A DNA stretch of 43,363 nucleotides, from assembly GCA_048941265.1 (NCBI GenBank), contig JBHLNT010000018.1, forward strand, positions 1 to 43,363. Reading direction: 5' to 3'. Under the pieces are notes generated by a model, which saw nothing but the letters and a program-made list of their open reading frames with translations, was not told where the DNA came from and did not search any database. Of the stretch, positions 1-43,363 are shown one piece after another. The position numbers and the translations under genes are program-made. Each line of letters begins with the position of its first letter. Position 1 is the first letter of the stretch. Origin of the DNA: Promethearchaeota archaeon (lineage in GTDB: Archaea > Asgardarchaeota > Lokiarchaeia > Sigyniarchaeales > SOKP01).

Positions 1-250
1 TAAATAAGGCAAAATATTTTAAATTAAATGCTCCTATTTGAATGAATAAGAAACTAAGACCAAAACCAAAATATACAGTCCCGCTACTGTATAATAGTTC
101 CTTTCTATGGAGAGCTTTCTCTTTTCTTGCCCTAAATAAATATATAACCATAATTATAATATTTAAGGAGATATATACAACCCAAAGAATAATATAAAAA
201 CCTAAATGATAAGCCGGAGGATAATCTTCTGCTCTAAGTATATCTGCCAT
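1..250 (-). CDS. Hypothetical membrane protein, N-terminal part (runs off the window edge)
   Basis: Not in the ORF track. ATG at 250; my translation MADILRAEDYPPAYHLGFYIILWVVYISLNIIIMGIYLFRARKEK...GFGLSFLFIQIGAF stays open to position 1 and has two hydrophobic segments. Confidence 0.75.
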   Translation of the reverse strand, partial: MADILRAEDYPPAYHLGFYIILWVVYISLNIIIMVIYLFRARKEKALHRKELLYSSGTVYFGFGLSFLFIQIGAFNLKYFALF

Positions 251-326
251 TTTAAATCATTTTTGAATTTCGAATATTTATATTAAGATAAAATTCTATT
301 TATATTCTATGGGATATAATCTCTTT

Positions 327-1487
327 TTACCATAATAAAATTCTACCACAATTTTTGCAGACCCCCTCATTAATTTGCTGATTTAGGCAATTTTCATGAT
401 AAGGGGCTCCACATTCCTTACATAAATAGATTTTACCTTTAGCTTCGGTGAAATTGTATCCACAATATGCGCAATTACTACTAAATGAAAAATTAGTATC
501 ATTGGCCTCAATAATCTGGGATGTCCCAGTTAATCCAAATCCACTCTGAGCATTGCTCGGAGTTACAAAATTATTACTTTGAGGAGGCGTTACCCACTGA
601 TCCTCTAGCGGAGGTTGAGAGTATTGCGATTGAATTTGAGGTTCCCCATAAGATACATATCTCGCTGTAGGTTGCTTAGATAGGCCCATTTTTTGGGATA
701 TTTTTTCATCAATAATATTTGATAAAATTAACGCTGAAGCATATTTCCCTTTAGAACCACCTTTTTGGAGATGAGTGTGGCTTATCATATGAATCACACG
801 TCCCCCTGATTTCCCATAGTTAAAGTATAATAAAACCGGGCTTGCGCCCCATTTCATTTCTAATTCTTGAGAAGTTATCAAGACATGAACTTCGTTATAA
901 TTTAATATTTGAATTGGAAAGGATCTATATTCAAGCCACCATCTAAATTCGTTTTTTTTTGTATCTTTCGCAGTTTTTTTAGTCCATTTTGTTTGCTGTA
1001 TTTCACTTAATACCCCATCTAAAAAGGGATGATTCGGTTCAATAATCTGACATGCGACAACAGCATCATCTGTTCTAATTTTATTCCATCTAACGTAACC
1101 AGGAAAAATCTCTTCAAGAATGAATTTAACTGCCCAGTCTGTAGTGATTATCCAACCCCCATTATTTCTAACGTAATCTTGGATTTTTGGATAAGCTGAA
1201 GTGGGAATATTTTTTCCTGCACACCCGATTAGTACAACATCATAGTTATTGAAATCCGTGCTCATTATCTCATTTGCCATTTTCTGTTGATTTTTCCCTT
1301 TTTCCCCATATTTAATCAATTTATATTCAGAAACATACATGTTCTTTAAGATTGATTCTGGTTTCTCAAACTTGCCTTCAATCGCGAGTATTTTTCCATG
1401 TTTTTCTACAGCTTGCACAATATCTTTTTTATTTAGTGCTTCCATTTTACGCTTTTTCACTTCTGAGTAGAGATCTTTCCAGCTCAT
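327..1487 (-). CDS. Class I GATase-like alpha/beta domain fused via a Q/P/S-rich linker to a C-terminal C4HC3 RING/PHD-like finger
   Basis: YDVVLIGC...YVRNNGGWIITTDWA...GRVIHMISH pattern; C-terminal CAYC-x13-CKEC-x4-HENC-x9-CKNC. Confidence 0.65.
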   Translation of the reverse strand: MSWKDLYSEVKKRKMEALNKKDIVQAVEKHGKILAIEGKFEKPESILKNMYVSEYKLIKYGEKGKNQQKMANEIMSTDFNNYDVVLIGCAGKNIPTSAYPKIQDYVRNNGGWIITTDWAVKFILEEIFPGYVRWNKIRTDDAVVACQIIEPNHPFLDGVLSEIQQTKWTKKTAKDTKKNEFRWWLEYRSFPIQILNYNEVHVLITSQELEMKWGASPVLLYFNYGKSGGRVIHMISHTHLQKGGSKGKYASALILSNIIDEKISQKMGLSKQPTARYVSYGEPQIQSQYSQPPLEDQWVTPPQSNNFVTPSNAQSGFGLTGTSQIIEANDTNFSFSSNCAYCGYNFTEAKGKIYLCKECGAPYHENCLNQQINEGVCKNCGRILLW

Positions 1488-1581
1488 TTTTGTATCCTCA
1501 ATAAAGTTTTAAGGAAATAGAATGTATTTTATTAATAGTAACAGTCTATTCATATATATATTTTCATAGGAAGCGGTTTTA

Positions 1582-3087
1582 GTGGCTCAACTATTAAAAG
1601 ATTTGGGGGAACCTTCAGAATTTTGGGAATATTTTGAACAATTATCTAAAATTCCGCATTGTTCTGGTAATGAGGGTAAATTGAGGGAGTTTATAAAAAA
1701 TGAAGCGGAAAAGTTAGGATGTAAAACTCAAGTTGATCATATTGGAAACCTTTTCGTAAAATCTGCGAAAAAAAATACAGAAAACGATCAGTCTAAAGTT
1801 GTGTTACAATGCCATATGGATATGGTGTGTGAGAAAAATGAAGGGATTACCCATGATTTTTCTAAAGATCCGCTACAACTACAATTAATTGAAATAAAGG
1901 GTGAAAAATGGCTTACAGCAAAAGGGACAACTCTAGGAGCTGATAATAGGGTTGGAATTGCATATCTTTTAACCTTAATGAAAAAATTGTATTCAAAAGA
2001 GTTGCAATTTGACCCTCTTTTAATCGACATGTTATTTACAGTCGATGAGGAGGTTGGTTTGGTTGGAGTTTTTAATATTGATAAGAAATTGGTCGAAGGG
2101 AACTATTTAATTAATTTGGATTCAGAGGAGGATGATAGATTTACAATTGGATGTGCTGGTGGAATTAATACTATCGGAGAAATCAAATTTAAATACATCT
2201 CCGTTAAAAAATATATAAAAAATGCGGTTCCAATTAAATTATCTGTTTCTGGTCTATTAGGAGGGCATTCTGGTGTAGATATTCATAGAGATAGAGCAAA
2301 TTCTATAAAAATAATGAGTAAGGTTTTATGGAAAGTAAATAATGAATATTCGATTTGTATACATTCAATTAATGGAGGAAATAGAGCAAATGCAATTCCA
2401 CGAGAAGCTCAAGCAATAGTATTTGTGGAAAATAATAAGGTATCTGAATTGAGAACATTCATTGATCAAATTATCCGTGAAATAAAATTGGGTATTGCTA
2501 AAATTGAGCCAAACATGGTTATTAAAGTCGATTTGCTCCAAGACTTTGAAAATAAATTTGTGTTCTCTGAAATGCTGAAAAATAAATTACTCCATATGCT
2601 TTACGTGATGCCTTATGGTCCCATTTCAATGCATCCGAAAATTCCGAATTTAGTTTATACATCTACTAACTTAGCTTCGATAAAAACTCACAATGAAGTA
2701 ATTAGCATTACAACAAGTCAAAGAAGTTTACATGAGATTTCTAAAAAAGTAATATATGAAAAAATAGAAGCTTTATTTAAATTAACGGATTTAGATATTC
2801 ATATTTCTCATAATGGTAATTATCCGGGATGGGATCCTGATTTTCAAGCAGAATTATTAAAAAAAGCAAAAAAAACCTATAAAAACCTCTTTAAGAAAGA
2901 TGCTATTATTCAAGCGATTCATGCAGGATTAGAATGTGGCATCTTGAAACAACATTTTCCAGAAATCGATATGATTTCCCTTGGTCCAACAGTAGAAGGA
3001 GCTCATTCTCCAGAAGAACGTCTTAAAATTCAAAGTGTAGAAAAAATATGGAAATTTTTAATTAAATTGCTTAATAATTTAGTTTAA
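1582..3087 (+). CDS. pepD: Aminoacyl-histidine dipeptidase (peptidase M20C)
   Basis: LQCHMDMVCEK, TTLGADN, DEEVGL, NLDSEE, GGHSG, IHAGLECG and AHSPEE motifs; GTG start. Confidence 0.93.
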   Translation: MAQLLKDLGEPSEFWEYFEQLSKIPHCSGNEGKLREFIKNEAEKLGCKTQVDHIGNLFVKSAKKNTENDQSKVVLQCHMDMVCEKNEGITHDFSKDPLQLQLIEIKGEKWLTAKGTTLGADNRVGIAYLLTLMKKLYSKELQFDPLLIDMLFTVDEEVGLVGVFNIDKKLVEGNYLINLDSEEDDRFTIGCAGGINTIGEIKFKYISVKKYIKNAVPIKLSVSGLLGGHSGVDIHRDRANSIKIMSKVLWKVNNEYSICIHSINGGNRANAIPREAQAIVFVENNKVSELRTFIDQIIREIKLGIAKIEPNMVIKVDLLQDFENKFVFSEMLKNKLLHMLYVMPYGPISMHPKIPNLVYTSTNLASIKTHNEVISITTSQRSLHEISKKVIYEKIEALFKLTDLDIHISHNGNYPGWDPDFQAELLKKAKKTYKNLFKKDAIIQAIHAGLECGILKQHFPEIDMISLGPTVEGAHSPEERLKIQSVEKIWKFLIKLLNNLV

Positions 3088-3170
3088 TCCCCTTTGAATT
3101 ATTTGAAAAAATAATTTAATATCCTAAGTATTATTATATCTTAAGTGAATTATTGACTCCGTTTTATATT

Positions 3171-3698
3171 ATGTCAAAACGAGAAAGAATAAAAAAAGCC
3201 CAAGAAAAGCTTGAAATTAGTGGATCAGAGACTTTTACTGAAAAGATCAGAAAAAGAACACCATGGATTTTTGGAACTAAACTAAGAAAACCGAAGATGG
3301 CTTATCCAAAAATAAGAGGTCGAAGGATTGTGCTACCCACCCCATCAAAAGCTTTAGGGCTCGCATTAGTGTATGTAATTCTTTTTATTCTTCAAACGGG
3401 AGTTGTATATTTAGTTTATCGAGATCCTCCTGCTCTTGGGGCTAATGCCAGTGGAGACCCGATATTTCTGTATCCCGGAATCCAGGATAGTTTTATCATT
3501 GAAGGGATAGTCGCTTCTATTTTAATATTTATCGCATCAACTGGATTTTTATTATTATATCAAGCATCAAAATATTCATACAATCGGAAATTAGCTTTAA
3601 GGATTATGGTAATTGGAATTTTTATGATATTAGTGTCTTATGTGTCATTACAATATATGATTGCTGTAAAGTTAGGGCAAAGAGCTTGGTGGGAATAG
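3171..3698 (+). CDS. OSTC/DC2-like oligosaccharyltransferase subunit (OST3/OST6 family transmembrane domain, 3 TM)
   Basis: PS...ALV...GVVY...DPPALG...IFL...FIIEGIVASILIFIASTGFLLL...MIAVKLG follows the eukaryotic DC2 pattern as I recall it (PS...GGIIYD...EPPSVG...QYIMEGLASSFLF..GGLGFIIL...MRMKLP). ATG at 3171 preferred over TTG at 3153. Confidence 0.8.
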   Translation: MSKRERIKKAQEKLEISGSETFTEKIRKRTPWIFGTKLRKPKMAYPKIRGRRIVLPTPSKALGLALVYVILFILQTGVVYLVYRDPPALGANASGDPIFLYPGIQDSFIIEGIVASILIFIASTGFLLLYQASKYSYNRKLALRIMVIGIFMILVSYVSLQYMIAVKLGQRAWWE

Positions 3699-3727
3699 GT
3701 ATTCAGTTTATCTCAAGCTAAAATCGA

Positions 3728-4873
3728 TTACTCTACTTTACAAATCTTTATCTCATCATAATCAACAAATACTTTATAAAGCCCTTTCATTTCTTCATCT
3801 AATTTTGGATCTCTTGTATCTAATCTTAAGATTTGATCTGGGATATTTTGTAATTTGAATTTTGTAGAAATAATTATTATATTTTTCGCCCCTACTTTCT
3901 TTAAAATTCGTGGAGTAATTTGTAAATTACCTCTTCCAAAAAGAAATCCCTGCCTTCCAATTAAGGAAGCAATGATTTTAGTATTTTTTCCTTCAATGTA
4001 GCTTAAAATTTGTTCTTCATTCAGATCAAATGCCACAATTTGTTTATTTAGCAATAAATCTACTCCTAAAACAGTTTTTTCTAGATTTAATCCGTTAGTA
4101 ATAGCTTTAGTTGTAGTACCGGGCCCTATTAAATAATATACATTATCTTCTAATTGTTCAATAATCCGTTTTGCGATTCTTTCTTGATTGTTCAAATCCG
4201 AATTAGGAGTACCCATTTTTGATAGCTGAGAGAAGTCGGGATTAAATGGAGTAAGTAAATAACCATATAATTTAGAAACAAGATTTCCCTTTCGATATTC
4301 CTCCTCATCAATATCGAGAACTTCAGATTCTTTTAGAGCCGTTTCATCCCATAAAAATTGCATAATAATGGAACTTGCTGATTTTGGATTAATGGAAAAC
4401 ACACTAGAATAAATTTTTACTCCAGAGGGGATTCCTAAGCATGGTTTATTTTTATTAATAACAGTGAAAATATCACGCGCAGTACCATCACCTCCTACGA
4501 ATAAAATTAATTGTAGTTCCTTGATATTTTTCATTATTTCAGCTGCTATTTTAGTGTGGTTAGCAGTGGTATCAAAAATTGCTTTCACATTTTCAAATAA
4601 TGGATGATTAATTGTTTCATAGTCGAATTCCATTTTTTTTAGAACATTTTCTCCCATATCACTGGGGCAAGTAATAAATTTTAATTTTGATTGAATCGAA
4701 GTTAATTGAGTTAAGAATTCTTTTGTTCTATTCAATGCATTTGGTTTTGCTCCTAATTTAATAGCTTCCTTTAATATTTTTTTCCCATCAGTTCCTTTAA
4801 GACCTACTGAGCCACCCATTCCTGAAATTGGATTTATAATTAATCCTAAAAGGAATTTATTCGGCATGTTCAT
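3728..4873 (-). CDS. ATP-NAD kinase / AcoX-like family protein (COG3199 type)
   Basis: INPISGMGGSVGLKGTDG, GGDGTARD, GIPSGVKIYSSVF, GPGTTT, GQGFLFGRGNLQ-like motifs. Confidence 0.85.
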   Translation of the reverse strand: MNMPNKFLLGLIINPISGMGGSVGLKGTDGKKILKEAIKLGAKPNALNRTKEFLTQLTSIQSKLKFITCPSDMGENVLKKMEFDYETINHPLFENVKAIFDTTANHTKIAAEIMKNIKELQLILFVGGDGTARDIFTVINKNKPCLGIPSGVKIYSSVFSINPKSASSIIMQFLWDETALKESEVLDIDEEEYRKGNLVSKLYGYLLTPFNPDFSQLSKMGTPNSDLNNQERIAKRIIEQLEDNVYYLIGPGTTTKAITNGLNLEKTVLGVDLLLNKQIVAFDLNEEQILSYIEGKNTKIIASLIGRQGFLFGRGNLQITPRILKKVGAKNIIIISTKFKLQNIPDQILRLDTRDPKLDEEMKGLYKVFVDYDEIKICKVE

Positions 4874-4945
4874 TATAATCCATTTAGAATATGTAAAAAA
4901 AAGAAAAAATTTAAAAGAATTTTACGTACAATTAAAATTAATTTA

Positions 4946-5341
4946 TTATTTACTTGTAAAAGCATTATAACCTGCTTCGTTTAACAAATTACCTTTTTCT
5001 GCATCCCAATTGGAAGGTTCAATCTTATAAAGCCAAGCAGCAAATGAATCTTCATTGATTTTTTCTGGTTCGTCCATCAAATCAGAATTGATAGCAGTAA
5101 CAGTACCGCTTACCGGGGAATAAATATCCCCAACTGCTTTGCTGGATTCAACTGTACAATCAATTGGATCGCTAGTTGGCTCATCTCCATCCATTGTTAC
5201 CTGTTCAAGAGTAGCTCCATTAAGTCCTTCTACATCAACGAAGGAAATCTCACCTAATTGCTCCGCAGCATAAGGTGTTATACCTACTTCTTTCGTACCA
5301 TCATCAAACCATTGATGTGTTTTAGTAAACCATTTTGCCAT
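4946..5341 (-). CDS. gcvH: Glycine cleavage system H protein (lipoyl carrier)
   Basis: HQW, VGITPYAAEQLGEISFV, VESSKAVGDIYSPVSG (lipoyl Lys), WLYKI. ATG at 5341 is preceded by a GGAGTG SD-like sequence. Confidence 0.92.
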   Translation of the reverse strand: MAKWFTKTHQWFDDGTKEVGITPYAAEQLGEISFVDVEGLNGATLEQVTMDGDEPTSDPIDCTVESSKAVGDIYSPVSGTVTAINSDLMDEPEKINEDSFAAWLYKIEPSNWDAEKGNLLNEAGYNAFTSK

Positions 5342-5475
5342 GGTTTTTTTCACTCCTTTTATATTTAACTTTTTTGTGTTATTAAATTATATTGAATTTA
5401 AGTTAATAATAGAATTAATTATAGTATAAATATAAAAGTTTTTTATTGATTTACTCTAAAAATTTTTAGAATAAA

Positions 5476-6312
5476 ATGGAATCTTTTCTTAAAGATCAAA
5501 TAAATTTTTATGTCGAGTTTAAGAATTGGTATTTTGAAATCCTTAAAGATTTTGGATTTAATTATGAAAAGGATTGTGAAGCACGTAATTTTTTATCTGA
5601 GATATTAGATCTAAAAGGTGATAACTGGAATCTTGAAAGGTTATTACGGATTATTAGCGAAAAATTTCAAGATAAGGAAATAATATTGATATATGGGTGT
5701 GGTCCTTCATTAGAGGAGACTGTTGATATGCTTATTAAAGAATTTGGAGAAAATTTCTTTAAAAAGTGCATCAATCTCGCGGCAGATGGGGCATCAATTT
5801 TGTTACGAGAAAGAGGTATTCATCTTGAAGCAATCTTCTCAGACTTAGATGGTATTACTAAAAATGAATTTAATTATGCGGAGTTTCTAATAATCCATGC
5901 TCATGGAGATAATTTAGAAATGATTAACTCTTTTAAAGAGAATATTGTTAATTTTCCAAATATAATAGGGACTACTCAGGTAGAACCAATAGATAATGTT
6001 ATTAATCCCGGTGGCTTCACAGATGGAGATCGGATATTATTTTTTATAAGAACACTCTTAAAACCCCATAATAAACTTTATCTTATTGGTATGGATTTTA
6101 ATGATATTATCGGAAAATATTCAAAACCATCTTTAATTGAGCATTATCTAGGGCCACCAACAAAAATAAAAAAACTGAATTATGCTGTAAAATTAATTGA
6201 ATGGTTAACAGAGAGGATTAGCAATAATTTATTTTTCTTAAATTCGAAATTGTCGTCAAAAAGATTTAAGTACCTCACAATTGAAGAATTCTCAGCATTA
6301 GTAAAAAAATAG
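5476..6312 (+). CDS. mptE: Archaeal 6-hydroxymethyl-7,8-dihydropterin pyrophosphokinase (DUF115 family)
   Basis: GCGPSL, AADGA, SDLDG, IHAHGDN, GTTQ, GGFTDGDR, GMDF, GKYSK motifs. Confidence 0.88.
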   Translation: MESFLKDQINFYVEFKNWYFEILKDFGFNYEKDCEARNFLSEILDLKGDNWNLERLLRIISEKFQDKEIILIYGCGPSLEETVDMLIKEFGENFFKKCINLAADGASILLRERGIHLEAIFSDLDGITKNEFNYAEFLIIHAHGDNLEMINSFKENIVNFPNIIGTTQVEPIDNVINPGGFTDGDRILFFIRTLLKPHNKLYLIGMDFNDIIGKYSKPSLIEHYLGPPTKIKKLNYAVKLIEWLTERISNNLFFLNSKLSSKRFKYLTIEEFSALVKK

Positions 6313-6319
6313 GTATTTT

Positions 6320-7144
6320 TTATAATTTATAATCTTCAATTCCATTTGAAGTGATTCTAAATATTACTTTTTTTTCAGGTAAAAATTCTGAATTCACGAG
6401 ATGTACGTAATTTTTTTCTTCTTTATAACTCAGATACAAGTATTCTGAAAAATAATGATTTAAAAATTGATTTCCGACTGGCAATTCATTTATAATTGCA
6501 CCTTCGATAAAATTTGGATAAACTTGAGCAGTAGCAATCAAAACAATATTAAATTTTTTCATAAGGGTATCGATTTTATCTAGTATTTTTAGATACGCAG
6601 TTTTAAGACTATAAAAAGAAATTTCTTTATTCCCTTGCTCGGATCTGTAGAAAATGTTAATAGAATCTATAACCAATAAATAGGTTTTCCCTGGTTTCAA
6701 TTGATTTTCTATTTCTTTTAATTTTAGCATTAAAGCAGAGTTGCTCATAATCCTTGAAACTTTGATACTTTTAAGAATCTCTTGATATTCAAGCGACTTT
6801 GCTGTTGCTATTTCTTTTATTCTTTCAGGTCTAAAAGTATTTTCACAATCAAGGTAATAGGTAAGGTTGATATCTTGGTTTTTAATATGTTCTGGTTGTT
6901 TAATGAAATATTTATAGGCTTGAATACATAAGTTTAGACAAATTTGAGTTTTACCAGTTCTGTTAGCTCCGAATATTAAATATTTTTTAGTAAGATAAAA
7001 TCCGCCTTTTAAAACTTTATCAAAATTTAATGAATCTAAAGGCAGAATGAATTTAGTTTCTTTAGCATCTTTTATTTTTCTTAAAACAGAATCTTTAAGA
7101 ATCAATTGTTTTTTATTAATATTTAATGTTTCAAGGAGATCCAT
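6320..7144 (-). CDS. RadA/Rad51 paralog (ATPase core only, no N-terminal HhH domain)
   Basis: DKVLKGGF, Walker A GANRTGKTQ, YLDCENTFRPERI, Walker B LLVIDS, PVGNQFLNH. Confidence 0.85.
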   Translation of the reverse strand: MDLLETLNINKKQLILKDSVLRKIKDAKETKFILPLDSLNFDKVLKGGFYLTKKYLIFGANRTGKTQICLNLCIQAYKYFIKQPEHIKNQDINLTYYLDCENTFRPERIKEIATAKSLEYQEILKSIKVSRIMSNSALMLKLKEIENQLKPGKTYLLVIDSINIFYRSEQGNKEISFYSLKTAYLKILDKIDTLMKKFNIVLIATAQVYPNFIEGAIINELPVGNQFLNHYFSEYLYLSYKEEKNYVHLVNSEFLPEKKVIFRITSNGIEDYKL

Positions 7145-7393
7145 TTTTTTCTAAAAACATATTATTTTTTATATTAAAAAACTACTAGTGAAAGATATTA
7201 AACTTTTTATTCATGTAGATAATTCTTAATAAAACCGAAAAGTTAATTTTCAAATATATATAAAATAAATATTATAACGATTAGAAATTTTGTATTTTAA
7301 TATTAAAAAAACCATTTATTTAATTTGAAGTACTTTACGTGAATTATTTAAGTATTCCTCAATATTATTTGAATTGAAAGGTAGATCCCTCTA

Positions 7394-8017
7394 ATGGCTA
7401 AGAAAAAGAAAGAGACTTGTCCTTATTGTGGCAAAAGTTTTGCTTATCTCTCTAGGCATAAATGTAAAATAAAAGAGCGAGTAGAAGGCGGAGTAGAAGA
7501 TAAAACAGTCGCAGAACGTAGGATTGAAAGAATCGAGGAGACGAGAAAACAAATTGGACGTACATTAAAAAAAGATGAAAAAATAATTCTTAATTTAATT
7601 AATCGTCATAAGGAATTGTATTTTAATGAGCTTTCAGAGCTTTCTAATAAAAAACAGGATGATTTAGAGGAAATTTTAGAAGTTTTATCGTTACAGTCAA
7701 AAATAAAAATAAATCGTGAACTTATAGATAGTTCTTGGACAAAACGAATTTGTGCAATTGAAGAATATGAGGATATAAAGGTTAAAGATATAAAAGTAAA
7801 TAAAAAGAAAAAAGATTTTATTTGGGATCTTTTCGGATATCAGCCATGTTTTATTTGTCCTTATGTCGTTGACAGATGTAATGATACAAATCCCAGCAAA
7901 CTCAATCCTCACCACTGTCCTTGGTTAACTGAATGGATTGAAGCATCTGTGGAAGGCAGAGAGTATAAGATAAACTTTGAAGATGTTGAACAAGAAGAAC
8001 AGATTGAGGAATTGTAA
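7394..8017 (+). CDS. RNA polymerase III C34 / archaeal TFE-beta-like protein (winged helix + Fe-S motif) with extra N-terminal zinc finger
   Basis: C-terminal PCFICP-x5-C-x8-LNPHHCPWLTEW matches the C34/RPC6 Fe-S motif (PCxxCP...C...I/LxPxxCxY/WxxEW); central wHTH-like segment; N-terminal CPYCGKSFAYLSRHKC. Confidence 0.78.
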   Translation: MAKKKKETCPYCGKSFAYLSRHKCKIKERVEGGVEDKTVAERRIERIEETRKQIGRTLKKDEKIILNLINRHKELYFNELSELSNKKQDDLEEILEVLSLQSKIKINRELIDSSWTKRICAIEEYEDIKVKDIKVNKKKKDFIWDLFGYQPCFICPYVVDRCNDTNPSKLNPHHCPWLTEWIEASVEGREYKINFEDVEQEEQIEEL

Positions 8018-8050
8018 TTTTCTCCTAATTTGAATTAATTAAAATCATAT

Positions 8051-8689
8051 CTATTTTTTCTTTAATCCTATGAGATAAATCTCATTACTCTGTTTTTTTG
8101 AAGCTTTAGGTTTGTAACTTTTAACAAATTGGTATTCATTTTTCATAGAATTAATTAAGTTATCAAAATCTTGTCCTTGAAACGCTTTAAGAACTAAAAC
8201 TCCTTTAAACTTCAAATTTCTTTTAGCAATCTCTAAAATTCTATAACAGAGGCGATTTTGTCTAATTTGATCTGAAAATTTATTACCCGATTTATTTATT
8301 GATGCATCAGAGAGAATAAGGTCTAACTTTTTAAATTGAAAAAAATTATCAATTTCATCTTGAAATTCTGGATGATTAATATCAATTTTTAGTGTTTTAA
8401 TATCATTAAGAGGAGATATGTTTTTGACGTCAACGCCTAAGATTTTAAAATGATCCCGGTGATAATATTGGTCTTCGTATTTTTTTAAATTTTCTTCTGC
8501 AAAATTTCTTGATATTTGGAGCCAAGAGCCAGGTGCACTTCCCAGATCCAAAATATAGAATGTTCTTTTAAATATATTAAATCTCTCTTGAATATCTAAT
8601 AGTTTATAAGCAGATCTTGCACGATAACCTTTCTTTTTTGCTTGTTTATAATGTGCATCTTTTCTATGCATATGTGGATTTTTAGACAA
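8051..8689 (-). CDS. rlmE: 23S rRNA 2'-O-ribose methyltransferase (FtsJ/RrmJ)
   Basis: GYRARSAYKL, LDLGSAPGSWLQ, ILSDA, LVLKAFQG, KPKASKKQSNEIY (K-D-K-E tetrad). Confidence 0.93.
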   Translation of the reverse strand: MSKNPHMHRKDAHYKQAKKKGYRARSAYKLLDIQERFNIFKRTFYILDLGSAPGSWLQISRNFAEENLKKYEDQYYHRDHFKILGVDVKNISPLNDIKTLKIDINHPEFQDEIDNFFQFKKLDLILSDASINKSGNKFSDQIRQNRLCYRILEIAKRNLKFKGVLVLKAFQGQDFDNLINSMKNEYQFVKSYKPKASKKQSNEIYLIGLKKK

Positions 8690-8705
8690 TATATTTCACT
8701 GCATT

Positions 8706-9941
8706 TTAATTTTTAAATTCTAATAAGCAATTTTTAAGAGATTTTAAATCCATATTTGTCTTTATTGATAAGTAATCAAAATGAGTTCTTGAAACTTTAT
8801 AGCCCTTTTTTTTTATAATCTGAATAATCTCGTCGATTTTTGGCACATAAGGAAGGTTTAATTTTTGACAAAGTTTATGCAGATTATAATAAGAAATTGG
8901 CATATTTATTTCGTCACTTGCTAATTTCAAAAGTTTATGAATTCGTTTTTTATTATAATATCCACAATTCTCATTTAAATCAATTAGTTTATTGATAAAT
9001 ATTTTATCGTGCATCTGATCCACCCACAATGGGCCAGTATAATCCATTTTTTCAATAGTATTACAGGAGGGGCATTCTTGTAGAAATTGTAAGGGATTAT
9101 TTTTAAATGCCTTTCGATAATTACAATTCCTGCAATGAACAATATAACCATAATTCTCAAAAGAATTTGAAATCTTATGCTTATTTTTCAAAGTTAAGCA
9201 AAAAACTCTTATAAAATGATTTGCGTAAAAAGTGAGTAAGGGAAAAATCCCCATCCCATTTATGTTTGCCATTCTTGAGATGAGGTAAATTAAAATCCGA
9301 GCGCCCACTTCTTTACAATATTCAGTATGTAGGGGCTTAGACATATATTTTCGAATACAGGAAGTTGGTTTTATTCCAAATAAAACTGCTGTATCCGTGG
9401 CGGTGACGCACATCAATCCATTGACTCTCTGAATTGCTTTAAAGGCAGAGTCTAAATAGAGATTTGGAGTCCCGAATGGGTCTATCGATATAATATTTGG
9501 TTTCTTTATAATTATCTCAGAATTCATGCGATTTTTTTGCGCAATTTTAGAAAACAAGAAATTTGCGTCTTTTCTAGAAATAATAATTCGAATTTGAGAG
9601 TTATTTAAGTTGTTTATAGAGATATTTTTGTGAATTAATTCAACTGCTAAAGGATTTATATCATTAATATAAATTTTTTGAATATTCTGGCATTCTTTTA
9701 TCATACGAATTGAGCCGATCCCAGTTCCAGCCATAGAATCTATAATTATTAACTTATCTGGATTATATAGCTCGTTATAAGCCATTATGGCCAAGTTTGA
9801 AATATCTCGATTTATCTCCATCTTTTTATTATAAAAAACATTCATAGATTTTGAGGGAATTGAATCTTTATCAGAATTATGAACATATATTTCTGCTGTG
9901 CTTTCTCTAATCATTATCAGATCTTTTTTTTCCATCTTCAA
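8706..9941 (-). CDS. trm1: tRNA (guanine-26 N2,N2)-dimethyltransferase
   Basis: VFYNKKMEINRDIS, NDINP, IDPFGTP, VTATDTAVL, EVGARIL, CxxC...CxxC, GPLW, SRTHF...IKTN. Confidence 0.93.
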   Translation of the reverse strand: MKMEKKDLIMIRESTAEIYVHNSDKDSIPSKSMNVFYNKKMEINRDISNLAIMAYNELYNPDKLIIIDSMAGTGIGSIRMIKECQNIQKIYINDINPLAVELIHKNISINNLNNSQIRIIISRKDANFLFSKIAQKNRMNSEIIIKKPNIISIDPFGTPNLYLDSAFKAIQRVNGLMCVTATDTAVLFGIKPTSCIRKYMSKPLHTEYCKEVGARILIYLISRMANINGMGIFPLLTFYANHFIRVFCLTLKNKHKISNSFENYGYIVHCRNCNYRKAFKNNPLQFLQECPSCNTIEKMDYTGPLWVDQMHDKIFINKLIDLNENCGYYNKKRIHKLLKLASDEINMPISYYNLHKLCQKLNLPYVPKIDEIIQIIKKKGYKVSRTHFDYLSIKTNMDLKSLKNCLLEFKN

Positions 9942-10073
9942 ATAATAATAAATTTCAATGATTAAATTAAATATTGTAATATAAAATCGATAAAAATTGG
10001 ACTAACTTATTATTTTATATAATTCCCCATTACATCTATTATAAAAATAAAATAATAAAAATAGGTTAATAAT

Positions 10074-10535
10074 ATGGTAAAAATATGGATAATTTATCAT
10101 ACTAAACACGGTAATTGTAAAAGTGTGTGTGAAAACTTAAAAAGCATTTTAAGCGAAAAATTTGATGTTTCCATTGGAGATGTCGCTAAAATAAAACCTG
10201 ATTTAATTGTTGAGGATTCTCCCCATCTTATAATAGTAGGATCTCGAATTATTATAGGCAGCCCAGATAAGAAAGTCAAGAAATTTGTTAATAAACTAGG
10301 ATCAATTTTACCAAATCCAATTTCTAAAGCAGCTACATTATATACCCATACTTTAAAGTGGGAATCTAATTATGCTAAAATGGCAAAAGTTTTAGAAGAA
10401 AATAATGTAGTTAAAGAATATTTACCGGATATCCTAAATATTAAGATGATTAAAACAAAGGGTCCTGCAGAACCAGATCAAGATAAAAATATTAATGAAT
10501 TTGCTGAAAAAGTATCCGAATTTATCACAAGATAA
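10074..10535 (+). CDS. Flavodoxin-like domain protein
   Basis: N-terminal IIYHTKHGNC phosphate-binding loop, IIVGS, C-terminal KGP...INEFAEKV. Confidence 0.75.
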   Translation: MVKIWIIYHTKHGNCKSVCENLKSILSEKFDVSIGDVAKIKPDLIVEDSPHLIIVGSRIIIGSPDKKVKKFVNKLGSILPNPISKAATLYTHTLKWESNYAKMAKVLEENNVVKEYLPDILNIKMIKTKGPAEPDQDKNINEFAEKVSEFITR

Positions 10536-10559
10536 GGAAATCTTAAAATTAATATACTT

Positions 10560-11549
10560 TTAATTTCCTATATCTATGAACCATTCCACAGCAGTTTTAC
10601 TTCCTATTAATCCCCCACAGGTTGTAGCATGTATTTTGGTAATGTTATGTTTGGTCAGAGGTTCGATATCTTCCATATTTGTGATTTTATTTTGATTATC
10701 AATGATTAGAAATTCACCTCCCAAAGTCTTGATAATAAAAGCTAACGGAAGCCATTCATAAAACAGTCGTAGTTTTGGTTTTGGGAAAGGAAAATAGCTA
10801 TATACTCCTCCGTAAAATAAAATCGCATGAAAATCGCCAACAAAACTCCCGCTATATCTATCTTTAAAATGTTTCTTGATTAATTTTTTTTCAAATTCAT
10901 TACATTTTGGAGACCATTGAGTAGAATCTCCCCCTAAGCATCTTATTCCACCTTGTTCTGGATCAGGAAGAGTAAGGAAATTTCGGAAGATATAATGATA
11001 AAATGTCATTGAATAGGGTACTGTGTCTAAATAAAATTCCGCTACTACACCATTTACTGCCAAGATTAGGTTGGTAAAAATTCCATAAAGTACATAAAAA
11101 GAGCACACGATTTTACCCTCAAAATTGTAAATACCAACAATTGTGCCCACTGTTCTGTTTACTGCAACATTTGAAGAACCATCAACAGGATCGGTGGTTA
11201 TTCCAAACTTACCATTACTCACAATAGGATCAGCTTCTTCAGAGGCGATAAACGCATAATCAGTATCACCACCTTGAACTGCTTTTAATATAATTGAATG
11301 GGTGAGTAGATCTTCATGAATTTGCTCCTCATCATAGATATTCTTAGAATCTTCTAAAGGCGCTTCAAGTGACATTCTATATTGTATTTCTCGGGAGGTT
11401 AATCCTTTTTCTAATAAACCTCTTATAGGGATTGTCGCTTCCGCAATGGTCTCAATTAAATTAATCAAATCTCCTCTATCGGAAAAATAATGAGGTAAAT
11501 TGGTTTCTAACCATTTAGAAAGCTTAATTTTTTCTTTTTTATCGCTCAT
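10560..11549 (-). CDS. fbp: Class I fructose-1,6-bisphosphatase
   Basis: ASEE, DPVDGSSN...TVGTI.GIY, YVLYG, RYSGSFVGDFHAILFYGGVY, KLRLFYE..PLAFII...GG. ATG at 11549 (MSDKK) preferred. Confidence 0.88.
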   Translation of the reverse strand: MSDKKEKIKLSKWLETNLPHYFSDRGDLINLIETIAEATIPIRGLLEKGLTSREIQYRMSLEAPLEDSKNIYDEEQIHEDLLTHSIILKAVQGGDTDYAFIASEEADPIVSNGKFGITTDPVDGSSNVAVNRTVGTIVGIYNFEGKIVCSFYVLYGIFTNLILAVNGVVAEFYLDTVPYSMTFYHYIFRNFLTLPDPEQGGIRCLGGDSTQWSPKCNEFEKKLIKKHFKDRYSGSFVGDFHAILFYGGVYSYFPFPKPKLRLFYEWLPLAFIIKTLGGEFLIIDNQNKITNMEDIEPLTKHNITKIHATTCGGLIGSKTAVEWFIDIGN

Positions 11550-11767
11550 TTTAAGTGATAATAATTTAGTGATAATAATTTTCACAACTTATTTAAAATA
11601 TTGAACGATTTTAGATAACAATTTATATCTTATAGTTTTTTTTAAAAATTTTAATTCCAATCGAATAATTATAAAACAAGAGTTATATAGAATATATGTA
11701 CTATATATTTCATATATACAAATATTAAATTAGTTTATCCACCACTATATTCTCAGAGAACGTCATT

Positions 11768-11774
11768 GAGGTGA
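11768..11774 (+). promoter_or_regulatory. Shine-Dalgarno site GAGGTGA
   Basis: Strong archaeal SD consensus 6 nt upstream of TTG at 11781, supporting that start. Confidence 0.6.
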
Positions 11775-11780
11775 AATTCG

Positions 11781-12896
11781 TTGTTTATAAAGCAATTTAT
11801 CAAAATTAAGTTATTATTAAAAGAAAATAGTGTGGCATTTTCCATCGTTATTCTCTGGTTTTTCATCAATTTCCTCTATTTTTCCATAATTACAGGCAGT
11901 ACTACTACGAGCGGATTAATTGTGTTTTTTTTTATACAACATAATAGTTTATATGGGAATTTTTATTCTGCATTCTCCGAGTTCATTATTTTTGGTTTAG
12001 TGTTTGGATTAATAACAATAGAATTATTCCGAAAATATAATCCATGTATTGCATCGAGAGAAGTTTCAAAAAAAAATTCTAATCATGTAGTGATAATTGG
12101 ATATACTCATATAGGTAAACGGATAGCGGCATATTTAGCAGATAAGAAAATTAAATACGTAATTATAGAGGAAAATTATGATTTAGTAGAAGATCTCGTA
12201 ATGAAAGAAGAAGCGGTAGTAAATGATACTCCCATAAATATAGAAGCCTTAAAAGATGCCGGAGTTGAAAAAGCAAAAGCTGTGTTCGTTACTTCGGATG
12301 ATTTTGAAGTTCAATTAGTCGTAAATCATAATGTTAGAAGACTTAATCCGTCTTGTAGGTTAATAGCTCGAATATTTGAGGATGATGTGGGAGAATTAAT
12401 TTCAAAAACGTATGGTGCGGAGACTATAAGTACGTCTATGTATGCTGCGGATGTTATTGTGAATAAAGTTCGAAAGGCTAATTATAAAAAAGTACTTATA
12501 ATTGGTTTGAATCATATTTCACTAAGGTTAATTGAAAGATTAAAGCAAAAAGATTATGTAAAGTTTCAACTCGTTGAAGAAAACGAGGATTTAATAAGCG
12601 ATTTTATTGATAATATGGATTATATCGTTCCAGGAGATCCAAAGGATTTAGCAACCTTACAAAAAGTAAATATTGAAGAAGTTGATTGTATAATAAATAC
12701 AATTCCTGAAGTAAAAGATTCATTTTTAATTACCAAACGAATAAGAGACTTAAATCGTAGTTGTAAAATTATTTCAAGATTTTTTTTGGATAGTGTTGCT
12801 GAAATTTTAGAAAAACCGCCCTTTCGATCTGAAGTGATTAGTTCTTCAAAGCACACTTTAGAGATAATGATTCAAAAGGGGATGTTTGAGTTTTAA
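11781..12896 (+). CDS. Membrane protein with tandem RCK (TrkA_N) domains; K+-channel-like architecture without a GYG filter
   Basis: N-terminal hydrophobic helices, then NHVVIIGYTHIG...LKDAGVEKAKAV...LIARI and KVLIIGLNHIS...GDPKD.ATLQKVNIEEVD. Confidence 0.8.
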   Translation: MFIKQFIKIKLLLKENSVAFSIVILWFFINFLYFSIITGSTTTSGLIVFFFIQHNSLYGNFYSAFSEFIIFGLVFGLITIELFRKYNPCIASREVSKKNSNHVVIIGYTHIGKRIAAYLADKKIKYVIIEENYDLVEDLVMKEEAVVNDTPINIEALKDAGVEKAKAVFVTSDDFEVQLVVNHNVRRLNPSCRLIARIFEDDVGELISKTYGAETISTSMYAADVIVNKVRKANYKKVLIIGLNHISLRLIERLKQKDYVKFQLVEENEDLISDFIDNMDYIVPGDPKDLATLQKVNIEEVDCIINTIPEVKDSFLITKRIRDLNRSCKIISRFFLDSVAEILEKPPFRSEVISSSKHTLEIMIQKGMFEF

Positions 12897-12926
12897 ATTG
12901 AAATTTTTTTGTACTTTAAGAATTAA

Positions 12927-13616
12927 TTATTTAAATCCATATTCCGATAAATCTAATAGAAAGTTAAATGATTTTATTTCAGAATCTTTTATTAAACTTA
13001 ATTTTCTCACATTTAATTTTTTGGTTCTCCTAATTTGTATCGAAGACTTAATCCAATAATCCACAACGTTGCCTCCACTTTGCACTTCTTTTGTAGTATC
13101 TCCATAATTTTTCCGGCTTATTTCATTGACAATTAAAATTTCAGTCCTATAAGTATCATTTATATTATACAATATTGCGAGTATCTGATTTAATTGGTAA
13201 TTAAGGCTGAAATTTTTTTCCTTTTTGTCCCTATTTAATTCTAAACGATATAAATCAGTAATAGAATCTATAACAATTAATCTTATAGGAGTTTTAATCT
13301 CCTTTAAAAAAGTAAGGGTTAATAACTCAAGATTAAATACAAGTGTACATAAATCTGCAAAATTTAAGGCACATATAAAGATGATATTATTTAAAATATG
13401 CGATGATTTTTCATTAAGGATCTTACTTACTTTCTCATAAGGAAAATTAGGTTTACTATAAATGAACACAATAGGCCCTTCTTTTGCGGTCTTCATCGCA
13501 ATTTGAAGAGCCAACGTCGTTTTACCTACTCCAAAATCACCAAAAACAGAGAGGATACCGGAAATTGGCTTGGATGAATTAAAAAATTCATTTAATTTCG
13601 GAGTGGGAAAATTCAT
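12927..13616 (-). CDS. RadB-like RecA-superfamily ATPase
   Basis: Walker A GDFGVGKT, Walker B LIVIDSITDLYRLE, ILIVNE, GGNVVDYW; 229 aa with no N-terminal domain. Confidence 0.8.
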   Translation of the reverse strand: MNFPTPKLNEFFNSSKPISGILSVFGDFGVGKTTLALQIAMKTAKEGPIVFIYSKPNFPYEKVSKILNEKSSHILNNIIFICALNFADLCTLVFNLELLTLTFLKEIKTPIRLIVIDSITDLYRLELNRDKKEKNFSLNYQLNQILAILYNINDTYRTEILIVNEISRKNYGDTTKEVQSGGNVVDYWIKSSIQIRRTKKLNVRKLSLIKDSEIKSFNFLLDLSEYGFK

Positions 13617-13687
13617 GATTAAAACTTTTTAATTTTATCGTTAATTAATATTAATAACATGGAAATTAAAACATTAATATTTTTAAT

Positions 13688-14575
13688 GTGAGAGAAAGGA
13701 ATAAATTATATGTTTTAACTGAAAATTTGAACTTTTTTTATAAACTCAATAAGGAATTGAATCGGTTCCATATACCATTCAATATACTTAGTTTAAAGAA
13801 TAAATTTCCAACATTTCCCTCAATAATTTTAACAACATTAGAAGAAGTTAAAAATCGTGAACATTTTCAAAAAAAAGGCAATTTTCTTACATATTCAAAT
13901 GAAGAATCTTTCGAGGAGTATATTTTAAAAGTTATTTCGACATATAGAATAGGATATAAAGAACATTATTCAGAACTTATGTTTTCTATTGACCCCGGAA
14001 ATAAATCTGGTTTAGTTATTTTTTTGGATGATTACTTTTTAATTTCCTACTGTTGTTTTGAAATAAGAGATTTAATTAAGAAGATAAAAAACTATGTTCA
14101 ATATTTTAAAAAGAATTATCCAGATTCAATGAATTTAGTTTTTAAATTTGGAAGAGGTATTCTTCCGCTTACTCGAGATTTAGTTGATATAATATCTAGT
14201 ATATTTAGTAGCGAAAACGATATAAAAATTTTATTGATTGATGAGTTTAAATCATCAAAAATTAAAGTTTACAGAAAGGATAAGGAAAGGAAAATCTCTA
14301 AAGATGAGATTTCTGCGTTAGTATTAGCATTAAGGGATGGGATTGAAGTTAATAAAAGTAATTATCATTTAATTTTTAATCAAATAAAATCAAAATCATC
14401 AAAACAAGAAGTTTTTAAAAAAGATAAGCAAGAAAATTTGAATAAGAAATCAGAAATATTTGAACAAATAGCAGATATAGCAGCACAGGTATTAAATGGA
14501 GAACTCTCTCTTAGTGAATCATCTCAAATAATAAAGGAAATACAAAATAGTAAAAATAATATGCTTGAGGAATAG
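13688..14575 (+). CDS. Conserved archaeal protein with RNase H/YqgF(RuvX)-like domain
   Basis: SIDPGNKSGL, KFGRG, LIDEFKSS, DEISALVLALRDG: acidic residue pattern of the RNase H/RuvC fold. Confidence 0.6.
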   Translation: MRERNKLYVLTENLNFFYKLNKELNRFHIPFNILSLKNKFPTFPSIILTTLEEVKNREHFQKKGNFLTYSNEESFEEYILKVISTYRIGYKEHYSELMFSIDPGNKSGLVIFLDDYFLISYCCFEIRDLIKKIKNYVQYFKKNYPDSMNLVFKFGRGILPLTRDLVDIISSIFSSENDIKILLIDEFKSSKIKVYRKDKERKISKDEISALVLALRDGIEVNKSNYHLIFNQIKSKSSKQEVFKKDKQENLNKKSEIFEQIADIAAQVLNGELSLSESSQIIKEIQNSKNNMLEE

Positions 14576-14631
14576 AAATTAGGAATTTGGAAGTCTTTTA
14601 TTCATATCTAATAGGATGGAAGGGAAATGGA

Positions 14632-15126
14632 TTAATTTATAGAATGGCATCTTATTTCTATTGGAGTACATTTGTTTTCTAAGTAAATACGCTCGTTAAA
14701 AATTCGATTAATAGTTTTGATGTAAGTCCCCTTTCTACCAACAGCAATGGCTCTGTCCTCATAAAAATAAAATTCTATTGTAATTTGTTTTGTACCATTT
14801 TCTTTAATATCTAATAGAATATCATGAATATACGTATCCGGAAAAAGACTAAATAGTAATCTAATAAGAGTAGGTTCGGTTTTTATTATCATTACTTTCT
14901 TATTTGCCAATAACTTTCTTACTGTTTTTAATTTTCTTTTACCTTTATAGTAATTTTCATTCTCAGCAAAGAAGAAAACGTAAGGAGGCATGAAAATTAC
15001 GTTATCCGGATGAACATCTGTGATTTCTAAAAAAAAATGATAGAAGTCAAACTCATCCTTAGAAAATTTCTTTTTAATTTTAATTTTCTGCGTTAAAAAT
15101 GATTTTACTTCTACTGAACTCATCAT
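14632..15126 (-). CDS. Divergent archaeal NusA-like KH-domain protein
   Basis: DRAIAVGRKGTYIK KH GxxG motif; KKVMII...LLFSLFP inter-KH segment typical of archaeal NusA; first KH loop degenerate. Confidence 0.68.
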   Translation of the reverse strand: MMSSVEVKSFLTQKIKIKKKFSKDEFDFYHFFLEITDVHPDNVIFMPPYVFFFAENENYYKGKRKLKTVRKLLANKKVMIIKTEPTLIRLLFSLFPDTYIHDILLDIKENGTKQITIEFYFYEDRAIAVGRKGTYIKTINRIFNERIYLENKCTPIEIRCHSIN

Positions 15127-15311
15127 TTCATAATTATTTTTTAGAAAACGATTTAAACCCCATTAAGTTAGAAGTGCTTTAACTAAAATCTTAGTATGCG
15201 TTCAAAAAGCATAAAATTTATTGATAAACGAAAAGTATTAAATAAAACAAATGAGATGCAATATAAAAGAGAAATATTTTTAATTAGCATTAATTATTTA
15301 AGAGAATTAAC

Positions 15312-16478
15312 ATGAAAAGATATAAATCTATTGATATTATTCGTGGGATTGCTGTCTTTGGCATGGTATTTGGGCATATTCTTAATTGGTGGATAATCCC
15401 CAAAGATTATTGGTTATATTTATTTGTTTATTATGCTCTCGGACCTATCGCAGCGGGAGGATTCTTATTTCTTTCAGGCATGAGTGGTATATTTGCATAT
15501 AAGAAAAGTTTAATAATGGTTGATGAATCAGAGGATTTTAGTATAAATATGGTTAGAAATGGATATTTACTTAGAGCTTTATTGCTTTTATTAATAGCGT
15601 TTCTTTATAATATCCCTATAGCAATAGCAATTAACGACCTTACATGGATTTGGGCGTGGTTTGTATTACAAACGATTGCTTTTTCGCTCTTGCTCGCCTG
15701 GCCCTTTTTAAGAACAACAAAAATATTTAGGATAATTTTTGGAACTGCCATATTGATAATTAATTTTATTGTATTAGAGCTACTTAAACCTTTTCAAGGG
15801 CAATATTATAATATTTATGGAATTCTCTATCACATTTTATATAATCCCTTAGATTTATATCCCATCATTCCGTTTTTTGTAATTTTTCTTATGGGAACTG
15901 TAGCAGGGGAGATATTATATGAGATCAACTTAATCGAAGAAAAACATAAGAGAAATCACGCTTTTAAGAATAAGTTTATTTTTCCATATTTTATTATAGG
16001 GATCTGTTTAACCGTTTTTGCAATCTTATTCCAATTCCCGAGTTTTTTCACATATTCCTCATTTTCAGCCATAGTTTATGCAATTGGAATTATTTGTTTA
16101 ATAGTTTCTGCATTTATATGGATTGAAGAATTTGAGCTTATTAAAACCAAGAGGAATTATAATTTATTTTATTACTATTCATATTATTCATTTACTATCT
16201 TCTTAGTGCATAATTTTCTATATTTACTTTTTTACCAGAGTTTAAACGCAATAACTATCTGGATTCCAATAATAGCTACTATGTTTTTATTTACTCTCCT
16301 ACTTAGATTCACGTATAAAAAATTGGGACCAAAAGCATCTTTGAAGGCTGGAATTGGTATTTTAAGTTTAATAATTGCAATTAAAATAGAGCAGAGAAAA
16401 TATGTCAGAATTGGCAAAATAGAATCTGCTTTAGATCTAGGAAAGTTATTAAAATTCGGCGAAGAAAGAAAAAATTAA
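15312..16478 (+). CDS. Multi-pass membrane acyltransferase (DUF1624 / HGSNAT-like)
   Basis: KRYKSIDIIRGIAVFGMVFGH, FLFLSGMS, VLQTIA, YPIIP, SFTIFLVH; about 10 hydrophobic segments. Confidence 0.78.
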   Translation: MKRYKSIDIIRGIAVFGMVFGHILNWWIIPKDYWLYLFVYYALGPIAAGGFLFLSGMSGIFAYKKSLIMVDESEDFSINMVRNGYLLRALLLLLIAFLYNIPIAIAINDLTWIWAWFVLQTIAFSLLLAWPFLRTTKIFRIIFGTAILIINFIVLELLKPFQGQYYNIYGILYHILYNPLDLYPIIPFFVIFLMGTVAGEILYEINLIEEKHKRNHAFKNKFIFPYFIIGICLTVFAILFQFPSFFTYSSFSAIVYAIGIICLIVSAFIWIEEFELIKTKRNYNLFYYYSYYSFTIFLVHNFLYLLFYQSLNAITIWIPIIATMFLFTLLLRFTYKKLGPKASLKAGIGILSLIIAIKIEQRKYVRIGKIESALDLGKLLKFGEERKN

Positions 16479-16572
16479 TGTTTTGGGTTGAATTAACTAT
16501 ATTTTTTAGAGTTGCTTATTAAATTAAAATCACTAATGAAATTAGAGAAAACATTTCTATTGATAATAGAGC

Positions 16573-17352
16573 ATGAAAGAAAGGATTGATATTTTATTAG
16601 TTGAAAGACGTCTTGTAGAAAGTAGAACAAAAGCGCAGTGGTTAATACGAAATGGCTATGCGCTTGTGGATGGTGTTGAGGTTCTAAAACCCGGTAAAAG
16701 AGTTGATAATATTTGCCAAATTCAGTTAAAAGCGCAATTTCCTTACGTTGGCAAAGGAGGTCTTAAATTAGAAGCTGCGTTAAAAGAATTTTCGATTTCA
16801 GTAAAGGAAAAAGTGTGTGCAGATATTGGAAGTTCAGTTGGAGGTTTTACTGATTGTCTTTTGAAACATGGAGCTTTAAGAGTCTATGCAATTGATACTG
16901 CCACTGATCTCCTTCATCCTTCTTTGAGGTGTGAAAAAATGAAAGAACAAGTGATACCTTTATTAGGGGTGGATGCTCGCTTACTAAAAGAATTAGATGA
17001 GAAGGTAGATTTTTGTAGCATTGATGTTACTTTTGCCTCATTGAAAGAGATCCTACCTAATATTAAAAATTTCATTAAACCGACTGGTGATATAATTACA
17101 TTAACAAAACCTATTTTTGAAGCTAAGTTTAAAGGGGTAAATAATTTCCAAACCATTCAAGATCCTCAAAAACTAAAGCAAATTTTATTAAGCTTAATAT
17201 CTTGGTCTATTAATAACGAAATTTTTCCATATAATGTAATGAAATCACCAATCTTAGGCAAAGGAGGTTCAATAGAATTTTTGATACATTTTAAACTCGA
17301 AAAAGAAAGCTTAGAGATCAATTTTAGGGAAAAAATCAATTTAATTGTGTAG
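16573..17352 (+). CDS. tlyA: TlyA-family rRNA 2'-O-methyltransferase (S4 + FtsJ domains)
   Basis: KERIDILLVERRLVESRTKAQ, YVGKGGLKLE, DIGSSVGGFTDCLL, DVTFASL, KPIFE, SPILGKGGSIEFL. Confidence 0.9.
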   Translation: MKERIDILLVERRLVESRTKAQWLIRNGYALVDGVEVLKPGKRVDNICQIQLKAQFPYVGKGGLKLEAALKEFSISVKEKVCADIGSSVGGFTDCLLKHGALRVYAIDTATDLLHPSLRCEKMKEQVIPLLGVDARLLKELDEKVDFCSIDVTFASLKEILPNIKNFIKPTGDIITLTKPIFEAKFKGVNNFQTIQDPQKLKQILLSLISWSINNEIFPYNVMKSPILGKGGSIEFLIHFKLEKESLEINFREKINLIV

Positions 17353-17423
17353 TGTTAAGTAGAAAATCTCAGTTTCTATAAAATAGATATAAATTTTAAT
17401 TCTAAAAAAGATTAAATCTGATT

Positions 17424-17795
17424 TTAGTAGGAATATTTGAAAAAATCTCTCATCTTTAGATTGTTTACAAATTTTTGGAAACGTTGTTCTATAATGGAAT
17501 CATTCAGACCCCATGGCAAATAACCGACTATATATCGCGGAAAATATTCGACAAACCAGCTAGAGTTGAAAAGACAATCTCCAATAAATTGGAGATATTT
17601 AATTTCATTATTATTTGATAATTTTGGCATTTCAAAACAGATAAAAGGGCATTTATGGGTTCCATAGTGATCTTTTTTCATTCCAGAACAAGACATAATA
17701 GTTCTGTATCCTAGGGTATTTATTTCTTGAATATATTTAATAATTCCTCCGTCAATTCCGTATATTTCACAGGTATTTCGAAATTCACTAATCAT
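17424..17795 (-). CDS. Hypothetical protein with GYxTxxSCSG-x4-H motif
   Basis: 123-aa ORF with ATG start filling the gap; IDGGI...INTLGYRTIMSCSGMKKDH. Confidence 0.65.
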   Translation of the reverse strand: MISEFRNTCEIYGIDGGIIKYIQEINTLGYRTIMSCSGMKKDHYGTHKCPFICFEMPKLSNNNEIKYLQFIGDCLFNSSWFVEYFPRYIVGYLPWGLNDSIIEQRFQKFVNNLKMRDFFKYSY

Positions 17796-17882
17796 AATTT
17801 TTAATGGTAGTTCGTTTTTTTAGTAGTATCCCTAATTTAATAAAATAAATTTTTCCTAAATAAAGTATGTCATTATCTATCA

Positions 17883-19088
17883 TTAATTATGCTTATTAAT
17901 TTTTCCTGGGGTACTTGTTGGATAATTCTCAAATTTTTTACCCCATTCTGTCTCCATGAATCCTCTAATCCTTTTTTTACCGACTGTAGGATACCAAAAC
18001 ATGTCATGATACACCATTGAACCCAAAATGGGTAAAACCATAAAGAGTTTGTTATGCATTAATGGATGTAAAAAAGATAATTTGCCTTTTCTTACCATCT
18101 GATCACCCCAAATGACCAAGCTGCGCTTTACTTCGAATTTCCAGTTTAATTCGGACACATCCTCTCCAATAATCTCAATTTGATCAAAATCTCCACATCC
18201 CAAACCTTCATCATGGGCAATTTTTATAGCGGGAAGAGACATGGGGTCAAAGCCCATCATTTTAGCAACAACTGCATCAACAGCAACTTGGTCATAACCA
18301 GCGAGCAAATAATTTTTTATGCACGGTATCATGGTCCTCGGTCCTGCACCATCTCCACAAACGGTTCCATCTACAACTGCCATAATTTCGGGGTGTATCT
18401 GTTTCTGTATTATTAGAAGATCTACCAATACCTCCGACATATATTGATGACTAAAATGACGTCTTTTTGTCAAAAGACCTCCGAAGGCGTTCTTAAGAGC
18501 GCATGTTATACCTCCATTCTTTAACGCTTCATTGGTCTGTTTTAAAGAGCCTCCGACAGCGCCAGTATGACCGTGTGTTTTCATGGTGGGAGTATGAATA
18601 ATTGGCTTCCCAAGATAAAATTGTGGTATTTTAAATCCTTTTGGAAATATCTTAGAATCTAATACGTGTAATTCTTTATCTTTTAATGTTTCAAATTTTG
18701 AACGTAATTCGTCATTATAGGGAATGAACGGAACTCTGGTTAAAGGAACGAACCAAGCTCCATATTTTTTAATTATTGATTCCCAGCGATTTCCGGAAAG
18801 CCCTTTTGCGATATTTGTCACCACCGTCCTGTTTTCAGCGGTAAAGATTTTTTTCGGGTCATAACCATCTTCTAACATGGTCTTTAAGACTCCTTCCACT
18901 TGCCAAGGTGGGCTAGAGCATGCGGGAAAGAATTTCGACCAGCTAAGGTTGAGTTTAATGATGGTTTTAAGGTCTTTTGGGAATCGTTTTTGATATTGAG
19001 CGAGATGCATCAATTTAGAGTAGTCATCTAGAACAGTATCTGGTGATGTTTTTATGACGAAGATTTGAGGTTTATCTGACATTATCAT
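17883..19088 (-). CDS. DUF362-domain protein (no ferredoxin module)
   Basis: IIKLNL, PTMKTH, ITCALKNAFG, RHFSH, VVDGTVCGDGAGP, DQVAVDAV..KMMGFDP, AHDEGLG. Confidence 0.85.
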   Translation of the reverse strand: MIMSDKPQIFVIKTSPDTVLDDYSKLMHLAQYQKRFPKDLKTIIKLNLSWSKFFPACSSPPWQVEGVLKTMLEDGYDPKKIFTAENRTVVTNIAKGLSGNRWESIIKKYGAWFVPLTRVPFIPYNDELRSKFETLKDKELHVLDSKIFPKGFKIPQFYLGKPIIHTPTMKTHGHTGAVGGSLKQTNEALKNGGITCALKNAFGGLLTKRRHFSHQYMSEVLVDLLIIQKQIHPEIMAVVDGTVCGDGAGPRTMIPCIKNYLLAGYDQVAVDAVVAKMMGFDPMSLPAIKIAHDEGLGCGDFDQIEIIGEDVSELNWKFEVKRSLVIWGDQMVRKGKLSFLHPLMHNKLFMVLPILGSMVYHDMFWYPTVGKKRIRGFMETEWGKKFENYPTSTPGKINKHN

Positions 19089-19092
19089 GCAT

Positions 19093-19779
19093 TTAAAAGT
19101 AGAATCCCTTTTTTAATTTATTGAAAACGGTTTTAGCATGTACAAAAGGACTTGAAAGTACTCCCATGCTTTTTGATTTATTTGCTAACAAACTTTTTCT
19201 AATATTTTCAAGAGAATAGTCAGCATCACTAATGACCGTATAAGCATTTCCAATTTCCTCATTTGAATGAGCATCAGAGCCACCAGTTTCAAAAAGTTGA
19301 TGCTTTTTATTAAATTTTCGTGCTTTGTTGATGCATTTTTTAAAAATTATTCTAGAATTAATTATTTCTATACCATCTATATATTTTTTGATAATATTAT
19401 CTGGTAATAGATTAATTTTTAAACGATTATCTCTTAAAAAATCAAATGGATGAGGAACGATAACTAATCCATTATTTTCTTTTACTTTTTCAACTATACC
19501 AAAAAAATCATTCTCACTAGTTTTAATTTCTTCATTAATAAAAATAGCAATGATTTCTCCAATGTGAGTTTTAATTTCCATTCCTGGAATGATGATTAAT
19601 TCATTATTATGATTTTTTTTTTTTAAAATATTATATGCTTTTAAAGTATTATGATCAGTTATGGCGAACCCATCCAATTTCTTAATTTTGGCAAATTTTA
19701 AAGCAGATTCGGGAGCGATTAATGAATCTCCAGAATAAATAGTATGTAAATGTAGGTCCAATTTAATAATATTCAACAA
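19093..19779 (-). CDS. PHP-domain metal-dependent phosphoesterase
   Basis: DLHLHTIYSGD, AITDHN, GMEI, VPHPF, IEIINSR, GGSDAH. Confidence 0.92.
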   Translation of the reverse strand: MLNIIKLDLHLHTIYSGDSLIAPESALKFAKIKKLDGFAITDHNTLKAYNILKKKNHNNELIIIPGMEIKTHIGEIIAIFINEEIKTSENDFFGIVEKVKENNGLVIVPHPFDFLRDNRLKINLLPDNIIKKYIDGIEIINSRIIFKKCINKARKFNKKHQLFETGGSDAHSNEEIGNAYTVISDADYSLENIRKSLLANKSKSMGVLSSPFVHAKTVFNKLKKGFYF

Positions 19780-19787
19780 GGTTTACC

Positions 19788-20735
19788 TTAGAATAAATTA
19801 TTTATTAAGAGTATAAATTCATCAAAATAAAAAGAATAGGACAGAATTCCTACAAAAAAAACTCCGGCAATAATCATGCCTTTATCGAGAAATGCTTTCT
19901 CAGTATTTCGAGCAATTTCAGGTTTAGCTGATGTTAAATACATATATCTGAAAATTACATATAAAATTAATGGAATTGTTAAAATTGCTAAATATTCGTG
20001 CAGATTGACTCTTTCTGCTGCAAATAGATTAAAATGAATGATAAGATAAAGAGAATAAGTAATAAATAGTGAACCTGCTATTATCACATGAAACTGTTCT
20101 AATAGTTTAATTGAATACTGGTCATAGCTTTTCTTATGAGCAATAGCATTTTCTTCACCTAAAGAATTCAATAACATAAGATCTCCCTTTCTTTTAGCGA
20201 TAACTAGAAAAAGAGCTATTTCAAATATTGCCAAGAATAACCAAGGTGAGATAAAAACATCAATTAAAAAGCAGCCTGCTAAAGCACGCCATAAATAAAT
20301 TATCGATAAACATAAAATATCAATAAAAGCATATTTTTTAAACACATGATTATATAATTGTCCAGTTATTATAACTAATAATATCATTATAGCAAAATTC
20401 CAGTTAGATATAATGAATAAGAGTGAGAACCCAATTATTGCTGTTAATAAAATTAATAATAATAGAGCAAATGTTACTGAAATCTCTCCTGAAGCGAGAG
20501 GTCTGTTTTTCATTTTTTCAGGATGCCTTTGATCCTTCTCTATATCCCTAATATCATTTATAATGTAATTAATAGATGAAGCACAGCATAATAAAATAAA
20601 TCCTAGAAAGAGAATAGGGTAAAGAGAAAAATCTAGTAAACTTTCACTAAAAAAAGCTCCCCAGAAAATTAAAGTATTTTTATAATATTGTCTGACACGT
20701 AATAGGTTAAGAATATTTTTAATTCTACTAGACAT
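19788..20735 (-). CDS. UbiA-superfamily polyprenyl-phosphate phosphoribosyltransferase (DPPR synthase-like)
   Basis: LRVRQYYKN, YIINDIRDIEKDQRHPEK..RPLASG, K...FID, RALAG, SPWL, KRKGDL, YSLY, FRY: pattern of the DPPR synthase branch rather than DGGGP synthase. Confidence 0.82.
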   Translation of the reverse strand: MSSRIKNILNLLRVRQYYKNTLIFWGAFFSESLLDFSLYPILFLGFILLCCASSINYIINDIRDIEKDQRHPEKMKNRPLASGEISVTFALLLLILLTAIIGFSLLFIISNWNFAIMILLVIITGQLYNHVFKKYAFIDILCLSIIYLWRALAGCFLIDVFISPWLFLAIFEIALFLVIAKRKGDLMLLNSLGEENAIAHKKSYDQYSIKLLEQFHVIIAGSLFITYSLYLIIHFNLFAAERVNLHEYLAILTIPLILYVIFRYMYLTSAKPEIARNTEKAFLDKGMIIAGVFFVGILSYSFYFDEFILLINNLF

Positions 20736-20762
20736 TATAAATTTCTAAAAAACGCATTTAAA

Positions 20763-23279
20763 TTAAAGTTTATTAACGTAAAAAATGCTCCTTGGTTTAA
20801 ATTTATGCAAGATTTTATATCCCAGTCTGCTAAACATACTTGTTTCAGATTTTAATTGCATCATAGCAGTATTATAGTCAAAAGTTATTAATTCTAATGA
20901 GTTATATTCGATAGTTTTTTCTTTGCCGAATATATTTTTAACAATAATACTATTCTGGGTTTCAATTTCTTCATTGTTGACGTTTTTCTTTAAATTACTT
21001 CTGTTAACATTTACCAATTGAATGTAACCTATTTCTAAATTATTTACGGGTTTCTTAAGGTAAATATATGAAAAAACCTGATTTTTTATCATCCAATTTA
21101 TTAAATCAATCTCAGAATTTCGAAAATCTAAATTATTACTAATGGAGAGATAAATCGTCTTAGGGCGAATTATTAGATCTTTTAGGTAATATTTAATACT
21201 ACTTTCATCTAAAGAATTTTTTAGTTCTATCTCGTAATCATCTAAAATTTTTGCTAATTTCACATTTATGCATTTAAAAACTTTTAATTTTCCTTTCATT
21301 TTAAGGAAAACATCCATATCCTCAAAACTCTTTATTATTTCATCTGAATTGGGCAATTTCGTTTTTCTAATAGGTTTTAAGATTTTTTTACCCTCAGCAA
21401 GAAAAAGATAATTTCCCCCTTTTTTATCTTCATTCAAAAGGATATCATTTAAGATAAACGGTGTGTTTTTAAAATAATATCTTTCACCAAATTTTATCCT
21501 AATTTTACTAAATATAGAAGCATTAAGATATTCTTTTTGATTAGTTTTTAGATTTGTAATAATGTATTGATCAGCATCGCATACTTCATCAAGAAATTGA
21601 ATATCATCTAATCTGCCGATAATTAGTTCCTCTGTAATTAAATTTTTAAATATAAATTCATTGTTAAGTTCATATTTATATAATGTTTTTCTTTCAAGCC
21701 GTTCGATTATTTTTGATATATTATTAATATCAAATAACTCCTTAAATTTCTCATTAGCTATAATTTTAAATGCTTTACGTGCTTTTTCAAATTTCATTGC
21801 ATATTTAATTTGTTTTGATCTTTTTAAACAGATAAATGGAAGCAATGCTTCTTTACCAGGTTTCAATTCGTCACTTAAAATTGCTGCGATTCTAAAATAT
21901 GAAGGAGGATGGGAATTCATAAAATTAGCTAAAAGTGATCCTCTGGAAGGTTTAATCATTGAACTATATAAATATTCTGCTGTTTTAATATAGTCTAATA
22001 TTTGATTTTCTCTTGTTATTTTTTCATCGCATAATAGCATTGTATTTAATCCAAATTCCCGACCTGTTGCATAAAAGCTTTCTAAATTATAAAGTGCTTT
22101 AGCAAGTTCTTTTGCATAACCAGATTTCTTTGCATACAAATCAGCATTTCCTTCTAGGATTCTTACGAAAATATAAATGAACATATAGATCACGATATTA
22201 AGGAGGATAAAATATATCATTGGAATTTTCGGATTACCAAAAGTATAATCATAATAAGTCGCTGGCAAATCTAAGATCATACGTATAAATAAATCAATAG
22301 TAGCTATAAAAGTTAAAATAAGAGTATGATTTCCCTTTGTATGGGATAATTCATGTGCAACTATTCCTTTCAACTCATCTTCAGGTATTTGATCTTTTGA
22401 TTCCGCAATAACAGCAATTCTTTTATCAAAAAAGGAACCGTAAGCCAAAGCATTTAAAATCGGATATTTACCAAAACCAACCTTAACTTTTCCTTTAATC
22501 CCAATATCATTCTTAACATTTTCAACTAAATTTAATAACTCTTCATCATCTACTCGTTTGATTCCTAATAATTTGTCAAGAATTGGACCAGAAATGAAAT
22601 ATACTATCCAATTAACTATAATTAAGACTGGATATATTAATTGGACTTCAAATGGACCAAAAGGAGTATGGATACTAAAATCGATTAGAGTATATTGGTT
22701 AATAAAAATCACTGCTAACCATGCGATAATGTATAAAAATAATGTGAGATATGCTGGACTCATGAACCTCCATACTATAATATATTTTCTTCCAAATAAT
22801 ATAAAACCTAAGCCAAGAATAATCCAAAATGAAAAAGCAAATGCAGTATTAAGATAAAATGGATTATTTAAATATGCAGAAAATAATCCAGCTATGAATA
22901 TTACATTGTATGTTACTAAAGATATTACTAGAATTTTATTTAGGATTGGATAATCTTTCAACTCAAATATTCCAAACCATAAATATATACTAAAAGCACC
23001 CATCAATGAGGTTAAAAGGTCTTTCGTGAAGAAGAAAATTAGAAAGAAGAAAAATGCAATAGCAACAAGATCACTCATTTCGCTACGGCGCCCTATCTTT
23101 GCCCAATGCACGAATTCTTGAATTGTAATAAAATAAAGGAAAACTACAACATAGAAACTCCAATCAATAAAAATTTCAGACCAATCTGGTTGAAAAAAAA
23201 TAAATCCAACCAAGTAAAATGTAATTATTGAGCCAAAAATATAAAAAATTAATAGTAAATACCTTGCTACCTTTTTCAA
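20763..23279 (-). CDS. M48 (HtpX/Ste24-like) zinc metalloprotease with N-terminal multi-TM domain and ~300-aa soluble C-terminal extension
   Basis: LNALAYG, ELKGIVAHELSH (HExxH), EGNAD (third ligand), LAKALYNL, SHPP..FRI. Confidence 0.88.
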   Translation of the reverse strand: MKKVARYLLLIFYIFGSIITFYLVGFIFFQPDWSEIFIDWSFYVVVFLYFITIQEFVHWAKIGRRSEMSDLVAIAFFFFLIFFFTKDLLTSLMGAFSIYLWFGIFELKDYPILNKILVISLVTYNVIFIAGLFSAYLNNPFYLNTAFAFSFWIILGLGFILFGRKYIIVWRFMSPAYLTLFLYIIAWLAVIFINQYTLIDFSIHTPFGPFEVQLIYPVLIIVNWIVYFISGPILDKLLGIKRVDDEELLNLVENVKNDIGIKGKVKVGFGKYPILNALAYGSFFDKRIAVIAESKDQIPEDELKGIVAHELSHTKGNHTLILTFIATIDLFIRMILDLPATYYDYTFGNPKIPMIYFILLNIVIYMFIYIFVRILEGNADLYAKKSGYAKELAKALYNLESFYATGREFGLNTMLLCDEKITRENQILDYIKTAEYLYSSMIKPSRGSLLANFMNSHPPSYFRIAAILSDELKPGKEALLPFICLKRSKQIKYAMKFEKARKAFKIIANEKFKELFDINNISKIIERLERKTLYKYELNNEFIFKNLITEELIIGRLDDIQFLDEVCDADQYIITNLKTNQKEYLNASIFSKIRIKFGERYYFKNTPFILNDILLNEDKKGGNYLFLAEGKKILKPIRKTKLPNSDEIIKSFEDMDVFLKMKGKLKVFKCINVKLAKILDDYEIELKNSLDESSIKYYLKDLIIRPKTIYLSISNNLDFRNSEIDLINWMIKNQVFSYIYLKKPVNNLEIGYIQLVNVNRSNLKKNVNNEEIETQNSIIVKNIFGKEKTIEYNSLELITFDYNTAMMQLKSETSMFSRLGYKILHKFKPRSIFYVNKL

Positions 23280-23450
23280 TGAAAATACCTATGGAACTTA
23301 ATTTATTGCTATAAATCTTAAAATATTAATTTAAACCTATAAAAATACGTAAGAATCGTTCATTAAAACACAAATTATTATGGTTAAGTAAATGATAATT
23401 AATTTATAAAATGACAACTTGTATGGTCAAAAAATTATATTTTTTGTATT

Positions 23451-24815
23451 TTATGCTTCAAGACTTTTTATCTTATTAATTTGAGCCCAAAAATATCGAA
23501 TAGTCATATAGTACCAGATTAATAGCATAGGAAAATAGAGTAAAAATGAAAAGACAATATTGGCAGGTACTCTCACAACTAATAAATTGATATCTGGATA
23601 TTTTAGGGGCATAATAAATAAATCAATAATTATTAAAAAAGCCATACTCGCAAGTAATAGTATGATCATTAAAAAGATAATTCCTCTAATTCTTGGAAAT
23701 TTATATAATAAAAATGATGTAGGAATTATAAAAATGCATATAATAGTAATTGGTATTATAAGATTTAGCTTACCACTTGTCCATTGCATTAATAGAACGG
23801 CAATAATTGAGAAAAATCCGCATATAATGGAAATTACATAAAAATTTTTGACTAATTCTGGTTCTGTTAAGGGTCCTTTCACAAGAATTAACCTAGGTAA
23901 CGTCAAGGCAGCATCTCTTTGATCAGATGCCTTAATTAGATCATTTTCTAATAAAATAACATCATGTTTAGTTTCTATAATTACAGAACTTTCAATAAAA
24001 CCTTTAACAGAACTAATCACATAAAAACTATTAAATACGTGAATTAAAATAGCACAGAATACAGCAACTTCAATAGAGCCAAATAATGCAATACATGCAA
24101 TCATAGCTCCCATACTCAACGTACCAACATCTCCAGGGAAAATTTTTGCGGGATATTTATTATATAAATAAAAGGGAATAATTACTGCAATCGCAACTAT
24201 AGAAAAGAGTAATGCTTCTGCCGAATCCCATATTATGGCACATATTAAAATAAAAAAAACGGCTATTAAACATGTTCCACTACCTTCACCATTATACCCT
24301 TCCAACATATTTACCGTATTAGCAAAGACTGCTATTATTATTGGAATCAATAATGGATATATTATAGTTAATCTTGTTGCTCCGAGAAAAGGAATAATAG
24401 GTGACGAGATATGAATAAAACCGAAATAATTGGCAAAAAAAATAAAACTTCCGGTAAAGATGGTTAAAGCGATTTTATACCTCGATCTCAATTTAATTCT
24501 ATCATCTATCAGGCCAATTATTCCCGCTAAAATAACGGTTAGTATAAAAATTAAGATCTCATTAAAAAATTTCGGGAATAAGGTCAATAGCAAGACAGAT
24601 GAGATAAATATTCCGATAACCATACTAATACCGCCGGATTCTGCTACCTCTGGATTCTCATTTTTATGGATATCATATCCAACATATCCTTTTTTTTTCA
24701 TTATTTTAATTAAATAGGGAATAAGCAACAGAGTCACTATAAACCCCGTCGCAAAAACTATTAAAATATAGAAAATTTCTAATAATCCCCATTTCATTTC
24801 GGATATTCTTAACAT
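23451..24815 (-). CDS. aglH: UDP-GlcNAc:dolichyl-phosphate GlcNAc-1-phosphotransferase (AglH/ALG7/DPAGT1-like, MraY superfamily)
   Basis: GYDIHK...VAESGG, IGLIDD, NTVNMLEGYNG, NKYPAKIFPGDVGT, LTL...E.ELV. Confidence 0.82.
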   Translation of the reverse strand: MLRISEMKWGLLEIFYILIVFATGFIVTLLLIPYLIKIMKKKGYVGYDIHKNENPEVAESGGISMVIGIFISSVLLLTLFPKFFNEILIFILTVILAGIIGLIDDRIKLRSRYKIALTIFTGSFIFFANYFGFIHISSPIIPFLGATRLTIIYPLLIPIIIAVFANTVNMLEGYNGEGSGTCLIAVFFILICAIIWDSAEALLFSIVAIAVIIPFYLYNKYPAKIFPGDVGTLSMGAMIACIALFGSIEVAVFCAILIHVFNSFYVISSVKGFIESSVIIETKHDVILLENDLIKASDQRDAALTLPRLILVKGPLTEPELVKNFYVISIICGFFSIIAVLLMQWTSGKLNLIIPITIICIFIIPTSFLLYKFPRIRGIIFLMIILLLASMAFLIIIDLFIMPLKYPDINLLVVRVPANIVFSFLLYFPMLLIWYYMTIRYFWAQINKIKSLEA

Positions 24816-24956
24816 TTTATGTATTTTTATTGATTTGTTTTGCTAAAATCCTTTAATAAATAGTTTTAAAATTTAAAATATTTGTTTCATAAAAACCTTT
24901 TATTTTTTAAATATCAATTTGGATCTAATGTAAAATTATGAGATATATAAATAAAA

Positions 24957-25059
24957 TAGCCCGGCACGGATTCGAACCGTGTTTGCGATACGTCTCGTAA
25001 TGAGTCATATAGTCGCGGGGTTCAAAGCCCCAAATGCTTGGCCACTACACCACCGGGCT
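24957..25059 (-). tRNA. tRNA-Gln(UUG) with 30-nt intron (24982-25011); CCA not encoded
   Basis: Acceptor AGCCCGG/CCGGGCT, D-arm GTGTAGTGGCCAAGCAT, anticodon arm TGGGG-CTTTGAA-CCCCG, T-arm CACGG-TTCGAAT-CCGTG; removing 30 nt gives a 73-nt tRNA with variable loop CGAC. Confidence 0.93.
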
Positions 25060-25068
25060 TTAATGATT

Positions 25069-25692
25069 TTATATGTTAAAAGGTTTTAGGTCTTGGTTTA
25101 AAAATTCATCATCTAATAAATTTTTATTGGTTTTCAGAAATTCAATCTCTTTTTGCTCATCTCTATATTCATCAGGGAGCATTTGTGGTATTGTCTCTAT
25201 TATGGGAAACCAACGATAACATTTTTCACAAAATAAAATTCCGGATTCGATTTCAGATTCGATTTTTAGCTTATTTATTAAATAGAGTTCAGGTAAAATT
25301 TCCTCTACTTTTTCCTTATTTAAATTTTTAGAGAATTCTATTATCCGCTGCTTAATCACTGTTCTTGCAATATCAAGAGTTTTTTTGCTTATATCATAAG
25401 GAGATTTATCCCTAATATTGATCAATTCATTAAGGCTTGAAATTATCAGATCAAGATACACTTCTAGTGTATTTTCTTCAATAATAACATTATCTTTGAG
25501 GTAAAGGTTTTGATCTTTCTTAAGAATTTTTATAATATCTTCCTTTTTAATCTGTTCGATATCTCTTTTGTCATAAATATTTAGAAATGATTCAAAATCT
25601 TCTGGTTTATTTTCATAGTTGAAAATAAAAAGTTTTAAAGGAAAATGTTTATCAATTGGACAAGCAAGAATATCAAATAGCCAAGGTTTCAT
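25069..25692 (-). CDS. trm112: Trm112-family methyltransferase activator with long internal insertion
   Basis: MKPWLFDILACPIDK.FPLKL and EIESGILFCEKCYRWFPIIETIPQMLP separated by ~125 aa; ATG at 25692 follows GGAG. Confidence 0.85.
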   Translation of the reverse strand: MKPWLFDILACPIDKHFPLKLFIFNYENKPEDFESFLNIYDKRDIEQIKKEDIIKILKKDQNLYLKDNVIIEENTLEVYLDLIISSLNELINIRDKSPYDISKKTLDIARTVIKQRIIEFSKNLNKEKVEEILPELYLINKLKIESEIESGILFCEKCYRWFPIIETIPQMLPDEYRDEQKEIEFLKTNKNLLDDEFLNQDLKPFNI

Positions 25693-25742
25693 AATAATCT
25701 CCAAAATTATTAAGAGATTAAATTCGTATAAATTTTATGATA

Positions 25743-27608
25743 TTATAGAAGATAACTCCTTAATTGTTGTATATTTTTATCAATACTTCTGTCTATTCTT
25801 TTTCTTCTATTTAAAAAATTTTCAGTTAAATTAAGATATGCCTTTCTTGAGGGAAGGCGTCCTCTTCTATATCTAACTTCTAAAAGATTTAAACTATCAT
25901 TAACACTTAAACGCTCTGCTTCAAGTACCTCTATTTTGCTAATTATATTTTCAAAGGTGGCATTTGTATCTCTTACAATTTTGCTAAATGGAATAATCTC
26001 TTTTTCAATTTCTTCTATTTTTTTTGTATTTTTATCTAAAATATTTCGATACTTCTTTTTAATTATCTTTTTTCTTCTTAAATCTTCCTCTGCTTGCCTG
26101 ATTTCTATAAGGAGTGCATTTCTTTCGTCATATAACGAGCAAAATTCACGTATTTCATTAATTGGAAGTAATTCTTTTCTAAAAGCAGCATAAGCTACGG
26201 ATTCTTTTCTTGTTTTAACAAAAAATACATATAAGGATGAGATTAGCGAGATAAGAATAAAAAATACGATTGGCCTTAAACTCATATCTAAATAATTAAG
26301 TGTATATGTAAATTGAATTTCATATTCTTCAGATGGAACGATATAATCAGATTCATAAACTAATATAATAGAATTTTGAGAATGTTCGATAGCAACGGGG
26401 GGTTCAGACACATAATCTAAACTAAAACAGCCCTCAATAACAAGTTTAATCGTTTGATCTCTTCCCAAGTATTCATAAATTGAGGTTAATAAATCCATTT
26501 TAATTGAAATTTGAAACCAATTTAATGAATAGTATTTTTCAAAAGGTAAAAAGTATTGAATGGTAAATTTGAATTTTGAACCTGGAGTAATATCAGCCCG
26601 ATTTTCCGATAAATCAATATATAAATCTTTATATGTTAAATTATAATAGTTTTCCTCAGGGTCTATAGTGACTCCTAATATCTCACCTAAATCATCATAA
26701 ACTTTTACCTCCTTAGCAGGCCCTGGAATTTCAAATTCTAATTCATTAAAGTCAATCGCACCTTTGTTTCTAATCTCATAGTCCTCCGTTACTTTAATAA
26801 TACCCCAAGGAGAGATATAGATTTCTCTTATTATTTCATTAAATTCCAATCTTGTTACCTCATCATCAGATAACAGAATTTCAATTTGTTCACCACCTTC
26901 CAAATTTTCTAAAAAAGGTTCAAGATGATCTTTACTAGGTGAAAAATCTGCTAAATTAAAAGTAATCGTGTCTTCTGCGCTATCTTCCTTACCCCAATCT
27001 GATTGGGTTGTTAGAGCAGTATCAGGTATTTTGTATATAGCTTTTATACTACCTTGGGCTCTATAAGGCATAAGAGGATAAACATAACCAGTGAAATTTA
27101 TTTGTTGAATTACGGATGGTTCTTCAGTATAAATTAACATATCTTTATAAGAATGCAGGATTTTTAGCTCTATCGCTTCTTGGGGCCGTAATGGCGAATC
27201 GAAATATATTGCAATCATTTCAAAACCTTTCATAACCACCTCATTCTGTTCAATAGATAAAGTGTTCCCACCTTCTCCTCTTGCTTCAAAAAAGACTAGA
27301 TTATCAACCTGAGTTAATGGCACTCCGAAATATATAGCTGTAATCGGATTATCATTTTTATTTTGAATTTTAATCGTGTCTTCAATATTTACTAACCCAA
27401 ATCCGTTCAATTCAGCTTCTCGATCAATTTTAGTAATTAATATATTATCTGCTCCCTCTAAACTTGCTGCAATTTTTGGGTGTTTGTTATCTTTTAAATC
27501 ATAATTTTGATCATAATTAACCCTTGATGAGGAGGGAATTAATGAAAAACCAATAATCATTAAAATTATTCCAGTGAAAACAAATAACACTATTTTTTTC
27601 CTAAACAT
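25743..27608 (-). CDS. Ribophorin I (OST1/RPN1)-like type I membrane protein
   Basis: N-terminal signal/hydrophobic segment, two related beta-rich luminal units (REAELNGFGLVNIEDTIKIQN; REIYISPWGIIKVTEDYEIRNKG...VYDDLG), single TM, helical cytosolic tail. Confidence 0.8.
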   Translation of the reverse strand: MFRKKIVLFVFTGIILMIIGFSLIPSSSRVNYDQNYDLKDNKHPKIAASLEGADNILITKIDREAELNGFGLVNIEDTIKIQNKNDNPITAIYFGVPLTQVDNLVFFEARGEGGNTLSIEQNEVVMKGFEMIAIYFDSPLRPQEAIELKILHSYKDMLIYTEEPSVIQQINFTGYVYPLMPYRAQGSIKAIYKIPDTALTTQSDWGKEDSAEDTITFNLADFSPSKDHLEPFLENLEGGEQIEILLSDDEVTRLEFNEIIREIYISPWGIIKVTEDYEIRNKGAIDFNELEFEIPGPAKEVKVYDDLGEILGVTIDPEENYYNLTYKDLYIDLSENRADITPGSKFKFTIQYFLPFEKYYSLNWFQISIKMDLLTSIYEYLGRDQTIKLVIEGCFSLDYVSEPPVAIEHSQNSIILVYESDYIVPSEEYEIQFTYTLNYLDMSLRPIVFFILISLISSLYVFFVKTRKESVAYAAFRKELLPINEIREFCSLYDERNALLIEIRQAEEDLRRKKIIKKKYRNILDKNTKKIEEIEKEIIPFSKIVRDTNATFENIISKIEVLEAERLSVNDSLNLLEVRYRRGRLPSRKAYLNLTENFLNRRKRIDRSIDKNIQQLRSYLL

Positions 27609-27690
27609 AAAATATCTTAACTTTCTACAATTAACTTAAAATAATTAAAACAATTAATAAAAATTTATTAAATTTTTATTCTTATTAATT

Positions 27691-27706
27691 GAGAAAGCTT
27701 TAAAAT
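27691..27706 (+). promoter_or_regulatory. Putative BRE + TATA box for Sec61beta
   Basis: GAGAAAGCTTTAAAAT about 57 nt upstream of the ATG at 27763; the AT-rich background lowers specificity. Confidence 0.4.
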
Positions 27707-27762
27707 TTTAGTGGATTATTTATTATATATCAAGTTGAATTCAATACCAAGAAATTTTTATA

Positions 27763-27987
27763 ATGTCAAGTCGTCAAAGACAATCTAGACGTAAAAAAAG
27801 AAGAAGTGGAAGCTCGCCCATGCCTGCGGGTGGGGCGGGATTAATGAGGTTTTTTGAAGATAGTTCAATTGGTATTAAAATAGGTCCAATAAGCACTATA
27901 TTGATGTCAGCCTTATTAATTGGTGTCGTAATTATGGCACATTTAGGAATTCTTGATTGGCTCTTCACTCCAGGTTCAGCCGGTTAA
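27763..27987 (+). CDS. secG: Protein translocase subunit Sec61beta
   Basis: Basic N-terminus, GAGLMRFFEDSS.GIKIGP, one TM ending in AHL. Confidence 0.93.
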   Translation: MSSRQRQSRRKKRRSGSSPMPAGGAGLMRFFEDSSIGIKIGPISTILMSALLIGVVIMAHLGILDWLFTPGSAG

Positions 27988-28023
27988 CATTTATTTATTA
28001 AATATTGACGTGAAAAATCCTCC

Positions 28024-28317
28024 ATGAAGATTTCTGATTTTCAGAGGTTAATAAAAGAGATTTATTATCATCAAGACTCTAAAAGGGGTATTAAAAACAC
28101 ATTCATATGGTTAATAGAGGAAATTGGAGAATTAGCCAACTTATTGAAAGAACAAAAAATTGACATCGAAAAAGCATCACAAGAGCTCGCAGATGTTATT
28201 GCGTGGACAATTTCTATTGCAAATCTATTAGAAATTGATCTTGAAAAGGCTCTAAAAGAAAAATATCCAAATAAATGTATTAAATGCAATAGAATCCCAT
28301 GTGAATGTAACAGATAA
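28024..28317 (+). CDS. MazG-like nucleotide pyrophosphohydrolase
   Basis: WLIEEIGEL...ELADVIAW..SIAN...IDLE.A...KY plus C-terminal CxxC-x3-PCxC. Confidence 0.9.
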   Translation: MKISDFQRLIKEIYYHQDSKRGIKNTFIWLIEEIGELANLLKEQKIDIEKASQELADVIAWTISIANLLEIDLEKALKEKYPNKCIKCNRIPCECNR

Positions 28318-28488
28318 AAAAGCCGCCCAAAAGATTTTTCTTAAGAAAACTTTCTTAATTTACAATTTTAATAATAAACGATTAAAAACTAAAAGATTCA
28401 ATTCGAAATCTTGTTTTTAAAATAAAATTTAATATTCTAGAACTGATATTTAAATAAATATATACCAAATTTCTTTGTAGAAACAGCT

Positions 28489-29244
28489 TTGGAAATGAAA
28501 AATTTAGATAATATAATGATTAATCCTGATGCTAAGATTGATGATAGTGTTTTTATCGACGATTTTGTCGTAATAGGTAGGGGAGTTACAATTAAGAGCA
28601 ATGTATATCTTTCTAAAGGAGTTAAAATCTATGGTAGAGCAATAATAAACTCCGGGACATATATTGGAGATAATTGCATTATTGGGCACCCTCAAAGAAA
28701 TGATTTGAAAGAGATTATAACTGCTAAAAAAAAAATTTCGGATTTTGAAAATCCACAAATAGAGATCGGAAATAATTGTACTATACGAGCAGGGACAATT
28801 ATTTATTCCGAAGTTTCTATTGAAGATAATTGTCAAACTGGACATAATGTATTAATTCGAGAAAGGAGCACAATAGCAGAGAATACTATAATTGGAACAA
28901 ATAGTATTATTGATGGGAATGTAACTATTGGTAAAAATGTCAGTATTCAAACTGGAGTATATATCCCTCCTTTTTCAAGCATAGGGAATAATGTTTTTAT
29001 GGGACCATTTAGCAAATTAACAAATGATAAATATATGATGCGAAAAAAGTATGATTTGATTGGTCCTACTATTGAAGATAATGTATCTTTAGGTGCCAAC
29101 TCGATAATTTTTCCTGCTATTAAAATAAGATTTGGGACGATTGTGGGAGCAGGAGCAGTTATTACAAAAGATACTAATGAAAAAGATATTATAATAGGAA
29201 ATCCCGGGATCTTCTTAAAAAAAGTTCCTGATGACTGGAAATAA
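28489..29244 (+). CDS. Hexapeptide-repeat (left-handed beta-helix) N-acetyltransferase, nucleotide-sugar type
   Basis: Repeating IGxN/D hexads, TGHNVLIRE, FMGP..KLTNDKY, VGAGAVITKD, GNPG. Confidence 0.85.
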   Translation: MEMKNLDNIMINPDAKIDDSVFIDDFVVIGRGVTIKSNVYLSKGVKIYGRAIINSGTYIGDNCIIGHPQRNDLKEIITAKKKISDFENPQIEIGNNCTIRAGTIIYSEVSIEDNCQTGHNVLIRERSTIAENTIIGTNSIIDGNVTIGKNVSIQTGVYIPPFSSIGNNVFMGPFSKLTNDKYMMRKKYDLIGPTIEDNVSLGANSIIFPAIKIRFGTIVGAGAVITKDTNEKDIIIGNPGIFLKKVPDDWK

Positions 29245-29290
29245 AAAAATCTTAATCTATACAAATTTTTATACAATTTAGGGATTTTTT

Positions 29291-30394
29291 ATGGACCTTT
29301 CAGGTAAAAAAATATGGTTTGATGTAGAAGAACCGAAAACTGCTGTAATGTTTAAATCCTTATTTGAAATGTTTCAAAATTATGAAGTAGAGTTGCTCAT
29401 TACAGCGAGAGATTATGATTCAACCTTTCAAATATTAGATAACTTTAATATTGATTATCATAAAATTGGAAAACACGGAGGAGAGAAATTAGAAGATAAA
29501 CTACAAACCTACATTCAACGCCTAAATGGACTACTACCTCATGTAAAAAATTTTTCACCAGATTATTTTATAACATTTTCTTCCGTTGAAGGGACAAGGA
29601 TAGCTTATGGTTTAAGAATTCCCTCAATTGGTTTTAATGATGAACCACGAAATGAACCTGTGTGTAAATTAATATTTCCCTTTCTTGATAACATTATTAC
29701 ACCTCAATGCATACCTCTGGAATGGTATGTTAATTTATATGCAGATCCAAAAAAAATAATAAGATATAATGGAATTGATGAGGTTGCTTGGCTTTCCTAT
29801 TTTTCTCCCAATCCAGAAATACTTGAGAAATTTGATATAGAAAAGGGCAAATATGTAATAATAAGAAGCGAACCTTCTTTTGCATCATATTTTATTGATA
29901 AGCTTAAACCTGATGAGACAATGATCAATTATATTTTTCCATCTATTTATAAAGAATTTCCAAATTACAAGTTTTTCTTGCTTGTAAGGACGGAAAAGCA
30001 GCAAAATTTTCTCAAAAATAAGATGATGGAATTCTCAAGAAATAAAAATGTTGTGATAACACGCTTTTTACCAAATTTAGTCGATCTTTGCTTTTATAGT
30101 GCTTTAATTATTAGTGGAGGGGGTACAATCGTTCGTGAATCGAGTCTTTTAAATGTACCTAGTATTGAATATTTTCCGGGAGATACAGCACCGCAAGAAC
30201 ATTTTTTGATAGATAATGGTTTTCCCTTGGAACATATTAAAGATATAAATATCATTATTAAAAGATCAATGGAGATTCTGCATCAAGGTCCATTATCTAA
30301 TAGATTTAATTTTGTTTTTAGGGAGAAAATTAAAAAATTCGAAAATCCAAACAAACTCTGTTTTGATCATGTCAAAGAAAAATTGAGTTCCTAA
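29291..30394 (+). CDS. DUF354-family protein (GT-B fold)
   Basis: KIWFD...PK, LITARDY, IGKHGG, SSVE..RIAYGL.IPSI, YNGIDEVAW, GGGTI.RE..LL.VPSI. Confidence 0.85.
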   Translation: MDLSGKKIWFDVEEPKTAVMFKSLFEMFQNYEVELLITARDYDSTFQILDNFNIDYHKIGKHGGEKLEDKLQTYIQRLNGLLPHVKNFSPDYFITFSSVEGTRIAYGLRIPSIGFNDEPRNEPVCKLIFPFLDNIITPQCIPLEWYVNLYADPKKIIRYNGIDEVAWLSYFSPNPEILEKFDIEKGKYVIIRSEPSFASYFIDKLKPDETMINYIFPSIYKEFPNYKFFLLVRTEKQQNFLKNKMMEFSRNKNVVITRFLPNLVDLCFYSALIISGGGTIVRESSLLNVPSIEYFPGDTAPQEHFLIDNGFPLEHIKDINIIIKRSMEILHQGPLSNRFNFVFREKIKKFENPNKLCFDHVKEKLSS

Positions 30395-30404
30395 GATCGT
30401 TAAT

Positions 30405-31526
30405 TTATTTTTTATAATTTAAAAGCATTTCATAAATTTGTTCTAATTTCTTGCCAACTGAATCCCACGAATATCTTTTAATAAATTGTTGTGCTTTCTT
30501 TATCATCATAGATCTCTTTTCCTCATCATTAATTAAATTGATAATTTCCTTTGCTAAGAGAGAAGGACTCCTTGGGGGAACAAATAAAGCATTATCTTGT
30601 AAGATTTCCTTAAAAGCTGGAAGTGATGAACAAATTACTGGCGTTCCACACGCTATAGCCTCAAATGGAGTTAATCCGAAGCCTTCTGCTGCGTAAGAAT
30701 ATGTGATAAAAACATCTGCCATAGAATAATAGATAGCAATCTCTTCCTCAGGTATAAATCCTAGAAAATAGATATCTTTAAATTTTCTTTTCCATTCTTG
30801 AAAAATTTTTTCCATATAAAAGTCTGGTTTCCCTCCTAATAATAAAGTTAAATTAGGAATTTTCTGTTTTGCATGTTTGTAGGCAGAAATTATATCATTG
30901 ACCCCTTTATATAAAGCTATTCGTCCTATATATAAAATCACTGGTCCATCAATCTTCAGTTTCTCTTTAAGTTCTTGAGCTTCCTTTGGATATGGCCTAA
31001 ATTTATCTTCGATGGCAGAATAAAGATTATAAATTTGATGCATATCTAATTCTTTTATGTGATCTTTGAGTTCTTTCCTAATAGAATTAGAACATGTTGT
31101 TATAAATGTGGCTTTTTTAGCAACTTGCTTAAACAAATATTTCTCTATAGGAATGATGGAAAACTTAGTCTCAAATGGTCCTAAGTCATGAAGTGTAGAG
31201 ATAAATTTCCTCTTTTTACTTAATAAAGTAAGTGGTAAGGACCCTTTTGGACCATTTCCATGGATAATATCAAAATGTTGACCTTTTATATATTTTAAAA
31301 CATTAAAAACAAACTGAGGGATCCAAAGAAAACTTTTTTTAATTACTTTTATTTGTATTATATTCGGATTAATTAGTTTTTTATTCCATTTGGCTGTAAT
31401 TAGTTTTACATTTATGTGATTTTGCTTGTTTAAATAATCGAACACTCCTCTAATAAATTTGGCACTTCCATCTTGACTATCTGGAGCCACAGTCAGTGAA
31501 ATGAGACATATTTTTAGTTTTTTCAT
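30405..31526 (-). CDS. Glycosyltransferase family 4
   Basis: TLHDL, ILYIGRIALYKG, AEGFGLTPFEAIACGTPVI, YSWD. Confidence 0.92.
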   Translation of the reverse strand: MKKLKICLISLTVAPDSQDGSAKFIRGVFDYLNKQNHINVKLITAKWNKKLINPNIIQIKVIKKSFLWIPQFVFNVLKYIKGQHFDIIHGNGPKGSLPLTLLSKKRKFISTLHDLGPFETKFSIIPIEKYLFKQVAKKATFITTCSNSIRKELKDHIKELDMHQIYNLYSAIEDKFRPYPKEAQELKEKLKIDGPVILYIGRIALYKGVNDIISAYKHAKQKIPNLTLLLGGKPDFYMEKIFQEWKRKFKDIYFLGFIPEEEIAIYYSMADVFITYSYAAEGFGLTPFEAIACGTPVICSSLPAFKEILQDNALFVPPRSPSLLAKEIINLINDEEKRSMMIKKAQQFIKRYSWDSVGKKLEQIYEMLLNYKK

Positions 31527-31566
31527 AGTAGAAACAATAAAAAAGTTTAAAGTTTAAAATAAACAT

Positions 31567-32541
31567 TCAAGTCAATTGTTCAAATCCATCCTCAGTAATA
31601 AGTATGGTTTCTTCTGACTGAGCTACAAATACTCCTTTATTTTCTGCCAAAACATAATGTGCTTTTAATTTATTTTGTTGAACTAATTCTTGGAGTCCAA
31701 AGGCCACACCCATTCTAAATTCTTTTGCTAACCATCTTTCGGCGAATGGTAATGTTTTATAATTTTTATTAATATGCCCTAATATTTGTTTAGAGGTCTT
31801 TCTTCTTAAAGGTACTCGACCGGAGTAAGGATTTAATTCATAAATATATGAGTTATTTGTCAAATGAACAGATCCCTCTCCGGTAGATGCAAAAATTTCG
31901 ACAGCAAATACATCACCTTCTTCCATTTTATCACCTTTCTGATTTCCTAATTCCGGTAACGCTTTTTTTCCATGAACAATCCATCTTTCAGTTTGATGAC
32001 CACCAAGTTCCTTAATAGGATTAAATTTGAAACCCTTAATTATGCTTTCAATTTTTTTGCCTATTTCTCTAGTATTCACATTAGGTTTAGCCATCATTTT
32101 GGCAGCATCTACGGCTACTTCGGTAGCTTGAATTATGTTCTCTAATGATTTGTCTAGATTAAAATTAACTGAAAATGCTGTATCTACAATATATCCATCA
32201 ATATGCACTCCTAGATCGATTTTAACCAAATCATTTTCTTCTATAGTTAAACCATCGTCTCGGAGGGGTGAGGTATAATGAGCAGCGATATGGTTAAGTG
32301 ATAAGTTTACAGGAAAAGCCATTGCTCCTCCTAACTCCACTATTTTAGATTCTGTAGTTTCAATTAATTCTAATACATTTTTACCAACTTCGATTTTCGG
32401 TTTTATATATTTTTTAACTTCTTTTGCAATATTTCCCGCTTTTTTGAGAGATTCAACTTTATATTGCTTGTCTTCTTGCTCTTTTTCTAACTCATCCTTC
32501 TTTTTTTGCTTACTACTTGTACTTTTTTGATCCTCGGTCAT
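31567..32541 (-). CDS. map: Methionine aminopeptidase type II
   Basis: AFPVNLSLNHIAAHYT, KIDLGVHIDGYIVDTA, LGGH, AVEIF, LPFAERWL insertion, AQSEET. Confidence 0.95.
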   Translation of the reverse strand: MTEDQKSTSSKQKKKDELEKEQEDKQYKVESLKKAGNIAKEVKKYIKPKIEVGKNVLELIETTESKIVELGGAMAFPVNLSLNHIAAHYTSPLRDDGLTIEENDLVKIDLGVHIDGYIVDTAFSVNFNLDKSLENIIQATEVAVDAAKMMAKPNVNTREIGKKIESIIKGFKFNPIKELGGHQTERWIVHGKKALPELGNQKGDKMEEGDVFAVEIFASTGEGSVHLTNNSYIYELNPYSGRVPLRRKTSKQILGHINKNYKTLPFAERWLAKEFRMGVAFGLQELVQQNKLKAHYVLAENKGVFVAQSEETILITEDGFEQLT

Positions 32542-32689
32542 TAAAATATGTAATATGATTATTGATAAAAATATTTTTTTAGAAAATTAAAATAAAATTA
32601 AATAGAAATAAAAACATATTAAAAAAATATATTATATTAGATCAATATATTATAAAATTAAGATACTATTTTTTCAAGTTGAACTATCT

Positions 32690-33061
32690 GTGAGTGAAAA
32701 TATCAGCGAACTCATCGAACTTCTAAGACAAATGGAGGCTATAAACTCGGAAATACAAGGTTCCGCTATAGTCTCGATACAAGGCTTACCCATCTGTTCA
32801 GTCCTCGCTCGTGATGTAAATGACGGGATTGTATCAGCAATGTCAGCTGCAATTCTATCTGTTTCAGAAAGGGCTGTTGATGAGCTCGCACGAGGAGAGC
32901 TTAAAAGAATTCTTATAGAAGGCAAAGATGGTATAATTATATTATCGAGAGCGGGCTCAAATGCGATATTATGCACTCTTGCGCGTTCAAATGCATCTTT
33001 AGGTATGGTTTTCTTGAATATCGAAAGTGTAAGTAGAAAAATCGCAGATTTATTAGATTAG
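32690..33061 (+). CDS. Roadblock/LAMTOR2-domain protein
   Basis: IQGSAIVSIQGLPI, VSAMSAAILSVSERAVDELARGELKRILIEG..G, LGMVFL; GTG start. Confidence 0.92.
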   Translation: MSENISELIELLRQMEAINSEIQGSAIVSIQGLPICSVLARDVNDGIVSAMSAAILSVSERAVDELARGELKRILIEGKDGIIILSRAGSNAILCTLARSNASLGMVFLNIESVSRKIADLLD

Positions 33062-33166
33062 AATTTATAAAAGTATGATTTTACATAATTATTGGCACTT
33101 GATTTTTTAGAAACTAATTTATTCTCATAAAATTTATTTTTTAAACCTAAATTTTGCGGTAATTAT

Positions 33167-33610
33167 ATGGAAGAACCTCTAATCATTCGACAACCTCTCT
33201 CTAAAGAAGATTTTGAACTAATGTATGACTTAAGATGGAGGGTGTTGAGGGAGCCATGGAATCAACCTAAGGGATCCGAAAAGGACGATATCGAAACTGA
33301 ATCTTATCCATTTATGGTTACATTAAATGAGCAAATAGTGGCTACAGCTCGTTTTCATAAAGCCAATGAAAAAGAAGGACAAATAGAATATTTAGCAGTC
33401 GAGAAAGATTATAGAAATAAGAGAATTGCGAGTAAATTAATGCGATATATAGAAGGATTTTCTATTAGTCTTGGATTGGAGTCCATTATAATATTTGCCT
33501 GGAAAATCGCTCAGGATTTTTTTGTAAAACTTGATTATAAAATAGTTCGAGAAGATCTCATTCTATTTAACGAAATTGAATGTCTAATTATGAGGAAAAT
33601 GTTAGTTTAA
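33167..33610 (+). CDS. GNAT-family N-acetyltransferase
   Basis: LRWRVLREP, ATAR, LAVEKDYRNKRIASKLM (motif A), FFVKLDY. Confidence 0.88.
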   Translation: MEEPLIIRQPLSKEDFELMYDLRWRVLREPWNQPKGSEKDDIETESYPFMVTLNEQIVATARFHKANEKEGQIEYLAVEKDYRNKRIASKLMRYIEGFSISLGLESIIIFAWKIAQDFFVKLDYKIVREDLILFNEIECLIMRKMLV

Positions 33611-33655
33611 ATTAATTCCTAAAGAAAACTTTACTTAATTGCAGTGATTATGATT

Positions 33656-34105
33656 TTAATAAATATCAGATCTTCTCTTACCTTCTTTTTTTTCTAAAAA
33701 ATCAAGTATTGATTGCCTTATATTAGGGTGAGGAGATATTGTAGTAATTTTTCTTACAAATTTTCTTGCGTCTTCCCAGGTCCAATCCGGATTTTCCATA
33801 AGTAATCGTGCAACGGCGATTCCCCCACTTCTTGAAATTCCTGACGCGCAGTGAACTAAAACTTTCCCCTCTATCACATTTTTTTCGATAAAACTTAGAA
33901 TTTCTTTTAGAACTTCATGGTTAATATACATTCTATCCTTAATACTCTTAAATAAATAATTAAATTCCGGAGGGGGATTATATTTTTCTTTTTCCATTAG
34001 ATTGACAATTGCTGTAATACCCTCCTTTCTAAGTTTTTTAAGCTTTTTAGCTGCTCTATAAGAACCAATATATAAGTTATCAGTTATTTTATAGATTTTT
34101 CCCAT
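33656..34105 (-). CDS. Dual-specificity protein phosphatase
   Basis: ITDNLYIGS, GITAIVNL, VLVHCASGISRS (HCx5R). Confidence 0.92.
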   Translation of the reverse strand: MGKIYKITDNLYIGSYRAAKKLKKLRKEGITAIVNLMEKEKYNPPPEFNYLFKSIKDRMYINHEVLKEILSFIEKNVIEGKVLVHCASGISRSGGIAVARLLMENPDWTWEDARKFVRKITTISPHPNIRQSILDFLEKKEGKRRSDIY

Positions 34106-34231
34106 AATTTCTTATTTGGTGTTATTTAAAATTGATTTAATATCCCAAGAATAATTAAAATTAATTTCTTTCTTTTAATATTTTAATAAGAGATGATCTT
34201 AAGTTAAAAATTTCTTTTATATTAAATAACA

Positions 34232-35125
34232 ATGAATACGTTGATCGTAGATATTAAGAGAAATTCGTTAGATGATGGACCAGGTATTCGTACAGTTATT
34301 TTTTTTAAAGGATGTCCATTATCCTGTGTATGGTGCCAAAATCCAGAAACAAAATCCTCAACTCAAGAAATTTCGTTTAACAAAGAAGATTGCTTAAACT
34401 GTAAAAAATGCTTAGAGGTCTGTGATAAAGGAGCTCTTGATTTCTCATATGAATATAGAATATACCGTGATAATTGCACTTTATGTGGTAAATGTATTGA
34501 AGTTTGTCCAAATAAGGCCTTAAAATTTGTTGGAAAAGAATATAACATAAAAACACTATCCAAATTGGTATTAAAAGATAAGGTTTTTTATGATAATTCT
34601 GGTGGGGGTATAACTCTCTCAGGAGGGGAACCTACACTTCATATGGATTATGTACATCAATTATTAAAAGAAATCAAGAAATATAAAATTCATATTTGCC
34701 TTGAAACTTGCGGGTATTATAAACGAGAAAAATTTGATAAGCTAATATTGCCTTATTTAGATTTAATTTATTTTGATTTAAAAGTTTTTGATTCAACTTT
34801 ACATAAAAAATATTGTGGACTATCAAATGAAATTATTTTACAAAATTTCGAAGAACTGATTAAAAATAAGAAAGTAGAAATATTACCTCGAATTCCACTC
34901 ATCCCAAAAATAACAGCTACAAATAAGAATTTAGCGAATTTAAAAAAGTATTTACAGACCCTTAAAATTAAGAAGATTGGTCTTTTACCGTACAATCCTC
35001 TCTGGCTTTCTAAAACAAAAACAATAGGAGTAAAAGCGGGATATAATCGCTCGAGTTGGTTAGACAAAGAGGAGAAAAAAGTAATTAAAGATATATTTTC
35101 TGATTTTCAATTTAGGGATTTTTAA
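34232..35125 (+). CDS. Glycyl-radical enzyme activating enzyme (radical SAM with ferredoxin insert)
   Basis: DGPGIRTVIFFKGCPLSCVWCQNPE, two CxxCxxCxxxC motifs, GGITLSGGEP, ETCG, RIPLIP, LLPYN. Confidence 0.93.
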   Translation: MNTLIVDIKRNSLDDGPGIRTVIFFKGCPLSCVWCQNPETKSSTQEISFNKEDCLNCKKCLEVCDKGALDFSYEYRIYRDNCTLCGKCIEVCPNKALKFVGKEYNIKTLSKLVLKDKVFYDNSGGGITLSGGEPTLHMDYVHQLLKEIKKYKIHICLETCGYYKREKFDKLILPYLDLIYFDLKVFDSTLHKKYCGLSNEIILQNFEELIKNKKVEILPRIPLIPKITATNKNLANLKKYLQTLKIKKIGLLPYNPLWLSKTKTIGVKAGYNRSSWLDKEEKKVIKDIFSDFQFRDF

Positions 35126-35137
35126 AATCCATTTCAA

Positions 35138-35959
35138 TTAAATAGGGATTTTTCTTCTTCTTATCCATATTATAATTTCTATAAGCATCACAAAAAATGT
35201 CCATACATTCATAATCATTAATGCCATTGCATTTACTAGACTAGAACCTACTTGAATTTGATCAGAAGTTAGAAAAATTGCACAAAAACCCATTAATCCA
35301 AAAGAAATTATTCCCAAAATATCGAAAATTTTAACATTTTGAAAATTTTGATGTTCTTGTTGATTAGAAGTGTAAATTTTGAATTCTTCTGAGTTCCGTT
35401 TTTTGAGGGACCTTAAAAGGAATAAGCCGTATATGATAGCAATTAAAATGGTCGTAATATATCCTAATGGCGTTCCGATACCGGTAGCAGGGCTAATAAT
35501 AATTAAGAAATTTGCTAAAGAATGTAATGCAATGATTATTATCCATTTTCCCATCGATAGTTGTTTATGATCCCAGTTTCGTGAAAATAGCCTATGAGAT
35601 AAATAAAGAGGAAATAATATTTGATAAAAAGCCCACCACACAATACTAACAAACAGTAAAATCCCTATATTAACTCCAAAGAACCAAGGATTAATCATAT
35701 AAATTGAACTGGAAACAAGGAAATAAAGAGTACCATAGCAACAGGCAAATAATATAATATGCTTATCTTCAAACTTAAACCTCGTAATTAAGTCTTCAAG
35801 CATTATAAATAATGTTAAATAAATAACTATAAGAACACAAAATAAAAGAGGTCTTGACAAAAATTCATTTATTCCTCGTAGGGAACTTTCGAAAAATAGA
35901 TTAAAAATTGTACAAAATAAGATAGTTTTAATTTGAGGTTTAATATTCAATCGCCTCAT
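35138..35959 (-). CDS. Hypothetical multi-pass membrane protein
   Basis: 273-aa ORF with about 8 hydrophobic segments; no motif recognised. Confidence 0.75.
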   Translation of the reverse strand: MRRLNIKPQIKTILFCTIFNLFFESSLRGINEFLSRPLLFCVLIVIYLTLFIMLEDLITRFKFEDKHIILFACCYGTLYFLVSSSIYMINPWFFGVNIGILLFVSIVWWAFYQILFPLYLSHRLFSRNWDHKQLSMGKWIIIIALHSLANFLIIISPATGIGTPLGYITTILIAIIYGLFLLRSLKKRNSEEFKIYTSNQQEHQNFQNVKIFDILGIISFGLMGFCAIFLTSDQIQVGSSLVNAMALMIMNVWTFFVMLIEIIIWIRRRKIPI

Positions 35960-35984
35960 ATATTAAACTATTATTATTCAACAT

Positions 35985-37451
35985 TTATTTTCTAATTTCT
36001 TGTATTTGGTCGAAAATATGATCCATTCTTTCTCTAACACTGCCATAAAGCCCCTCCTCCTCACTCACTACGGACTTGACAGCAGATTTTATACCATAGT
36101 GGCTTTCAGAAATTAAGACTCTAATAGGGAGTGTAAGAATTTCATTTAAGAGCATTATCAGTTCTTGGATGATTTGAATAACTCTTGGGAATTTCTCTTG
36201 AGTTCGTTCTATCATCGATTGCTCTGAGGGGACTAATTCGTCTTCTCTTTCTCTCTTTAATTCTTCCCAAACATTTTCTCCTAATTCCGAAAAATTGATC
36301 CCCAAGTTTTCGAAAGCAATTTGAGCTCCCTCAAAGATATATGTAATCGTATCTTTTCCGGAAAATTTCCTTACATTCTCAACCATTTCGGGTGGGGCAA
36401 GCCCGTCTAGAAAACTTACGAGTAATTGATTATAATCTCCAACAACATCCAATGGTATGAATAATAACACCATTTCTTTAAAGTGTTTGAATGCATAACC
36501 TGCAACTTTTGCCATCGTCTCACTCTTTAAAGGTTTTTCAATTAACCCCCCATATTCATTCATAAGATGGACGAGAATAAAACCTATGATTCTCATCATA
36601 TCGTCTTCATAATTACGGAAGTAATCAAAAAATTTATCAGGTTCTAGGTTCATTTTATCTCTAATAAGATCTGCAACTTTTTGTTTGATGCTTTCGAGGG
36701 GCTCATCAAGTAGTTCGTCTAACTTATCTAAGGTAATAACTTCTTGTAATTTGTCTATGAAATCCAATTTTGCCTCCTGTTCAACTTCAGTTTCCACACC
36801 CTCTTCAAAATAAAAATCAGAAGATTTTCGTTCCTCTGCTTTAGAGTCAATAAAGTCTTTCCATTCTAAATGGTCGTATACCTTGCAATAGAGCTGTAAG
36901 CAGTCATCACCTTTAATAATGCATTTACTTTCGGTTATGCCGATTCTGTAATCACTTTTTTTTATTTTTAATATAAAATTTGCCACAGATTCGAGCATAC
37001 CAGCCAGCCCAGCCGAACAACCTTCGGATTCTTTGCTCAATTTGCTAAAATCGAATGTATCTTCGGGATCCTCACCGTATCCTGCACACATCGGATCCAT
37101 TTTTATGTTTAAAATGTAATCATTATATTTTGCTCCTTCCTTTGGGATTTCTTCATACGACAGCTCACCCATTTCCATTCCTAGTGCTACCGAAAATAAA
37201 ATCTCGAAATAGTCTAAAACCTTGTTAGGAGTACCTGGCATTAATTTAAAAATACCTGAATGCCGCTCGCAAGATTCATATGCTGCTTTTTTACCGATTT
37301 CTCTTAAAATCTTAATGCTCTGCTCTTCATCGTTAGTGATATCGTTAATTTCATTCAAGATCTCTCTATAAAGTGAAGTATAAAATAACGCATTTGTAGA
37401 ATGCCCGAACACTTTTGTAATTTTTTTCATTAACCATTTAAACGTTCCCAT
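35985..37451 (-). CDS. V4R/TRAPP-fold domain protein with acidic helical C-terminal region
   Basis: ILREIGKKAA, DPMC, CSAGLAGMLE, ITESKCIIKGDDC (V4R-type ExxC...GxxxC); ~290-aa helical tail. Confidence 0.65.
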   Translation of the reverse strand: MGTFKWLMKKITKVFGHSTNALFYTSLYREILNEINDITNDEEQSIKILREIGKKAAYESCERHSGIFKLMPGTPNKVLDYFEILFSVALGMEMGELSYEEIPKEGAKYNDYILNIKMDPMCAGYGEDPEDTFDFSKLSKESEGCSAGLAGMLESVANFILKIKKSDYRIGITESKCIIKGDDCLQLYCKVYDHLEWKDFIDSKAEERKSSDFYFEEGVETEVEQEAKLDFIDKLQEVITLDKLDELLDEPLESIKQKVADLIRDKMNLEPDKFFDYFRNYEDDMMRIIGFILVHLMNEYGGLIEKPLKSETMAKVAGYAFKHFKEMVLLFIPLDVVGDYNQLLVSFLDGLAPPEMVENVRKFSGKDTITYIFEGAQIAFENLGINFSELGENVWEELKREREDELVPSEQSMIERTQEKFPRVIQIIQELIMLLNEILTLPIRVLISESHYGIKSAVKSVVSEEEGLYGSVRERMDHIFDQIQEIRK

Positions 37452-37957
37452 TAGAATCCCCCTCCGGATTTTATCTTATACACCTGGATACACGAAGTGT
37501 GGCCCAATGCCTTTGATTGTTCAACTTTATAAGGTTCTAAATAAATGGAAGACATATCTTTCGATTTTTTACTAATTAGAGAAATAAATTCAGATACTAA
37601 ACCTAATGTAATCTCACATCCGGCGATGTTTATATCTTCATAATGATATTTACATAACGCACAGTTGTTTTCTTTGACGCTTATTAAATCGTCTTTAATC
37701 TCAATTACCACATTACTAATGAAAATTTTTTTATAAATTGTTGAGATAACATCTTTTACATTTACTACAGTGACCATATAAATAGGCTTCCAATAATTAA
37801 AGATGGTACGCGCGATATTACGTCCCATTCTGCGCAGTCTTTTGATTTGATCTGTTTTACCATTTTTTTCCATAAATCGGGCTAAATGATAAATTGCATT
37901 ACGCATTTGATTCATCGTTGCTTCTGCCTGGAATACTTCTCCTTTCGTATAGTTCAT
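37451..37957 (-). CDS. Stand-alone V4R/Bet3(TRAPP)-like protein
   Basis: RLRRMGRNIARTI (cf. Bet3 LxxMGxxIG), NCALC, GCEITLGLV, EQSKALGHTSC; stop overlaps next start (TAATG). Confidence 0.65.
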   Translation of the reverse strand: MNYTKGEVFQAEATMNQMRNAIYHLARFMEKNGKTDQIKRLRRMGRNIARTIFNYWKPIYMVTVVNVKDVISTIYKKIFISNVVIEIKDDLISVKENNCALCKYHYEDINIAGCEITLGLVSEFISLISKKSKDMSSIYLEPYKVEQSKALGHTSCIQVYKIKSGGGF

Positions 37958-38189
37958 ATTTTGTGACTTTTTTTTTATTTTAATTTGTATAGTTGAAAAA
38001 CAACAATCTATTTTAAAATTTTTAATCTAAATCAAATTATTAATAATATTTTTTTCGTAAAAGATTCTTAATCAATATTAAAATCAGATAAAGAAAGAAC
38101 TATTAATTTTTCATAAAATTTTATAATTTTTAATTTATTTTGCTAAAACAATCGGGATAAGATTAAATTATAATAAGGAGAGATTTTTA

Positions 38190-39494
38190 ATGGTCAGAAA
38201 AGAAAAAATTGTATTGATTGGTGCAGGCTCCTTGATATTTGGATTGGGAGCAGTTGGAAACATATTTGCATCTGAAATATTAGAAGGAGCTACTATATGT
38301 CTTCATGATATTAATTCTGAAAACTTAGATTTGGCAAATCAAGCAAGTCAAGCTGCAATAGATAAAAGAAAGTTAAATTTTGAACTTACATCTACGACAG
38401 ACAGAAAGAAAGCTTTAAAACACGCTACTTTCATAACTAGTTCCATAGAAGTAGCTCCGCGTTATCCACTATTAGACTTAGATTATAGAATTCCTCAAGA
38501 ATTTGGCAATAAGCAAGTTTCGGGAGAAAATGGGGGCCCTGGAGGTTTATTTCATAGTCTTCGTATTATTCCACCAGTTATGGAGATCTGTGATGATATA
38601 AATAAAATTTGTCCCAATGCTTTTCTTATTAATCTCTCAAATCCTATGAGCCGCATTTGCCTCGCAATAAAAAGAAAATACCCCAATCTCAAATTTATTG
38701 GTCTCTGTCATGAATATCACCATTTTTTGCCAATCCTTAAAAATATTCTCCGTACACCGCTTTTAAATTTAGATATCAAAGGGGGTGGATTAAATCATTT
38801 CGGTACCTTTTTAAGTATAAAATACAGGGACACAGGTAGAGATGCATATCCCGATCTCCGTAAGAAGGGCCCGGGATTTTTAGCAAATCTGAAATCTTAT
38901 GATGGATTTAAACTTATTAGTTTCATATTGAAAACATATGGGTATTGCCCATATACCACTGATAGCCATTATGGAGAATATGTAGGATGGGCATGGGAGA
39001 AAGCCGATATCCCCGCGATACGCCGTTTTTGGGCTTCTCATGGGCGGGTAATCACTAATTATCGCTTAACAAAACTGAAACAACTCATTGAAAGAGGAAA
39101 AGGGCATAAAATTGTGAAACCTGATGATGAGCACGCTATCCCTATAATTGAAGGGATATTAACAGATGCTAATTATAAAGAAGATTCTGTGAATATTCCT
39201 AATGATGGGATCATCACAAACTTACCGAAGGATGCAATAGTGGAATGCCCAGCCATAATAAATAAAAACGGGATAAAAGGTATTAAACTCGGAGAATACC
39301 CAAAAGGGCTGGTAGCTCTTTTGCGAACTCAATGCTCAGTTCAAGATCTTGTGGTAGAAGCAGCATTAAATAAATCAAAGGATCTTGCCCTGCAAGCGCT
39401 TCTTGCTGATCCGGTTGTTGAGAACTATTGGCAAGCTAAAAAGATTTTAGAACATATGCTACAGGTACAATCTGATTACATTAAACTGGAATAA
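38190..39494 (+). CDS. Glycoside hydrolase family 4 (NAD+/Mn2+-dependent alpha-galactosidase/glucosidase)
   Basis: KIVLIGAGS, GENGGPGG...LR.IP, NLSNPM, GLCH, GLNH, DSHYGEY, VNIPN.G.I.NLP...VECP, ALLADP; AAGGAG SD upstream. Confidence 0.93.
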   Translation: MVRKEKIVLIGAGSLIFGLGAVGNIFASEILEGATICLHDINSENLDLANQASQAAIDKRKLNFELTSTTDRKKALKHATFITSSIEVAPRYPLLDLDYRIPQEFGNKQVSGENGGPGGLFHSLRIIPPVMEICDDINKICPNAFLINLSNPMSRICLAIKRKYPNLKFIGLCHEYHHFLPILKNILRTPLLNLDIKGGGLNHFGTFLSIKYRDTGRDAYPDLRKKGPGFLANLKSYDGFKLISFILKTYGYCPYTTDSHYGEYVGWAWEKADIPAIRRFWASHGRVITNYRLTKLKQLIERGKGHKIVKPDDEHAIPIIEGILTDANYKEDSVNIPNDGIITNLPKDAIVECPAIINKNGIKGIKLGEYPKGLVALLRTQCSVQDLVVEAALNKSKDLALQALLADPVVENYWQAKKILEHMLQVQSDYIKLE

Positions 39495-39632
39495 TTATTT
39501 CGGAATTTTATAATTAAATTCAACTAGTTTTAACTAATTGAGACCTGTGTATTTTACCAAAGAAAAGAAAATTTCGAACTAAATGTGGTTATAACGATTA
39601 ATGATTTAACTCTAAATTTATATAAGAATTTA

Positions 39633-39755
39633 ATGTTAAAAATAAAATTAAGAGTTATTGGGTGTCAGATCCAATGCTTTGATGGTGATCGTGTAGGGTA
39701 TCTGGAACGCATTAAAAAAGCTCTTCACCAATTAAAAAATAATTATTTTCCTTGA
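39633..39755 (+). pseudogene. Probable 5' remnant of a carbon-nitrogen hydrolase (nitrilase superfamily) gene
   Basis: My translation: MLKIKLRVIGCQIQCFDGDRVGYLERIKKALHQLKNNYFP*. It resembles the nitrilase N-terminal strand-helix (xRVAxxQ...GD...NLxRI) but stops after 40 aa. Confidence 0.45.
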
Positions 39756-39765
39756 TTCTACGAAT

Positions 39766-39792
39766 GAAAAAGGGAAAGAAATAAAAAAAAAA
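39766..39792 (-). terminator. Oligo-T tract, putative archaeal terminator for the lipase gene
   Basis: Long A-runs on + (T-runs on -) beginning ~20 nt past the stop at 39814. Confidence 0.35.
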
Positions 39793-39813
39793 GGATTAAA
39801 TTAATCCTCATTA

Positions 39814-41241
39814 TTAGACTGTTTGTTCAAGCCATGTACCTAATCTCGGGAATACTTCTATTGGTGTCGTTGTGCCCATTGCTAGGTCAATGTGAGCACC
39901 TTCGACAAAATATACTTCATCATTACTGTTAGGTGTCTTCGCATCCATCAGATGCTCAATAATCTCATCGGCAATGACAAGATCCATAAACTCTCCGTTG
40001 TGAGTCGCGAGAAAACAAATCGTCGCAACTCTCACTTTATCCATATGATCAATATAATAGTAATATCGATCAAACCATCCGCCAGGTGTATCTGGAATGA
40101 TCTCATTTTCATTGTTTCGATTCTCGTAATGCTCACGAGCGGTTTTATGGAAAGACCAGTCCATGTATTGAGAGAGTATCTTATTGTAAGTATTATCTAA
40201 TGTATATCTTAATAAGTAATACATCAATGGATCATTCATATGTTTCGGATCTGTGTTCAAAATATCAATAATTAATTGAGCCAGTTCAGTTCCTCCGATT
40301 AAATTATCTAACGCATCCAATAATTGCACCATAAATTCTACAGGGTCATCGAAAAAAATTCCGAGAAGGTCATCTATAATCATTCTAATATCCAAGTAAA
40401 TATCTGGGTCTACAATCATCCACATCAGTAAAGTATCTAAAATGGATGGTAATTTTGCGATCATCGCAGGCTCAAGGGCTATGAAGCCTAAAATCGTTTC
40501 TGAACCTTCAGTGATGCCATTCCGTTCATCAGATTTAGCCTGATTTGAGACGACATAAGTTCCACTGAACCAAGAAGTTTTGAACTCGCATCCCTGCAAG
40601 TAAATATAGGTAACAAGGCCACCAGTTGAGTGCCCTCCGATTACAGGATGCTGACCCGTTATTTCATAAACTTTTCTGACCGCAGGTGGTACGTCATAAA
40701 TAGCCCATACATCTAGAGATGTGTCACCATTTCCCATATCACTTTTCATCTCACCATATCCTGTTCCTCTATAATTAACGAAGAACGGATCATAACCCAT
40801 TTTCCATAAATAATAAGCCATGCTATAATAGAGCATAGGGTCATCTTCTATATTTTCATCTCCTTCTGCCCATTCAGCAATTTCATCTGGCACCTGAGGA
40901 TCATAAAGATCTTCGATCGCAGATGTCGAATGTATTAAATACTGATTCATATTGGAGATCAAACCAGAAAACAAGAGAATAGGCTGTGAGCCTTCATTGC
41001 ATGTTTCTCCCGGGGGATGGTACCGAAGCATCTTGAGTGTCAATCCATCTTCAGTCTGGATATCATAGATTTGTCCGATATCGTAATAGAATGAGTTAGT
41101 ATTTTCTATCTCAACGGGGATCTGTGGATCAGGCTCGGGGTCTCTATCCCACCACCAACCAAGACTGGTAGCTGCAAACATCGATACTTGAACAACCATA
41201 ACAGCAATTAATAAGATTCCGATTGTTTTTTTGCTTTTCAT
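39814..41241 (-). CDS. Secreted alpha/beta hydrolase (acid-lipase-like)
   Basis: Signal peptide MKSKKTIGILLIAV..., IQTEDGLTL, NYRG, YDVP, GHSTG nucleophile elbow, DLVI and AHIDL candidates for Asp and His. Confidence 0.85.
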   Translation of the reverse strand: MKSKKTIGILLIAVMVVQVSMFAATSLGWWWDRDPEPDPQIPVEIENTNSFYYDIGQIYDIQTEDGLTLKMLRYHPPGETCNEGSQPILLFSGLISNMNQYLIHSTSAIEDLYDPQVPDEIAEWAEGDENIEDDPMLYYSMAYYLWKMGYDPFFVNYRGTGYGEMKSDMGNGDTSLDVWAIYDVPPAVRKVYEITGQHPVIGGHSTGGLVTYIYLQGCEFKTSWFSGTYVVSNQAKSDERNGITEGSETILGFIALEPAMIAKLPSILDTLLMWMIVDPDIYLDIRMIIDDLLGIFFDDPVEFMVQLLDALDNLIGGTELAQLIIDILNTDPKHMNDPLMYYLLRYTLDNTYNKILSQYMDWSFHKTAREHYENRNNENEIIPDTPGGWFDRYYYYIDHMDKVRVATICFLATHNGEFMDLVIADEIIEHLMDAKTPNSNDEVYFVEGAHIDLAMGTTTPIEVFPRLGTWLEQTV

Positions 41242-41828
41242 TTATATTTTTCCCTCTCTTGATCTAAGTTTTTAAGTTAGATTCTAAAGAATTAAATTAC
41301 CTTAATATTAAAGTATTTTGGAAAAAATCTGATTTTTACTAACGTAATCTCAAAATAAATATTATATAAAACAATTTAGGTTATCAGAAATTTTAGAAAT
41401 ATTAAGAATTATCACCAGATTTTAATGAAAATTGTTCATGCAAAGGTTTAAATATATTCTCTATTCGTAGAAGCTGAAACCAGCAACATCTATCGGATAG
41501 AGTATTCATAGTGCAAATCTAAAGAATAACAATAACACGTTCCCTTAAATTCAAAGGTTTAATTGTTTGAAAAACGAGGGAAAAATGCATATTATTTCGC
41601 TTTGGATTTTTGATATAATTTCATTAATTGCTCTTATCAGGTAGGTATCTTTTAAATCTTCGTATGGTTCATATATTTTAACTTTAGCAATTTGTTTTAT
41701 TTTTATAGAAGTTATTTTGATTAAAAGCCTCAAAAAACAAAAAAAACACCATTTACTAAAATGAATTCCTCCAATTCCCTTTTTTGGTACAAATAAAATT
41801 AGAATAAGAAAAAAAATTTAATTTTTAT

Positions 41829-43363
41829 TTATTTTACTTGAATTTTGATTTTTCGTCTCGAAAGTAATAGTAGAGAGATTATCCCGATAACAAGGAAGAT
41901 GAAATAATAATTGCCAAAGGGAATACTTTCTGCTTCACTATTACCCCCACTGCTACCGCCTCCGCCGCCTCCACCGCCACCTCCTCCGCCTTCATCAGTA
42001 CCTTCACTGCTAGGTTTACTATTAGGATCATTTGGATCAGTATTGTAGACTTTTACTTCATCACCATCAGTATAACCATCATCATCACTGTCATTGTCAT
42101 TTGGATCTGTCTGATAGTAAAACTCCTCATAATTATAGAGATCATCCAGATCCTCATCGTCATTGGAGTCATCTGTAAGTGGATCAAGCTTATTACTCAC
42201 TTCCCAGCCATCAGGCATGCCATCATCTTCCGAATCTGGATCATTTGGAAAAGTGTTGCTTAGATACTCATCCTTATTTGAGAGCATATCTTTGTCTAGA
42301 TCATCTGTAGAATCATTGAGCATGGGATCAAGTCCATAATTTACTTCCCAACCATCTGGCATTCCATCATCTTCTGAATCAGGATCGTTTGGATCTGTAT
42401 AATAATCATTTATTTCTTGCCCATCCTCTAAGTTATCATCATCAGAATCAACATCATTGGGATCAGTAGAATAGATATAGAATTCTTCACCATCTAACAA
42501 ATTATCCCCATCAGTATCGGGCTTATTTGGATTTGTATTACAAATATATTCATGAAAATTTGATAATAAATCAAAATCGCTATCAACCTTTGACTGACTC
42601 ATAGTTCTGTGATAAAAAAGATCTCCTGATCCTCCTTGCCAATGTATTAATTTTCCTGAAGGATTGGGATTTAAAGCATAAACCTTATAATTCTCACTGC
42701 CAAAAACAATTTCATTGAGTCCATCATTATCTAAATCGCCAAGAACGGCACCATAAGATATCCCCGCCGGTAAAAAGGGAGGGTCTGGTATACAAGTATA
42801 TGTCCATATCGTGGCTCCACTACTCCCAGCTATCGCATACAATTTACCATCACCACTTCCTACAATAATATCTAATTTTCCATTTCCAGTGATATCTCCT
42901 ATTGTTGGACAAGCACGAACATAACCTCCGGTTAAATACTCTCGATAGATTTGTCCATTCTCACCATTTATGAAATAAATTTTGCCATTATCACTTCCCA
43001 TAACGACTTCGACTTTTCCATCGAGATCTATATCACCAATAGCCGCTGATGAACGCTGTACATCTCCTGTAGATGTTTCCCATAATTCTGACTTATCTTC
43101 CCCATTTAACGCAATAATCTTATTAGATCCACTCCCTAAAATCACTTCTAATTTACCATCATTATCAATATCTCCCAATGCTGGATCGGAGAATATATCA
43201 GTACCAACTCCAATACTATATTTCCATAATTCAGTACCATCTTCTCCATTTATTGCAAATAAAGTCCCCCAATCATTTCCAACTATAGCTTCTAATTTAC
43301 CATCATTATCAATATCTCCTAACGCAACAGAAGATCTGATATGATAATCACTTCCAGTAGAAT
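41829..43363 (-). CDS. Large surface protein, C-terminal part: FG-GAP/PQQ-like propeller repeats, Ca-binding DxDxDG repeats, poly-Gly linker, Loki-type C-terminal anchor
   Basis: The frame stays open past 43178 to the window edge (STGSDYHIRSSVALGDIDNDGKLE...), so 43178 is not the true start. Five GDIDxDGKxE-type repeats; C-terminus IPFGN + TM + RRK. Confidence 0.88.
   Translation of the reverse strand, partial: STGSDYHIRSSVALGDIDNDGKLEAIVGNDWGTLFAINGEDGTELWKYSIGVGTDIFSDPALGDIDNDGKLEVILGSGSNKIIALNGEDKSELWETSTGDVQRSSAAIGDIDLDGKVEVVMGSDNGKIYFINGENGQIYREYLTGGYVRACPTIGDITGNGKLDIIVGSGDGKLYAIAGSSGATIWTYTCIPDPPFLPAGISYGAVLGDLDNDGLNEIVFGSENYKVYALNPNPSGKLIHWQGGSGDLFYHRTMSQSKVDSDFDLLSNFHEYICNTNPNKPDTDGDNLLDGEEFYIYSTDPNDVDSDDDNLEDGQEINDYYTDPNDPDSEDDGMPDGWEVNYGLDPMLNDSTDDLDKDMLSNKDEYLSNTFPNDPDSEDDGMPDGWEVSNKLDPLTDDSNDDEDLDDLYNYEEFYYQTDPNDNDSDDDGYTDGDEVKVYNTDPNDPNSKPSSEGTDEGGGGGGGGGGGGSSGGNSEAESIPFGNYYFIFLVIGIISLLLLSRRKIKIQVK
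41955..41990 (-). repeat. GGN x12 poly-glycine coding tract
   Basis: Twelve consecutive Gly codons with mixed third positions; conspicuously GC-rich against the background. Confidence 0.9.
42010..42590 (-). repeat. Tandem Asp-rich Ca-binding (thrombospondin-3-like) coding repeats
   Basis: Units of ~24 aa (TDPNDxDSDDDGxxDGxE); DPDSEDDGMPDGWEV occurs twice, 144 nt apart (near 42199 and 42343). Confidence 0.85.

Follow-up and report, generated by a model that had tools for sequence, protein, structure and literature searches.

Three adjacent minus-strand genes in a contig of 43,363 nucleotides from a Promethearchaeota archaeon (the whole analysed stretch, here called the window) encode a UbiA-family protein (19788..20735, 315 aa), a PHP phosphoesterase (19093..19779, 228 aa, TTG start) and a DUF362 protein (17883..19088, 401 aa). 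We consider the odds slightly in favour of the trio carrying out the cytoplasmic steps of a pathway to a lipid-linked pentofuranose donor, in which the UbiA, PHP and DUF362 proteins would act in that order. Support is good for a pathway to a dolichyl-phosphate-pentose donor, dolichol being the presumed lipid, and the most likely product of the trio is ribose, or a derivative of it, attached to a membrane lipid and intended for surface glycans. The window's ORF list agrees with the earlier note on this DNA that the three co-oriented genes are separated by only 8 and 4 nt; alternative starts (a second TTG or an ATG) would change these gaps to 11 and 10 nt.

Related loci were collected by a search of genome contigs seeded with a closer homolog alignment. 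The synteny sample consisted of the best 80 loci, with counts given over 78 of them (individual loci carry L numbers), and the tree was obtained by a quick IQ-TREE search. In 45 of these 78 loci (20 of 34 Asgard, 9 of 16 other archaeal, 16 of 28 bacterial) no more than 10 kb separates a DUF362 ortholog from a UbiA gene. When only loci flanked by 5 kb or more on each side are counted, the distance is 5 kb or less in 7/21 Asgard, 5/7 other archaeal and 13/17 bacterial cases. The UbiA gene is not in the flank of DUF362 in 33 of the 78 loci, including some with full 10-kb flanks (among them L013, L018, L046 and L057), and in L034 the DUF362 ortholog is accompanied by GT-C and flippase-like genes but not by UbiA. 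The linked loci span Asgard archaea, DPANN, methanogens, Acidobacteriota, Omnitrophota, Aminicenantes and Patescibacteria, with varied gene orders and orientations, and in L042, L050 and L073 the pair is a bare two-gene cassette. The clustering of UbiA and DUF362 is far beyond chance since the synteny crosses phyla, and there is strong support for a functional coupling between DUF362 and the UbiA gene. Lack of synteny elsewhere had been named in the earlier note as an outcome that would speak against its proposal; the trio, or its UbiA-DUF362 core, was found well outside Lokiarchaeia. Close Loki genomes do have long stretches of gene order in common, and housekeeping genes make up many of the neighbour clusters that recur, as expected if the three genes were mere inherited neighbours in Lokiarchaeia whose adjacency has no functional meaning, but the recurrence of the pair in DPANN, methanogens and the bacterial groups above, in differing orders and orientations, makes this explanation highly improbable.

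The UbiA protein is, judged by its sequence, a DPPRS-type polyprenyl(dolichyl)-phosphate 5-phosphoribosyltransferase. It matches Pfam UbiA (PF01040; 84.9 bits, E = 7.3e-24), has eight predicted TM helices and contains the NDxxDxxxD motif, of which N60, D61, D64 and D68 are invariant in 45 DUF362-linked UbiA sequences. Three DPPRS models and the HAD-UbiA model rank highest in NCBIfam (E = 3.5e-51 to 1.2e-25), and the next class follows at 7.7e-13. The top model, the DPPRS equivalog NF008977, gives 174.3 bits, which is under its cutoff of 234; of nine short UbiA proteins beside DUF362 orthologs, five pass the DPPRS cutoff (L041, L042, L049, L073 and L075). The only PDB sequence matches are 8j8j/8j8k, the mycobacterial Rv3806c (E = 1.9e-19). 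Alignment against the published residue list for Rv3806c (PMC10994848) shows that 11 of its 12 PRPP-contact residues (R22, K28, Y70, N73, D77, K87, R90, Y138, K143, Y157 and K208) are identical in the window protein, the single mismatch being Q135, which aligns to G125 with Q126 adjacent. The matched contacts cover the pyrophosphate, ribose and 5'-phosphate ligands, and the last of these are not conserved in other UbiA enzymes (PMC10994848). In window numbering, R13, K19, Y57, N60, D64, K74 and Y128 are invariant in all 45 DUF362-linked proteins. The homology and the active-site residues suggest that the enzyme would move 5-phosphoribose from PRPP onto a polyprenyl monophosphate, presumably dolichyl phosphate. 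A PRPP synthetase gene is found directly upstream in L058, L064 and L065. The earlier note had counted a grouping with DGGGP or quinone prenyltransferases as evidence against its view; NCBIfam, PDB and contact residues all place the protein with DPPRS, and both of these identities were rejected on the NCBIfam ranking and the Rv3806c-only PDB matches.

The second protein matches Pfam PHP (38.3 bits, 2.2e-9) and PHP_C (43.7 bits, 2e-11), each above cutoff, and has weak PDB matches to the PHP phosphoesterases 3e0f and 2anu. Nine residues (D8, H10, H12, D42, H43, E68, H110, D169 and H171) are the same in all 18 PHP homologs compared, and we take H10, H12, H43, E68, H110, D169 and H171 to be metal ligands. 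Pfam finds no HAD domain in the window trio, where PHP is present instead. PHP homologs occur in 16 of 50 archaeal loci and in none of 28 bacterial loci; 10 of 16 bacterial UbiA partners have at least 400 aa, and the four long DUF362-linked UbiA proteins that were tested are HAD-fused, all passing the HAD-UbiA model. PHP and the fused HAD phosphoribose-phosphatase thus occupy complementary sets of loci. Of 20 Asgard loci with a UbiA gene, 12 are without PHP; an Opp-type operon sits in between in eight PHP-less Asgard loci, and in L054 UbiA and DUF362 are directly adjacent. On the basis of the synteny and the complementary distribution it is plausible that the PHP protein is the 5'-phosphatase of the lipid-linked phosphoribose, which would yield polyprenyl-P-ribofuranose. 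A further candidate for the phosphatase missing from the short-UbiA bacterial cassettes is DUF362 itself; we rejected it because its fold is unlike that of a phosphatase and because it is found together with PHP or HAD in other loci.

The genes upstream of the trio lie on the same minus strand. Pfam matches agree with the earlier note in placing there aglH, a GT4 (AglH/Alg7-like) polyprenyl-phosphate sugar-1-phosphate transferase gene (23451..24815, 454 aa; Glycos_transf_4, 104.4 bits) with homologs in seven related Asgard loci, and a homolog of the OST complex subunit ribophorin I (25743..27608, 621 aa; Ribophorin_I, 63 bits, cutoff 25). Two same-strand upstream genes were missing from that note, a Trm112-like ORF (25069-25704) and an M48 metalloprotease gene (20763..23279, 838 aa; Peptidase_M48, 61.6 bits, HELSH motif). 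The latter ends 27 nt before the UbiA start with no gene between, and its homologs in 14 Asgard loci adjoin the UbiA gene each time. Its AlphaFold2 model (pLDDT 78.5) is that of a membrane zinc metalloprotease with a ZMPSTE24/Ste24-like fold and a beta-rich C-terminal domain, the top 11 Foldseek matches all being ZMPSTE24/Ste24p (E = 5e-8 to 2e-5). A scan of positions 17300-25200 in this AT-rich archaeon gave 53 promoter-like and 4 terminator-like sites, the expected numbers being 51.2 and 3.0, and a search of the window for tRNA genes and Rfam families found nothing.

In the final step the donor would be flipped, and a GT-C glycosyltransferase outside the membrane would then use it to decorate N-glycans or S-layer glycans. 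Genes for this step are seen in related loci only, and no flippase or GT-C glycosyltransferase was recognised among 42 ORFs scanned in the 43-kb window. The related loci contain flippase-like TIGR00374 proteins (L034, L047, L063, L072 and L075), an EamA pair (L049), Wzx (L045 and L048), PMT_2-type GT-C proteins (L034, L049 and L075) and STT3/AglB (L049), and the archaeal and Omnitrophota loci also hold GT2, sugar-nucleotide and glycan-modifying genes. Glycan genes are lacking in the vicinity of several bacterial cassettes. These cassettes, and the window with no recognisable GT-C or flippase, would fit a UbiA product that is a membrane lipid or cofactor intermediate, for instance a phosphoribosylated headgroup processed by DUF362 and PHP, and no glycosyl donor. 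We regard such a product as improbable, as the archaeal and Omnitrophota pairs lie amid the glycan genes just listed and the window cluster is beside the AglH-like and ribophorin I genes.

The DUF362 protein, whose gene is better conserved than any other in the cluster, matches Pfam DUF362 (PF04015) with 64.7 bits (cutoff 24, E = 1.6e-17) in two stretches separated by a lineage-specific insert. It is predicted to be soluble, with no TM helix, and Pfam shows no ferredoxin domain in it, as the earlier note had claimed. The conserved-looking K, H and C residues proposed there held for lysine and histidine, with H165 in 63, K170 in 65 and H172 in 64 of 75 homologs (none of the three invariant), but not for the cysteines, which are not conserved except for C57 (57/75). 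D240, D266 and D271 are present in all 75. The C-terminal segment, described as amphipathic and W/F-rich, is indeed hydrophobic and aromatic-rich (9 W/F/Y in 51 residues), but it is not amphipathic, since its helical hydrophobic moment is 0.04-0.28 and the protein as a whole averages 0.22. Inteins are inserted within the conserved PTxK|TH motif, between K170 and T171, in 8 of the 16 representatives that were scanned. The AlphaFold2 model (pLDDT 93.4, pTM 0.93) resembles the LarA fold: the Foldseek comparison suggested in the earlier note returned LarA-family racemases as four of the five matches at E <= 1e-3 (E = 9e-5 to 9e-4, probability 0.99-1.00), a remote resemblance with TM 0.31-0.36 and 8-14% identity, and the best match was 4nar, an uncharacterised T. 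maritima protein. Pfam gives no LarA_N/DUF2088 match, only DUF362, and PDB sequence searches with the single protein and with a 75-sequence profile gave chance-level matches only, with no LarA. The top scores of an ESM Atlas search were below 0.8, and a complex prediction for the UbiA and DUF362 proteins scored 0.01 against a mark of 0.32, which has no bearing either way. Pfam clan CL0471, according to the part of PMC11770544 drawn on here, unites DUF362 and LarA_N. The family is large (2986 cluster representatives at E <= 1e-3), and no link between DUF362 and DPPRS was found in the literature searched.

The fold makes DUF362 attractive as a candidate epimerase. LarA-family racemases, the known substrates of which are 2-hydroxy acids, epimerise through a transient keto intermediate, and the hydride transfer by which they invert a carbinol carbon is what a ribose 2'- or 3'-epimerase would need. 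We infer that the soluble LarA-like protein would work on the ribosyl moiety, most likely by a redox-neutral epimerisation via a transient keto intermediate at C2 (giving arabinofuranose) or C3 (giving xylofuranose), with the conserved residues H165, K170 and H172 and the three invariant aspartates (D240, D266 and D271) as its active site. The fully specified form of this idea, a single-protein LarA-type polyprenyl-phospho-ribose epimerase that replaces DprE1/DprE2 and has a hydride-accepting cofactor, possibly a nickel-pincer nucleotide, tightly bound at K170/H172, is rather unlikely. In agreement with the earlier note, a domain scan of 42 of the 43 window ORFs found no DprE1-type (FAD_binding_4), DprE2-type or PAP2 domains; nor were such genes present among 183 annotated neighbour proteins of related loci, so that the co-occurrence with dprE1/E2 which that note regarded as unfavourable was not seen in either set. 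LarB/C/E were not noted among the annotated neighbours.

A FAD oxidoreductase occurs beside DUF362 in five DPANN/Methanosarcinales loci, however, two of which also carry an SDR, and this weakens a simple replacement of DprE1/E2 by DUF362; the FAD oxidoreductase and SDR of those loci could themselves be the epimerase pair. The earlier interpretation was supported in part, namely in the DPPRS identity, the synteny, the complementary phosphatases and the LarA-like fold. With polyprenyl-P-ribose made as proposed, DUF362 may instead catalyse another step, such as a redox reaction together with the FAD oxidoreductase, an isomerisation of ring or position, or a different modification, or be a non-catalytic accessory subunit of the synthase; we hold this to be possible, at clearly less than an even chance. 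In line with it, DUF362 paralogs directly adjoin a FAD oxidoreductase of PRK07233 type in L034, L036 and L066, the ortholog is near one in L066 and L080, an SDR is nearby in L049 and L080, and the bare UbiA-DUF362 cassettes indicate a coupling tighter than that of known auxiliary epimerases. In addition, the portion of PMC5742341 used here reports secreted DUF362-CBM9-dockerin proteins, and the fold may therefore act on carbohydrates without a diffusible redox cofactor. The nearest solved folds, on the other hand, are all racemases or epimerases, and the strong sequence constraint, the invariant aspartates and the intein-hosting His/Lys/His motif point to a catalytic site and away from a scaffold.

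The proposed pathway would be an archaeal counterpart to the mycobacterial decaprenyl-phospho-arabinose pathway, which consists of the DPPRS Rv3806c, the phosphatase Rv3807c and the DprE1/DprE2 epimerase. The first enzyme is of the same family with the same PRPP-binding residues, the phosphatase is encoded by a separate gene, and the logic would be the same, from lipid-P-ribose-5-P via lipid-P-ribose to a modified pentose. The differences are a PHP phosphatase where mycobacteria have PAP2, a LarA-like DUF362 protein as conserved third gene with no DprE1/DprE2 in the window or among annotated neighbours, and an archaeal host, presumably with dolichol as carrier. It would likewise be a counterpart to the bacterial three-component pentofuranose systems (Kelly et al. 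2024), as far as these are described in the sections of PMC11127046 cited here, where the Citrobacter youngae system consists of ORF15 PPPRS-PRP, a MATE flippase, a GT136 GT-C and an optional SDR epimerase. Both would have a polyprenyl-P-ribose synthase and a dedicated phosphatase, the HAD-UbiA fusion (NF006088) is shared with the acidobacterial relatives, and the related loci add genes for a flippase, a GT-C protein and, optionally, an enzyme that modifies the sugar. In the window, however, the candidate phosphatase is a separate PHP protein and no flippase or GT-C gene was recognised among the 42 ORFs scanned, such genes being found in the relatives L034, L049, L063 and L075. The flippase candidates in the relatives are TIGR00374/MprF-like, EamA or Wzx in place of MATE, their GT-C genes are PMT_2-like, and DUF362 is not part of the three-component systems in that description. 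The third system, the LarA lactate racemase superfamily of nickel-pincer nucleotide enzymes, is linked to DUF362 by the Foldseek matches and a common Pfam clan (PMC11770544, in the part used here), whereas sequence similarity to LarA is not detectable and the Pfam assignment is to DUF362 and not to LarA_N.

No function has been assigned to the large DUF362 family, and its tight linkage to DPPRS across two domains of life offers a concrete substrate hypothesis. If the pathway is correct, lipid-linked pentofuranose donor pathways reach archaea, beyond Actinobacteria and Gram-negative O-antigens, including an Asgard lineage in which the genes lie beside AglH-like and ribophorin I homologs, and the PHP-type phosphatase would be a third, non-homologous solution for the dephosphorylation step. 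If DUF362 is the epimerase, it would offer a route other than the DprE1/DprE2 chemistry, and the LarA-like fold would acquire a new class of reaction. Should the LarA-type mechanism itself hold, the ability to produce lipid-linked arabinofuranose or xylofuranose for glycosylation outside the cytoplasm could extend to Asgard archaea, DPANN, methanogens and several bacterial phyla, and the LarA/DUF362 clan would gain its first sugar substrate and its first lipid-linked substrate.

The trio lies on the minus strand of the window, which has a G+C content of ~29% and whose proteins have their closest relatives under the labels Promethearchaeota and Lokiarchaeota. It encodes a UbiA protein (20735..19788, 315 aa; Pfam UbiA), a PHP protein (19779..19093, 228 aa; Pfam PHP and PHP_C) and a DUF362 protein (19088..17883, 401 aa; Pfam DUF362), with spacings of 8 nt and 4 nt. 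The earlier note described this layout correctly but skipped two intervening upstream genes, namely an M48 metalloprotease (20763-23279, minus strand, 838 aa), which ends 27 nt before the UbiA start, and a Trm112-like ORF; GT4/AglH-like and ribophorin I genes also lie upstream on the same strand. The absence of DprE1/DprE2 and PAP2, which it had likewise stated, agrees with our scan, as no DprE1-, DprE2- or PAP2-type domain was detected in the 42 of 43 window ORFs that were scanned. Eukaryote-like Asgard signature genes in the window are, besides ribophorin I, OST3/OST6 (3153-3698), Sec61-beta (27763-27987), Roadblock/LC7 (32690-33061) and two RadA/Rad51 paralogs (6320-7144 and 12927-13616). 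Together with the labels of the closest relatives, the OST3/OST6, ribophorin I, Sec61-beta and Roadblock/LC7 homologs mark the window as Asgard archaeal DNA.

The proposal that the UbiA protein is a DPPR synthase is supported by sequence comparison. The four best NCBIfam models comprise three for decaprenyl-phosphate phosphoribosyltransferase (DPPRS) and HAD-UbiA, with E-values between 3.5e-51 and 1.2e-25; the class ranked after them reaches 7.7e-13, and the best score of 174 bits is under the equivalog cutoff of 234. In a PDB sequence search two entries of mycobacterial Rv3806c were the only matches at E <= 0.01 (E 1.9e-19), with no other UbiA-family chain at that threshold. The PRPP-contact residues of Rv3806c, taken from PMC10994848, were compared with the window protein by pairwise alignment: R22, K28, Y70, N73, D77, K87, R90, Y138, K143, Y157 and K208 are identical to R13, K19, Y57, N60, D64, K74, R78, Y128, K133, Y147 and K202, respectively, while Q135 is aligned to G125, adjacent to Q126. 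Since the phosphoribose ligands are described in the same text as unconserved in other UbiA enzymes, their presence specifically favours PRPP as the donor. Seven PRPP-contact residues are invariant across 45 of 45 aligned DUF362-linked UbiA proteins. Judged by sequence, the window protein is a phosphoribosyltransferase-type member of the UbiA family.

An alignment scan with DUF362 against one genome per GTDB species gave 600 matched stretches; confirmation succeeded for 586, and we retained the best 80. The DUF362 ORF could be called in 78 of these loci; of the remaining two, L019 has a gene broken by masked bases. Among the 78, a DPPRS-like UbiA gene lies within 10 kb of DUF362 in 20/34 Asgard, 9/16 other archaeal and 16/28 bacterial loci, and within 5 kb in 7/21, 5/7 and 13/17, respectively, of the loci with at least 5 kb on both sides. 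Against a strict rule, no UbiA gene is found in the flank at 33 of the 78 loci, some with full 10-kb flanks, and in L034 the DUF362 ortholog occurs with GT-C and flippase-like genes and without UbiA. The trio or its UbiA-DUF362 core is syntenic in Asgard, other archaea and bacteria, in varied gene orders. The window order recurs in seven Asgard loci (L001, L003, L005, L008, L025, L028, L029) and in Parvarchaeota L048; other arrangements are UbiA-12TM-PHP-flippase-like-DUF362 (L063), UbiA-PHP-flippase-like-DUF362 (Methanobacterium L075), PHP-GT-C-DUF362-UbiA-EamA-EamA (Methanosarcinales L049), convergent DUF362 and UbiA (L030, L035), two-gene UbiA-DUF362 cassettes in Omnitrophota, Aminicenantes and others (L041, L042, L044, L050, L069, L073) and PRPP synthetase-DUF362-HAD-UbiA in Acidobacteriaceae (L058, L064, L065). 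In eight Loki loci (L002, L011, L012, L015, L016, L017, L022, L027) UbiA and DUF362 are split by an Opp/Dpp-type ABC transporter operon and an M28 peptidase gene, ~8 kb, and no PHP gene was detected between them. In a quick maximum-likelihood tree a long branch with full support separates all 79 DUF362 orthologs from four paralogs; support is also full for a Loki clade (32 rows) and for a bacterial clade (27 rows), and UbiA linkage is present in both clades and in the remaining archaea. Because the linkage outlasts such rearrangement and phylogenetic distance, it indicates functional coupling of DUF362 with UbiA.

Several neighbouring genes were recorded in addition. The M48 protein has a predicted ZMPSTE24/Ste24p-like fold (model pLDDT 78.5; top 11 Foldseek matches E 5e-8 to 2e-5) and a C-terminal beta-rich domain of ~300 aa; its homologs adjoin UbiA in 14 Asgard loci of the best 80, and L063 has a small M48 gene ~1.5 kb upstream of UbiA. 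An HGSNAT/Acyl_transf_3 transmembrane acyltransferase (15312-16478, plus strand), 1.4 kb from the trio, has homologs (cluster 6) near DUF362 in 22 of the best 80 loci and may be a glycan O-acylation partner. Just downstream of DUF362 is a 123-aa ORF (17424-17795, minus strand) that matches neither Pfam nor NCBIfam models and lacks homologs in the best 80 loci. The Acidobacteriaceae clusters (L058 8979-12705; L064 9010-12731; L065 9011-12718) are followed by conserved secreted proteins of unknown family, one of ~600 aa without Pfam match and one of ~335 aa weakly similar to FGE-sulfatase.

Of the best 80 loci, 8 from Asgard and 8 from other archaea contain PHP homologs (E < 1e-20), as against 0/28 from bacteria, and UbiA is present in 15 of these 16 PHP loci, the exception (L037) being a 4.7-kb contig. 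The bacterial UbiA partners are at least 400 aa long in 10 of 16 cases; the HAD-UbiA model NF006088 (cutoff 351) scored the four long ones tested at 526-633 bits. Their domain layout matches that of Citrobacter youngae ORF15, in which, according to PMC11127046, the HAD domain is the phosphoribose phosphatase. PHP is missing in 12/20 Asgard UbiA loci of the best 80 and in the six short-UbiA bacterial cassettes. The conserved PHP His/Asp/Glu residues, which we take to be metal ligands, are intact in the homologs. From these ligands and the complementary PHP/HAD distribution we infer that PHP is likely the 5'-phosphatase of the lipid-linked phosphoribose.

No TM helix is predicted in the DUF362 protein, which is soluble and in every comparison better conserved than the neighbouring UbiA, PHP, GT4 and M48 proteins (identity 73-85% across Lokiarchaeia, 43-47% to bacterial orthologs). 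D223, D240, D266, D271, a GDGxGPR loop and an HLPTxKTH motif are invariant or nearly so. Of the 16 cluster representatives scanned, 8 (P0241, P0242, P0246, P0247, P0256, P0257, P0261, P0350) contain an intein, which in most of them includes a LAGLIDADG endonuclease. The insertion falls precisely between the Lys and Thr/Cys residues of HLPTxK(T/C)H, which correspond to K170/T171 in the intein-free window copy. Inteins usually sit at functionally critical sites, and HLPTxKTH is on this ground the probable active site. A Gly/Lys-rich insert of 17 residues (window 18507-18557, codons 178-194), specific to the Lokiarchaeial DUF362 proteins, follows a few residues after this motif and is modelled with lower confidence (pLDDT 77-81); a second insert of ~10 residues lies near residues 127-137. 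The C-terminal segment, which the earlier note called amphipathic and W/F-rich, is not amphipathic by a hydrophobic-moment test; it is rich in aromatic residues, conserved and confidently modelled.

DUF362 and LarA_N belong to one Pfam clan according to PMC11770544. A comparison with LarA had been proposed, and when the AlphaFold2 model (pLDDT 93.4, pTM 0.93) was searched against the PDB with Foldseek, four of the five matches at E <= 1e-3 were LarA-family racemases, namely malate racemase Mar2 (7s91) and three chains of Isosphaera LarA (9eid, 9eia), the fifth being 4nar, an uncharacterised T. maritima protein; further LarA entries (2yjg, 9q3j, 8ezf) followed, and the likeness is remote, with TM-scores of only 0.31-0.36 and identities of only 8-14%. 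In LarA enzymes, hydride transfer via a keto intermediate inverts a carbinol centre, and DprE1/DprE2 apply formally the same chemistry to decaprenyl-P-ribose, so that the idea of DUF362 as a putative epimerase, with putative cofactor ligands, metal and substrate, is chemically coherent.

The genes around the related loci include ribose-phosphate diphosphokinase (198 bits, cutoff 113), TIGR00374 flippase-like proteins, an EamA half-transporter pair, Wzx-type flippases, PMT_2-type GT-C proteins, STT3/AglB, GT2, GT9, DegT, sugar-nucleotide enzymes, deacetylases and methyltransferases; by annotation this is the parts list of extracytoplasmic glycosylation with a lipid-phosphate-sugar donor. A scan of 183 neighbour proteins detected no DprE1-type or PAP2 domain. 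In five DPANN/Methanosarcinales loci an amine-oxidase-type FAD oxidoreductase (PRK07233) is encoded beside a DUF362 gene, in two together with an SDR, and since such an oxidase/reductase pair could itself be the epimerase, DUF362 is no more than a candidate for that role. The DUF362 genes that directly adjoin PRK07233/amine-oxidase-type FAD oxidoreductases in DPANN glycan loci include distant paralogs, which match the window protein at E 1e-17 to 1e-28 (L034 3623-8007; L036 3740-6021; L066 1500-4157), which suggests that the DUF362-flavoenzyme pairing is recurrent.

The trio appears to work like the mycobacterial DPA pathway and the three-component pentofuranose systems and is a member of neither as defined: its phosphatase family differs from both, it has neither the DprE1/E2 of the former nor the SDR epimerase of the latter, and the window, unlike the three-component systems, has no recognisable flippase or GT-C. 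In the main text of freely available papers, we found neither a report linking DUF362 to polyprenyl-phosphoribose synthesis nor a description of an archaeal DPPRS system. Overall, the assignment of the trio to a lipid-linked pentose pathway is well supported, and the enzymology of DUF362 becomes a testable question.
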